A stretch of 62,104 nt of DNA, counting the filler, from Basidioascus undulatus (Eukaryota), in NCBI GenBank assembly GCA_000826855.1. It is 3 parts of 3 records of this genome, joined end to end, with 100 filler letters (N's around TTAATTAATTAA, not from the genome) between each part and the next. Parts side by side here need not be neighbours in the genome. Positions count along the whole stretch, not along the records: positions 1 to 20,655 come from JTLS01000363.1; 2 more parts are not named here. One strand, written 5' to 3'. Each line of letters starts with the position of its first letter. Within the stretch, counting starts at the first letter, position 1. The notes below the pieces were generated by a model. It worked only from the letters and a program-made list of their open reading frames with translations. It was not told the DNA's origin and ran no database searches. Shown one piece after another: positions 1-62,104 of the stretch. Position numbers and translations under genes: made by a program.

Positions 1-327
1 ACGCACATCTGCCCCTTCCCGCCGTCCTCCACCCCCCCGAAATCGCTTAGCTTCCTCTTCACGCTCCGCGACCCGCACCACGCGCTCGCGTACAGCACGG
101 CGACGCAGGCTGTCCCCGCGAGCTGGCTCGAGGACGTCCCCGAGGACGAGAACGAGTGGGTCGAGGAGGCGCTGGTGGATGTTATTCGGCGCGGGGTGGA
201 GGTCGTGGGCACGGAGTATGTGCGGGGACGGCAGGACGGCGGGAGGAGGGTGCTGAAGGAGGAGCTGGAGAAGCAGGGGGTGGGGAAGGCCAACGAGGAG
301 GGGGAGAAGGCGGAGAAGAAGGCTTGA
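1..327 (+). CDS. 3' end of a fungal hypothetical protein (5' truncated at contig start)
   Basis: Frame 1 is open from base 1 to TGA at 325-327 with GC3-biased codons: ...FTLRDPHHALAYSTATQAVPASWLEDVPEDENEWVEEALVDVIRRGVEVVGTEYVRGR...KKA*. No function can be assigned. Confidence 0.7.
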   Translation, partial: THICPFPPSSTPPKSLSFLFTLRDPHHALAYSTATQAVPASWLEDVPEDENEWVEEALVDVIRRGVEVVGTEYVRGRQDGGRRVLKEELEKQGVGKANEEGEKAEKKA

Positions 328-765
328 TTCGGGGTGGGAAGGAAGGAGGAGCTCGAGAAGGCGTTGAGATGAGATGAGGTGCATTCAGGTTGCGTTTGGG
401 AGGAGGTCCCGGCTATGCTGTTGTCACTCTGGTTCGTTCGATTTGGTTCGTTTGTCAGGCCGCTCGTATACCATTCTATGATTGCTGCCATTTAACGTGT
501 GCAGCTGCTCCGGAGGATGTCGGCAGTTGCTGCGCTGTGTTGCGCCGCACGGTGACTCGGTCTAGCATTCTCTCGCTGTTCACGCACCACACTTTCGCGA
601 GCACTAGAGGACGATCCCAGGGTTCTCGTATTGTTGACTATACAAATTTGTGTAGCATCGTAGCAGCATATCATGGATCGTTCCTCATCAGACGTAATCG
701 GGATACTTTTTGTGTGCAGCATATCGAGGTCCTCATCGACGTCATCGCATGCACCGACGCGTCGG

Positions 766-2457
766 TCACTCGTGGCTCCCACAGTGGCTGAATTCGTAAA
801 TAAAAAAAAAAAGTCAGTGCGTGATGAAGAATTCCCCATAATGGCCATATATATGAGCCGAAGCGAAGCCCTCACATACTCCCATCCGCGTGCGAGTGGC
901 AGTGCCCGCCCGTCTCCTGCTTGGGCGGCTGAACCACAGATGCCTCGGCTGTGGTCGTCGTGGCCGGCTGGGTGGCCGTGAAGCTGGTAGTCGGGGTCGC
1001 CGTTGCGGTCGCGGAAGACGAGGAAGAAGAAGAGGAAGAGGCGGGCGGGACGTATTCGCCGGTGCATCTGGATATTGGCAGGGCAGGCTGCGTGAGCCTC
1101 TGGGCGCGAATGGGATTGTGATGGAGAGGATGGAGTAGGATGGGTGGGGAAGTCGAACGAACCCGTCACCCGGGTTGGCATAGCTCTTGGCGTAGGCGTC
1201 GAGCGCGAAGGCTTGGAGGGTGTGCATGTTCAGGGTGCTGTGCATCCAGGGAGGTGTCAGCTAAGCAGCATGGAGATCACGAGTCGGCTACATGGGCAAG
1301 GAAATGTTACGCACGTCCAGGTAGCGTTGCTCCGGGCAAGGTCGAGCACTTTATCGTACCCATCGGCGTGGTGGCTGGAAAGCAATACCGCGAGCTCAGC
1401 ACTGCCGGCGAGCTCTCGCGGATGGTGGACTCACCCTAGGATGCCGCCGGCGACTGTTGGGATGTGGGTCAGGCGATGACTGTTTCGGAGACGTGGTGAT
1501 AATAAGATCAAATTGACAGGAGGCAGTGGTAAGAAAGCCTCACATCCAGTCGGACGCCCAGAATGCGGACAGCCCGCCGTTCGCGACCGTGTAGCCGTCC
1601 GCGCAGAGCTTCTCGAGCGGTTTACGGTTCTGCGGGCAATAGAGTGGTCGGGAGGGATAAATTGTGCAACTACATCATCGTGCAGACTTGGCTGTGTGAT
1701 TCACGCCTGACTTACCCGGAATCCAGTCTCGCAGATCACAGTCTCGAGGGTCGCGTTCTCACCCCGCCAATGACCCTGTGAGAAGTGGTGCATAAGCTTA
1801 GAGAACAGTGATTAAGGCTTCTACCTGGAAATCCTGACATTGTAACTCGGGATCGCAGCACACACGCCATCAGGGTCGTCGCAGCGAACGACGAGGCCAG
1901 TCTTGTCGCCAGACAGAATGTTGCTGTACGCGCCCACGGCGCCGATGACGTTCCCGGGCTGCGAGTCGGTACCGAAGTAGAGATGGGCTCTGTAAGGAAT
2001 GTGGCACTTTTAGTTATTCACAGGGTGACGCAGCTGTGTAGACATCTCCGAGTGGAAGCCTCACAGGGGGTCCGTGGGCCCTGTACGTAAGATCCAGTCC
2101 CGGGCGGTCGCGACCAAGGCCTCAAAGTCCTCGAAGCTCTGTTGCGTTTTGAGATAAATACCTCATTACTAACAGGGTAACAAAAGTGTGGGTCCATGAC
2201 TCACCTTCTCCAGCTGGATCTTCTCCGTCGCGTTGCACGACTCATGGATCTCAACCTGGCGCGTCCGAAGCTCTTGTACTCAGTACCCATGTAGCCTGCT
2301 ATTTATTACTAAGCTCACATACCTGGCTCTTGTACTCCGGGTTCGGAAACCCCCGACGCGATAGCGAAGTTGCCGTGGTTGAAGCGGAAGTCGGCCAGAA
2401 CGGCAGGGCGAGGGTGGAGCTCGCGCTGAGCAAAGTGACGAGTGTCGTAGAAATCAT
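766..2457 (-). CDS. PRA1: Secreted zinc-scavenging protein (zincophore), Pra1/Aspf2 family; 10 coding exons
   Basis: Signal peptide MISTTLVTLLSASSTLA. Spliced GT-AG exons give EIHESCNATEK, GDKTGLVVRCDDPDGVC, GHWRGENATLETVIC, FWASDWIHRLTH (HRxxH motif), TLQAFALDAYA, a Ser/Thr-rich linker and C-terminal HCHSHADGSIHCGSHE*. No frameshift seen. Confidence 0.93.
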
Positions 2458-3734
2458 TGCTAGTATCGTAAGCTTGTTCAAGTATTAAGCCTCTGAAAAG
2501 GTAAGCAAATAGGCGAACAACGCAGGTGAAGATCGTGCAAGGCTTTTTATGTGTGCTGCGGACAGTGCACCAAGGGTTGTTCTGCCAAGGACCGCGCAGT
2601 TCGTGTTCACGACGACTTCGTAAGACATGGACGAATGCTCATTAAAGAAATGTACAAGTACATAGTCCATGTGGAGTACGCTACCGAATGGGCAGCGCAC
2701 TGGTCCAGGGCCGCCGGAGGTCAAGCTCAGGGCAGAAGACGTGCAGAGGAAGAAAGAGGACCGTCCCGGCTTCTACAGGCTTGGCCCCTCCGGACCAACC
2801 ATGGACTTGTCCGAAGCAGTAATGTGAAGAAAACGAAAGCAAACATCTCTGGACATTCTACTATTGCTCACAATAAAGCTTTCCGAAACGACAGTGGTAC
2901 TCGTTCACTGACGGAAAGTTTGGGTCGAGCAAGAGGGAAGTTGAAAAGAAAAGCCTTGCAGTGCAACACACGGAACGACCACTATTCGAAACCGTCCTGT
3001 CTGGATTTGACTTTCTTTTGAAGATGGTGTTCAGTGCGAGTTTCCTGAACTAGCCTGGGCCAGGTTCATCGTCAGCGATGCATCCAGTCTTCCTATGGCA
3101 AACAGAGCGCCTTGGCTTTATCTTTCAGTGATCAGGCCCCCCCCAGGCGCGCATGGAATGGATAACAACTGGTAGTAAAGGATGAGGCGTATTTCTTACT
3201 CTTGAACTCCCGTGCTGCTCAGCTGTAGGGAGAAGGAGGTGAGGGGTCAACGAAGGAGGTGAAGGAGCACGTCAAGGTCGTCCCTCCCTCGACGTCCGAG
3301 CGTACAGTTCAGGACGTCTTTGACCTGAAATGTGGTTTAATAAGGTTCCGGTAGTCTGTATAGATCCGTCCGCATCCCATATGGCCCGTGAATCTGCAGG
3401 GCCCCCTGGCTCCGGGGGCGGTCCATGACGGAGAATGGCTTTTGGAGTAACTGTGAAAAGCCTGGTAACATTGACGGCGACAATTTGCTACTTCTAGAGT
3501 CCGCTCCCTCAATGGCTTTAAATTTCGATCTGAAAGCCAGCACCGCTGCGAGGGGCTTGTCCACCGCTCGTTATCTCGCACAGCCCTGCGGCCTTCCGAT
3601 AGTCACTCGCTGAGGGTGCGCTGACTCGCATCCATAGAATGAGCCGGCCCGCCCGGAGGTTTGTGTAGTAATATAAGTTTTACTAGAAATATAATATATA
3701 ATGAAAGGAAAGTTGGAACCTCCGTGCTGCCCGA

Positions 3735-3767
3735 CGGCGTTCGGCGTTCGGCGTTCGGCGTTCGGCG
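3735..3767. repeat. Tandem heptamer (CGGCGTT)4 plus a partial copy
   Basis: cggcgtt x4 at 3735-3762 followed by cggcg; it lies about 170 bp upstream of the DUF4188 ATG. Confidence 0.9.
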
Positions 3768-3939
3768 ACGCCGGCGTTTGCCCCCAGCCGGGCATCGGCA
3801 CTTTCGAGTCCTCAGGGGGAGGCCGACAATGAAGTGCCTACAGGCATTGAAAAGACTCCTCTCAGGAACTCGTCTTCCTCCAAACCCCACCTTCTTATAG
3901 GCTTGCGTCTTCGTCGTGCTTCTACGTATCACGCCCGTC

Positions 3940-5237
3940 ATGGTCACGCCCAACGCCGACAGCTACGCCCTCGCCGAAGAGCAGCAGAATCGCTACTTGT
4001 TCAAGGCTACCGAGAAACCTCACAGCCTGAACCCTTGGCCTTCTACTTTTTATGTCGTGCGTTCCAGCCGTCAGCACTTACAGTCCCCACCCCCCTGTAG
4101 CTAGTCCCGCCGCTGACATTGACGGACAACATGCTTGGCTGTGATCGTCCACAGCATCTGCGCGACAACTTCCGGATCTCGACCTGGCTCCTGCTAGGTG
4201 CCGCCATCCAGACGCTCCTCTACGCCCTCACGCCATACGCGCTCCTCCTCCCGGCACTCCTCCTTGCCGCACGCTCCGTGAACCCCCTCCTCGTCGTTTT
4301 CGGTCTGAAGCGTAACAAGCTCCTGGACGGCACGATCCAGGGCAAGTTCGCGGTCCGGTTCCCCGACAGCGACGAGCGCCCGAACGGAGAGGAGGAAGTC
4401 TGTGTCATCATTCTGGGAGCGAGAAGCAATCAGTGGGATTAGATCGCTTCACCGTTCTCAGAAGGAACATGCACTGATGTCCCATCGATTGGGCAGTCCT
4501 CTCGGATTGTTTGCTCCTGGCTTCAAGGAGATGGGTGACTTGTTTGGGAGGATGTTCGCCGAGATGGATGCAGACCCGGAAAAGCATGGCTGTGAGATTC
4601 CTCCTTCCATTTATCCTTCATACTCTAATCTTACCAGCTTCCTTCATATGAATAGACCTTGGGGCCGCGTCGTTCATCGACGCTGCTGACCGCAAGACTG
4701 CGAACGGAACTGCAACCATGGTTGTCCGTCCGCTTCGATCCTTCCCCTTGCCGGCCGCGAAACATCAACTAACGCAATTCAGGAACAACTCATCTGTGTT
4801 ACAGTACTTCAAGGACGCGGCGTCATTATACAAATTCGCGCACAGTCGTATGCATCGCGACGCATGGGAGTGGTGGAACAAGACCTACCCTACGCACCCG
4901 TACTTGTCCATCATGGTGCGCCGTCTGCAACGTCGTTTACATCAGGACACTGCGCTGACTAATCACCTTCCTTCTCTAGCACGAGCTATACATTTGCGAC
5001 AAGTCCCGCTGGGAGTCGATCCTCATCAACTACCACCCGACGATGCTGTCCGCGACGCGAGCCAAGCTCCCGCGGTCTGCCGAGCACCCGGACGGCGCGT
5101 GGGTTCGCCCGCTCGTCGACGCGAGCCAAGGGGCCATGAAGACGCACAAGGGGCGCCTTGGGCGCACGGATGGCGAGGACAACGACAAGCTCGGGGAAGA
5201 GCCTTACGGACCTGCTGTCGTGGTTGGGCAGACTTGA
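3940..5237 (+). CDS. DUF4188 / af470-like putative monooxygenase, multi-exon
   Basis: Spliced product contains LRDNFRISTWLLLGAAIQ, VCVIILGARSN-PLGLFAPGFKEMG, YFKDAASLYKFAHSRMHRDAWEWWNK, HELY, WESILINYHPT and PLVDAS...KGRLG, matching the fungal DUF4188 pattern as I recall it. Confidence 0.85.
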
Positions 5238-6065
5238 GCGCGACTGCTATCGTTTCGAATAAGCGACTCAAGGGATCCGTTTTGAGCTGGCAGTTCAGAG
5301 TACCTTACAGTGGACTGGTTTTATGGCTAGAACCGTTGACCTTCTTGTTGATGGGAGTCAGGGAGAATACATTGGGTCAAGCTATCATCGACGGTGTGCT
5401 GTGAAGGCTAAGGGCGCCGCATTGCGACACCTATGCCGGAGACTCAGTATTTCGGAGAGGTACTGGGTCACTTAACATTGACTTTAGCTATCAGGACTGA
5501 TTTCGGTCCAAGTTTGATGTACCAGCATGAAAATACAGCCTTGATTTTCTGTGATTCTTGGTCCAAATCTGCTTAATTTGCTGGCTCAGGCGGTGTCGGC
5601 GGCAATCTTTTTGAATCCTCTGTAGCACAGCGCACGGCCGCGCTGTTCCACTGTCGAAATCTCATGGAAAGCTAGACCACAAAATGGCCACGGAGTACAG
5701 TCGGAGTACGCACATGGTCCCGGCTGTTTGGCTGTAAGAAGCATGCGGTCGACAGCCACCGACCGCATGCGTTGCCGCCGGTCCAAGACATCTCCGAGGG
5801 ATTGCCATAAGGTTTGGGAATACGCGACAGCGGTACGGTGCTTTTGACCTTATCAGATTCTAGGTCCATCTTATCGGGCCTGTCAAAAGAGATCGAGAGG
5901 TTCTTATGAGCACTACTCTGCATGAGAACTCTGCACGGCCATCCGCAACATGCTCCATGTGCGCACCCCCCCTTTTCTTCCTTGCCTTTACTTCTGATGA
6001 ACATGGTCATGGGAACAAAAAGGCCATCCATGGTCTATATCGGCCGAGGACGGGCAGTCGCAAAG

Positions 6066-6073
6066 ATATAAAG
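6066..6073 (+). promoter_or_regulatory. Putative TATA box of the small Cys-rich peptide gene
   Basis: ATATAAAG lies about 85 bp upstream of cacaATG at 6151. Confidence 0.5.
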
Positions 6074-6150
6074 ACGCTGGCTTCCAGCTCGAAAGAGAAG
6101 TGCATCCCACCAGTCTCTTTCATTTCTTCTCGAGCATCCAAACCCTCACA

Positions 6151-6424
6151 ATGCGCTTCGCCCTCCTTAACTCTCCTCGTCGCACTCGTCGGGCTCGCTG
6201 CTGCCACCCCGTTTGAGGCGCGTGCCTGCGACGCGAACTGCAACGGTCGCTGCCAAGGCCAATGCGGCGGCAAGGGCCCGTACGGTATCCCTACGCCTCC
6301 TGACCAGCGCTGTAAGCCCTTTCCTCTTCCTACCGTATAGCTTTACCTCGCCGGAGCCTGACGGTAGTACTTGGCGGGGCGATTCACAGGCATGGAGCAG
6401 TGCCACCAGAGGTGTGGGTGCTGA
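6151..6424 (+). CDS. Small secreted cysteine-rich peptide (64-aa precursor, 8 Cys); 2 exons, apparent +1 frameshift in the signal peptide (possible pseudogene)
   Basis: Exon 1 is 6151-6311, intron 6312-6389 (GTAAGC...CTGAC...CAG), exon 2 6390-6424. Removing one base at about 6160-6170 gives MRF(ALL/ASL)TLLVALVGLAAATPFEAR-ACDANCNGRCQGQCGGKGPYGIPTPPDQRCMEQCHQRCGC*. Confidence 0.75.
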
Positions 6425-6585
6425 AAGCCGAGTTCACACTGCCGCTTCTGGCCAAGTGGTTGCCAGCCATCGGCACTGTGATCGGTGCTGGACTAGCGCT
6501 CTACCTTTACCATGCCGTGCCTGAGTTCACAGCCAACCTGACACGGTCTCGACTAGGATACACTGTCTACCGATTCCTGAACGCG
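6416..6585 (+). other. nad5: NUMT: fragment resembling mitochondrial NADH dehydrogenase subunit 5 (C-terminal region)
   Basis: Translates to AEFTLPLLAKWLPAIGTVIGAGLALYLYHAVPEFTANLTRSRLGYTVYRFLNA, resembling the basidiomycete ND5 segment 'EAEF.LPL..K.LPAI.T..GAGLALYLYH..P.F...LT...LG...Y.F.N'. It is intronless with no start or stop of its own. Boundaries are approximate. Confidence 0.8.
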
Positions 6586-7383
6586 TGTATGGAAAGGTGC
6601 GTGTTCGCTCCGAAGCTCACTAGGGGAGTCACTGACGGTAATGAACTGCACACAGTTTCTTGGGCTGTAGAGTTTCCGGCTGAATTGGGATCAAGCTTGT
6701 GATGCGATTGCGCTGCATGAGACCTGCTCTACCGTACTCCCTTTCAGTGTACCGGCTGGGATACCCTCGGTTATCAACAGCTTACCACAGCATATTCCTT
6801 TTGAGAAAACTGTGATTCACCTCAGGCCGGCGCTTCAATCCAGCACTGTTAATCAGGAATTCCCGGTTTTCCTTCCGCCAGGTCACGATCCTAGACTACG
6901 ACCGCTCAGAGACGCGAATGAGTATGACTGACTATGTGATAAGAAAGTTCTGTCACATTTCACTGTTCGGACCTGGGTCGGCAATGCAATGGGACAACAT
7001 AACCTCCTCTTTTGGTCAACTGCCGCTGCCGCGGCAACCGCCAGTTCCGAAGTTCGCTGCGTTCACTCGAGGCGCCCTTCGACCACAAATGTTCCTCAAG
7101 TCATGACTGCGGTGTTTGTGGACAACAGGTACTTTTTCCCTTAGTCACAAAAATTTCACACTCGAATGAAGGAGCTCTGTGCTAAAGCGTACATATGCAA
7201 TGACAGACGTTTCGACAGACGTGCATATCGCAGTTTGGCGCTTTAAAGTAATACAGCAGGCTCGCCTCTGATATCGGCAGGTCCTGTAGTCCGACTTTGG
7301 CGAGGAAGGCCGCCTTGAGGCTGCCGCTCTCATCGCCTCGGTATTGCTCCATTTCCACATTTCGCTGCATCTTTCCCTAAGTT

Positions 7384-9941
7384 ATGGGTGTTAAGGCAAG
7401 TCCAATGTTTCTTGGCGTGCAGCGGTCCTGGCTTACCTGCTGCGCGCAGGGCCTCACAACGTATGCGCGAAGCAATCGCCGCGCGCTCTCCCACTCGATC
7501 TCGCTGCCCTCTGTGCCTCTCGATTCGGACGCCCCACGAACAGCGCTGGTGGTAGATGCGTGGTCGTGCGTACTTTCTTCTTCAAAGCTTGAGTGTTCTG
7601 AAAGCTGAAATCTCGTAACCGTGTGGGCCAGCCTCATCTATTCGCTGTACTTTTCGTCCGGTCTCTCGTGGATCAGCGGGGGCGAGTACGCGGCTTTCGG
7701 GAAGCTGCTCAAGCAGTTGGTAGAGGGCTGGAGGGCTGTGGGGCTGGAACCAGTCTTTGTATTTGACGGTGAGTCTGATATGTGCTCAGAAGGTGGTGGG
7801 TGCTTGTCAGACCGTCGTGCATTGCCTTGCACCCTGCGAGCATGCATTGATTTCCTGTGGCTTAGACTGCTGGGACAGCTCACCTGCAATGTTACTGAAC
7901 AGTGCGCAATCTCCTTCTCTTGAAAGGTCCCGCCTCGCACCTCAAACACCCCACGATCATTTCCCGCTTGACTGCGACGACGACGCATCTCACCCTCCTC
8001 TCGCGCTCCTCGCCCTACATGCGCTCCTCCTCGGCCTTTCTCCGCTCGATCCCCGTCCTCCCGCCTCTCGCATATGACGCCTTTGCATCTGCCGCGCTGG
8101 CATCAGACGCGGAGTGCATTTGGGACGAGGGCGAGGCGGACATGCGTGTCGTGCGGGAGGCGCTGGCGCGAGACGGGTTCTGGACCGGCAACGACTCGGA
8201 CTTCTTCGTCGCAGGCGTCTATCACAAGGAAGGAAAGGGGTACGCCCCTCTGGACGAGATGACGTGGATGGCTGCCCCAGAGCCAGCCAGCGGCGTATCA
8301 GGCCGAGCAGGCGGCGGCGATGGCGACGGCTTCACGGTCGTCTCAGGTCGCTCTTCTCCCTCGACGCGATCTTCCAAGCTCGTCCCGCCTTCTCACATCG
8401 ACTCTCTCACGCTCCAAGTCTTTTCTCCTCACCTCCTCGCACACCAACTCTCTCTCCTGCCCTCGCACCTTCCCCTGTTCGCCGCGCTCGTCGGCAACGA
8501 CTTCACGACCGCGTCGCAGCACTCGCTGCTGTTCCCCGCGGGCATGGCCGGAGGGAAGCGCGTGGAGCGCGTTGCGGAGGTCCTGCGCGAAGCGACGAAT
8601 GGTAAGCGCAGGCGCGGAAGCCCTGTCGGCGAGACCGCTGTGGAGATGGTTGAGCGCGCGGTGCGCGCGCTCATGCTGCGCGATCCGGCCTCGGGACTCG
8701 TCACGAAGACGGTCGACGCCGTGATCAGCTCCTCTCTGGCGTATCTCCCTCCGGTCGATCCCTCGCTCTTCTCCACGCCCTCCCTCTCACATCCACACGC
8801 CGCCGCCGTTTTTGATCTCTATCGCACCGCGTACGGCGCCGGCCGGCTAAGTCCCCGTCTGCTGGAGGCAGTGCGAGAAGGCGTGTTCTTCTCTCGCGTC
8901 ATTGTCGAGGATGTTGACCTTCAGAGCGTCGGTGTCCGCGTTGGCAGGGGACTTCGAGAATGGGTCTGGGCGGTCCTGCAGGAGGGATGCGGCATTGCAC
9001 AGTTGGTGGAGGAGGACGCCGCGGAGGAGCTGGAGGAGCTGGTAGAACGGCTAGACCTGGACGAGGGCAAGGTGAATGTCGAAGATCTCGACGAAGAGCT
9101 CGAGCCGCTTGAACGCCCGGATTCAAGTGAGGCAGAGGGCTCGCCTTCGACTCCGCCACCTCCTCGGCAACCGACCATCACAGAGCACCTCCGCCGCTCC
9201 CTCTCCATCCAGCCCATCCCATTGCCCATTCCCTCTCTCGCCTCCCTCTATCCCTCCCTTTCAACCTCAACAGCGCCGCAGCTGCTCCCCCTTCCCGACC
9301 GCCGAGCGCTCTACCTCGCAGCGCACGCGTCCTCCCACCTCGCCCCGCGCGTCGCCGCCCTCCCCGACGCCTACCTCCCGCTCGTCCTCGCCGCGCGACA
9401 CGCCATCTCCTCCATGCACGACTCGAAGTCCGCCTGGAAGGAGCGCGAGCTGGGCGCGGTCCTCGCGGCTACGGTGGTTTCGCGTCGGGCGGATCCTCCT
9501 CCCGCGGCGCAGCAATCGCCCACCTTTTCCCCCGCGAACGTCCAGATCGCCGCGTCCTTGCTCTCCTCGCTCGAGGCATCGCAGCTCCTATCCGACGCGC
9601 TCCTCCTGTCCGAGCATCTCCCGCCCGCGCACTCGCTCTACAGCGGGTCACAGCTACACGCGTTCCTCGACGTTGACCCGGGCGCGGACGCGGGTGCGGC
9701 GTATGGGCTGGAGGCGGAGGAGCTGCGGGTGTGGGACGGGCTGCGTGAAGCGTCCTTGGAGGGGCTGGAAGCGGCGGTGGTAAGGGACGCTAGCGTGAAA
9801 GACCGTAGGAAGGAGAAGAAAGCCAGGGCGAAGGAGAGGAAGGCGGGCGCAGTCGGGGAGAATGGGAACAGCAGGGGCGGCGGGAAGGTCGGCGGAAACG
9901 CTGGAGCTTTCGCATTGTTGGCGGAACTGGGAGATGAATAA
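7384..9941 (+). CDS. Asteroid/XPG-like PIN-domain protein
   Basis: MGVK|GLTTY start, LVVDAWS|LIY, WISGGEY, LEPVFVFDG, EGEAD, GNDSDFFV, LFAALVGNDF. The first intron has a GC donor (7396); the long last exon ends at TAA 9939-9941. Confidence 0.88.
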
Positions 9942-10198
9942 GTGTACGAGGATCTGCCTGTAGGCTAGGTTTGCCTTCCTTCCCACCCGTGTCCGCAAGC
10001 CGCTCCCACGATCAACGTCTCGAGGCTCTGGCTGTAGAACGGGATATAAGTGTAGCGGTCAACGCTGCAGCACTCTCAGACGTCTCATACAGCATTCAAA
10101 GCAGATGCAAGGCGGTCAATCAAGGCTGCGAATCGCGTCCCAGCAGAGGACGAAAGGCCACATCTAGAACGACTGCACGCATTGCGTAAACCAACAGT

Positions 10199-12615
10199 CT
10201 ACTTTGCCTGCTTTCCCAGCAGGCCGTCCAACACCTCGATCATCTCCGGCTTGAGCTCTTCTACCGTCCTGGCTCCGAGAAGTCGCATTCCGGTCTCGAT
10301 CTCCTCCCTCATAACTGCGAATGCCGTCAGCAAGCTGTGGCCAAGTCTACAGATGGAAGACGTACTGGTGCAGGCTCGGACAACGCCTTCCTCGCCGTAA
10401 GTGCTCTGCAGAGTTTTGTGTGAGTGAGCATTGTTATACTTCTAACCGGTAAGGTAAGAGCTGCGCACATGGGCGTAGAGGAAAGTGCGGCCTAGACCGA
10501 CTCCTCGAGCGCCGAGGCAGAGGGCTTTCAGGACATCGGTGCCTCTGCGAACGCCGCCGTCCACGTAGATCTCGAACTTGGGATCGTTCGCGACTTCAGG
10601 GTCTGTGGTTAGTAGAAATTATATTAGTTAATTTTAATTTAGTCTAGATGTGAAAGAAGACTGACATTGCTCCCGGATGTGCAGGAGCGTGGCGACGGGA
10701 GGCGGCGCAAAGTCCAGCTGACGACCGCCGTGGCTGGCAGGCCATAATTTGATTAATCGATCGTTGCTCCTAGGATGAACAATTAACGATGCACTTTGAG
10801 AGGATAACACCATCGGCCCCATGCTCGTAGGCGAGGCGAGCATCCGCGGCGGAACCTGCCCAAAATGCAGTCGTGTCAGTTCCCACTGCGGTGAAGCAAC
10901 TGCAGCCAAACTCGGCGCACCAATGCCCTTGATCAGCAGGGGCACACCGGAAGCTAGACTTCTAATCCACCGGATGTCGTCCCACTTCAGGTCCGCTGCG
11001 TATTCGAGCAGAGGTCAGTGCTCCGCTCCGCCCGCAAAACCCTCCAGGCAGGCGTACCGTCGAAGAGCCGGACTAGCTTGTCTTTCGGTTTGCTGCCATC
11101 GACCGGCTTCGCATGGACACCCTTGTCACTCTCCCTGTTCCCGATCGTCGGGGCGTCCACTGTAAAGCAGATAGCCTCCGCACCGCCTCTGCGTTATGCG
11201 CGTCAGCAAGCTGCCCCGAATGAGTCACATCTCGATCGACTTACTCTACGGCAGCCCGAATGCGCTTTTCCGTTTCCGTCCGGTCGGAGCGCACGTAGAG
11301 CTGAAACCAGACTCTGGCGCGCTCTCCTCCTCCCTCCACGAAGCGATCGCGTTCCTCGTAGAGGTCCTCGAGGCTCGCACTCGAGCCACTGGAGACGCAG
11401 AACGGGATGCCTGCGCGTGCGGCGCCTCGGAGGAGGTTGAACTCGCCGCCCGGGTGCCCGATGCGCGCCAGTCCGGTGGGAGAGATGTAAATCGGGAGAC
11501 TGGACGGTTGTGAGAGGAAGCGCGTCGAAGCGTCGACGACAGAGACAGGGACGAGAACGCGAGGCAGGAAACGAAGAAAAGACCAAGAGGCTCTGTTAGC
11601 GGCGAAACCTGAGCAAGTAGACGTGTTGCGTCAGCCCAAGTGAGGTTCTTCATAAGTACCCCAGAAAGACAAAGACATACTCGCGCCGTCGTCCGCGTAG
11701 GAACTGAAGAAGCCCCACGGTTTGCCATCCTCGCCGAAGAGCTGCTTCGCCAGACGCTCGAAATGCTCTAAGTTGATGACGGCAGACACCGGCGGAAGCT
11801 TCGCTCGCGCCCGCTCGTACTCCGCCTCGTTCTCGTCGCCAAATGCAGCTTCGATCGGGGTAGCCGGATCCAGTCGGCCTGCAGTGACGGCGCAGTCAGA
11901 TGCGGCATCAGGTGGGCAGGACTGTATGATCACTTACCAATGCGAGCTTCGGGGGGAAGAGTGTGCGTCAAAGTGTGAGGGGGGTGGATAGAGTTGAATA
12001 GAGCCCTGTTTGAGAATTTGTCAGGCCAGAAGATGGACACTGCTTGTGCAACGTGCGAACGTGATGTCTTTGCCGGCATGCTCGAGGATGACTTCCGCTC
12101 CGGCCGGCTGCGTAGAAACATCAGGACTCCGTGACTCTGCAACACGTTATAAAATAACTCACATGGGCGTCCAGAAACTCAGTGACACTGAAAACCACGC
12201 TGTCAGCGCTTCACTCGGCTTCTGCGAAGAAGATGCGACGCACTCCCATACGTTCCCTTCGACGACGACCCAGACCGAATCCCGCGAAACGTGGTTAAGA
12301 ACCTCTGCCGCTGGAATTATTCGACGCTTTGCGGATGTCGCCCGCGCTTCGTCCGAGTGAACGGGGACCGCAAGAGAAAGAGCGACCTGAACGGCAAGCA
12401 GGCTTTGAGCTACACGTGAAAACCCCGCGCTGGACAGAACGTACCACGCCTCCGACTGCCAAGAGTCCTGATCCGAGAAAGATTTGGCTCGAGGTGCCCG
12501 AACGTGAGCTGTAACTCCTATGAGAGGCTCGGAGGCCGAGAGTAGCCGGCGGTTGAAAGGTTCGAACGAGGCTCGCAGGAGCGAAGACTCGACTGAAGCG
12601 CGAGCGGGTCAACAT
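10199..12615 (-). CDS. Mitochondrial flavocytochrome b2-type FMN-dependent alpha-hydroxy acid dehydrogenase (L-lactate/mandelate) with cytochrome b5 domain
   Basis: Arg/Ser-rich presequence; b5 domain [36 protein letters not shown]; later [38 protein letters not shown] and [16 protein letters not shown]. Confidence 0.92.
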
Positions 12616-13206
12616 GAGTGGTATGGGGTGAACGGTTAGGAGAGGGCAAAATGTGCGAGCTTTGTCAACTTCCTGGAAGGTTGGTACAAGGATGAGGTAA
12701 CGAAGCAAAGGAGGAAGCGGTTAAGTCGCTCTGCCTCGGATCCTGCGGCCCGGGGACGATGAGGCGGACACGGGATCAGGTGGGAGTAAGTAAGACATGC
12801 TTGCAGTCCGGAAATGCAGACCGGCCAATCCTTGCATTTTTGACAACTTCGTGTATGTCCTGTCAGACAGCCAATGCAGCTGTCAGAAAACTACACCGTC
12901 GTGATTCGCCCTTGTTGGCCGTTATAGCTCGCAGTGGGAGAAGCCAGAGAGGAGGCATTGCCGTGAGCTGGATTGCCGTCTACAACCGCACCGACAACCA
13001 CGGTCCACGGATAACGCGTCTGGCGAGTTTCCACCTGGTTTTTCATACACGAACGCCAATGGGCTGGAGGGAGGCAGAAGGCGGTCCGGTCTCCGCAAGT
13101 CTACCGCAAGTCTCCACAACCATATGTACCTCGCACTCGTAATGGAAGCAATGAACACCACCTTCTTGAAAGAAACCTAAGCTGCTCCTTCCGAAAGCTC
13201 CGCCTT

Positions 13207-14117
13207 CTACTCCTCCTCCTTCCCCTTACCTTTCACGTTCTCAACATCCCAAGTGCCCTTGAAACTGATAACACCCTCCGTAACCCCCTCCCGAACCCCA
13301 CCAACCGACCAGTACTCCTTCCTGAGCCCAAGCCGCTCCGCGACGTCGTCCTTGAGTCGCACGAGCGTGTCCGGCGTGGGGCGGAAGTGCTTCTTCTCCG
13401 GCTGCGCCGGGTCTCTGTTGAGCTCTACTCGCCCGGCTGGGCCTCGACGTAAGGATTCAGCGGAGTCTGCGTCGCGTAGTCGATGCCCCAGCTGAGGACG
13501 TTGTCGGGGGCTGGAGAGACCGTCGACGAGCTCTTCGATGTCCATGTTGCTGTTGCTTTTTTTTTCAAAGAGTAATTAGTGCTCTGTACAGAACAGGAAG
13601 ACCGGCAAAGAGCCTGAAGACATGGACAGAAAGCATACACTACGTCGAGGTTCACCCACAGGTCCGGCACCCTGTTGCATTAGGCCCAGTCCGCGCCAGC
13701 AAGTCAACCAAGAACAGTCGCAGAACTCACCCAACAGTTTCGATCCTGATTTTGTTTAACCCCCTTTCCTCATCTTCCTCCGAGTCCTCCTCATCATCTT
13801 CCTCCTCACCCTCCCCCTCCTCCTCCCCCGCCCCCTGAACATGCCACAGGGCCCTCTTCTCCCCCGTCCACCCCCATCCAGCAACGAGAACTGCAGTCCC
13901 TCCCCACTCTCCTCCTTACGGAGCGTCTCGTACACCTCCTCGGGCGTCTTGCCGAAGAATTCCGTCCGCTTGCTGATCTCGAGCTTCACGAGGGGCACGT
14001 ACGCGTCCTGCGCGCCAAGCTTGAAGTCCGCTTGGACTTGCGCGAGCGTCTCGGCGGACTGCGGGGCGAGGAGATACGCGCTCGCGTGGGGGTGTTGCCG
14101 CGGAGGATGCGGCCCAT
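13207..14117 (-). pseudogene. Frameshifted 3-exon gene for a fungal hypothetical protein
   Basis: Joining frames gives MGRILRGNTPHASAYLLAPQ...FFGKTPEEV...ALWHVQG-(acidic)-KIRIETVG|VPDLWVNLDV|VNMDIEELV...SWGIDY...YVEAQPGE.ELNRDP...FRPTPDTLVRLKDDVAERLGL. Two GT-AG introns; four frameshifts are required (about 14090, 13873, 13508, 13426). Confidence 0.6.
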
Positions 14118-15997
14118 GATAGGCTGTGTGCGATGGAGGAAGGAGAGGGAAAGGGGTGGTCGGTCGTGAGGAGGTGAAGGCCGGGCTTAGTTATGTAGGC
14201 GGCTGTTCATTGGCAGCTACAGGTGATCGCTACGCTGTTGGTTGACGTGCATGGCCGCGGGGCTGTGTACGAGGGAGGGTACTTAGGAGCTCGAGAGTCG
14301 AAACACCGCTGAAATAAGTAGGTATTCGAGCGCAGCTGCATCGAAGGAGGGTGAGTTGAGTGAGGAAAATACTTGACAAATCGATGCAGACGCTGCGGTA
14401 CATACTATGGGACTTCGCAATGACATCGACTGCTACAAGCTGCCGTCCGGCCAAGCTGAGCATCTACATGATTGGCCCGAGCAGAAGTTCACATCGAATG
14501 AATGACCACCTCAGTATGGTTAATGTTGATATGGGCACTTACAAAACTCTAAAAAGCTGTGCCAGTGCTCGAAAAGTCAAGAAGAATAGTGAAGCCCGCT
14601 GCGCTGCTGCCGCAACTGCACCGTGCACGTCGCGTTCAGGGTAGCGACGACACTGTGACCTTCAGGTTATTCATAAAACTTGCAGAAACGACTAAGAAAA
14701 ATCTCTATAACACCTTCGGAAGGACGCACCATACCATACGGCAACAGAATGTTAGGCGTTACCGAAAGGCAAAAGGGCCTACGGGACGAAAACTGAAGCA
14801 GACCCGTAGGCGTGCGGTTCCTCACAGTTCAAATGTTTCTTTTTAAAATTTCCAGATCTTTCGGCCTATTCTTGTTATTCGTCAAGTCCCGGATCATATT
14901 CCACCACATGCCGAGTTTGAGTGCGCCCTTCAGCTCGAGCGAAGGATTGGCTCAAACACACTCTTTGACCGTGGTCTTGAGAGAGATGTGTTCGCATCGC
15001 ATATATGCCTCTTATGGACCCGCATTCGACGTTTCAAGATGGCGGGTAAAGGTACCGAAGTCGAAGCAGTCTTATCGCCATCGCTGACTCCCATCGCGCA
15101 AGAGGCGCTAGTCGAAATTTAGCGGTGTCAATCAGGTCCATCGCTGTGGCAACTACCTACACTCTGCTTAAACAATAGTTGCGATTCCAATTATGCATGT
15201 CTTTGAGATTTCCACTGATGGACGGATCACAGCGGGAGTTGTCGTTGAGATGTGCGAGGCGGCAATCGTGACACTATTTGCGATGTTCTCCTAGGCCTTG
15301 CCCCTGAGCCTGCTAACCAGGCGCCCTGCTCCGCAACGACGTACAAGGCAATTCCGACGAATCTAAAAGCCATCTTGGTAATGGAGACTTTCAAAGGTCA
15401 TGCATCGTTCCGAGCTTTTTGAAACCAATCCCCTAGGCCATGAATACGAATAAGGTGGTAAAAAAGAAACTCATTTGCTGGCCATGTAAGCAATAGAAGA
15501 CAACTAAACGTTCCATAAGCCAGGTTGGACGACTTCGTTGCGAGGGCACTGTGCACATCTCCGCTCGCGTCACTTTAATGAAAGGTTACAGACCCAGATT
15601 CGACATTCGTTCCTCAGGCTAAAACTAGCGCCCTTGTCAAAATGCTATCCACAGCCTCCTTTGCATGTAACTAACGAGTCTGTTGAAACCTACTCCAGTG
15701 CTTGGCAGTGCCGTTCTTTGCAGGGCGGGACACAGGGCTTTCGCCGACATTTCAGGCTACTCTACTACCGCCACCGCTCCCTCAACGCCTCACGGACTGC
15801 ATCGATGCTGCGATAGCGGTCCAGGATGTCGCAATCATATGCCTTCGCGAAAACGACTCGCAGGCCAGAAGGAGGGGTAAAGCCGGGAGGGGAGCACATA
15901 AAAGGCGAGGCGAATACGCCTGGACCTCATGTTCCATCCTTAGCTCTTTACTTATCAACTCAGTCGCTCGCTCCTACAGTCACTTGTGATATTGAAG

Positions 15998-18196
15998 ATG
16001 CGCTCCCTCGCTACCTTTCACGCCCTCTCGGCTGCGATCGGCTTCGTCTCGGCTCTGCCGCAGCTCTGTGAGTATCCGTCTTCCTGCATCTGGTCGGGAT
16101 GGGGTATCGAGGATCATTTTCTGACTATTCGTCCTCTTTCTGCTGCTTTAGTTTTTCCATTACAAATAACAGCCCTCCCCCCTCTCATTCCTGAGATTCC
16201 CGGCGTGACCGAGCCTCTTGCGGACCTTGCTCCCCCTCCCCATTCTCCAAGTGCCAACGCCGCCGATCGAGTCGCCGCCCCTCACGCTGTCCACGCTCCG
16301 CACGAATAAGCTTGGCTACTTCTGGACTGGCGCTGGCGACAAGAAGCACAAGGACTTCCTTGCCGTGTACTCGCTTGACGATGTGAGTGTTCCTTGTCCT
16401 GGCGTGCTGGTGCGCAGCCCGAACTGAAGAAACTGTCTCCCGCAGGACACCTTCGGCACTTTCATCACCCTCGTTGATGTGCCCTCTTCCGGAAACGAGC
16501 CTCACCACCTTGGTGCTTCGTAAGTACCCATCATCTCCGGAATGCCCTTTCTTCAGCTGATGGATGTTCCTGCAGTGCCGACGGCAAGACATTCGTCGGC
16601 GGGTAGCCTGCTGTCCCTCCCGAAGACGCAGGTATGCTTTTGCGGATTTATCCGCCCAAAAATTAGAACTTATATTTGACTCTCCCAAAGGATACTGCGT
16701 ACTACTTCGATATCAGCGACCCTTACCACCCGACCTTCAAGAAGAGCAACCGTGATCTCCTCGCGTCCATCGCCGATGAGGTTCGTGCGCTCCCCGAGGG
16801 TGATCTCCTGATCACCTTCATGGGCTGTAATTCTGCTTGCTACGTCTCCTGTGCTTTGGTGCCCCACTGACTCGACATTTTTCAGCCGCTGTCGGAACCT
16901 CCCCCGGCCGTCTCGTCGAGACTGACGCCGACTTCAACATCATGTGAGTGTCTCTGCGCTGTGTCTCCCACGGAACACTTTGGCTAAACACTCTAACAAC
17001 ACCACACCCACCCGAAGGACGTTGACGGTCTTCTGAACATCCTCGGAGAGCAGTTCTCCCCCCACAGCCTTGACATCAACTTTGACAAGAACATCATCCT
17101 CTCTTCTGACGTGCGTTCATCTTTTGAGTTTCAACGCTCGCATTGTTGCTTGACACTTTCTGCTCTCCCTTGCAGTCCGTCGTCCCGCTCTCGATCCTCA
17201 AGCTCACCCTCGGCATTCAGCGCGCCAATACTCTTCGCCTGTGGGACTGCGGCACTCGCACGATCAAGTCGACCATCACCATCCCCGGCGGCGGCGGTAT
17301 TCAGGACGTGAAGGCAAGTACCCGCTTTTATTAATGTCTTCTATCCGCGACGCCAAGCTGACCATCAGTCCTTCCTGCAGTTCATCCCCGGCCATCCCGA
17401 GGGCGCTGCCATCGCGGCTGCCGTTCACGTTGGCCAGCTCTGTATCATCTACCCCGACCGCACCCAGGAGAGCGGCAAGTCCGGCAATGCCGAGTTCCTA
17501 TTCGACCTCGGCGACAAGGCTCGTGACAGCAGGGCTATCTACTCTTGGTAAGCATCTCAAAAATACACCTCGTTGCTGCCCTCTGCATCGTCTGACAGCC
17601 GTTCTCCTGCAGGCTCTCGAAGGACGCCCCCTTCTTCTACGCTTCTATCACCGGCGGCAACCACATCGCCGCGCTCGACATCAGCACCTCAACAACATCA
17701 AGCGTCTTGACGACCCCAACGAGGACCAGGGCATCATCCGCCCGCACTTCCTCAAGCTCACTCCCGACGAGAAGGGTAAGCGAATTGCCCCGCATATCTA
17801 CATGTCGAGGACTGACACTGACTTCGTGTGACCTTGACACCGCTCGTGGTCACGGACTACTTCGTCCAGGTCAGTCAACTCACCGACAGCACTTCCCGCT
17901 CAGACGCTGACTTCCCGCCTCGTTTGCTTTCCCATACTCTAGGCCGGCGACATCTCCGTTCTCAATACCCCAGCCGACTTCAAGGTCCAGTACATCGACA
18001 TCCTCGAGGACGGCTCGCTCAACTTCAACCGCACCATCGACTTCACCCAGGAGTTCTACAACCGCGGCGGTGGTCGTCCCGTTCGTCCTGCCTCGCCCTT
18101 TCCGTTTGGTTTGGCTGCCCGCTTACCTCCTCTCCACACCAGCACTCCTCCGTCATTCTGGACCTTAACGACCCCGCCAACCCCAAGTGGAACTAG
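15998..18196 (+). pseudogene. Secreted SBP56/methanethiol-oxidase-like beta-propeller protein, pseudogene
   Basis: Signal peptide MRSLATFHALSAAIGFVSA; motifs DFLAVYSLD, SGNEPHH, TFMGSAVGTSPGRLVE, FSPHSL, TLRLWD, PHFLKLTPD, LVVTDYFVQ, RPHSS. Frameshifts at about 16235, 16601-16606 (in-frame TAG) and about 17685; acceptor AG absent at about 17001 and 17839-17840 (AC). Confidence 0.8.
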
Positions 18197-18678
18197 ACGG
18201 CGGCGTCGACTCTTCGTCAGCAAGACATTTTGCTGGTCTTCCGATACCTCGACACCCTACCGACTAACCCCAAGGAATACATTCAGCCTAAAATATATTA
18301 CAATGGTGTCGCTTTGCATACGATATGAACGGTGTGGACTGCAATGAATCTGGCAACTGAAGACTGCGCTGGTGCTCACCGACTCAGGCGGCGACTCCAT
18401 CCCGTTGCGGTGTTTTCTATTTGCTTTCGGATTCGTCTGTGTGATTGTTTAGTGACTGCCAAAGGAAGGCTGGGATCAGGCTACTCTTTGGCGCGCGCTT
18501 TTGGTGTGTCGGACAGTCAGAGACATACCGCAGGCAGGCAAGCCCATCCCCGACTCGAGCGCGGCTTGCGAGCGTGCCACTCGCAGTATAACACCCATGT
18601 CCATTTCTCGCTCTTTCCCTCTCTCTCACATTCCATTTCAACCCCCCCAGGGCAATAGTCCCGCACACCGTTATTGCC

Positions 18679-20644
18679 ATGGCCATGTCTGAGCCTTCCA
18701 AGCCATCCGGAGATGCGGCAACGAGCAGCGCACCTCTGCCCCGATTCATCCCCACTGCACCCGCTGCCCCCGAGCCCGCACCCGCCGCACCCGCCGCCCT
18801 CGCCGCGCCCGCCCCCTCGGCGCCTGCTTCCGGCAAGCTCAAAGACGCCACGACGGCAGTCAAGGTGCTGCCCGCGTCTGTCGTATGTCGTTGGTGGAAG
18901 AAGGGTGCGTAGGCTCTGCTGTGAAACCCGCTGCGGCGAGATCTGGTGCTTATCGGGGTGGACCTTCGCAGGCAACTGTCAGCGTGGGGAAGCGTGCTGG
19001 TATGCGCACGGCGATCCGGAGCCCATTTCGCCCGAGGTCGCTGCGGTGCTGCCGTCGAAGGGCAAGGGCAAGCGAAAGGCGCCTACGGAGGAGAAGGAGG
19101 ACGACATGTCGTGTGCGATCTGTCTGGAACGCCCGGAGGTATATGGGCTTCTGAGTACGTGTTTGTCTACATCTAGCACGATCGGGGTACTGCTCACATA
19201 CCGTCTCGTCTTTCAGCATGCTGCTCGCACGTCTTCTGCCTCACGGTGCGGAATCTCATGCTCAGTCAGCGGGGTACAGTGCGGCTTACCCGGGGAGGGA
19301 TGGTTCGCAGTGCATACGCAATTGGCGCGGCTCGGCCCCCGACTCGTCGTTGACGGATACTACCGACGGCGTCGTCAAGCTCTGTCCCGCGTGCCGGCAG
19401 AAGAGCTTCTTTATCATCCCCTCGAAGACGTACTACGCGGACAGCCATCCGCACAAGGCGTGCGTCCCCTCCAGCGCCGCCTGCTCGAGATGGCCATATG
19501 CTAATCACTATTGAGTGAGGACAACAGGAAGGCACTTGCGAACTACAAGAAGAGGATGAGCTACATTCCCTGCAAGTACTTCGTCAAGTCCTCCAAGGAG
19601 AGGCCGTTCTGTCCATTCGGTACGCCCTCCCACCTCCTGTTGCGGCGGAACGACGTTAACCGAAGGACCGTTGCAGGCAAGGAGTGCCACTACATGCACA
19701 AGCGCGAGGACGGCTCGATGCATCAGTTCACCGAAACTGCCGAGGAGATGATGGCTGCGCACAAGCGGCGCGTCAAGCGTCGCCGCCAGAATGCGCAGAC
19801 CGCTGCGAGGTATCGGTCAGTGATCTGCTTTCACTCGCACCCGGGTCGGCGCCGATATTGACATGAAGGAGCGGAGTCTCGTGTCATGTAGGGAGATGGC
19901 GACTCTCTTGGCGCGCGGCGGCATGCCCACTTGGGCCGATTTCGTTGGGCCAGGCGGGCTCGGTGGGGGTGTCGGGTTCGGTGGAGACGCGCTTCCTGCC
20001 GTCCTTCAACAGGCGCTCTTCGGGGGCGCTGAGCGCGAAGGTATGTCTGTCCGATCAAGCTTCCTTTGCGTCGGCATGCTTCCAACGTATCCCTACTGAG
20101 TTTAGCAGGAAGCAGTTGATATACAGGACGAACTCTTCCGCGCGTACCGCCTCGCCACCGGCCTTCCGATCGGGGGGGCGATACCCGTGCCCATCTCGCC
20201 CATCGTCCCGCCCCGATATTTATGGACGAAGACTTTTCCGACATGCCCCCGCTCGAGTACATCGCGCCCGGCGCACCTGACGACTTTGACGACATGCCCC
20301 CCCTCGAAGACATCGCTCCCCGCCGACCCGTCCCCGCTTCCTCTCGCTCTGCCGCCACGCGCGCGGCTGCCCCCAGCGCCGATCTCGACGACATCCCCCG
20401 TCTCCTGTCCGACTCCGAGTCGGACGACGACCGCGACCTCCTCCCTCCCCTAGTCAGCATCACCCTTCCACTTCTTCGGCTGCGCGCTCACGCGTTCCCG
20501 CGCCCGCGCCCGCTTCCTCCCGCGCCGCTCCCAGCAACGTACACTCTGATGACGATATCCGCCCGCTTCTCTCCGACTCCGACTCCGATTCCGATTCCCC
20601 TTCCGCCTCATCAATCCGCACCTCCACCTCGTCCTCCTCCATAT
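18679..20644 (+). CDS. Makorin-like E3 ubiquitin ligase (CCCH + C3HC4 RING + CCCH); 3' end runs into contig end
   Basis: CRWWKKGNCQRGEACWYAH; CAICLERP...CSHVFCL-CIRNWR...CPACR; FIIPS; IPCKYF...CPFGKECHYMH; acidic low-complexity tail. Confidence 0.88.
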
Positions 20645-20655
20645 AGATCGGAAGA
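20645..20655 (+). other. Residual Illumina adapter sequence at contig end
   Basis: AGATCGGAAGA lies immediately before the N linker and is identical to the start of the TruSeq adapter AGATCGGAAGAGC. Confidence 0.85.
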
Positions 20656-20755
20656 NNNNNNNNNNNNNNNNNNNNNNNNNNNNNNNNNNNNNNNNNNNNT
20701 TAATTAATTAANNNNNNNNNNNNNNNNNNNNNNNNNNNNNNNNNNNNNNNNNNNN
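20656..20755. other. Artificial contig-joining linker
   Basis: N44-TTAATTAATTAA-N44, which places stop codons in all six frames. Confidence 0.97.
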
Positions 20756-23210
20756 GTTCCTGTTTGTTGTTATCGAATTAGGTTTCATCGTTTGTAGGTA
20801 GACAAGCGGAGCCGCCACTCTTCCGGACGCTCTTCTCAATTCTGCCCGGGGGAGATACAGAAAGGTTTGACAGTCAGCCACACTTTTGGACAGCTGACAT
20901 GGAAGTGATCCAGATCAAATGCCTTCACGCCGCTGGTGTTGCGCGCGTTCAAGTCCTCCTCTTCTGAAAATAGTGATACATTGATGCTGAAAGATCGATC
21001 TGAGTGGTATTTGAGGACGTCAGTGCCCATACTGTCCATATAGTAAAGTTCGTCGCGAGAAGATTTCCGATTCAATCGTTCGTTGGGAAAGAGAAGTCCC
21101 CGCCCTCCTGCTCGCGGCTTTAGTATTCTTGAGGGACCCACAACAAGAGCTGCTGAGATACAGCCTCTGAAAGTGTGATACGAAACAGCCTACGAAGTTG
21201 TGGGCGAGCGGAGAGTGCAGCATGCAACACTGATGTACTCATTCATGCGCCAACAGAGTGCCAACAACCGCCCGCACCGACAACCGCACTGCAACAAGCC
21301 ACAAGGACTACACATTACACGAATCCCGACTTCCAAACCCGCCTTGATCCAGAACCATCTATATACGCGCTCTCAGATATGGTTTACTCACAAGTGCAAA
21401 GGCTCAGGTTGGACGCGTTCTCAGCAGGTGGGCGAGCAGAGAGCAGATGTGGTCCGATCAGGTCGGAAGACGCGCGTCCAACGACTACGAAGCGTCGCCG
21501 GGGGTGGATGTAGTCCCGATTCTGGACCGTCGCGAGGTTATGGCTGATAGATCAAGCTAAGGATGTCGAAACTGATAGAAATTGAGAGATGAGGGGAAGA
21601 AGCAAGGAGGGAGGACGCGCGAGGTCTTGGAACGCGCACCGTGTTCACCAGCATGTTTGGACGCCACGCGTCGAAGTCAGCGTCAGCCGCCAAACCTTCC
21701 TGTACCTCCCCCGGGCAGAATCGCAAAGATACTTCCGTACCGCGTCCGGCTTATGTGAGACATTCGTCACCGGGTGTAATATCAACTGAATGAAAGCAAG
21801 GCGTGCGAGCTGTGTGCTTCTAGCAGCCTCCAGCCCACGCAAAGCAAAGTATGAACGAATAATATTCGGTCTCTGCCCCTCGTCATACGGTCAGCAATGG
21901 TCGGGATGTCGCCGGTACTCACGCAGTCGGATGGAGAAAGTACTGCAGCTTGCAGTCGCGGTCTATGACAGTCCTCAAACCCTCTTCCTTTCACGCTGCT
22001 AACATGCTTCGGCTAGCCAAGGACCAACTACAGGGTATTTGAATCAGGTTCTCTTGACCATGGGAAACAGTGAGAACACAAAGTTTTCCTCAACATCAGT
22101 AGGGCGACAGATCAGAACGATGCTTCATAACCGCAACACCCCGGCAGGTCCTCTGCGCAAAGTGCACATTGCTCAGCCCGACCACCAAATATCACGGATT
22201 GAACATTCCATACAAAATTATTGTTTCCATCAGTTTGTACCCCTCGATCGCGTCGTGAAGAGGCAAAACATCTCTGCATTCGGTCAAAGCACACGCCGCT
22301 GTGGACTTCGCAGCACAGGCGCCGTACCGTCTATTATATAAAGATGTTTCACGACCTATAATCCTCGAACGTGACCCGTGGTCCTCTAGGGAGTGCGCCC
22401 TTACTAGCAGAGCAAGCCGGCCAATAAAACCTCTTCACAGCCAGTATCCTTCGAGGTAACTCGTGGTACTCTCGCACGTTCTACATGTGCTACTGCGGTA
22501 TCTCAGCTCAAGCAGCAGTTTCGCATCTCACACTTTGTAGCTTTGAATCATAACTTGCGACTCTTCCTCATGCCTGGCAACCCTAAGCAGACAAATTCAT
22601 GTTGTCAGAAGACTTGCGGAGCAGGAAAACGAAGATGTGGTTCACCTGCGGACAAACACGCCCGTCAAAGACTCTTCCAGGCATCGTTGAACTCCCTGGT
22701 TTAAGAAACTACACGCATCGATACATGTTCGCAAGTGACCAGCGCCTTTGCCGCCTTCCCCTGAGCCTCAGCTCCCCACTCATAACTCCCCCGATCTCCC
22801 CGATCTCCCTACACCCCTCTCACGTCAGTCAGTCCTTTACCTCCCTCGCCCATATGCAGGAACGTACAGGCATATCAGAGGGCACGCTCTGGGAAGTGGA
22901 GACGTAGGAGCGGGGGACGTAGGCGGCGCGCGGCCAAGAGTGCATTTCTTCATGTAATTGCTTTCGCAACTGTCGAGTTTCTAGGTCTGATATGACTTGG
23001 CATACTACGCAACGCGCTCTGTCGGAAACAGTTGTCGTTACCTCCGCTGTATCATAGGCCACAGATGCATCGCAGCGCTCAAGCGCTCGCTTGAGAAACC
23101 TTCTACACTTCGTAGCGCAAGCCAGGCAACACAATATTTTGAACGTTCAACCCGCATTCATGTCAATGTGTCGCTCTCATCGCAATGTCATACTCCCTCA
23201 TAAGCACAGT

Positions 23211-24266
23211 TCAAGGCGTCGCCTTCAAAAAGTCCTCCACCTTAGCCGGCGCCCAATCCGGCCAGAGCTTGTTGTCGGGCTCGCCCACAACGCCCTTGCC
23301 GGTCGTCCACTGCAGGAGGAGGTAGGAAATGAAGTCGCCCGGGTTGGCCTTGACCTTCTCCTGCAGCTCCTCAAGCGGCGTCCAGTGCTGCTCGAGCTTC
23401 ACGCCGGGGTGGGTGGACTCGTAGATTGCGACGGTGTCCTGCAAAATATGAACAGAAAACAGAAAACAAGTTAACGTCAGCGTTCGGCAGCTCGAGCAAA
23501 GACAGAAGGGCCAAAGACGCACCTTGAAGCTCTGCTTGTCGCCCTCAAGACGGAGGATCTTGGGCGGGGACGTGGAGGTGGTGAGGATGTGGACGAGGAA
23601 CCGCGCAGCGTCCTTGCGCGCGGTGAACGAGATCGGCTTGTCGCCAGGCGCAGGGAGCGACACTTTCTTGTTGGCGAAGTCGTAGCCAGCAAACCTTGAA
23701 AGAGCCACAGTCACATGGTCAGCCTTAGAGACGATGCTGGGCGTGGACTAGGCAAGCAAGTACTCACGGCTGGAAGATGGTGTCGGAGAAGGGACCCGTG
23801 AACGTGAGCGTGTAGGGGAGCCCGAGCTTGTCGAGGTGCTCATGCAGCTTTGTCTTGCCGACGAGCAGGCCCTCGGTGAGCCCGACCGTCGGGTTCCCGA
23901 ACTCGGACGGAACGAAGTGCTTCACGCCCGCCTTCTTGGCCGCATCCGCAAGCGCAGGCTGCACGGCGAACCCGCCGAACCCGAGGGTGGAGATGACGAC
24001 GTCGACGCCCTTGAGGGCAGACTCGAGGGACTCGGGCGAGGAGTAGTCGACAGAGACGGCTTGGGCGGGAGAGGGGAAGGCCTTGGAGGACTGCATGTGT
24101 AGAGATCCAGGGTAAGCAACTAGATCCTATCGGCATGATTGAGAGAGGAGCGCACGTCGGGACGAGTAAGCACTTTGACTGCGATGCCCTTCTTAGCAAA
24201 CTCCTCGACGACGAACTGGCCGAGGCCGCCAGCACCGGCGACTGCGAAAGAGGTGAATCCAGACAT
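23211..24266 (-). CDS. NmrA-like / isoflavone-reductase-like NAD(P)-binding protein
   Basis: FAVAGAGGLGQFVV Rossmann motif, ALKGVDVVISTLG, AAKKAGVKHFVPSEFG, FTGPFSD, GDKPISFTARKDAARF, NKLWPDW; 4 GT-AG introns. Confidence 0.92.
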
Positions 24267-26239
24267 AGTTTCAATGTTGAGGTCAGTTGGTATCTAGTGG
24301 ATGTGAAGGAATGTGGATGGGGGAAAGCCACAGCCCACGACCGCTGGCGCTTTAAGTAGATACTTGCGACCGGTCGGCTGACGCAGCCCGGACTGTTGCT
24401 CGCGAGCACACTAGAAGGTGATGGCGAGCTTCTCGAGGTCCTTCCGCGTGCTCTGTAAGCGCAGAAACAGAACGTACAAACAATAGAAGGGGCCACCGCG
24501 TGATTTGGGATGAGGAGTTGTCAGCCAGCGTCAGCACTCTCACGTAAGTGCATACGCGATTGACTTCCATTGGAGACAAATGGATAAATCCCCTCTCAAT
24601 GATTGTCTCAGGATTAATCATGGCTTGGACACCGAGCTCGAGAGTACGCGAAACCTTACAATGCAGCCTGGCGATAGGCATCGAGCGCAAAGCCCGCTTT
24701 GATGTAGCGTAATAGGCTCACTGTACAGCTGTTGACGTTGTCGTGCACCCAAAATTTGAAAGACAAGATGTTTCTCGCAATTAAGTCCTGGGGCTTGTGA
24801 TAGCCAAGGGCATTGCGAACTGGGTGACCTGAATTACTCTCGAACGAGGGCTGTGCCAAAGCCCAACACCAAGAGGCTCACACGGACTTTCAACCGCATG
24901 GACAAGACCGCATTTTTCAAAGATTACTTACACACGAGGTACAGCCTCTCGATGGCGAAAGTCTAACCAGCGCGCTACTGCAAGCGATGTTCGCGAGGAG
25001 GGAGTCTGGTACAGTTTTCCTCCTCTTCAATGGACCGACCCTTGCATAAAAGCCTTCAAAGCTATATTTGACGCACAGCCAGGTACATGCCCTGTGCGGC
25101 CTTGAGAGAGGGTGGAAACCGACCAATGCACGATGCATGAGCGTGTTGACGTGACAAACTCGAACAGCCTCCCCTCCCGTTCCTCCTCCTTAACACATAA
25201 ATGACAACTCCACCACAATTACCACCAGTCTTCACCTCATCCAGACGTACTCCAGGGGTCCTCAGCGCCGGACTCCCCGAACCAGCAAAGGCGACATCGC
25301 GTAGACTGAAGGTGAATTGACCCAAGAAGGACCATTAATTATCAGTCTGCATCTGCATCCCTCAAAGGCAACGCGTAGTGGTGATTTCCCACTCCTTCGT
25401 CGCCACTCCCTTTGTGTTTCGAGTGCGGCAGACAATGCACGCTGCGCCGCAATACTTCCTTTCAACCTCTTCTTCTTCCGTCTCTGGTCTTCCGTTCTCT
25501 CACAATGGTGTACGACGGTCGTTTAATGCCGTTCGTTTCCTTTCATTACTCTCGAACGGGTGCAATTGTGCTCGCACCGCCTTTCGGCGGGAATCAAGTG
25601 CTGTGCGCCGCACCGATTCCTTTTATCCTCGTCTCTATCTTTCGGCTCTCTCACTAGGATACATGATTATCTTAATTGTGTCGTTTCTAGTTACTTTCAT
25701 CTCAGTGGAAATGGACGTACTCGCACGTCCTTCTGTGCTGCCTGCTGCGCACCCATTTCCGTCTTCCTTTCAAACTCGTCTGTCGCTGCTCGGTTCTTTC
25801 AGGCGGGCGGATGATGGTCCTCTTTCACTTCAACTGTCCTTTCATCTCTTTGGAACGGGTGGTCTGGCACACCTTTTGGGCGGGCAAAGACCCTTCAGTC
25901 GCATCGCAGGTTCCACCCACTCCTCATTCCTCTTCGCACTGCACGTCACACCCGACTATCCGCTGGCGGAGCACTGATATCCTCAACCCTTTAATCCCTT
26001 AATCACTCGAACGACCCTTCACGTATCGCATCTCGTATCCTCCATCGCGCAGCGCATCGCATCGCAGCACGACCCGTCCATCCATCGCACGACTTTAATC
26101 TCCATCTCACCTCGCCGTCCCATATCCGGTGCCGGCCACCACGACTACCACCACTACTACCATTACCACCTTTAATCCCCAAGCCACAACCCGCACGAAC
26201 CCCCCCCTCCCGGGACCCACACGCCCACACCTACGCAAA

Positions 26240-26461
26240 ATGACGACCACCATGTCCAACCCGCTCTCCGCCCGTCCCTCCGCGCAGCAAACCCCCTCCA
26301 CCCCCTCCACCCCAACGAAGCACATCAAGTTCGCCGACCACCCTGCACCCGTCTGTCCTCCCGCACCTGGCGCGGCGCGCACGCTGATGAGTGCGCCGGC
26401 GTCGCCGTCGCCGGAGCCACGTGCGGGGGCTGGGAGGAAGGGGGATATGTGCTTGGCTTAG
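26240..26461 (+). CDS. Candidate 73-aa Ser/Thr/Pro-rich microprotein
   Basis: aaaATG context, GC3-biased codons, a long pyrimidine-rich leader upstream; MTTTMSNPLSARPSAQQTPSTPSTPTKHIKFADHPAPVCPPAP...DMCLA*. Confidence 0.5.
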   Translation: MTTTMSNPLSARPSAQQTPSTPSTPTKHIKFADHPAPVCPPAPGAARTLMSAPASPSPEPRAGAGRKGDMCLA

Positions 26462-26963
26462 AGTGGAGTGAATTGTGCATGGCTATAGGAAGACCGCAGA
26501 AGGAGAAAGATTGGATCATGTTGCTTATACAGTGATCCACATGTGTCCGTGAAATGTGTGTCTGTGTCTCTCAGCCTTGAATCAGAAGGGACATGGAATA
26601 GTGAAGTCGAGGAGGTTCATAAGAAGTGAGTGAAGCGCAGGCGGGAAACAGATAGTGCTTTCGCGAAATAGCGACGGATGTGAGCAAGCATGATGAGGCG
26701 AGGCGTTAGGACATGAGACAAAGCGGTGTGCAGGATCGGAAGGGGTCTGACCGCGAGCATGAACCGAATTTGACAGGACCCCAAAGAAGGCGTTTCGATC
26801 GAGGATCGAGGTTAAGTTCGAAGTTATAGAATGACCATGAGCGGCAGCACCCTTCCAGAGAGAAACCAGACCCGACCCCACGCGAAAAGGAAAGATTCGC
26901 AAACTCGCCAATCGCACAACATCGACTCCCCCGGGTATCATGCGGCCACCATGCCCGTGCTCC

Positions 26964-27461
26964 TCATCCCGCCTCTGCCGCAGCTGGCTCGCCTGGAAGT
27001 AGGCCTCGCCCTTGTGGACCGGACTCAGTGGCAGTAACTGAATGGCGAGCAGCTCTAGTGAGCAAACGCCGGCGAGACGGACGACGGAAGGGGGAGAAGC
27101 GCACCCCATGGTCTGCGGTCCATCGGGCACTGACCCTTGGATGACTCCGTAGAGATCCACTTGAGGAGGCAGCTGGCGATGGGGGTCAGCCGCGCCGTCT
27201 GCTGAGGGTGCGAGTGACTTACTGCATATGGAATGCATGGGAACACTGGCCCCATACTGTTCCGCCCTCATTCATGAGCTCCTGCAGCGCCACAAACACC
27301 TCGACAAAGGACGCACTCAGCGGGCAATCGTCGCCCGGTATGGAGCACGCTGGGCACGCGCCGTCGAAGGGGTTGTGGCAGATGCCGCAAACGTCGTCGT
27401 CGTCGCGCAAGTTCCAGCCCCAGACGACAATCGGGTGCCACGACTTGATCTTCACCTTCAT
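26964..27461 (-). CDS. APC11: Anaphase-promoting complex RING-H2 subunit 11; 4 exons
   Basis: MKVKIKSWHPIVVWGW..DDVCGICHNPFDGACPACSIPGDDCPL|WGQCSHAFHMH|CLLKWISTESSKGQCPMDRRPW. Confidence 0.95.
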
Positions 27462-27731
27462 CTGACGTGGCTATGGAATAGGGCTGGAAAGGAAAGACGC
27501 GACGGGGACGCGATCGTGGGCAGTCCCAGAACCGTAACCTACATTGTGTGGGAGTTGCGGCCCACGGTTCGCATCCGGCAAAGGGCAACTCGTGCTTTTC
27601 CCTCTCGCCGTCATACTCGACGTCCCTCGCCATCCCAGCTCACCCGAATTATCAACCACTACTACAGGCAAATCGAACCGAATCAAAATCAATTATTCAC
27701 TGATTTTCGGTGCTGAGACGCGGTCGCCGCC

Positions 27732-30700
27732 ATGCTCGTTCTCGACTCGCTCATCAAATCCTGCCTCGAGGAGCTTGCGATGGACGGGGATTGGGGTGAG
27801 CAGATTGGCCTTGCTTTACGGCGTTTTGTTCTGTGGAAGGAGGTTGGGGAGGTGCTGGATTATGGTCGAGGTAGCTGCCCCGCGATGGATTCGGGAAGCC
27901 CGCCCAAATGACGGACGCGACGCAGACGCGTTTCGACGTGATGGACCGGGCTTCGAATCCCAACGGGGTGGCAGATTATCGCTGGAGGTCTGACAGAGAA
28001 GCAGAAATACATTCTCTAAAATACAACTACATCCAAGAAACAGCCAACTGACGCCTCTCCTTCTCCAGGCTGCGACATCCCCACGCTCCTCTCGCACCTC
28101 CTCCCGCCCGCGCCCGCGCCGCCGCTCTCCTCCGACCCCGCCCTGACGTCCTACCTCTGGTCGCTCCTCGTCGCGCAGCCGTCCTTCCAAGTCGGGCTCG
28201 CGACTCCCGAGCTGCAAAAGGCACTCCGCGGGGAGGCGCCCCCGCTAAAGAAGGGCGAGGAGCCGCCGGAGCTGTTTGAGCTCCTCCAGGGCGAGGACCG
28301 CGAGGGCGGCCTGGACGCGCTGCGCGAGCGCTGGGGGACGCGCCTCCGCGTGAGGGTCGACAAAGAGACGTGCTTTGTGACGATTACGGGGTCGCATGTC
28401 CGGGTGCGTAGCGCTGAGGAGACGGCGTGGATGGTCGGGGCTGATTGTTGGAGGGAATGGGACAGCCCGCTCGTCTGTCCCACCACGTCTACACATGCTT
28501 GCAGCTCGTCAGCCGCGGAAGGCAGAAGGGCATGACCGTCATCGACCTCGGCCGCGCGACGGGCTTCGACCAGAAAAGCATCTTTTACTTTGTCAAGTGT
28601 CTTGTCGAGATGCAGCTTGTGTGCGTTTCCTCCCACACCCACTCTTAGACTCCTCTCTCATACCATGCTTTTCCACAGCGCCAAGATGCGCACGACGTAC
28701 AACAAAGCGTGGACGAACCTGGTCGTGCACCGGCGCTTCCTCGGTGACTGCCCGCAGTACCAAGCGCACCAAGCCGAGGACGCCGTCGCCGCCGCCGGAC
28801 TGCGCTCGGACGACGAGGGCGAGGGCGGGGACGAGAACGCGAACGCGGAGGGCGAGGACGTCGGGGACGGCGACGAGGGGATCACGTTCACGCCGCTGAC
28901 GAACGAGCACCTGGCAAACAAGGCGCTCCTCCGCGCGCGCATCCTCAGCCTCCTCCGCGCGAGCAAGCACGGCGTCATCCTCCACCGCCACATCCTCGTC
29001 CGCATCGTGCGTCGCCTCCCTCTCTCCCTTTTCGCGCTGGGCTGACGGCGAGCAACAGGGCTACGCGAACCCGAACCGCCCCGCGCGGCGCTTCTTCACG
29101 CGCTTCATCCAGGGCCTCATCAGCGAGGGCGTGATCGAACGCGTCGGCGTGCCCTCCCCGCGCAGTTCCGGTCGGATCCTCAGCTGCCTCCGCTTCCCCG
29201 GCGGGCCCACCACTCTCGAGGGCGCCGCGCTGCCGGAGGACGTCAAAGAGGACGACGAGGAGGTTGAAGGAGAGGAGGAGGAGGTCCAGAAGGACTTTGA
29301 GCGCGGGGTGGGCGTCGTCGCGAATACGACGCTTGAGCGGCAGATGGTGGATCTGCTCATCGAGGCGGACACAGCTGGGATGACGTTCTCGGTGTGTCTT
29401 TCCTACATCCACAGTCTCACTCGAGGTACCAAGTGCTAAAATGGGCATCTCTTTCCCGAACGCAGGACATCCGCTCCGCCCTCTCCTCGATCAACAAGCG
29501 CACGATCGAAGCGATCATCACGCGCCTCGAAGTCGAGCCGCCACCACCGCACCTCGCCGACCTCTCCGTCTGCTCCGTAATGGAGACGCTCGGGCGCGAG
29601 CGGCGCCAGCGGTACTTCACTAAGCCAGCGTACGCGCGGCTCTGCGTGCGCGAGGGGATCGCTGTCGAGGGCGACACTGCGGCGCCGGAGCCCGGGTCGA
29701 CGGGTGGCTTCGCGGAGTGGGACGCGGACGCGGGTGTTTCGAGCGCCCGGGAGCTCAAGAAGTGGGTGGGCGGGATCGATGTTTCGACCCAGAATAGCGG
29801 GGGGAGGAAGAAGGGCGGCAGGAAGAGCACGGGAACGCCCGCGGAGAAGAAGCCCCGCGGTAGGCCGAGGAAGTACGAGCGGGATGAGAATGGGAAGCCG
29901 ATTGTGCCAGGCAAGGCTACGCCGAAGCTGAGGCCGAGCAAGAGGCGGAAGGTGCAGGAGCAGGAGCAGCAGGAGGGTGAGGAGGGACAGGCAGTCGAGC
30001 AGCCTGGGCTGGATGAGTGGGTGGATGCGGAGCCGGGTGCGGAGCCGGGTGCGGAGGTACGTGGTGGGAGACGATGTGGTTTGGCGTTTGGATGGCGCGC
30101 TCATTGGTTCGTGAAAGTAGGCTTCCACTTCCGCTACGCCCGCTCAGGTTCGCCTTGCTTCACATTCCACTTCTTCGCCTGAACACGACGCTTACCACTA
30201 CCCACCTGGTCACCAGCCGTCCTCCTCCGCCCTCCCCACGTCGGCTGCCTCCCCTTCGGCTGCCACCGCGGCCACGCCGACGCCCGCCCCAGGTCGCAAG
30301 CGCGGTCGCGCATCCAAGGGGAACCTCGCCGTCTCCTCGCCCGCCCAGTCTACGCCGGCGCCCGCATCAGCGCCGAAGAAGCGTGGCCGCCCCTCCAAGG
30401 CGGACCTCGCTGCTCGCGCGGCCGCCGCCGAGGCCGCTGGTGGAGCTTCCCCATCCACCCCCGCTCCCGAGTCGCGGACGGAGCCCGAGGGGCCCGAGCC
30501 TGAGTCGGAAGACGAGCAGCAGCCGCAACCGCAGTTTGAGACGGGAGAAGCCGAGCCTGCACCCGCATCGGCGAGGGACAAGGGGAAGGGAAGGGCGGTG
30601 GAGCCGCAGGACGACGCTGGGGCGGAGCAGGAGCAGACACCGATGGACGTCGACGGCGACGGACAAGAACAGCCCGCTCTCGCTCCGGAACCGGCACCCA

Positions 30701-33700
30701 CGCCTGCTCGTCCGCAAGCTCTTGCCATCGCGACGCCCACCGCAACGCCGTCCGGGTCGCGCGCGGCGGCACTCGCCATGCCCCCGCCGAGTACGACGCG
30801 CTCTGCGCGCTCGAAGCAGATCGACCTTCCGAAGCCGCGCGGGGCGCCTCGCCGTATGTCCCGCACGCCGTCTGCTTCGCCGGCACCGTTCCAGACACCG
30901 CGGCAGGCCACGCCTTCACCATTTGCGACCCCCGGTCCCTCGACGCTTGCTGGTACGTGTTATAATTCTTTTTTGGTTGACGGACCATCATGCTGATGGT
31001 GATCGCTGCTGCAGGTACGCCACTCAAGCCCGTTGGTGGCATGGCTCGCACTCTCCGGTCGCTTCCCCGGACGGACTTGACCAAGCAGCGCCGCGAGAAC
31101 GAGATCCTCTACATCCTCGACAAACACGGCGGCGTCCTCGAGGGCGGGCCCAACCTCGTCAAGCTCCATGCCGAGTTCAACGACGAGCAGGCCTCGCGCA
31201 CGGCCGCGGAGGGCTCGCAGCAGAAGCACGTCCACGGCACGCGCATCGACAAGAAGACTCTCACGTCTGCGCTGGAGGGCCTCGGCCGCCGCGGGCTCGT
31301 CAAGGAGCTCATCATCCAGGTCCCCGGCATCGGCGGGACGTTCCACCGCCGCAGCGTCGTGTACAAGACGGACCTCGACCCGGCCTCGCCCGAGGTCCGC
31401 GCCGTCGTCGCCGAGCTGCGCCACCGGCTCACACACACCGTGCACCGCCCGCGGGCGAAGAAGATGCTCGCGGACGGCGCGAACTTTGACCGGCCGACCG
31501 AGCAGTGGTACCTAGACGGCGCGCCCCAGGCGACCAAGGTCAACGTCCTTGCGCTGCCCGAGAACCCTCAGGACCCGGCGCAGGCCGACGCCGTGCGCGA
31601 GATTCTCCTCACCGAGTGGCGCACCTGCGCGCAGCAGTATGGCTACATCATCGGAAAAGTTGCGCGCCTCCGCCAGCTGCACCTCAGCTTGGTCGACGAG
31701 CTCCAGCGCCCGCACGCGGAGCGCGCGTCGAGCCTCGTCTCGGCCGAGCAGCGCATTTTCAGCATCGACTACTTCTCCGTCGACCTCCCGCTCGAGGTCC
31801 ACCTCCGGACCGCCGCGCTCACGGTCGACGCACCGCACGTGCTCGAGCAGTTGTCGACCCTCGAGGGCCGCCGCGCTCGCGTGGGTACGCTGCCCAGGCA
31901 GATGCGAGAGGTCGCCCAGATCGCGCACGGGCACCACCGCGCGCGCCTCGAAGAGCTCCTCCGCACGCTCATCAACTTGCGCATCATCGTCCCCCTCCAA
32001 GCCGCGACGTCGCCCACGCCCTACCTCAACCTGGGCCCCGTGGCGTTCGGCAGGCCGACCGCGTACGATACCGCGTACGGCAAAGAGTTCCCGAGCTACT
32101 TTCAACTCGCGCAGAGCGTCCCCCTCTTCGCGTTCAGCGTCGAGGGCGCCCCCTTCATCGGCGCATCGCCTACCACCAACTCGATCGAGGTGACGACCTA
32201 CTGGGCCAAGCTCGAGCAGGGCGCGTTCAAAAAGCAGCTGGAGGACGGGCCAGCTCCTGTCGCGCCCGAAGGCTACCCGCAGGCGTTCGAGGGCCCGGAG
32301 TCGCTGGTCAGGTCGCTCAAGCGCCCGCATACGTGGCGCCCCGGCTACGCGCTCTCGCCGACACAGAAGGTCTTCCTGGAGGAGTTCGTCGACTATCGCC
32401 AGGCGCAGACGCCGCTGCAGGACGAGGCTGCGCTCAAGCGCATCGCTCACGCCAGCGTCGTCCCGATCGACTTCCTTCGCGAGTACTTCGCAAACGCGGG
32501 GGAGCGCGCGCATGTGTACAAGGTGCGCATCGAGGCGAAGGAGGGCAAGGCTGCGCGCAAGCGCGAGCAGGAGGCCAAGGCCCGCGACCGCAAGCTCGCG
32601 GACGAGGCGAAGAATCGGATCGCCGCTAAGGCCGCCGAGGCCAAGGCGCAGCTCGAGAACGACTGGACCGCGATCCTCCGGCGCGTGCTAAGCGAGACGC
32701 CGGAGCTGAGCGCGACGTTGGTCGACGACGAGGCGTTCACGTCCACGAAGGAGAAGTTCATCAGCTCGAGTGGGCACACCGAGATCAGCGCGTTCGAGGC
32801 GCAGATCCGCGCGGCAGCCAAGCGGTCGCGTAGGGCGGCGACGCCAGCGGGAACAGCGACGCCCGGGACCGCTGCGACCCCGGCGCGGGCGGCGAAGACG
32901 ACGATGCCCGTGCGCGCGCGAAAGAAGGCGTCCCAGTATATCCTCAAGCATCCGGTCCAGACGCCGCAGGGCAAGTCGGTCGCGTCTCTGGTGGAGGACC
33001 AGAACGACAGGGGTACGTGTAACTCGATGAGACTCGCTCAGTCCGGAATTCTGATCCATCACTTCGCAGACATTGAGCTACCCGCTGCCGACTCTGCGCG
33101 GAAGCGCCGCCGCCGGTTCCAGTGGACGCCGGATCTCGACGAGCTCGCGCGGGACACGATCGCGATCGTCCGCGCGCGCACGCGCGAGGGTAATCGCATT
33201 AACTTCGGCGCCATCACGCAGGTCTTCCCGCACATCACGGTGACGACGTTCCGTACGCACATCAAGGCGCTTTCGCAGCGCCTCGGCGAAGAGGGCTATC
33301 TCTCTCGCCTCGAGGACGCCTGGTACGAGCTCTGGGTCGACCAGCGCGGGACAGACGAGCTGCCCGATCCGGACCTGAGGGACATGGCGACGTTCGACCT
33401 CGCTGCGCACATTGAGTGCCTCCGGAAGCACATCGATAAGCGTGCTCTGTGCGTGCAGCTCATAGTTCTTCATCATTTGGCGTTGTACCTCAGCGCTGAC
33501 TTCTTAGTCATTACCCCTTATTCTCAGCTGGCTCGGTACCTCCTCGCAGATCACGCCGTCTGAACCCCCGCCCGAGATGCCACTCGACGTCTCGAGTCTG
33601 CTGGCCAAGTACCGTGTCGTCGACTCGGAGGTGACCGACGCGGATCCCTTCGTCAAGCTCTTCGAGAACGTCACCTCCGACGTCAACCGCGAGAAGCTCT

Positions 33701-35295
33701 ACCAGTCTCATGCGCTGGCCGTGGCGCCCTTGTCGACATCCGCATCTACTGATGTGGCAGCGCAGGCTGCTGCTCCTGAGCACTACCTTGCGAAATCCGC
33801 GATCAAGGTAACTAGCTGGCTGTTGTTGGCATCGAGCGAGTTTTAGTTGACCTGTGGCCTTGTTTGCAGGGCACCGTCGCCGTCCCCGAAGGCGAATACG
33901 ACGTGCAGGCGGCAACCGATCTCCTGCAATCCATCGGCGAGAACGCATTCAACCCTGCGCTCGCAGAGCTCATCGACAGCGGCATTCTCATGCGCATCCA
34001 GACCGACCGCGCTCAGCCTGGCCGCACCTACAAGTTCACGGAGACGTACGTTGTGCTACTGTTCAAGGCAGATGTGCCCCACCACTAACGCCTGCAGGTT
34101 TGCAGGTTCAACAACTGCGTCGACGGCGCAATGCCCGTCACCTTCGCGGAAGGCGTCGCCGAGGCGGAGGAGATGATCGAGCGCGAGGACTGGATGACTT
34201 GGCCGCTGGTCGCGCCGGACACGACGCACGCCGCGTTGCTGCATTCTATCTCGGAGGATCTGGTGCGTGACATCCCTGGCCCATGTTGCTGCTTGCAATA
34301 AGTCTGACCTGCCCATCCTGGCAGCTCGAGGTCGAGATCGACGTTAGCGATATCGTACTCGTCGGAGATCTTAACAGCCGCAAGATCGGTGCGTCCATTC
34401 TTCAAACGACTTTAGAAGCCCCCTCTTGACAGCTCAGTAACCTGGCAGACGACGACGAGCTCGAGGGCGCCGTGCATGTTCGTCTCAACCATGACAAGAG
34501 CCCCTTCATTCTCCCCGACGTTCTGCCTCGCCGGACCGATGCCGAAAGGGCGCTCGGCGAGGAGAGCGAGGAGTCGCGCTGGTCTGCGGTCGAGACGCTC
34601 GCCGCGAACGAGGACAGCCGTCGTCTGCTGGTCGAGCTGCGGAGCATCTTGCAACAGAAGGGCGAAGTCGGCGCGACGAAGGAGGATATCGAAGTACGTC
34701 GTGTGCCACAGTGTCTCTTCAGGGTGCAGCGAAGGTGCTGACTGATGAACGCTCAGACGGATATCTCGCCAGCGGCGCTCGAGCTTATTCCTCTCGTCAT
34801 CGGTGGCACGTCGCCAGCCGCCTTCCTCGCTGGCTACGACCGTCCCCGTCTTGTCTCGTCCGCTTTCGCTTCAAGCTGGGTAATCACCTTCCCTGGCGTC
34901 GGCAAGCGCGCGCCCCGCCTCTGGCTCGACCTGCACGGTGACACCAACCACGCGGCCTGGCAGAAGGCGATCGTGTCCGTCTTCGGCTGGCTAACATTCA
35001 GGCCGGGAATGATCGAGGTATTTTGCATCCTCTATCTAGTCCGCAGTTCTTGAGTTCGTTTCGTTGACGGCCTTTGGTACCCTTGCAGGCAAAGCTGCGA
35101 GAGCGCCTCCGTCTCGCCTACGACCGCCTCGAGTTCTCCGACGTCGTCGACACGCTGATCGAGGCCGGCCTGATCGAGCGCCGCTTCACGGATGGCCAAG
35201 ACCCGGGCCCGTTGCGGTCGCTTGCCGACGAGTCGCGCGCTTTCCTCGTCATGAAGGGCGCTGGCTTCAACACGCTCATGCCGAGCAAGCCGTAA
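27732..35295 (+). CDS. TFC3: RNA polymerase III transcription factor TFIIIC B-block-binding large subunit (Tfc3/Sfc3/GTF3C1-like), multi-exon
   Basis: N-terminus MLVLDSLIKSCLEELAMDGDWG; LQLVSRGRQKGMTVIDLGRATGFDQKSIFYFVK winged-helix segment; IDKKTL; QQYGY; RRRFQWTPDLDELARD; EGYLSRLEDAWYELW; C-terminal PRLWLDLHG...RPGMIE. Confidence 0.87.
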
Positions 35296-35538
35296 CCCCC
35301 TACTCCATATGTTTATTCTTGTTTCGCTTAACGTACCATTTCTTCTGGTCCTGAGTTGTTATTTCTTGGCTATATCGACTTTCACATTGCTTGTATTTCC
35401 AGCTTGAACTCACGCATGGCGACTCATTGCAACAGGCGTGCTGTGTGCGTGCCCATCAGACGCGGCTTTCGTCTCTTTGATACAACATTCGACATCCCAA
35501 AGGTTCATGTATTGATCCCGGCACCTCGATACAGCATT

Positions 35539-37530
35539 CTAAACGTCCGGCTCGTCATCGTGCTTCCACCCGGGCATGTCAGCAAGGTCCTTGGCCGGGG
35601 CTGCACGGCAGCTCTGCAGGGGATCCGGGCCTTCGCCCGGACGCCAACGCCAGGTATCCAGGTACTCCTGAGCGAGCTGTGAATTAGAGCCCACAGTTCA
35701 GCTGGAAATTTCTTATTTCTTTGGCGTGCTTGCGCAGACAGAAAATTTACCTTGCCCTCCAGCAGGTCGGCCACGTACTTGCCGACAGTCGGAAAGTGCT
35801 TGAACGTGTGCCTGTCCGGAGGCATCCTTGTCATTCCTCTGCGCGACAGCGGGGCTTGAGAAAATAGGCCTACCCGCTGTCGCCCGTAGCAAGGAAGAAG
35901 CCCTTCCAGTCTGGGTGCTCGCAGACCAACCAGTCCGCATCGCCTGTGTCTGTTGCATCCATTCCGTTCTGTCAAGAAATCTGCACGAATTGCATATGTT
36001 GATCGAAACTTACCAGTGCACCAGCACATCGCAATGTCAAAGAACTCGATGTCTTTCTTGTCCGGGATGAACGCCGCGAGCGCCTTGCGGATGGACGCCA
36101 AAGATGCGTCGGGGATCGTGTCGGTGGGGTGCGCAGCGTGAGACCGCGGCTCCGAGATCAGCAGGGGTTCGGGTGCGCCGAACGGCTGCCGCTTGACTAA
36201 ATGAGTAAAGCCAGGAAACTCGTCGCAGATCTTGATGATGCCGTCGCTGCAAGAGAATGTGGCGAGCTGTGGCTGCTGTGGCTGTTGTGCTCGTCTTTCA
36301 TCGCAAGTACGTACGCATTCGGTTCGAAGAAGAATCCCAGGTCGCCGTTGTACGCTACCGGCATATCCTTGTAGAAGGCCGCCTCTTCAGGAGTGAGCTT
36401 GAAGTGCGCATAGACCCAGGCCTCATTCCGCCGAGTCTCCTTCAGTCACGCCAGCAGAGCCTTCCAGAGCAAGGAGACCTTACCTTCGAAACGCACTGTC
36501 CCTTGAGGTCGACCAGCACAGGCGACCATGCCCCAGCGGCGAGGACAATGCGGTCGGCAAGATGCCGTGTCCCGTCCGCGGCGACAACGCCGAGGCAGCG
36601 AGAGCCGTCCTCACTCAGGATCAGCTCCTTGAATGTTCCGGCGCTGCGAACGGGTCATCCAAAGAATCAGTACGTGATCCTGTCTTCCCGCAGAGCAACC
36701 ACAGACACGCAGACTCACGGGCCAAACGTCCTCTTCACGCCGAGCTTCTCCAACTCGCGCCCGGCCGAGTCGATCGCCTGGCGAGCGGCGACCCAGCCGC
36801 CTTTCTGGATGTACATCCCTTGCCATCCCTACAGAAAGAGGTTGACAAGCATGCCATCGTTTTGGCCAGCTTAGCAGAGGATAGGCGCACGTCAATCTCG
36901 GAATCCTTGAGCTGTGGTACCCTCTTGACGATATCCTCGCGCGTCCCGAGCCACTCCACGCCATCCGCAAGTCCAGCGGACTTCAGCGCGTCATACTCCT
37001 CGCGAAGGTGCGCGATGCCTGTCTCGCTCAAGCTCGAGTTGAACTGGATGTGTGCGCGACGCCAAGCATCAGTTGGGAGGAAGAACGACGGCCGGAGTGC
37101 AACGTACACGGCCCGTCTCGTGGAAGTATGGCTTGAAAATTTCGTCGGTAGACCAAGCGGCATGCGCCTCGCGCGAAAGGTTCGCCTCGAACGGCTTGCC
37201 GAGGGTACCGAAGATCTGGGGACGAATGGCTGTCTTCAATTAGCGATTCATTGCCGGCCTTACAGACGAAGATATCGAAGCGCACCTTGTTCATGTCGTT
37301 TCCGGCACTCTGAGCGGACGGGATGGGGTACACGTCGATGGTGTGCACGTTCGTGTAGCCGCGCCGCGCAAGGTGCAGCGCGGTCGAAGACCCCACCGTT
37401 CCCCCACCGCCGATAACGAGGATACTGTTCCTCACCGCGTAGGTCAGTTTGATGTCCAGGGAAGCAGAAAGTTCAAGCTTCGCAAGCTTCGAAAGGCGGA
37501 CGATGAGTCTTTACGCAGTTCCGTGGTCAT
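35539..37530 (-). CDS. FAD-dependent fructosyl amino acid / fructosyl peptide oxidase (amadoriase), multi-exon
   Basis: ILVIGGGGTVGSSTALHLARRGY, IPSAQSAGNDMNK, GWVAAR, HPTDTIPDAS, MCWCTDTGDA, LATGDSGHTFK, WRWRPG...RAAPAKDLADMPGWKHD. Confidence 0.88.
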
Positions 37531-38315
37531 GATTAGTGTGTTGAGGACCGACGGTATGCAGCAGCTCGAGAAGACGCCGCGATAGGTCAGGTTCGAGTGG
37601 AGAGATCAGCGGTGGGAAGGGGGAGATATGGTGGTGGCGAAGACCCTGTTCTTATATGTCTCAACATTCCAGTACACAATGAGAGCGTTCCGGCGGTTGG
37701 ACGACGAATGAGAGGAGCACGCGAGCGATACGGCGCGGGGCGACAAGCCGACGGTGCCCTGTTTAGCCGTCAACGCGTACTTCTCTTTTGCCGCTGACTT
37801 GCCATGGCTTGCCACTCGCCGCCGCGCCTGAACTCTCAGGACGGCTGATTACGTTCATGTGCCGTAGGGTTCTCCTTTTATCCGAAAATCACTTGAAGAT
37901 TACAAGAATAATGTTCCCGCAAGTACGGGACAGGCCGTGAAGCAATTTGGACTCGGAGCTGAAAAGGCGATAGGGACTCAGCTCGCGATGCGGTTGCCTG
38001 CGCTCAGTCCGCAAAGTCTCGATTATTAATCGTGATAAAATAGTGTCGTACAGAAGGGACAGACTTAGATGCATCTCTAAGGCCGACCACCTTCTCAACC
38101 TCAGGCATAAAGGGAGTGCATTGCCGTTGCGCAGAAGCTCCCATCCAAATCAGCGGCAGAAGCCTGCAAAGTCCTCCGAAATGATGCAGTTCCACGGCAC
38201 GCATGAGGGGCATAACAACTGGTAGCCATCAAAGGCGACGAGCGCAGCCCGCCTGCCTTGCGTGAAAACCTGTCCGCGCAGCCGAAAAGAAGGAAGGAAG
38301 ACGGCCCCGCCGTGA

Positions 38316-39955
38316 TCATTGGTAAAGCTTGACGGAGTTAATGAGCCACCTATTAAGCCAAGGAAGGGTCAGTCCTGAGAAATTCGGATTCTACAAGGGC
38401 TGTACACACTCGTTGTTGGCAAAGTTCTCCGGGTAACGAATGTACTCGGCGCAGGCGCTCGCGCCGCCCGAGAACTTGTTCCCTGCCCAGTCACCGCAGA
38501 GCGTCGTGTCAAATACAATCGGGTGGTCCTGTAATACCGGGTCGTGTGAGGTCAAGACGAACGGCAACGCAAGAGCAGGAATGAGCAGGAGGTGGCAATG
38601 CGTACCTTGAAACTGGAACTGATGTCGCAGTTGTCGTCTACGAAGTTGACGGTGGCTGTAAACGCGGGAGTTGTCAATTTTTCCTTACATTTCGCTTAGG
38701 CACAGGGAGACATTTAATGGGTGAAACGAGGACTGCAGAAACTTACGCTGTTCCCAAGTGAGCGTATCGGGCTCGCCAGCGGCAAGGTCGGAAGGGACGG
38801 AGTCGCGCTCGAAGAACCCTACCCCGGCAACAATACCAATGTCAGGCACTCACTTTAGTTCTCCGAAGACGGTGCCTCAAAGACAAGCAGTAACGCATAG
38901 ATCTGGACATATTTGTACGTCCAGACCATTGCGGATGCCGCCGCCGTTCTCGTTCAGGCCAGCTCCGTACGACTTGGAGGATTTGTCCGTAAAGGCGCAA
39001 CCGGAGTTGTCTAAAACAGCCCCCACCCGAGCCAACGCACAAGCAGCAGCAGCAGCCTCCGGTCAGCAGCTTGGTCTTCTGGCGTGAAACAGGCAAGGAA
39101 GACGCACCGTGTGCAAGAAAGACCATCGCTGTCGCTGCTCAGTAGAATTGGGCGCACGGACGTCAGAAATTGAGAGGTGCAAGTAAAAACGAAACGATCA
39201 TACGTAGTTCTCAAGAAGCGGCGGGAACTTTTGATAGCACCCAGCGGAGGTGTGGACGGTGTACTGGTTCTCAGTTTGGTCATTTACCTCCTCCGAGATG
39301 TCGATCTCGCCTGACTTGCCCGGTAATTAGTAATGTAAGGCCATTTAAAATAAAGGGATTCAAAAGCAGAACAACTGAAATGAGAACAATGGAGGAGTTG
39401 GGAGGGTGAAACAATACCCACCGTTGCCAGTCGCTTCCAACCGACCAAAACGCTCCCCAAATCTGTGCAATCCTCCGAGAAGCATTAGATCAGACAACCC
39501 AGGGTTTCAAACTCTCAACCCACCGCCGGGTCGTGTGGCATGGTCGCAACATCAAGGACGAGCAGGCCTTGATGGAAGGTCTCCTTGCTCGAGATGCGCA
39601 CGCTGTCGCGGTACCCACCCGCGGGCAGCGTGCTCGTTCCATCGACCTTGATGTACGCCTGACCGGAAGCCGTAACGCTGGTCAAGTTCTTCGACCACGT
39701 TGAGAACGAGTCCTGGTAGCTGTTCATCGCTCACATCAGTGTGAAAACCCTCTCAGACGAAAAGCATCATCCACGCACTTGACAAATCCGTGGGTCGGGT
39801 CCGCATCCGAAAAGAAGTCGAATCTGTTGAAGAACGAGCTCCCGCCGCTTTGAGTTGATGTGCCTGTGGCGATGCCGCTGGACAATCGGGTGCGCCGCGG
39901 CGAGCTCGACGAGGAGCGTGATGAAAACGAAAGCGAAGACGAGCGCGCAGCGCAT
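38316..39955 (-). pseudogene. Secreted GH16 endo-1,3(4)-beta-glucanase (Lam16A-like), pseudogene
   Basis: Signal peptide; FDFFSDADPTHGFV, RDSVRISSK, DVATMPH, WGAFWSVG, GEIDISE, GLNENGGG, IVFDTTLCGDWAG, WLINSVKLYQ*. Frame breaks at about 39848, 39427 and 38932. Confidence 0.82.
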
Positions 39956-40846
39956 GGTGAATTAGTACAAGGAGTTATTATAGAGAATGTGGTCGTAAAG
40001 GGGGGTTGCGAACTCGACAGCGAGTGGAAGGGATGCCGGCTGAGCCCAGGGGAAGGAGACGAAGGAGGGTGGAAGACAAGACGCATGCATTGGGTGAGTG
40101 CGCCTCGCTTTTGTTTGTGGACGGGGATGGAGTGTTTATCGTATGTTAGAGCGACACCGCAAAGCGGGGAGCGGCTCCGCAGCTGCTGCTTGTTGTTTAT
40201 GCAAAAAATAATGTGCCCGACGCAGGGCAGGACTGCGCCCTTCCAAGTGCTGACGCTCATGTAAAAAGCAATCAGGTCACTCAGGAGGTCAAGCAGCCAT
40301 CGCTTCCGCGGTCTTATGTCTGAGAAAGTTCGTTGGGATGCATTCTGATCCCAAGAAAAATGAGTAGCCGATACATAGAGGAAACGCGGGTGTATGCCAT
40401 TGTGGACCAATCAGGAAGACGACAGCATCAGCGGGCGGCCCATGCGTAGCGGCGGTCATGTCATTATAGAGGATACACACTCTTCTGAGCATTGATAAAC
40501 TTGCGAGCCTTCTCGACAGAAAGATCTTTCGCTGCACCCATGGAAGCCCAACAGCTTCCCTTGCGGTCCCTTGAGTGCAACATCAGGGTGAACGCGACAG
40601 GTAACAGGCAGGGCGTCGCGAAGGACACCAGACAGATGTGTGAGCCGATATGTCTAGCACTGTCTGATCGAAAGATTTCCGCAGACTCCCGCCCAAGCAC
40701 GAGGCAGTAGGGGTGATAAGGCGATGGTCGTGTGCTGTGGCCTGAGCCTTGCTGAGCCACGATTTGAGAGACTTCGAAAGCTCCAGAGGGGTCTTGGGCA
40801 GACCTACATCAAGCAATCCAGTCCGCACAGTTGTTTTGCCCAGATT

Positions 40847-41385
40847 TCATCCTCCACCCCCACGCTTGATCCGTACAGCCTCCAAAAACTCATCCTCCAG
40901 CGCGAGCTGTCTCATACTGGGCGTCCGTCATGTTCAGACATCAGTTGCGCTCTAGAGGCTAAGGATATAGGTAAAGAGAGGTACACGCACCGCTCTACTA
41001 CTTCGCCCATGCTCTGCACTTCTTCCACCCTCGTGAGGGCAGGCATGGATGTGGATGGCGAGGCCAAAGGCTCGAGGTACCGGACAGAGAGGGCTTGCCA
41101 GTTGAGGGCCTGCGAGTCACGAATGGAGCCTTAGTTCAGTATACGCCTTCGTCTTTTGAAAGAATCGAAAGAGGTCATGGAATGGAAAGATTGACCTTAA
41201 TCCGCGCAACGATCTCCTCCACCCCCTCCTCCTCCCCCACGAAAACCATCACGCCCGGGTGCCCCGGCTTGACGACTCCGCCTAGGCGCAGCTCGCCCGA
41301 CCACGCTTGCAGGTCTTTGCGCTTGGACAGCGCGAGGAGGTGATGCGTCCATATCATCGTGAGGTAGAGGGGTGGGGGGTCGGGA
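40847..41385 (-). CDS. 3' part of RWDD2-like (DUF1115) protein, truncated at contig end
   Basis: MIWTHHLLALSKRKDLQAWSGELRLGGVVKPGHPGVMVFVGEEEGVEEIVARIK|ALNWQALSVR...EVQSMGEVVER|MRQLALEDEFLEAV. Confidence 0.8.
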
Positions 41386-41485
41386 NNNNNNNNNNNNNNN
41401 NNNNNNNNNNNNNNNNNNNNNNNNNNNNNTTAATTAATTAANNNNNNNNNNNNNNNNNNNNNNNNNNNNNNNNNNNNNNNNNNNN
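41386..41485. other. Artificial contig-joining linker
   Basis: N44-TTAATTAATTAA-N44. Confidence 0.97.
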
Positions 41486-41900
41486 GCCGCGCCCCCCCCG
41501 CCAGGACGTGCCCACCATCGTCGCCTCCGACACACACCACCTCTACGCCGTCGTCTCCTCCGCCTCCGGGTCCTTCACGCAGCAACCCCACCCCGCCCCG
41601 GCGCCATCCCCGCCCCGGAGCGCGATCCCTCTCGCTCCCCAGCACCAGAGCCGGACGTTCGACGACGTCTACGGCGGGTACACCGACCGCGACTCGTATT
41701 TCGCCCACGCGCCGAATGGGTCCGTCGACTCGGCGTACTCGCAGCTGTCTGCCTCCGGGGCTGCAGCCACGGGCGCCGGGGAGGGAGCGTGGGGCGCGGC
41801 GAAGATGGAGGGCCGCACGCCGAGTCGGCGCCTCGACGACGAGCTCGAGAGGCTCCATGCGCGGTATGCTAAGGTCTCGAACATCCCGCTGAGGCCTTGA
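41486..41900 (+). CDS. 3' end of hypothetical protein (5' truncated)
   Basis: Open, GC3-biased frame ending RRLDDELERLHARYAKVSNIPLRP*. Confidence 0.6.
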
Positions 41901-42525
41901 TTCCGGGGCGTGATGGTGGGGGATCAGCTTAACGTGCTCTGCGCTGTTTGTTCTTGTGTTGTTGCTGAGGGAGTGCTGGTGTGCTTGTATTTCACTACAT
42001 AGACACATTAGGCTGATTATACCTTTCCATAATAAACTCCTTGCCCCGGCCACGAGACGACGAAGCGGGAGAGGAAGCAAATTTGGAGAGCTCCTGGGGA
42101 CTGCGGTTTGCGTCCATGCATCGTGATATCCACGCAACATTGAGTATTACCCTCTCCAGCTGAGGCCAGCCATATTTCTCGCCGACTGAAGAGCATCTTA
42201 CATAACGCAAGGCTTTCGCGAGCGCTAGTCGAGCATTGGCACACAGAGCACTCCAGAGCTCCAGAGCGCTCGACTCTCACTCCGTATCTGCTCGAAAAAA
42301 TCCGACGCTCCATCGCATGCCTATTATAAGACCGGCAATAGAGCTTGCTAAATACAATTTGGGGCATGGTTATTCTGAGATGTATGCGTAGCTGACCGAC
42401 TTTGTCTCGCAACCCGACCTGATTCGCGCCGTGTCTTGCGCTGTGCAGCAAGACAACGCTGGGAGGGAAATAGCCCAACGACGGACGGGCTTGGACGAAC
42501 AGGTTGGCACTCGCACTCATCCACC

Positions 42526-44149
42526 ATGAGGCTCCGCATCACTGGGACTGTTCTCTTCGGTGCCTTGGCAGCCGCAGCTCCGTCCCTGCGGCGCCACGCC
42601 ACGCTCGATCCACACCCCTCGCAGGAGCGCTTGGTCTTTAACCGCGCAGGGCAGTTCCGCCTCCTTGTCCTGTCCGACTTCCATTATGGGGAGCCGACGG
42701 ATACAGGAGGTCGGGAGAAAGACGCCAACACTACCGCGGCGGTGCGGTGGCTGCTTCAGAACGAACTGGCCGAGTTCGTGGTCGTCAATGGAGACCTCAT
42801 GACGGCCGACTGTACGTGCTCTTGAGTTTGGTTTGAACGATAGGCATTGTGTGAATTGTTCTTATTCCCAGTGCTCACTACCCAAGAGGCGTACGGGTTT
42901 GTCGATCTGTATGCGTCCCTGTTCGTCGAGGCCGGCGTCAAGTTTGCAACGACGCAGGGAAACCATGACAATGCTCCCGGAGTACGTTCATGCATGTCGT
43001 CTTGAAGGATTAGAGATAACTAGACATTTTGAAAAGCAGATCTCACACGAGATGATCGTGGCCCGCGAGCGATCACAGACGAACCTCAGCTACACTCGCC
43101 TGAGTCCCGGAGTGGGCGGGACGGGCACCGAGGTGAACTACTGGCTTCCTGGTACGTTGAGTCGATATCCGCGGTGCACGACGTGGGACAGCTGAAATTT
43201 TCCTTGGAATTAGTTTACGCAAACAGTTTTGGTACAGTTTACTTTCAGACAGCGGGCGAGATCAGCTACTCATCACTTTTCGGAAGACGCGGTGCCCAGC
43301 TTGATCCTGTGGTTCTTCGATTCCAGAAGCGGGGTACGCTGCCCTGCTGATCAGGTAGAGAGTGACAATCAAAATTCTCATCCATGTTACACAGATCGCT
43401 TATAATACGACAGGCGAGCATGTGCAGGATTGGGTGGACGACTCCGTTGCAGCCGGGATTCAGGAGACGGCGGGCTCGTTCGAGCTGGCGGGCTGGAGCA
43501 CCAGCATTCCCTCTCTTGCTTTCGTGCATATACCTGTGTGAGCGGCGCCCCCTTGCCTCTTGGTGATGGGGCTGGATAGCAGCCCATAATGCTTCCCCTT
43601 TATCCACAGCACCGCTGCACGCATAGCTCAGACAGAGCTCAACGAAACAGTTTTCAATCCAGGCCTGAACGGTAAATAGGAGCTTGCACCAGACGTACGT
43701 TCCCACGGCATGATGACTAAATTTACTGCAAAGAGGACGACCCGATCCGCACCCAAGGGCTCAGCCAAATCCACACCGAGTTCAGCCGGCAGGACCTGCC
43801 CTTCTACACGACTCTGATCTCGAACCTGCCCAATCTTCATGCTATCACTGCAGGTCATCAGCATGGCCTGGGTACTCAAACTACCTACCGTACCTCCCAC
43901 CGAGTCACCATGACTGACTGACGCCGAGCAGAGTGGTGCGCCAAGGACACCGCCGTGCCCAACGGGGCGGTTCTCTGCCAGGCGAAACGGACCGGGTATG
44001 GGGGGTATGGAGAAGAATGGTGGGGACATGGCGGACGGGTGTTCCAGTTCAATCTGGAAAATATGCAAGAGTCCAGCACGTATATCAGAACTATCGACGG
44101 GGGCTACAGGGCAGAGTACAAGCTGGGGTTTGAATTTTCGGGGCAATGA
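42526..44149 (+). CDS. Secreted calcineurin-like metallophosphoesterase (Dcr2/PAP-like), multi-exon
   Basis: Signal peptide; SDFHYGE, VVNGDL, TQGNHD, LWFFDSRSG, AFVHIP, AGHQHG, TGYGGYG. Confidence 0.88.
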
Positions 44150-44949
44150 TCGGAACACTGGACACTGCTGTAGAGCGAGTCCATTAACTTCATGCTTCTC
44201 TGTGTATTCTGCTGGATATGATTGAAAGGGCTGCTATGAACCTCCGGCTCCGGGTCAGACTGTGCACACCCACAATCCCTGTTCCGTCAGTGCTTGTCCG
44301 AGAGACACTCGGAAGGCTTGGTGTGGGTGTACTGGAAATTTTGAGAGAGTTTTACCACCGTTTTATGTGATTGGATAGTTGCATCCGCTCGTCAACAGAG
44401 GAGACAGCTTGGAAGCTGCTTGGCGTGTTAATCCAGCTCACGGTCTGCACTCTCAACATTTCGCTCTGGAGGCTCACAAATGAAAGCGCCTCGTATCAAT
44501 GAAGAATATCTTAATATTTTTGGTTGTAAATTATGTTCGCTTGAGAGGCGTCACACTTCAAGCATTAGCGTGCGCGGAGAACCACCTACGAAGGAACGTC
44601 GAACGCAACTCCTCGTTTTCAACAATCTGATGCTGCCGGCCTTCGGGTGTGTGACGCTGTACAGGCTTGAATTTGGTATAAATATGGGTAAAGGAGCCTA
44701 AGTGACTTCCGCGAAACGGTGTCGGCATGTCCAGCCTGCCACGCTCGCAGCCAATTTCGACACTGCGTGTGACACTGCGGCGCTGCGGCTGCGACGACGC
44801 CCGTACGACGCCTTTCTGTATCTCCGGAGCATTCACCGCTGTCAAAACTTGAGCTCCACAATAGATTGACAATTGAAACATGATCGAATGTCATCTGGGG
44901 ACAAGAATGCATCGCGATTGCGCTCTTCGCATCACTCCCACACCAAACC

Positions 44950-47014
44950 TCAGACCTTCTGCCACGGCGCGGTGCCATGCGGCGCCTGGACTTCGTACTC
45001 GAGCTTGAGAGTCTTCGACGCCCCTCCCTCCAGCTTCAGCAGCCACTCAATCAGACCCTGCTCCTGTCCCGCGCTGTTCTCCCAAGCCTGCGGCGCTTCG
45101 GTTTCGCCCTGTGCCTTGGCCCACCTCACCCACACGTCCTCGCCGAGCGCAGTCTGCTTGTCCTCGATATGCGCCGGCTCGCGCAGCAGGACCTTGAGTT
45201 GCGCGTCCTGGCTGACAGGTAGCTGGTCGCGGACAAGCACGCGCCCGAGCGCGTCGGACGCGCGCGAGTTCGTGAGCGTGATGCGCTGCGAGAAGGTCGT
45301 GCTCGTCGACTTGGACCAGCCCAGCGTGGAGGTCGTCGAAGCGCGCTTTGAGACAGGGTGGTACGTCACCCGAAGGGCGGGGTCTGCGCCCAGCGAGACG
45401 TCGAAGAACTCCTGAGGGGAGACGTCCTATAGAGGGACGGTTGGTAACAGTCAGCTTCCAAGCAGCGTGCAAGAAACTGCGGCTGCAGGAGACGTACGCG
45501 GATGTCGGAGGTCGCGACGAAGGAACCGTCCAGGAACACCTGCGCGACACCACGAAGAAGCGGGAAGGGCGAGTTGTTGACGATCTTGGCCTGCGAGCGC
45601 GATCAAGGAAAACTTTCAGTGGAACACAAAGGAGACCGAAGAAAGTGCGACGCACTTGCAGGAAAGCACGTTCAACCTCCTTCGGCACCACGACCCATTC
45701 CAGCTCGGCGTCCAGCTCCAGCTGCGCGACAGAGACCTGGCATTGCAACATAACCCCGTTTTCAGTGGGCGTTACATGAATGGGTAAGGGAAGCAGACGG
45801 ACCTTGTGCGCATCGCCATCAGAAGGTACGGTGCTGTCGCCCTGCACCTCGAAGGTGACCGAGGTGACCGACTTGCGGACGGCGACGGGAGCGTGCTCGA
45901 TCATGGCGAGCCGGAGGAGGCGGTCCCCGGGAGCAGACGTCTTTGCTTTAAAGGCCGGCGGCTTCGGCTTGGCGAAGTCGATCTTGTAGGGGGAAAGGTT
46001 CGGAATGGCGCTGCCGACTGCCAGCGAAGCTGTACCACGAAGCCGTAAGTCTCTGCCCTTCGTCGTGTTCTCGCCTCTTAATGCAGCTAGTGGTAATACC
46101 AGTTGAGAGCGTAAGAGCGACACCCTTCCAGTCTTCGCCAGTCGATTGCCTGACCTCGGCGCGATAATGCAGGTCGACGGAGTGGCCGTCATCCTTGGAC
46201 GCCTTGGCCCGCAGGTCGTAGAGAGGCTCCCAGGAAGCGCTCGAGACGACTGTCATGTGGGGCGTCAGTTCTGGGTGTGAGCATGACAGGCATCCACAGT
46301 GCTCACTGTACGAGAGCGACAAGGCCACGGGTCCGTCCTCCTTGACAAGCAGCACGACCGTCACAGTCGTCCCGCACCTGTCCTCCCTCCGGTCATCCTG
46401 GAACTTGTTCTTCTTCTCGCGCAGCTCCTCCTCGACCTGAGCGAGCTCCGTCTCCGCCTCGACGATCTCGGCGTCAAGCGCGCCCGCGCGGGTGTTGTAC
46501 GTGTCGAGGAACGCGGCGACCGCGTCGGCGCCGTTGTGCTCGCCCGTGAGCGAGGAGCCGAACGAGTCGAGAACTCCGAGAGACTTCTTCAGACGGCGGA
46601 GCGTGTCAGAAAGGGAGCGCTTTCGACGCTCGAGAGCAACGAGCGTGGGGTCCTTCGGGTCGAACGGAACGTAGGATGGCGCCTTGTACACGACGTCGAA
46701 GATCGTCGCGAATCCGGTGCCCTCAACTCTGTGTATAGTTCAGTCAGCTTCAGGCGATGGGGTTGACGCAGCCGACTTGCCGGATCGAGCGGGAGCCGAG
46801 GACATCAGGCAGCTTGGAGATGACCACCTCGTTTTGGCCGGCCTGCGAGACGCATGGAAGAGTTTGTGAATTCAGAGACAAATATCGGACTTCCGAATCA
46901 GCATAATACCTTGAGCTCGATGTTCGGGAAGTGACGAAGAACCTCCGCGCGGTCGACGAAGGCAGTAACCGCGTTGACAGGATAGTGCTTGGCATCGAGC
47001 TCGATGCGGGTCAT
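44950..47014 (-). CDS. DUF4140/DUF4139 (mucoidy inhibitor A-like) protein
   Basis: VTAFVDRAEV, SIRVEGTG, coiled coil, LSY.VSSASWEPLYDLRA, VRQSTGEDW, TVPSDGDAHKV, FDVSLGADP, VRDQLPVSQD. Confidence 0.87.
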
Positions 47015-48362
47015 TGTGATTGTTGAGAAGTTGGATATGATATTCGAAGTCTGAGATCAGTCTCGATGAGAAGGTTTTGAGCGTGAGCGTCAGTAGGAGG
47101 AAGATCAGCGCGGCGATGTGAGAGCGGGTGGCAAACCAAGCTTGGCATGCACTACCTCAAGTCAGCGGGACCGTCCGCAGTCCTACCTCGGTCGCCCCGT
47201 CACCTCACCGAGTACTTTGTTTCGAAGGGCAGAGCTTTCATGTGGAAGGCAGTCTGGCAGATTTTCTTTCCGATATGGTGTCCATGGAAGTGAGTAACGC
47301 TTGGTTGATCAGGAGAGCGCCTTGCAGGAGCTTCTCGCTGAACGCCGTAGCCCAGTACTAGCGGACCTTGATTTCTGGTAGCCGAACAAAATCGATGAGA
47401 TTGTGTTCCTCGTAGGTCTGTGTGAAGACGTTTTTCGGGAGAGGGATCCCTTGAAGCAAGAGCTGCAGCTTGCAGTGAAGCCGCAGGATGCACTGCATCG
47501 GGTCATGACCGCTATCCACTTCCTTCGTCTCACCTTCGAGGACAGTAGAAGGCAACTGTTCGGCCCAATAACCTGCCCAATCTACCTTGTTACAACGTCC
47601 GTTAACTGGATTTTCAAAGAATACAGTATAGTGATTGAGCGGCACTCACCGGTGACTGGTACCTAGGTTTAACCTGGTGCACGCAACTTCCCCATTCTCG
47701 AGGAACCCCTAGTACTTAGCTTGGGCTACTAATTCATTGTTTAGAGATCATGAATACGTTTGGCAAGAGCAGGAGTGGTCTTCTGAAGGAAAGTCGGATG
47801 CGATCCTCGACAGTCAATTCAGATTGGGCTGCCATGACTTTCGGAAGTGAACATGCCCTGAGCAAATACTTAACGCTACAACGACAAGAGCACAATTTAT
47901 AGCGAGCGTTACCAATGCACCGTACGCAAAAAAAAGCCCTCGATGAAAATTGGAAGGTGGCACCGCGACTCGTTTGACAGATGTAACTTATCCGAAACAT
48001 CAAACGCGTTCGCGTGAGTGCCCGGGCCGCCCGAATCGCAGCACGCTCGTGTCCTTGCTCTGAAGTGGTCGACCGAGGACCATCACGAGCGATTCCGCAC
48101 CCGCTCTACCACTCTCTATTGTCCTTATTGCCTCCCTCCTACCAGCCTCTCTTTCACACTCTCAGCACAGCCCATAGCCAGAGAGCGTCCTATTGCGCGC
48201 GGCGTCGCGCAGGTTGCCTTCCTGCATTCGTGGTTCGTCGCCCTAGGCGGTCTCTTTGACCCGGCGTGACAGCCCGAGCTCATTCATCCACCGACCCATC
48301 TGCTCAGAACCCCCCCTACACCCCTTCGATTTCATTTTTACTCTCATATCTCGGAATTCACC

Positions 48363-51300
48363 ATGGCGAGCAATATCAAGGTTGTCTGTCGGTACGTCCA
48401 GAGGACCTCCTGTCCCCATCCGACATCGCCGCTCATCCATCCGCTCGCTTCCCAGGTTCCGGCCCGGTCCGTGCCCTGTTCAGCGCCCCTTCGCCACACC
48501 ACGCACACAGCACTCACATCTTCTGTCCTTCATCCCCTCGTGCAGTCAACAAGATCGAGCTCGTCCAATACCCGCCAGATGGCAAGCCGGTCGTCCAGTT
48601 CGCGGACACGCTCGACCGCGTCATGCTCACCTCAGCTAGCATGCCCACGTCTGGGCCTGAGGCCCAGGGCTTCTCCTTCGATCGTGTCTTCCCTATGGGC
48701 ACGCAGCAGGCGGAGGTGCGTGGGGCTGGGCAGGCGGAGGGGAGCTGGGGCGGAGAGCGGGGGCGCTGACTTGGTCGCCTGGCTAGGTTTTCGAATATGG
48801 CGTGAGGGGAATTGTTGACGGTGAGTGTGTTGCTCGAGCTTGATGAACCATCTGTGGAGAAGAGAGTCAGGGGGCGTTGGTGGCTGCAAAGGAAGGGCGG
48901 GGAGATGAAGAGATTGGCATGGCGAATGGAACCGCAGGCTCATCTGTTCCCTCTCACTCTTCCTAGATGTCATCGCTGGCTACAACGGAACTGTCTTCGG
49001 TGCGCAATAATCCTGCGTTCTTCCCCCCATCTTCATAGCCACTCACACGCATCCACGCCAGCCTACGGCCAAACTGGCTCGGGCAAGACGTTCACCATGA
49101 TGGTGCGCTCCAGCCCGCTCGTGTGACATCCCGAACAAACGTGAACTGAACTGTTGTTGATAAACGGAATGTGCAGGGATCGGACATCGACGACCCCGAA
49201 TTGAAGGGTATCATCCCGCGCATCACCGAGCAGATCTTCGAGGCGATCATGACGTCCCCACCGAACATCGAGTACCTCGTCAAGGTCTCCTACATGGAGA
49301 TTTACATGGAGCGGATCCGCGACCTCCTTGCCCGTGCGTCCACCCGAGCGCGGCATGCAGCGTTGGGCGTTGGGCGATGGCAGCGGTGCTGAAATGGGGG
49401 GACCGGCACACAGCTCAAAAGGACAACCTGCAAGTGCATGAGGACAAGGTCAAGGGCGTGTACGTCAAGGGCTTGACGGACTATTACGTCTCCAACACGC
49501 GCGAGGTGTATGAGATCATGCGCCAAGGTGGACAGGCGCGGGTCGTCTCCTCAACAAGTGCGTTTCTGTCTTTTCACCTGGCAGTGGCATCTGCGAAGGC
49601 CGCGGAGCTCGGAACTGAGCATTCTTTGACTTTGCTGTCTAGACATGAACGCCGAGTCGTCCCGATCCCACTCTATCTTCCTGATCTCTATCGAGCAGAA
49701 GAACACCGATACAGGCATGTCGCGTGGCGAACGTATCCCTATGCGTAGCTGAGCATGGCGCGGGGCGTAAGCAGGGTCGGTCAAGACGGGCAACTTGTTC
49801 CTTGTCGACTTGGCGGGTTCGGAGAAGGTACGTTGGAAGGCGGTCTCCGCGGGGCGCAGCGTCGGAGGGCGTGTTGCTGAGCGGGTGCCGTGGTATTGCG
49901 CAGATCGGCAAGACGGGGGCGACCGGCCAGACGTTGGAGGAGGCGAAGAAGATCAACAAGAGCTTATCGGCGTTGGGCATGGTCATCAATGCGCTGACGG
50001 ACGGGAAAGTGAGTCGATCTTTCAAGCTGCAGTCGTGACTTGAGCTGGCTATGATGCTGACATGCGGATGCACAGTCCTCGCACATCCCCTACCGCGACT
50101 CCAAACTCACGCGTATCCTGCAAGAATCCCTTGGTGGTAACTCCCGAACCACGCTCATCATCAAGTGCGTCTTAAGCTTGCGGCGGTATGGTCAGTTGAT
50201 GCTGATCATCACTCTGTGCTGCAGCTGCTCACCATCCGACTACAATGAGGCGGAGACGCTCTCGACCCTGCGCTTCGGTATGCGGTATGTCCCGTTTTGA
50301 GCTTGATCCGCGTGGCGGGATTGGAAACTGAAGCTTGCCTGTCCACAGCGCCAAGTCGATCAAGAACAAGGCGCGCGTCAACGCTGAACTGTCCCCCGCC
50401 GAACTCAAGGCGCTACTCAAGAAAGCGCAGCGCGACAAGCTCGCTTACGAGCAATACATCTCCGCGATGGAGGCGGAGCTCGCGCTGTGGCGGGCAGGCA
50501 AAACGGTGCCGAAGGAGGAGTGGGCGACGTCGGACAACGCCGCCGTCCTCGCCGCCGCCGGTGCCGCCGCGTCCAAGCGCTCGAGCGGCACGACGACGCC
50601 CGGCCGGCCAGCGTCCGCCTTGTCCAACCCTGCTCTCGAGGGCCTCCGCGAGGCGGAGAGCAGGCCGATGACGCCCACGCCTACCGGCCTCGACAAGGAC
50701 GAGCGCGACGACTTCCTCAAGCGCGAGGGGGAGCTCAACGACCAGCTCGCGGAGAAAGCGAGTCCTGAGTGCTAGTGTGCTGGAGGTTGCGTGCTGTGTA
50801 GACTAACCGGGTGACTGTGCGGTTCTGGGTCGCAGGAGCACGCCCTGGCGGAGCTGGAGAAGATCGTCAACGAGATCAAGACGGAGCTCGAGTACTACAA
50901 GAAGTCCGCGGACGGCTTGAGCAAGGCAAGTACATCTTGCGGAACCCAAGAAGCTTGTCGTTGGGGCGTGCAACCCGTGACTGACCACCGCTTAATTCGC
51001 CGTTGCAGGAGAACGCCTCGTTCCGGACGGAGCTGTCCGACCTCCGCTTGAACCACGAGCGCCTCCAGTACGAGCAGAAGGACACGCTCATCAACCTGGA
51101 CGTCCTACGCGACAAGAACGTCGAGTTGACGGCTGGGATCGAGGAGCTTGGCGTGCGTCCTACCTGCTTTCAAGGCGGGGCGAAGGATTACGGGCTGCCG
51201 ATGCTGATTCCTGCTGGACTGGGGTTTGCAGAAAGCGCTCGAGGAGGCCAAGGCTGCCCAGCGGGACAGCGCGGCGGAGGACCTGGAGAAGAAGAAGGCG

Positions 51301-53094
51301 GAGAAGATGGCTCAGATGATGGCCAAGTTCGAAGCGGTAAGGCAATCCGGCTTTGTTTCTGTGGTGCGCCCTTGATCCTGACATGATGGACGCTGTGGCA
51401 GACGGGCTTCTCGGACAAGGACGACGAGCTCCGCGCGATGCTCGCCAAGCTCGACGGTATCGACTCGAGCGACTCGACCCGCGGCGCGCTCACCTCGGAC
51501 GACCTCGCCGCGCTCCGCCGGCACCTTATCGAGGGGCAGACGCTCGCGCGCGAGACGCAGGAGAAGCTTCGCAAGAACGAGGAGGAGAACGAGGCGCTCG
51601 TCAAGCGCAAGGACGAAGTCGAGGCAAGGTTGCATTCGCTCGAGGCGGAGTACGAGGAGCTCCTCGGTGCGTTGAGACCTTCACATGAGGGAAGGCAGCA
51701 AGGGAGGGAGGGGATTAGTTACTGAACTGGGTGCTCTGGGCGTTGCAGAGAAGTCGATCGCGGACGAGGAGGCCGGCCACGCCGACATCCAGGAGTCGAT
51801 CGCCGCCATCAAGGTTCGCGCTTTCGCGGTCTTCCTCCGACGATATCCGCTGCTGACGAGTACCTGCTCTGCGCGGCCCGCAGGAGAAGCTTGAGGCGCA
51901 GTACAGCGCCAAGCGCGAGAAGCTCGAGGCGGAGTCGCTCGACCTGCGGCAGCTGGTCGAGCATAAGAACACCGAGAACAAGGACCTGGGCGCGCAGGTC
52001 AAGAGCCTTCAGGACCTCAACGACGAGCTCAAGCGCGCCTTCGCCGTTACATCCGCGGGCATCGAGGGCGGCAAGAACCTCGCGGAGAGCGCGCGAGAGC
52101 TCGAGCGCACGCGCAAGGGCCTCGCCCAGCAGCTCGCCGACTTCGAGGGAATGAAGAAGTCGCTCATGCGGTGCGTGCCTTCGTTCGCGTTCCATCCCGC
52201 AAGGACGAGTGGTCGCTGACCATGCGTTTCTCACTTACAGTGACCTGCAGAACCGCTGCGAGAAGGTCGTCGAGCTGGAGATTGAGCTCGACCAGTACAA
52301 GGAGGTGGATTGCCTCAGCCTTTAACGCTTGGTGGGTACGGGCTCACGTTGATTTATTGCAGCAATACAACACCGTCCTGCGGAGCACCAACAACAAGGC
52401 GCAGCAGAAGAAGATGGCGTTCCTCGAGCGTAACTTGGAGCAGCTCACCGTCGTGCAGAAGGGCGTACGTCTCTACTGTCGCGTTCTTTCTGCTGTACTG
52501 CCTTCGCTTGCTGAACCAGTTTCCTTCTGTAGCTCGTCGAGCAGAACACCCAGCTGAAGAAGGAGGTCGCTGTCGCGGAGCGCAAGCTGCTCGCGCGCGC
52601 CGAGCGCGTTCACAACCTCGAGGGAATGCTCCGCGACTCGGAGATGAAGCTCGAGAAGAAGAACCGGGAGCTCGAGGACCAGATGAACAGCTTCCGCGAG
52701 CGCGTGCAGAAGGCGCATCGTACGTTTCCTGTTCTCCGCCCGGCTTAACCAGGCTGGCAAGCTCATCGTCGTCTTGCTTCCACAGTGGCGAAGGAGGCCC
52801 GGAGTGCACCTGGGCTCAACTTCGGCCGTATCGCCAAGCCTTTGCGGGTGCGTCGTATTTGCTTACCATCTGTAACAGTACATTCGACTGATGACTATGC
52901 CGCACAGGGTGGTGGTGCCGCCGGCCCCACGGCTCCTCCCACCCCCTCCGGCGCGAACCCCCTTGCGCGTGTGGCCGAGGACGGCAGCGCCTCGAGTGAG
53001 AACCTCGCGTACATTGAGTTCCGGACCAGACCGCTGACATGCACCTCTTCATTCAACAGACAAGCGCGCGTCCTGGTTCTTCTCCGGCAAGTGA
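48363..53094 (+). CDS. Kinesin-1 (conventional kinesin) heavy chain, more than 20 exons
   Basis: [27 protein letters not shown]-loop, [70 protein letters not shown] tail, [10 protein letters not shown]. Confidence 0.97.
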
Positions 53095-54608
53095 TCGTCC
53101 GCACTGTCGTACTTACCATCGTCCTCTCCTCTCCTTTTGTTCGCTATCTACCGTACAGCTCGTCATTTTGCTCTTGCATGCATACGCTCCCACAGCGATA
53201 CCCTATTCCTTCGTCGTTCGTTTTTCATTTTGGCTAGAGCTGTACTCCGCCGCTTTTCACACATCCCGCATACACATGCTCTTTTGCATCCCAACCTGCG
53301 AGCCAGCATGTCTGGGCGTCCAACTGTCATGTGACTCACGTCCATCCTGGGCCGTCTGACGGGCTCTCCCCTCGTGTTGCTGGGCTACACAATGAGAAAA
53401 GTCTCCAGGATTAACAAGTAAGTCTCCAACACGCTCAGCGTGTGCCCACTCTTCGATGAAGACAACGAGCGACAAAAAATCGTGCATGTACGTCGCAGGC
53501 TGGCTGCGGTGAAACGCAATCGTCCAGCTGCCAAACCCCACACGCGGGCAAATGGGTACCCTTCGATAATCTTGGGTGCGTGTCTGCGTCTCAATGTCGG
53601 TGAGGAACGAAGGGCAGCGCTGATGCTCTACCTTCGTGCCAAAAGACAACTGGGCGTTCGATGCCGCTGACTACAAGCTCATCGCTGTGGGGTCGGCTTC
53701 GGTCTCATCTCGCACTATCGCTCGTACCAGGTATGCTTGCTCGTAATTCTTCTCGGATTGTTGCAGCAGCAACTGATGTTTACCTACCGTTTCTGTGTTC
53801 CAGACGGATACGGTGAGGATCCATATTTCGTGCGATTGTGCGTTGCGAGAGCTGACGATTCGTTGCCTGAAGGCTCTCGTTTGTCACCGCGGAATCCACA
53901 AGCCGCCCCAAACGATCGACTATAAGTTTTGCAACACGGCCTAGGCGTTCTGGAGCTTATCGAAGTTTGCGTCGGAGGTCAAGGGCGGTTGATCCAGAAC
54001 GGGCTCGTCGTGATGCATATCGTTCAAACTGGTGTGCTGCGTGGAAACTTGGCAACATTAGCACTGGTCGATCTGTGTGTGCTGCATGTTCATTCGGACA
54101 TGATTATTCCTTGTTATTCCCAGTTTGACGTGGACGAGGATGTGGACTTAGTGTGGGTCGACACTCCCGGAGTGCAGCACGTCTTGCTGCGAAGTCGCCT
54201 GTGCACCTGCATCTCACGGTCCATGACAGGTTAGAATCGGAAGTTTGAAACATTTTCTTGGGCTGCCTTTATCACATGTGACGTTTCTTACTCAAAGCCG
54301 AGTATCCCCTGGGATGTGGAGCGCTCTGTGCGGCTGTTACCGCCCTGGCCACTTACAGTAGTGGACTGGCACGTCTAGTTACCTTGCCTGAAATCATTGA
54401 GGGATCCAACGAAGAGAAAATTGGACCTGGGCCAGGCCCACATCGCAGAGCATGCGGACAGCGCGCAGTCAATCTGGCAGAACGAAGACGACCTCGAAAT
54501 CATTTCTGTTCATTACTACATCGCATTACAGTCATAAGACAACCCGATAAAGGCAACGCCCACTCAATACACGACATCTCATCCACAAACAAAATCATTG
54601 CGCAGAGC

Positions 54609-56333
54609 TCAGTCGATCTTAACCACCACCTTACCGCGTGCCCGTCCGCTCTTGAGCTTCTTGTAAGCCTCCGGCACCTGGTGGAACGGATACACCGAGT
54701 CCACGATGGTTTTGATATTGCCTACCCTCCCTCGCCCACGTCAGAGCCGGCGCGCGCCTAGGAAATTAAGGCCACAGTACCCTCTTCGATCAGCTTCGTC
54801 AGCGCCAGCAGCTTGTCCTGGCTCGCTTTGAAGAGGACGTAGCTGTAAAAGTGGTTAAGTCCTTAGTTAAATGACGTAACATGAAAGCCCCGGCAGAAAC
54901 GTACCGGAACTCCCTCGGTGTTCCACCCAGGATTCTCGGGCGGGCGATAGTCCCAACGAGCTTCGCGGCGTCGACCGCGGAGAAGATGTCTCCCCCAATG
55001 CACACGAATGGCTTGCCCTCCTTGAGGTACGCAGGCGAACGCTTGAACACGTCTGGGGAGGCGATACAATCGAGGACGAGGTCGAACTGCTTGTCGGGCG
55101 CGGAGAAGGACGCCTCGAGCTGAGCGGGAAGAGGGCCGGTCGTGTAGTCGATCGCCTGGAGACGGAATAAGGTGAGATTTGGGGTGGATGGGAGGAAGAG
55201 GAGGATATGGAGGGGAGGTACCTCGTTTGCACCGACGGACTTGACGAGGTCGAAGTTCCGCGAGGAGCACGAGACGGCGACGAATGAGGCGCCTTTGACT
55301 TTGGCGATCTGGAGGGGGACAGTTGAGCGATGCAGGACAGGGGTGAAGTAGAATCACACGCGCACCTGAATTGCCCACAGCCCGACCGTAGTAGATCCGC
55401 CCTGCACGCGCGGTGTGTGAGCGCAAGTGGACGCGGCTCAGGTCAGCGTGGAAGACGCTCACGTTGATGAACAGGCGATCGCCTGGTTGGAGACCAGGCC
55501 AGTTCTTGGTCGGTTCCTAGTGGAAAAGGCTGTTAGATGGGTTTCGACACAGGGCGACTGGACCGAAGAAGAAGACGTACCAGCAAGGCTTCGTAGGCAG
55601 TCTGACCCGTCAGCGGGACGCCCGCAGCCTCCTCCCAGCTGATGTTCTTAGGCTTGTGCACTATCAAGTCCGCCTGAGAAGTTGTCTTTGTTAAATTGCA
55701 GTCGGGTTTCGATCAAGTGCGGGTAACTAGGTAACTATGGACCTTAGGGGTTGTGTACTCCGCAATCGCTCCTTTCCCGGTCTTGAACGCTTCATCGGCC
55801 GGGATGATTCCGAGTACTCTGTGCACCATGAGCCCTCGAACAGATCAGAATATTTTCCAGGAAAGCCATGTGAAGAAAAGAGTACTTACTCGTCGCCGAC
55901 TTTCCACGACGAGCCGTTTGGATCAACCACGACGCCCGCGAGATCCGACTCGACCACCGCGGGGCGTTTAAACAGCACGTTCGGAAGGAACGCGAGAAGC
56001 TTGTAGTACCTGCGTACCTCCCACAAATTAGCAAGACAGTAGTTGGTATGCGAGAGTAGGGATCGTTCGAAAGAGTAGAATCGTCCGAAACTTACACCGG
56101 GTTCAGAGCGGCCGCTTTCGTCTGGACGAGAACCTCCCCCTTCTCGGGATGAGGCACCGGTACATCCTTGTCGAGCTTGACGACGTCCTCGGGTTTACCC
56201 CAGCTGTGGGCCCGCTGGGAGGGAGTGGGAGGAGTCAGGTTCTGCCAAATTTCCCGCGTGCTAGGTAGGAATGGTCGGTGCGCACCCAGGCCCGTTGAGT
56301 AGGAGGAAGTCCGGCTGCGGTCGTTGTGGCCAT
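54609..56333 (-). CDS. Medium-chain dehydrogenase/reductase, zinc-independent quinone/enoyl reductase-like
   Basis: PVPHPEKGEVLVQTKAAALNPV, ESDLAGVVV, NGGSTTVGLWAIQIAK, AIDY, IVDSVYPF...GRARGKVVVKID*. Confidence 0.9.
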
Positions 56334-56565
56334 ACTGTAAATATGAGTTGCACAACGGGCGAAAAGGTTTCTGATGAGATATGTGTGGCAAAGAAAGGTG
56401 ATAAGGAGCGGAAGAGAAGGGAGGAGCAGGGGAGCAGGGCAAGAAGACGCGACTGCTCTCGCACGCCCACGTGATTGCGTCATTTGGCAGGGCACCTCTT
56501 ACCTCTTTCAAGCTTCTCCAACCCTTCTCACGCACAGCACCGTTACCATATCGTCAGACATTTGA

Positions 56566-59072
56566 ATGGCACCAAGCGTAGATTCCTCCAAGCCGCCGCA
56601 GAGGCGCAGCGAGGAAGACAGCCACGCCCACCAAGTGCGCCCTTCCACCCCACGGACGAACCATCTACGCACGAGCAGGACTTGACCGCCTCGCGGCACT
56701 ACAGATCTTCAGGAACCACCATCCTGCTCACCGACACCATGCGAAGCCCCCAAAGAAGGACGACAAGGAGACCGTCCCGGGCATCCGCCATCCGGGTGCG
56801 ACGGGCGTGATCTACTGCACGGATCGGGCGATGGCGCACGGATTCGACCCTGCACGGCCTGAGGACGGGTGGGCGAATTTTGGACAGGGGGCGGTAAGCA
56901 ATAACTTCCTATCTCTCTGATGTTGGTTGTTGTGAAGCTGATGGTGTACGGCTGGCAGCCCGAGGTGGGACCCATCGCTGGTGCCTCCGAACGACCGAAC
57001 TTCATCCCGCTCGAGAACTTCCTCGACAACGAGTATGCGCCTACGGCTGGGGTCAAGGAGCTTCGAGGTGAGCCTGATCATCCCCGTGTCTCCGGCGATG
57101 CTCTGAGCCTCCTGATCCTTGACCTTCTCCCGCCCTCCGGCGATGTTCTTTCTCTTGCAGAGGCGGTCGCGAACCTCTACAACGTCTCGTACCGGTCCGA
57201 CAAGGAGAGCAAGTATACGGCGGAGAACGTGTGCATCGTCCCCGGAGGGAGAGCAGGCATGTCGCGACTGGCTTCCGTAGTGGGCGACGGTCCGTTACCC
57301 CTTCACATCTGCGTGTGCCTCAGTGTGCTGATGTTCTCCCCAATGAGCAGTGTACTGTGGATACCAGGTGCCGGAGTACACCGCGTACTCGGACATCATG
57401 TCTGTATTCAGGAGGCTTGTTCCGATCGTAAGCGTAATTTGAGGCTTTCGGAAACCATCTGCTGACCGCGTTGTGCAGCCCACGGCGCTGAGGGAGGACG
57501 ACGACTACAAAATGCACCTCGGTAAACTGAAAGTGCGTTTCTTACCCTTTTCTTGCTCCTCAGGAACGTTTTCCCGTCTTACACTCAATTGCGAGTCGCA
57601 ACAGGAAGACATCAAGAACCAAGGACTGAGCGTTATCGTCGCGTCCAACCCGCGCAATCCTACGGGCCATGTGATCGGGTACGTGCGGTCGCACTTGGGC
57701 AATTCCCAAACAAGGTGCTGACGATCGTGCGTTGAGGGCAGTGGAAAGGACCTAGAGGATCTAGTAGGGGTGGCTAAGAGCAAGATGGCGACGCTGCTTT
57801 TGGATGAATTCTACAGCTGGTCAGTCTTGAATAAACTGCTCTCTATCACCCTGTATTTAGTTAAATTTCTCCGCAGGTACCTCTACCCCGAATCAAAAGC
57901 CGAGCTGGGAGACTGTCTCTCCGCCGCGCGCTACGTCGACGGTACTGCTCTCGTCCCCACTCTGCCCCCCACAACCGCGAACTGGACTGAGCGTGCCTCT
58001 GCCTCGATCTAGAGGTCAACGAAGACCCCGTTGTAGTTGTCGACGGGCTGACCAAGAACTGGCGTCTTCCCGGCTGGCGCATCTGCTGGGTGGTCGGGCC
58101 GAAGGACGTCATTTCCGCGCTGTCGCAGTCGGGTGCGTTTACTTTACCCTTCACTTATGAGCAGCAGACGCTCAAATAAGGGGACCAGGGTCATTCCTTG
58201 ACGGCGGGGCAAGCCATGTGTACGTTGTGCAGCGTCTTTGCCTTGCTTCGTGCACTCACAGACTGTCTGCTCGTCGCAGGCTCCAGAAAGCTGCGCTCCC
58301 GCTCCTCTCCCCCGAGCGCGTGCACCAAGACCGGGTACGCTTCCCTCTCCTATCCCACTGACCTGATGCTGAAACGCGCACCCGCAGATCGCCCTCCAAA
58401 AGCACTTCAAATCCAAGCGGGACCATGTCCTGTCCCGCCTGCGGTGGATGGACCTACACGTCCCCGTCCCGCCCACATCGACGTTCTACATCTGGGTCGA
58501 CCTCCGCGGCCTGCCGGAGCCGATCGATAATGGGCTGGCATTCTTCGAGGCGGCGCTGAAGGAGAAGGTTATTGTGGTGTACGTTGCGGTGTCAGGAGAA
58601 CGGCAAGATGTACTACTGACTGAAGGTGGGACGGTGTAGGCCGGGAATCTTGTGCGTCGCGATTCACGATCGATGACGCGAACTTGGGGTGGTTCGGTCA
58701 GTCGCAGAGCTAGAGGCAGACCTTTTGTGCAACTGCAGCTTCGACATCAACCCGTCTCATCGGCGCGACCTTTTCGACTCGCCGTGCCACCGTGCGTCTC
58801 CCTCTCCCTCCATCTTCCTCCCCCACAACTATAATTAACATCCCGCCTGTCCGCCGAATCAGATTTCATCCGCCTGTCATTCGGGCCCGACATCGACACG
58901 CTCAACCGGGGTACGTCTGGACACCCCGCGGCGAATGCTTGCAACAGTGGCTGATGAGGTGGGGACAGGCCTCGAAGGGCTCGAGCGACTCCTCAAGCGC
59001 GCGAGAGAGGGCGACCCGGAACTGCATAGCCCGCCATTGCAGGAGCGGAAGGAGCGGAGCACGGGGGCTTGA
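56566..59072 (+). CDS. PLP-dependent aminotransferase class I/II, multi-exon
   Basis: WANFGQGAPEVG, EYAPTAGVKELR, IVPGGRAGMSR, SNPRNPTG, LDEFYS, DGLTKNWRLPGWRICW (PLP Lys), STFYIW, RLSFGP. Confidence 0.92.
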
Positions 59073-59361
59073 TGGGTGAGAGAGGGAGGGGGTTGTGTGG
59101 GGAGGATCAGTACGATGAGCGAATGGGCGTGATGTGAAGTGCGAGCTCGAACGAGCAGACGAGATGCGAAATGGTGTTAGCGAGAAACGCAAACGGAAGC
59201 CAAACCGCAGCGACGATGAGCGGCAATAAGCGTTGGCAATCGATCGACGTGCATGAAGTTATCGCGGCAAAACAGCCGAAGCGATTTACGAAGTGCGATA
59301 ATAATCGAGAGTGTTCGAATCGGGTAATACTGTTCACGTCCCCTGCCCTCCTCGTAGCGAA

Positions 59362-60742
59362 TCACGAGCGCTCCTTGTTCCATTTGACCAGATCCGCAAA
59401 CTTGACCTGCTTGCCCCCGAAAATGTCCAGCGCGCTGCGTACACAGAAAAAATACGCAAAGAGGGAAGAGTTCAGCGGGTGTGGGGCTTCAAGGAAGTGT
59501 GAAGGAGGACGTACCTCCCGAACGTCAGGTCCACCTTGCCGTGCGAGAGGCGGTCGACAAGGTCGAGGTCGGAGACATCTATTCGGTGCAAGCCCAAAGG
59601 CGGGAGAGGCTCAATACAGGAAGATGGAAGGGCATGGCGGGTGAAGGAGAGAAAGACGCACCCCGCGCACCACCCGCGTACGTCGTCGGGATCGTCACCC
59701 ACTCGCCGAGTCCTGTCCGGGCGCCCACTCATGAGCCTGACGACGAAGCGAGGGAGAGTGCTAGTGAGCGCGAGGCAAGACGTACGCCGCACGAGGTCTT
59801 CGTCGATCCCTTGGCACAGCCCTTCGACGTCCGCAGCGTGGATGAGGAACTCTGAGCAGTGCTCGGCGAGGAGGTCGAGGGACTCTGGGGTGTCCGAATT
59901 CACGAGTCAGCTTTATCGTTAGTGAACACTGACGGAGAGGAAGAGGGACGGACGCTTGTTGACCTCCATGTCCGTCAAGTCCTGCCACTTGTTCATCGCG
60001 ACTACCCACTTGTCGTCTCGCCGGCGGCAGCTGAGGAGTGGGCCACACGTCCGTGTGAGGGTTGGGGGGGAGGAGGGCTGGAATTTGCAGGGGAGGGAGG
60101 AGACGCGCACCTGACGTCCACGACTAGCCGCTCCTTCCCCACTTTCTCGCACAGCGATTTCAGGCGCTCGAGGGAGAACTTGGCGGAGGGGAAGAGGTAG
60201 GAGGTGACGATGACCTGTGCCGGGGTCGGGGATGAGCACGAGCTGGTCCTGCGCTGAGGCGTGCGGAGGAAGGGGCACCTTCTCCGCGCCGGCGTCTATC
60301 CATGACTGCGCATTGGAATCCATGATTCCACCGCCGACTTGCAGGCCCTCTGTCCCGAAGATCGCAAGTGAGTGACCTTCGGTTTGTTCAGGGAAGGGAA
60401 GAAGGGGAGACACGCACTCGGCCAAGCCCCCAACGCCTCCCTCGCCGCCTCATCGTTCCCCGGCCCCAGCTTGATAACATGCCCTCCCGTCAGCCCATTC
60501 TCCCTGTACATCTTCCCGAACTCCGCCGGGGTCTGGCTGCGGTCGCGTGCACTCGGATGAGCTCTCCTCCCTCCCCAGAAAGCGAGTACAGCGCCCACGC
60601 ACGTCGCGACGAAGTTGGTCTTGAGCAGGGACTCATCGGTCCCGAGTGTCCCTCCGACGATCTGCTTGACTACGCCTGCGTGGAGGTCGATGCAGGGTCG
60701 GAAGAGCGACGTCCGGCGCTTAGAGGCGGAGGAGGGGGACAT
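59362..60742 (-). CDS. HIS6: ProFAR isomerase (histidine biosynthesis), eukaryotic His6 type
   Basis: [79 protein letters not shown]. Confidence 0.96.
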
Positions 60743-60845
60743 GGTGGTGAGCGTGGGAGTCTGAGGAAGGCAACTTTCCGAGCCGGTCTTCTGGTTTCGC
60801 CTGTCGAGCGGCTTCTTGCCTTACGCTTCCATCTCGCTCGCCGTT

Positions 60846-62104
60846 ATGCTCGCCGCCTTGCGCTCTAAACGGGCGCTGGTATCCGCGCCGGGCTCTGGCT
60901 CCCCGCTTGCGGAATCCCTTATCAGATCCTTCACCACTCGTCAACGGACGGTCCCCCGGCCGCCACCGACAGCCTCCAAATCTTCGCCGCGCACCCCCCG
61001 TCCCTTTCCCTCCTCCGCCACCTCCGCCCGCCCTCGGCGCCTCGACCTGACGCCCGTACCGCGCTCCCAGCGCGCGCACGGTCCACGACCGTCCCGACCG
61101 CCTCAGCCGGCGAGGCAGTCCGATCCTGCAGCCGACATCCCTCCCGCGGACAGCTACCAGCTCGCCTCAAGGACGCGCTTCCTCATCCAGCGGGGGAAGC
61201 TCGATGAGGCCGTGAACCTTGTGATTAAGGAGAAGGAGGTGGCAAATGCGGTCGTTTGGAACCTCTTGCTGTCGGCGACTAGGGAGATTAAGCGGCCGAG
61301 CGATGTGTACACTTTGTTCATGCAGGTGCGTACTGCCACCATTTTTTTTCTGGTGTTCCCGGTGCGGTCATCCCTGAACGCTCCACATTGCAAAAACAAC
61401 AGATGAAGAAGCGCGGCTATGTCCCCAACTCGCGCTCGTACACCGTCCTCTTCCGCGCGCTCGCGGGCGACGGCCAACACGAGCCAAGCGCGAAGGCGCA
61501 AGCCGCCGCGCACACGGTCTACAAGCAGCTGCAGTCGTACCAGACGTCGCTCGTCTCGGAGGTGAACGCGCCAGCGGACGAGCTCTCAGTCACGCCGATC
61601 AACGGGTATCTCTCTGTGCTCGCGCAGCTCGGGCACACGCGCGACCTCCTCGACGTGTACGAGCAGCTGCCCGAGAGCGGGCCGCTCGCGCCGGACGTCT
61701 TCACGTACACGATCCTCTTCCAGGGGCTGCTCAAGTCTGGCAAGGGCGCGGAGGACGCCGAGCTCGGGCGGCGGCTCTGGCTCGAGTACGCCGCGCGGCT
61801 GGACGCCGCCCCGAGGCCCGAGGCGGAGCAGGTGCGCGTCGAGGGCCCGCGCGACATCCCGCGCGTGTGGCACAGCGCGCCCAAGGCGCTCGCGCCCGAG
61901 GTGCGCCTCCAGCCCGACTCGACGCTCATCTCGCTCGTGCTCCGCGTGCTCCGCCTCGGCGGCGAGCGCGAGCACACCCTCGGCCTCACCATCGCGACGT
62001 CCTACCTCGGCGTTGCGCCCGCGTCGCCCTACCACACACCCGCGCCCGCCGCCCACCGCGGGACAATCCCGCTCAACAACCGCCTCATCGACTCGCTCTT
62101 CCAG
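60846..62104 (+). CDS. Pentatricopeptide-repeat protein, probably mitochondrial (3' truncated)
   Basis: Arg/Ser-rich presequence MLAALRSKRALV...; PPR motifs NAVVWNLLL...VYTLFMQMKKRGYVPNSRSYTVLF and PDVFTYTILFQG. Confidence 0.88.

What the first reader, a model, noticed from the sequence alone, without database searches (positions are those of the whole stretch)
6066..6424. Cryptic secreted peptide with a CX3C disulfide ladder (helical-hairpin-like), missed by the ORF track
Seen: TATA box, cacaATG, hydrophobic signal, a short pro-segment ending in EAR, and a 40-aa mature peptide ACDANCNGRCQGQCGGKGPYGIPTPPDQRCMEQCHQRCGC assembled across a canonical intron. Spacing is C-x3-C-x3-C-x3-C-x15-C-x3-C-x3-C-x-C. 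Known: paired CX3C motifs around a loop define alpha-hairpinins, plant antimicrobial and protease-inhibitor peptides. Inference: an antiparallel two-helix peptide with 4 disulfides and a Gly/Pro loop, possibly an undescribed fungal antimicrobial/effector family; I do not recognise it as a defensin, AFP/PAF, hydrophobin or KP toxin. One extra base in the signal sequence means this allele may be inactive.
Basis: partly seen in the sequence, partly recalled or inferred. Interest (0 to 1): 0.72.

Follow-up and report, generated by a model that had tools for sequence, protein, structure and literature searches.

The report
Broken fungal gene for secreted mini-protein
This is a real, spliced fungal gene for a tiny secreted eight-cysteine peptide with no relatives found outside this genome, possibly switched on by iron shortage, but both copies in this strain are broken and what the peptide does is untested.

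Summary
The gene is real. TATA box, ATG, signal region, EAR pro-segment and the Cys spacing 3-3-3-15-3-3-1 are as described. A spliced contig joins 6311 to 6390 exactly. A dispersed paralog on another contig keeps all 8 Cys, the same phase-1 intron and promoter blocks; dN/dS is 0.37. The extra base at 6169-6170 is in two DNA runs, so this allele is frameshifted. The paralog has lost its ATG and stop and carries deletions. A 155-bp piece of mitochondrial nad5 sits two bases behind the stop. New clue: both promoters keep an exact ATCWGATAA box, the SreA/Urbs1 iron-repression motif, which also lies at this genome's FTR1/oxidase and SidA/NRPS loci. The box is not enriched genome-wide, so iron control is only moderately likely. 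No outside homolog was found, but only exon 1 was searched. The peptide fits the published alpha-hairpinin 6C motif, is nearly neutral, and its fold is unproven. Best reading: a secreted, disulfide-stapled hairpin that binds a target through its conserved Gly/Pro loop, used against competitors under iron starvation, now dead in this strain.

The parts
5704..6076 (+). Promoter shared with the paralog; nine exact blocks of 8-15 nt from 5704 to the TATA box
5850..5858 (-). ATCWGATAA box (SreA/Urbs1-type GATA site), 301 nt before the ATG, kept exactly in the paralog
   Evidence: motif from PMC2610380
5870..5875 (-). Second GATA site (GATAAG), also kept in the paralog; the pair occurs at 2 places in the genome, the two copies
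6067..6073 (+). TATA box, kept in the paralog
6151..6205 (+). Start codon and signal-peptide region (cleavage site inferred)
6169..6170 (+). Frameshift: one base more than the paralog; the ATG frame stops at 6214-6216
   Evidence: DNA contigs of X1 and X2 agree with the window without gaps
6206..6223 (+). Six-residue pro-segment ending in EAR; absent from the paralog (18-nt gap)
6224..6311 (+). Mature peptide, exon 1 part: four Cys spaced by three, then a 15-residue Gly/Pro loop
6312..6389 (+). 78-nt GT..AG intron, phase 1 within the fifth Cys codon; same position in the paralog (74 nt)
   Evidence: joint 6311-6390 in X3
6390..6424 (+). Exon 2 coding part: C-x3-C-x3-C-x-C and stop
6427..6581 (+). 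Nuclear copy of part of mitochondrial nad5, inserted 2 nt behind the stop and transcribed as 3' UTR
   Evidence: 149 of 155 identical to G000:C2989; nad5 by Pfam; 5' junction bridged by nuclear contigs

Best explanation
A two-exon fungal gene for a small secreted pre-pro-peptide, now a young, still transcribed pseudogene in this strain. Shown: transcription and splicing, past purifying selection, the frameshift, and a second decayed copy. Inferred mechanism of the working ancestor: iron shortage lifts repression by a SreA/Urbs1-type GATA factor; the signal peptide routes the product through the ER; the EAR pro-segment is clipped; eight Cys form four nested disulfides (C4-C5, C3-C6, C2-C7, C1-C8) that staple two short segments into a hairpin and hold out the 15-residue G-P-aromatic-G-x-P-T loop. 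Being nearly neutral, it most likely acts by binding a specific target with that loop (a receptor or enzyme of competing microbes), as an antagonist released together with siderophores, and not by lysing membranes.
For: Splice joint exactly at 6311-6390 in X3. Paralog at E 7.6e-7 keeps 8 of 8 Cys and the intron phase; 31 of 51 aligned residues identical, dN 0.23, dS 0.64, Fisher p 0.009. 9 of 15 loop residues are identical in both copies (G34-D45 region). The spacing fits the alpha-hairpinin 6C motif with two extra Cys. The C5-C7 segment has no Gly or Pro. The iron box is exact in both promoters, while only 21 of 371 promoter 9-mers are kept exactly; a second exact box lies about 240 nt behind the paralog. 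The same box occurs twice between FTR1 and a multicopper oxidase and twice between SidA and an NRPS: 4 sites in 10.9 kb against 0.04 expected. The upstream gene is on the same strand, so the box is not shared with a divergent gene. A precedent for an iron-repressed secreted fungal toxin is Aspf1, though largely SreA-independent (PMC2610380).
Against: No activity, fold or disulfide was tested; the exon-1 model is uninformative and the first ladder has two Gly. The box is not enriched genome-wide: 197 found, 126 expected by an order-2 Markov model, while the reversed control is 92 against 37. Of 60 sampled box sites, 22 had a Pfam-annotated neighbour and only 1 of these (NifU_N) is plainly iron-related. 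0 of 2 ferric-reductase-family loci carry it. The other box in the window lies in a long open reading frame. No two-finger GATA factor with a Cys-rich linker was shown among 10 finger matches. Antagonism is chosen by analogy only; two broken copies show the gene is dispensable here.
Confidence: 0.42

Rival explanations
1. The peptide serves the fungus's own metal uptake: a small extracellular iron, copper or heme binder or shuttle, working like a minimal CFEM hemophore in the iron regulon.
For: Iron box shared with the FTR1 and SidA loci; near-neutral charge; Asp27, Met31 and an aromatic residue are kept in both copies.
Against: No CFEM or other Pfam hit; 40 residues with all Cys probably in disulfides leave few ligands; the only His is not kept in the paralog; neither copy lies in an iron-uptake cluster.
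Confidence: 0.2
2. A host-directed small secreted protein (effector or signal) of a plant- or fungus-associated species; the iron box would mark host-induced expression.
For: Small, Cys-rich, secreted, lineage-restricted, dispersed duplicate with rapid gene death: the usual profile of such genes (general knowledge).
Against: The organism's lifestyle was not determined (searches gave nothing); only 2 copies, no expanded family; dN/dS below 1.
Confidence: 0.15
3. A surface, adhesion or signalling peptide unrelated to iron; the GATA box is a chance site or is read by another GATA factor such as the nitrogen regulator.
For: The box is at chance level genome-wide; several other promoter blocks are equally conserved; an AreA-like finger is among the GATA factors (label recalled).
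Against: The exact 9-mer in a 450-nt promoter has a chance of about 0.002, is kept in both copies and recurs behind the paralog.
Confidence: 0.15
4. The window copy is not dead: an intact allele exists in a second nucleus or haplotype hidden by contig assembly, or the peptide is still made by ribosomal slippage or from an upstream ATG.
For: The transcript is present and correctly spliced; apart from one base the gene and promoter are intact; contigs drop variants, and the spliced contig starts only near 6199, so it does not cover the break (computed from the depth table). In-frame ATGs exist at 5906 and 5957.
Against: Both DNA runs match the window over 4000-6477 with 0 differences and 0 gaps. 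The upstream ATGs lie before the TATA box and their frame is broken by gaps in the paralog. The 3' UTR was replaced by mitochondrial DNA, in keeping with relaxed selection.
Confidence: 0.1
5. A chance pattern or an assembly artefact.
For: Cys patterns of this kind arise by chance.
Against: Exact splice joint, conserved paralog, dN/dS 0.37, two DNA runs agreeing.
Confidence: 0.02

Closest known systems
Plant alpha-hairpinins (4C and 6C motifs; EcAMP1, nigellin-1.1, VhTI, BWI-2c)
   Same: Secreted short peptide with CX3C ladders on both sides of a loop; C2-C7 fit the 6C motif with n = 15; extra Cys are allowed by the published criteria (PMC11591084).
   Different: Fungal gene, no sequence similarity found, eight Cys in a 4+4 arrangement ending in C-x-C, single-module precursor, nearly neutral, Gly in the first ladder. 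A likeness of motif; convergence is the likelier cause.
Fungal CS-alpha-beta defensins (plectasin type; features recalled)
   Same: Pre-pro-peptide of about 60 aa, mature 40 aa, a G-P loop before a CX3C helix, terminal C-x-C.
   Different: Only three residues between C6 and C7, so no room for the beta-hairpin; four N-terminal Cys in a ladder; no Pfam or PDB hit.
CFEM hemophore domain (features recalled)
   Same: Eight Cys, extracellular, often iron-regulated, a conserved Asp before a Cys.
   Different: Different Cys order, much shorter, no Pfam CFEM hit.
Small Tim proteins with twin CX3C (features recalled)
   Same: Inner spacing CX3C-x15-CX3C.
   Different: Signal peptide, 40 aa, four more Cys, no Pfam hit; a different compartment.
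SreA/Urbs1 iron regulon
   Same: Exact ATCWGATAA box plus a second GATA site in the proximal promoter, as at this genome's FTR1/oxidase and SidA/NRPS loci.
   Different: The controlled gene would be a secreted peptide, not an uptake or siderophore gene; regulation is inferred from the motif only.
Yeast mycocins such as HM-1
   Same: Chromosomal pre-pro-peptide, processed and secreted (PMC12715866).
   Different: No similarity found; much smaller than HM-1 (88 aa); the review calls mycocin expression seemingly constitutive.

Membership tests
alpha-hairpinin | 4C motif C-X3-C-X4-20-C-X3-C or 6C motif | tested here: met
   Spacing 3,3,3,15,3,3,1 contains both motifs as defined in PMC11591084
alpha-hairpinin | At most two Cys outside the core, no double Cys, no X1-C-X3-C tail after the motif | tested here: met
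   Two extra Cys outside the 6C core; after the motif comes X-C-stop; no CC in the window copy (the paralog's CC comes from a 9-nt gap)
alpha-hairpinin | Helix-loop-helix fold | tested here: inconclusive
   Only exon 1 was folded: pLDDT 51.5, no helix in the Cys region; propensity good for C5-C7, poorer for C1-C4 (scale recalled)
alpha-hairpinin | Nested disulfide pairing | not testable with these tools
   Needs mass spectrometry or NMR
alpha-hairpinin | Plant peptide family; homology to members | tested here: not met
   Fungal gene; 0 hits in Pfam, NCBIfam, PDB and the large protein sets with exon 1
alpha-hairpinin | Positive charge typical of antimicrobial peptides (PMC7191063) | tested here: not met
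   4 K/R against 3 D/E, pI 7.7; paralog 3 against 3
alpha-hairpinin | Antimicrobial, trypsin-inhibiting or ribosome-inactivating activity | not testable with these tools
   Needs assays; the single loop Lys is Thr in the paralog
CS-alpha-beta defensin | CX3C helix tied to a C-x-C strand of a beta-hairpin (recalled) | tested here: not met
   Only 3 residues between C6 and C7; no Pfam hit
CFEM domain | Pfam CFEM profile and its 8-Cys order | tested here: not met
   0 families for exon 1 of either copy; exon 2 not included
SreA/Urbs1 iron regulon | ATCWGATAA in the upstream region | tested here: met
   5850-5858, kept in the paralog
SreA/Urbs1 iron regulon | The box marks iron genes in this genome | tested here: inconclusive
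   2 of 4 iron-type loci carry it twice each; no genome-wide excess; 1 of 22 annotated sampled sites is plainly iron-related
SreA/Urbs1 iron regulon | A SreA-type GATA factor in the genome | tested here: inconclusive
   10 GATA finger matches; no Cys-rich linker found by pattern
SreA/Urbs1 iron regulon | Repression by iron | not testable with these tools
   No expression series available

The most novel reading that the evidence does not exclude
An undescribed family of fungal eight-cysteine helical-hairpin peptides, convergent on plant alpha-hairpinins, that is wired into the SreA/Urbs1 iron regulon and released with siderophores as a target-binding weapon in the fight for iron (a fungal counterpart of iron-controlled bacterial microcins), with intact members in related species.
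Probability: 0.22. Interest if true: 0.72.

Novelty: new variant of a known kind. Interest (0 to 1): 0.42.

Why it matters
It is a gene that annotation misses (short, spliced, frameshifted) and it defines a small secreted peptide scaffold with no relative found outside this genome. If the iron link holds, it adds a peptide arm to the fungal iron-starvation response, which is known mainly for siderophores and transporters, and it would be a fungal case of the alpha-hairpinin motif, which the papers seen describe only from plants. The value is limited because both copies here are broken, no intact member is in hand and no activity is shown. The locus is also a neat record of gene death: frameshift, deletions between short repeats in the paralog, and a mitochondrial insertion that became the 3' UTR.

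Tried and rejected
Homolog searches, all with exon 1 only (47 aa) or the two-copy exon-1 alignment: no candidate in the 5.8-billion set at lengths 20-83; 6 hits among 1.84 billion representatives, of which 5 were read and all 5 are long repetitive proteins matched through summed weak stretches (P0007 not read); 0 in PDB; 0 in Pfam and NCBIfam; Atlas gave one lead at 0.76 and then no usable hit, which shows neither absence nor novelty. These collections are poor in fungal genes. Third copy in the genome: 41 exon-2 pattern hits screened, only the two known copies have a matching exon 1; 1 of 3 loop-pattern hits is chance. Hybrid or whole-genome duplication: rejected, no synteny and both flanking genes single-copy. 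Alternative acceptor at 6369 giving a long frame: not seen, and that frame is the nad5 insert. The 21-aa frameshift product as a functional peptide: not conserved in the paralog. Reversed-pattern control for the iron box: misleading, dropped after the Markov estimate. Other small Cys-rich secreted genes behind the box: none in 60 sampled sites. Structure: exon-1 model too poor for a fold search. Lineage: nad5 not in the collection, one unnamed hit for the neighbour gene, no lycopene cyclase match, paper listing unhelpful. No RNA holder is listed on record; X3 is taken as RNA because 8 of its 9 joints are GT..AG. No Rfam match in the window. X1 and X2 show no cover over most of 6672-9000, so the 3' junction of the insert is not bridged; a filter can cause such holes.

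Full report
Observation. The mature part has 40 residues, Cys spacing 3,3,3,15,3,3,1, four K/R against three D/E, pI 7.7. Read from the ATG as the DNA stands, the frame stops after 21 codons. The Cys patterns alone are weak: the four-Cys ladder is seen once in the window with 6 of 100 shuffles reaching that, and the exon-2 pattern has 41 matches in the genome against 50 for its control.

The gene is real. Three public runs hold the stretch. X3 is labelled DNA with a question mark, but 8 of its 9 joints skip GT..AG segments, so I take it as spliced RNA; none of these joints is in X1 or X2. One joint is 6311 to 6390, exactly as predicted. A single paralog lies on contig C457 (E 7.6e-7). It keeps 8 of 8 Cys and has a 74-nt intron at the same phase-1 position. 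Over 51 ungapped codons (left out: the start, the codon at the break, the pro-segment with its next residue, the three codons missing in the paralog and the split Cys codon) 31 residues are identical, dN is 0.23 and dS 0.64, ratio 0.37, Fisher p 0.009; the introns are barely more alike than shuffles (44 identities against a mean of 38, maximum 47). The duplicate is dispersed: only promoter and gene match, and the flanking genes are single-copy. No third copy was found.

Both copies are broken. The window copy has one base more than the paralog at 6169-6170. DNA contigs of X1 (2014) and X2 (2025) run over 4000-6477 with 0 differences and 0 gaps. Either may be the source of the assembly, and contigs drop variants, but an assembly slip is unlikely. 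The spliced contig starts near 6199 by my reading of the depth table, so it says nothing on the break. The paralog lacks two bases at the start codon, has no ATG between TATA box and coding region, lacks 18 nt (pro-segment) and 9 nt (between C2 and C3), and reads CGA where the window has its stop, running on for 14 codons with a ninth Cys. Which state of the stop is ancestral cannot be settled with two sequences; an even number of Cys favours the stop. Two bases behind the window's stop begins a 155-nt piece of mitochondrial nad5 (149 of 155 identical to high-depth contig C2989). Nuclear contigs bridge its 5' junction by 51 nt and the spliced contig appears to run into it, so it now serves as 3' UTR.

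Promoter. Nine exact blocks of 8-15 nt are shared from 5704 to the TATA box. One holds TTATCAGAT at 5850-5858, the reverse of ATCWGATAA, which PMC2610380 (passages seen) reports as over-represented before SreA-controlled genes and as matching the Urbs1 site of U. maydis sid1. A second GATA site follows 20 nt on; this pair occurs at 2 places in the genome, the two copies. In this genome the exact box lies twice between FTR1 and a multicopper oxidase and twice between SidA and an NRPS: 4 sites in 10.9 kb against 0.04 expected. A further box lies about 240 nt behind the paralog. Against this: the box is not enriched genome-wide (197 found; 126 expected by an order-2 model; the reversed control is 92 against 37); of the first 60 sampled sites out of 197, scanned with 126 chosen frames, 22 had an annotated neighbour and 1 of these is plainly iron-related; 0 of 2 ferric-reductase-family loci have it; the window's other box is in a long open frame; and a SreA-type factor was not shown among 10 GATA finger matches. 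Only 21 of 371 promoter 9-mers are kept exactly in the paralog, so the kept box counts for something. I put iron control at about 0.6; this is a judgement, not a computed value.

Relatives and literature. With exon 1 as query there is no hit in the 5.8-billion set, Pfam, NCBIfam or PDB. The 6 hits among 1.84 billion representatives are long proteins; the 5 read are repeat artefacts. Metagenome scans gave nothing credible, and the Atlas gave no usable lead. The whole spliced peptide was neither searched nor folded, and these collections hold few fungal genes, so absence is weakly shown. Seven paper searches (listings only) showed no fungal peptide of this spacing; the library lacks most subscription papers, and supplements were not read (the motif tables of PMC11591084 could bear on membership). 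From PMC11591084 I saw passages and section 4.1: the 6C motif C-X3-C-X3-C-X4-20-C-X3-C-X3-C with up to two extra Cys fits C2-C7 here, and the stated exclusions are not triggered. From PMC7191063 I saw part 1 of 8: a plant family with helix-loop-helix fold. From PMC12715866 I saw passages. An earlier AI note (e1-916224, untested) describes an unrelated bacterial eight-Cys hairpin family, a reminder that this motif recurs by convergence.

How it most likely works. Shown: transcription, splicing, past selection, present decay. Inferred: secretion, cleavage after EAR (a typical fungal pro-segment end; recalled), four nested disulfides, and a hairpin whose second arm is helical (no Gly or Pro) while the first arm, with two Gly, may be distorted. 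The exon-1 model is uninformative (pLDDT 51.5). Net charge near zero in both copies argues against membrane lysis, and the loop Lys is Thr in the paralog, which argues against trypsin inhibition. The best-kept non-Cys part is the loop G-x-G-P-[YF]-G-[IV]-P-T-x-P-D, as expected of a rigid binding loop. With the iron box, the likeliest role is a target-binding antagonist of competing microbes released under iron shortage (0.42 for the whole account). Rivals: a metal or heme binder for the fungus's own uptake (0.2), a host-directed effector or signal (0.15), an iron-independent surface or signal peptide (0.15), a still-working allele (0.1). The organism is an intron-rich, GC-rich fungus with a siderophore cluster and a 55% GC nad5; a basidiomycete is my impression from intron style and comes from no call (searches did not place it).

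Verdict. Works like an alpha-hairpinin by motif, probably; member of that family, no (fungal, no homology, not cationic, fold unproven). It is an undescribed variant of the known kind of small secreted Cys-rich fungal peptides, with a testable link to iron starvation, present here only as two broken copies. Interest 0.42.

Noticed in passing
window 6427-6581: Mitochondrial nad5 insert: 5 of its 6 differences from the present mitochondrial gene are synonymous third-position changes, so it seems to come from an older or different mitochondrial haplotype and not from random decay.
   Followed up: partly
L004 4-1980 (G000:C2989): Mitochondrial nad5 has 55% GC and uses TGG for all ten Trp codons, which seems unusually GC-rich for a fungal mitochondrion (comparison recalled).
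   Followed up: no
window 3941-5237: Upstream gene on the + strand with a Monooxy_af470-like domain; five introns confirmed by spliced contigs.
   Followed up: partly
window 7251-9941: Downstream spliced gene with a 680-codon open frame, one GC..AG-type intron at 7394-7447, no Pfam hit and one unnamed relative at 30% identity.
   Followed up: partly
window 6582-7250: Single-copy stretch of unknown origin behind the insert, unrelated to the paralog's 3' flank and not covered by any laid contig over most of its length.
   Followed up: partly
window 20656-20756: N linker with TTAATTAATTAA: the window joins separate contigs; only 1-20655 is contig C2285.
   Followed up: no
G000:C2740 8800-13500 and C1778 12300-18000 (L064, L065): Divergent FTR1 / multicopper oxidase pair and divergent SidA / NRPS pair, each with two exact ATCWGATAA boxes between the genes.
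   Followed up: yes
L002 about 1963-1971 (G000:C457:11822): Second exact iron-type box about 240 nt behind the paralog, between it and the end of a convergent diphthamide-synthesis gene.
   Followed up: partly
L189 and L230 (G000:C15:1693, C512:17443): Two palindromic double boxes (overlapping on both strands); neighbours not identified beyond a weak ThrE match.
   Followed up: no
window 30981-33563, 45047-46739, 49164-49748: Pfam matches elsewhere in the window: TFIIIC subunit-like (DUF6581), DUF4139/DUF4140, kinesin.
   Followed up: no
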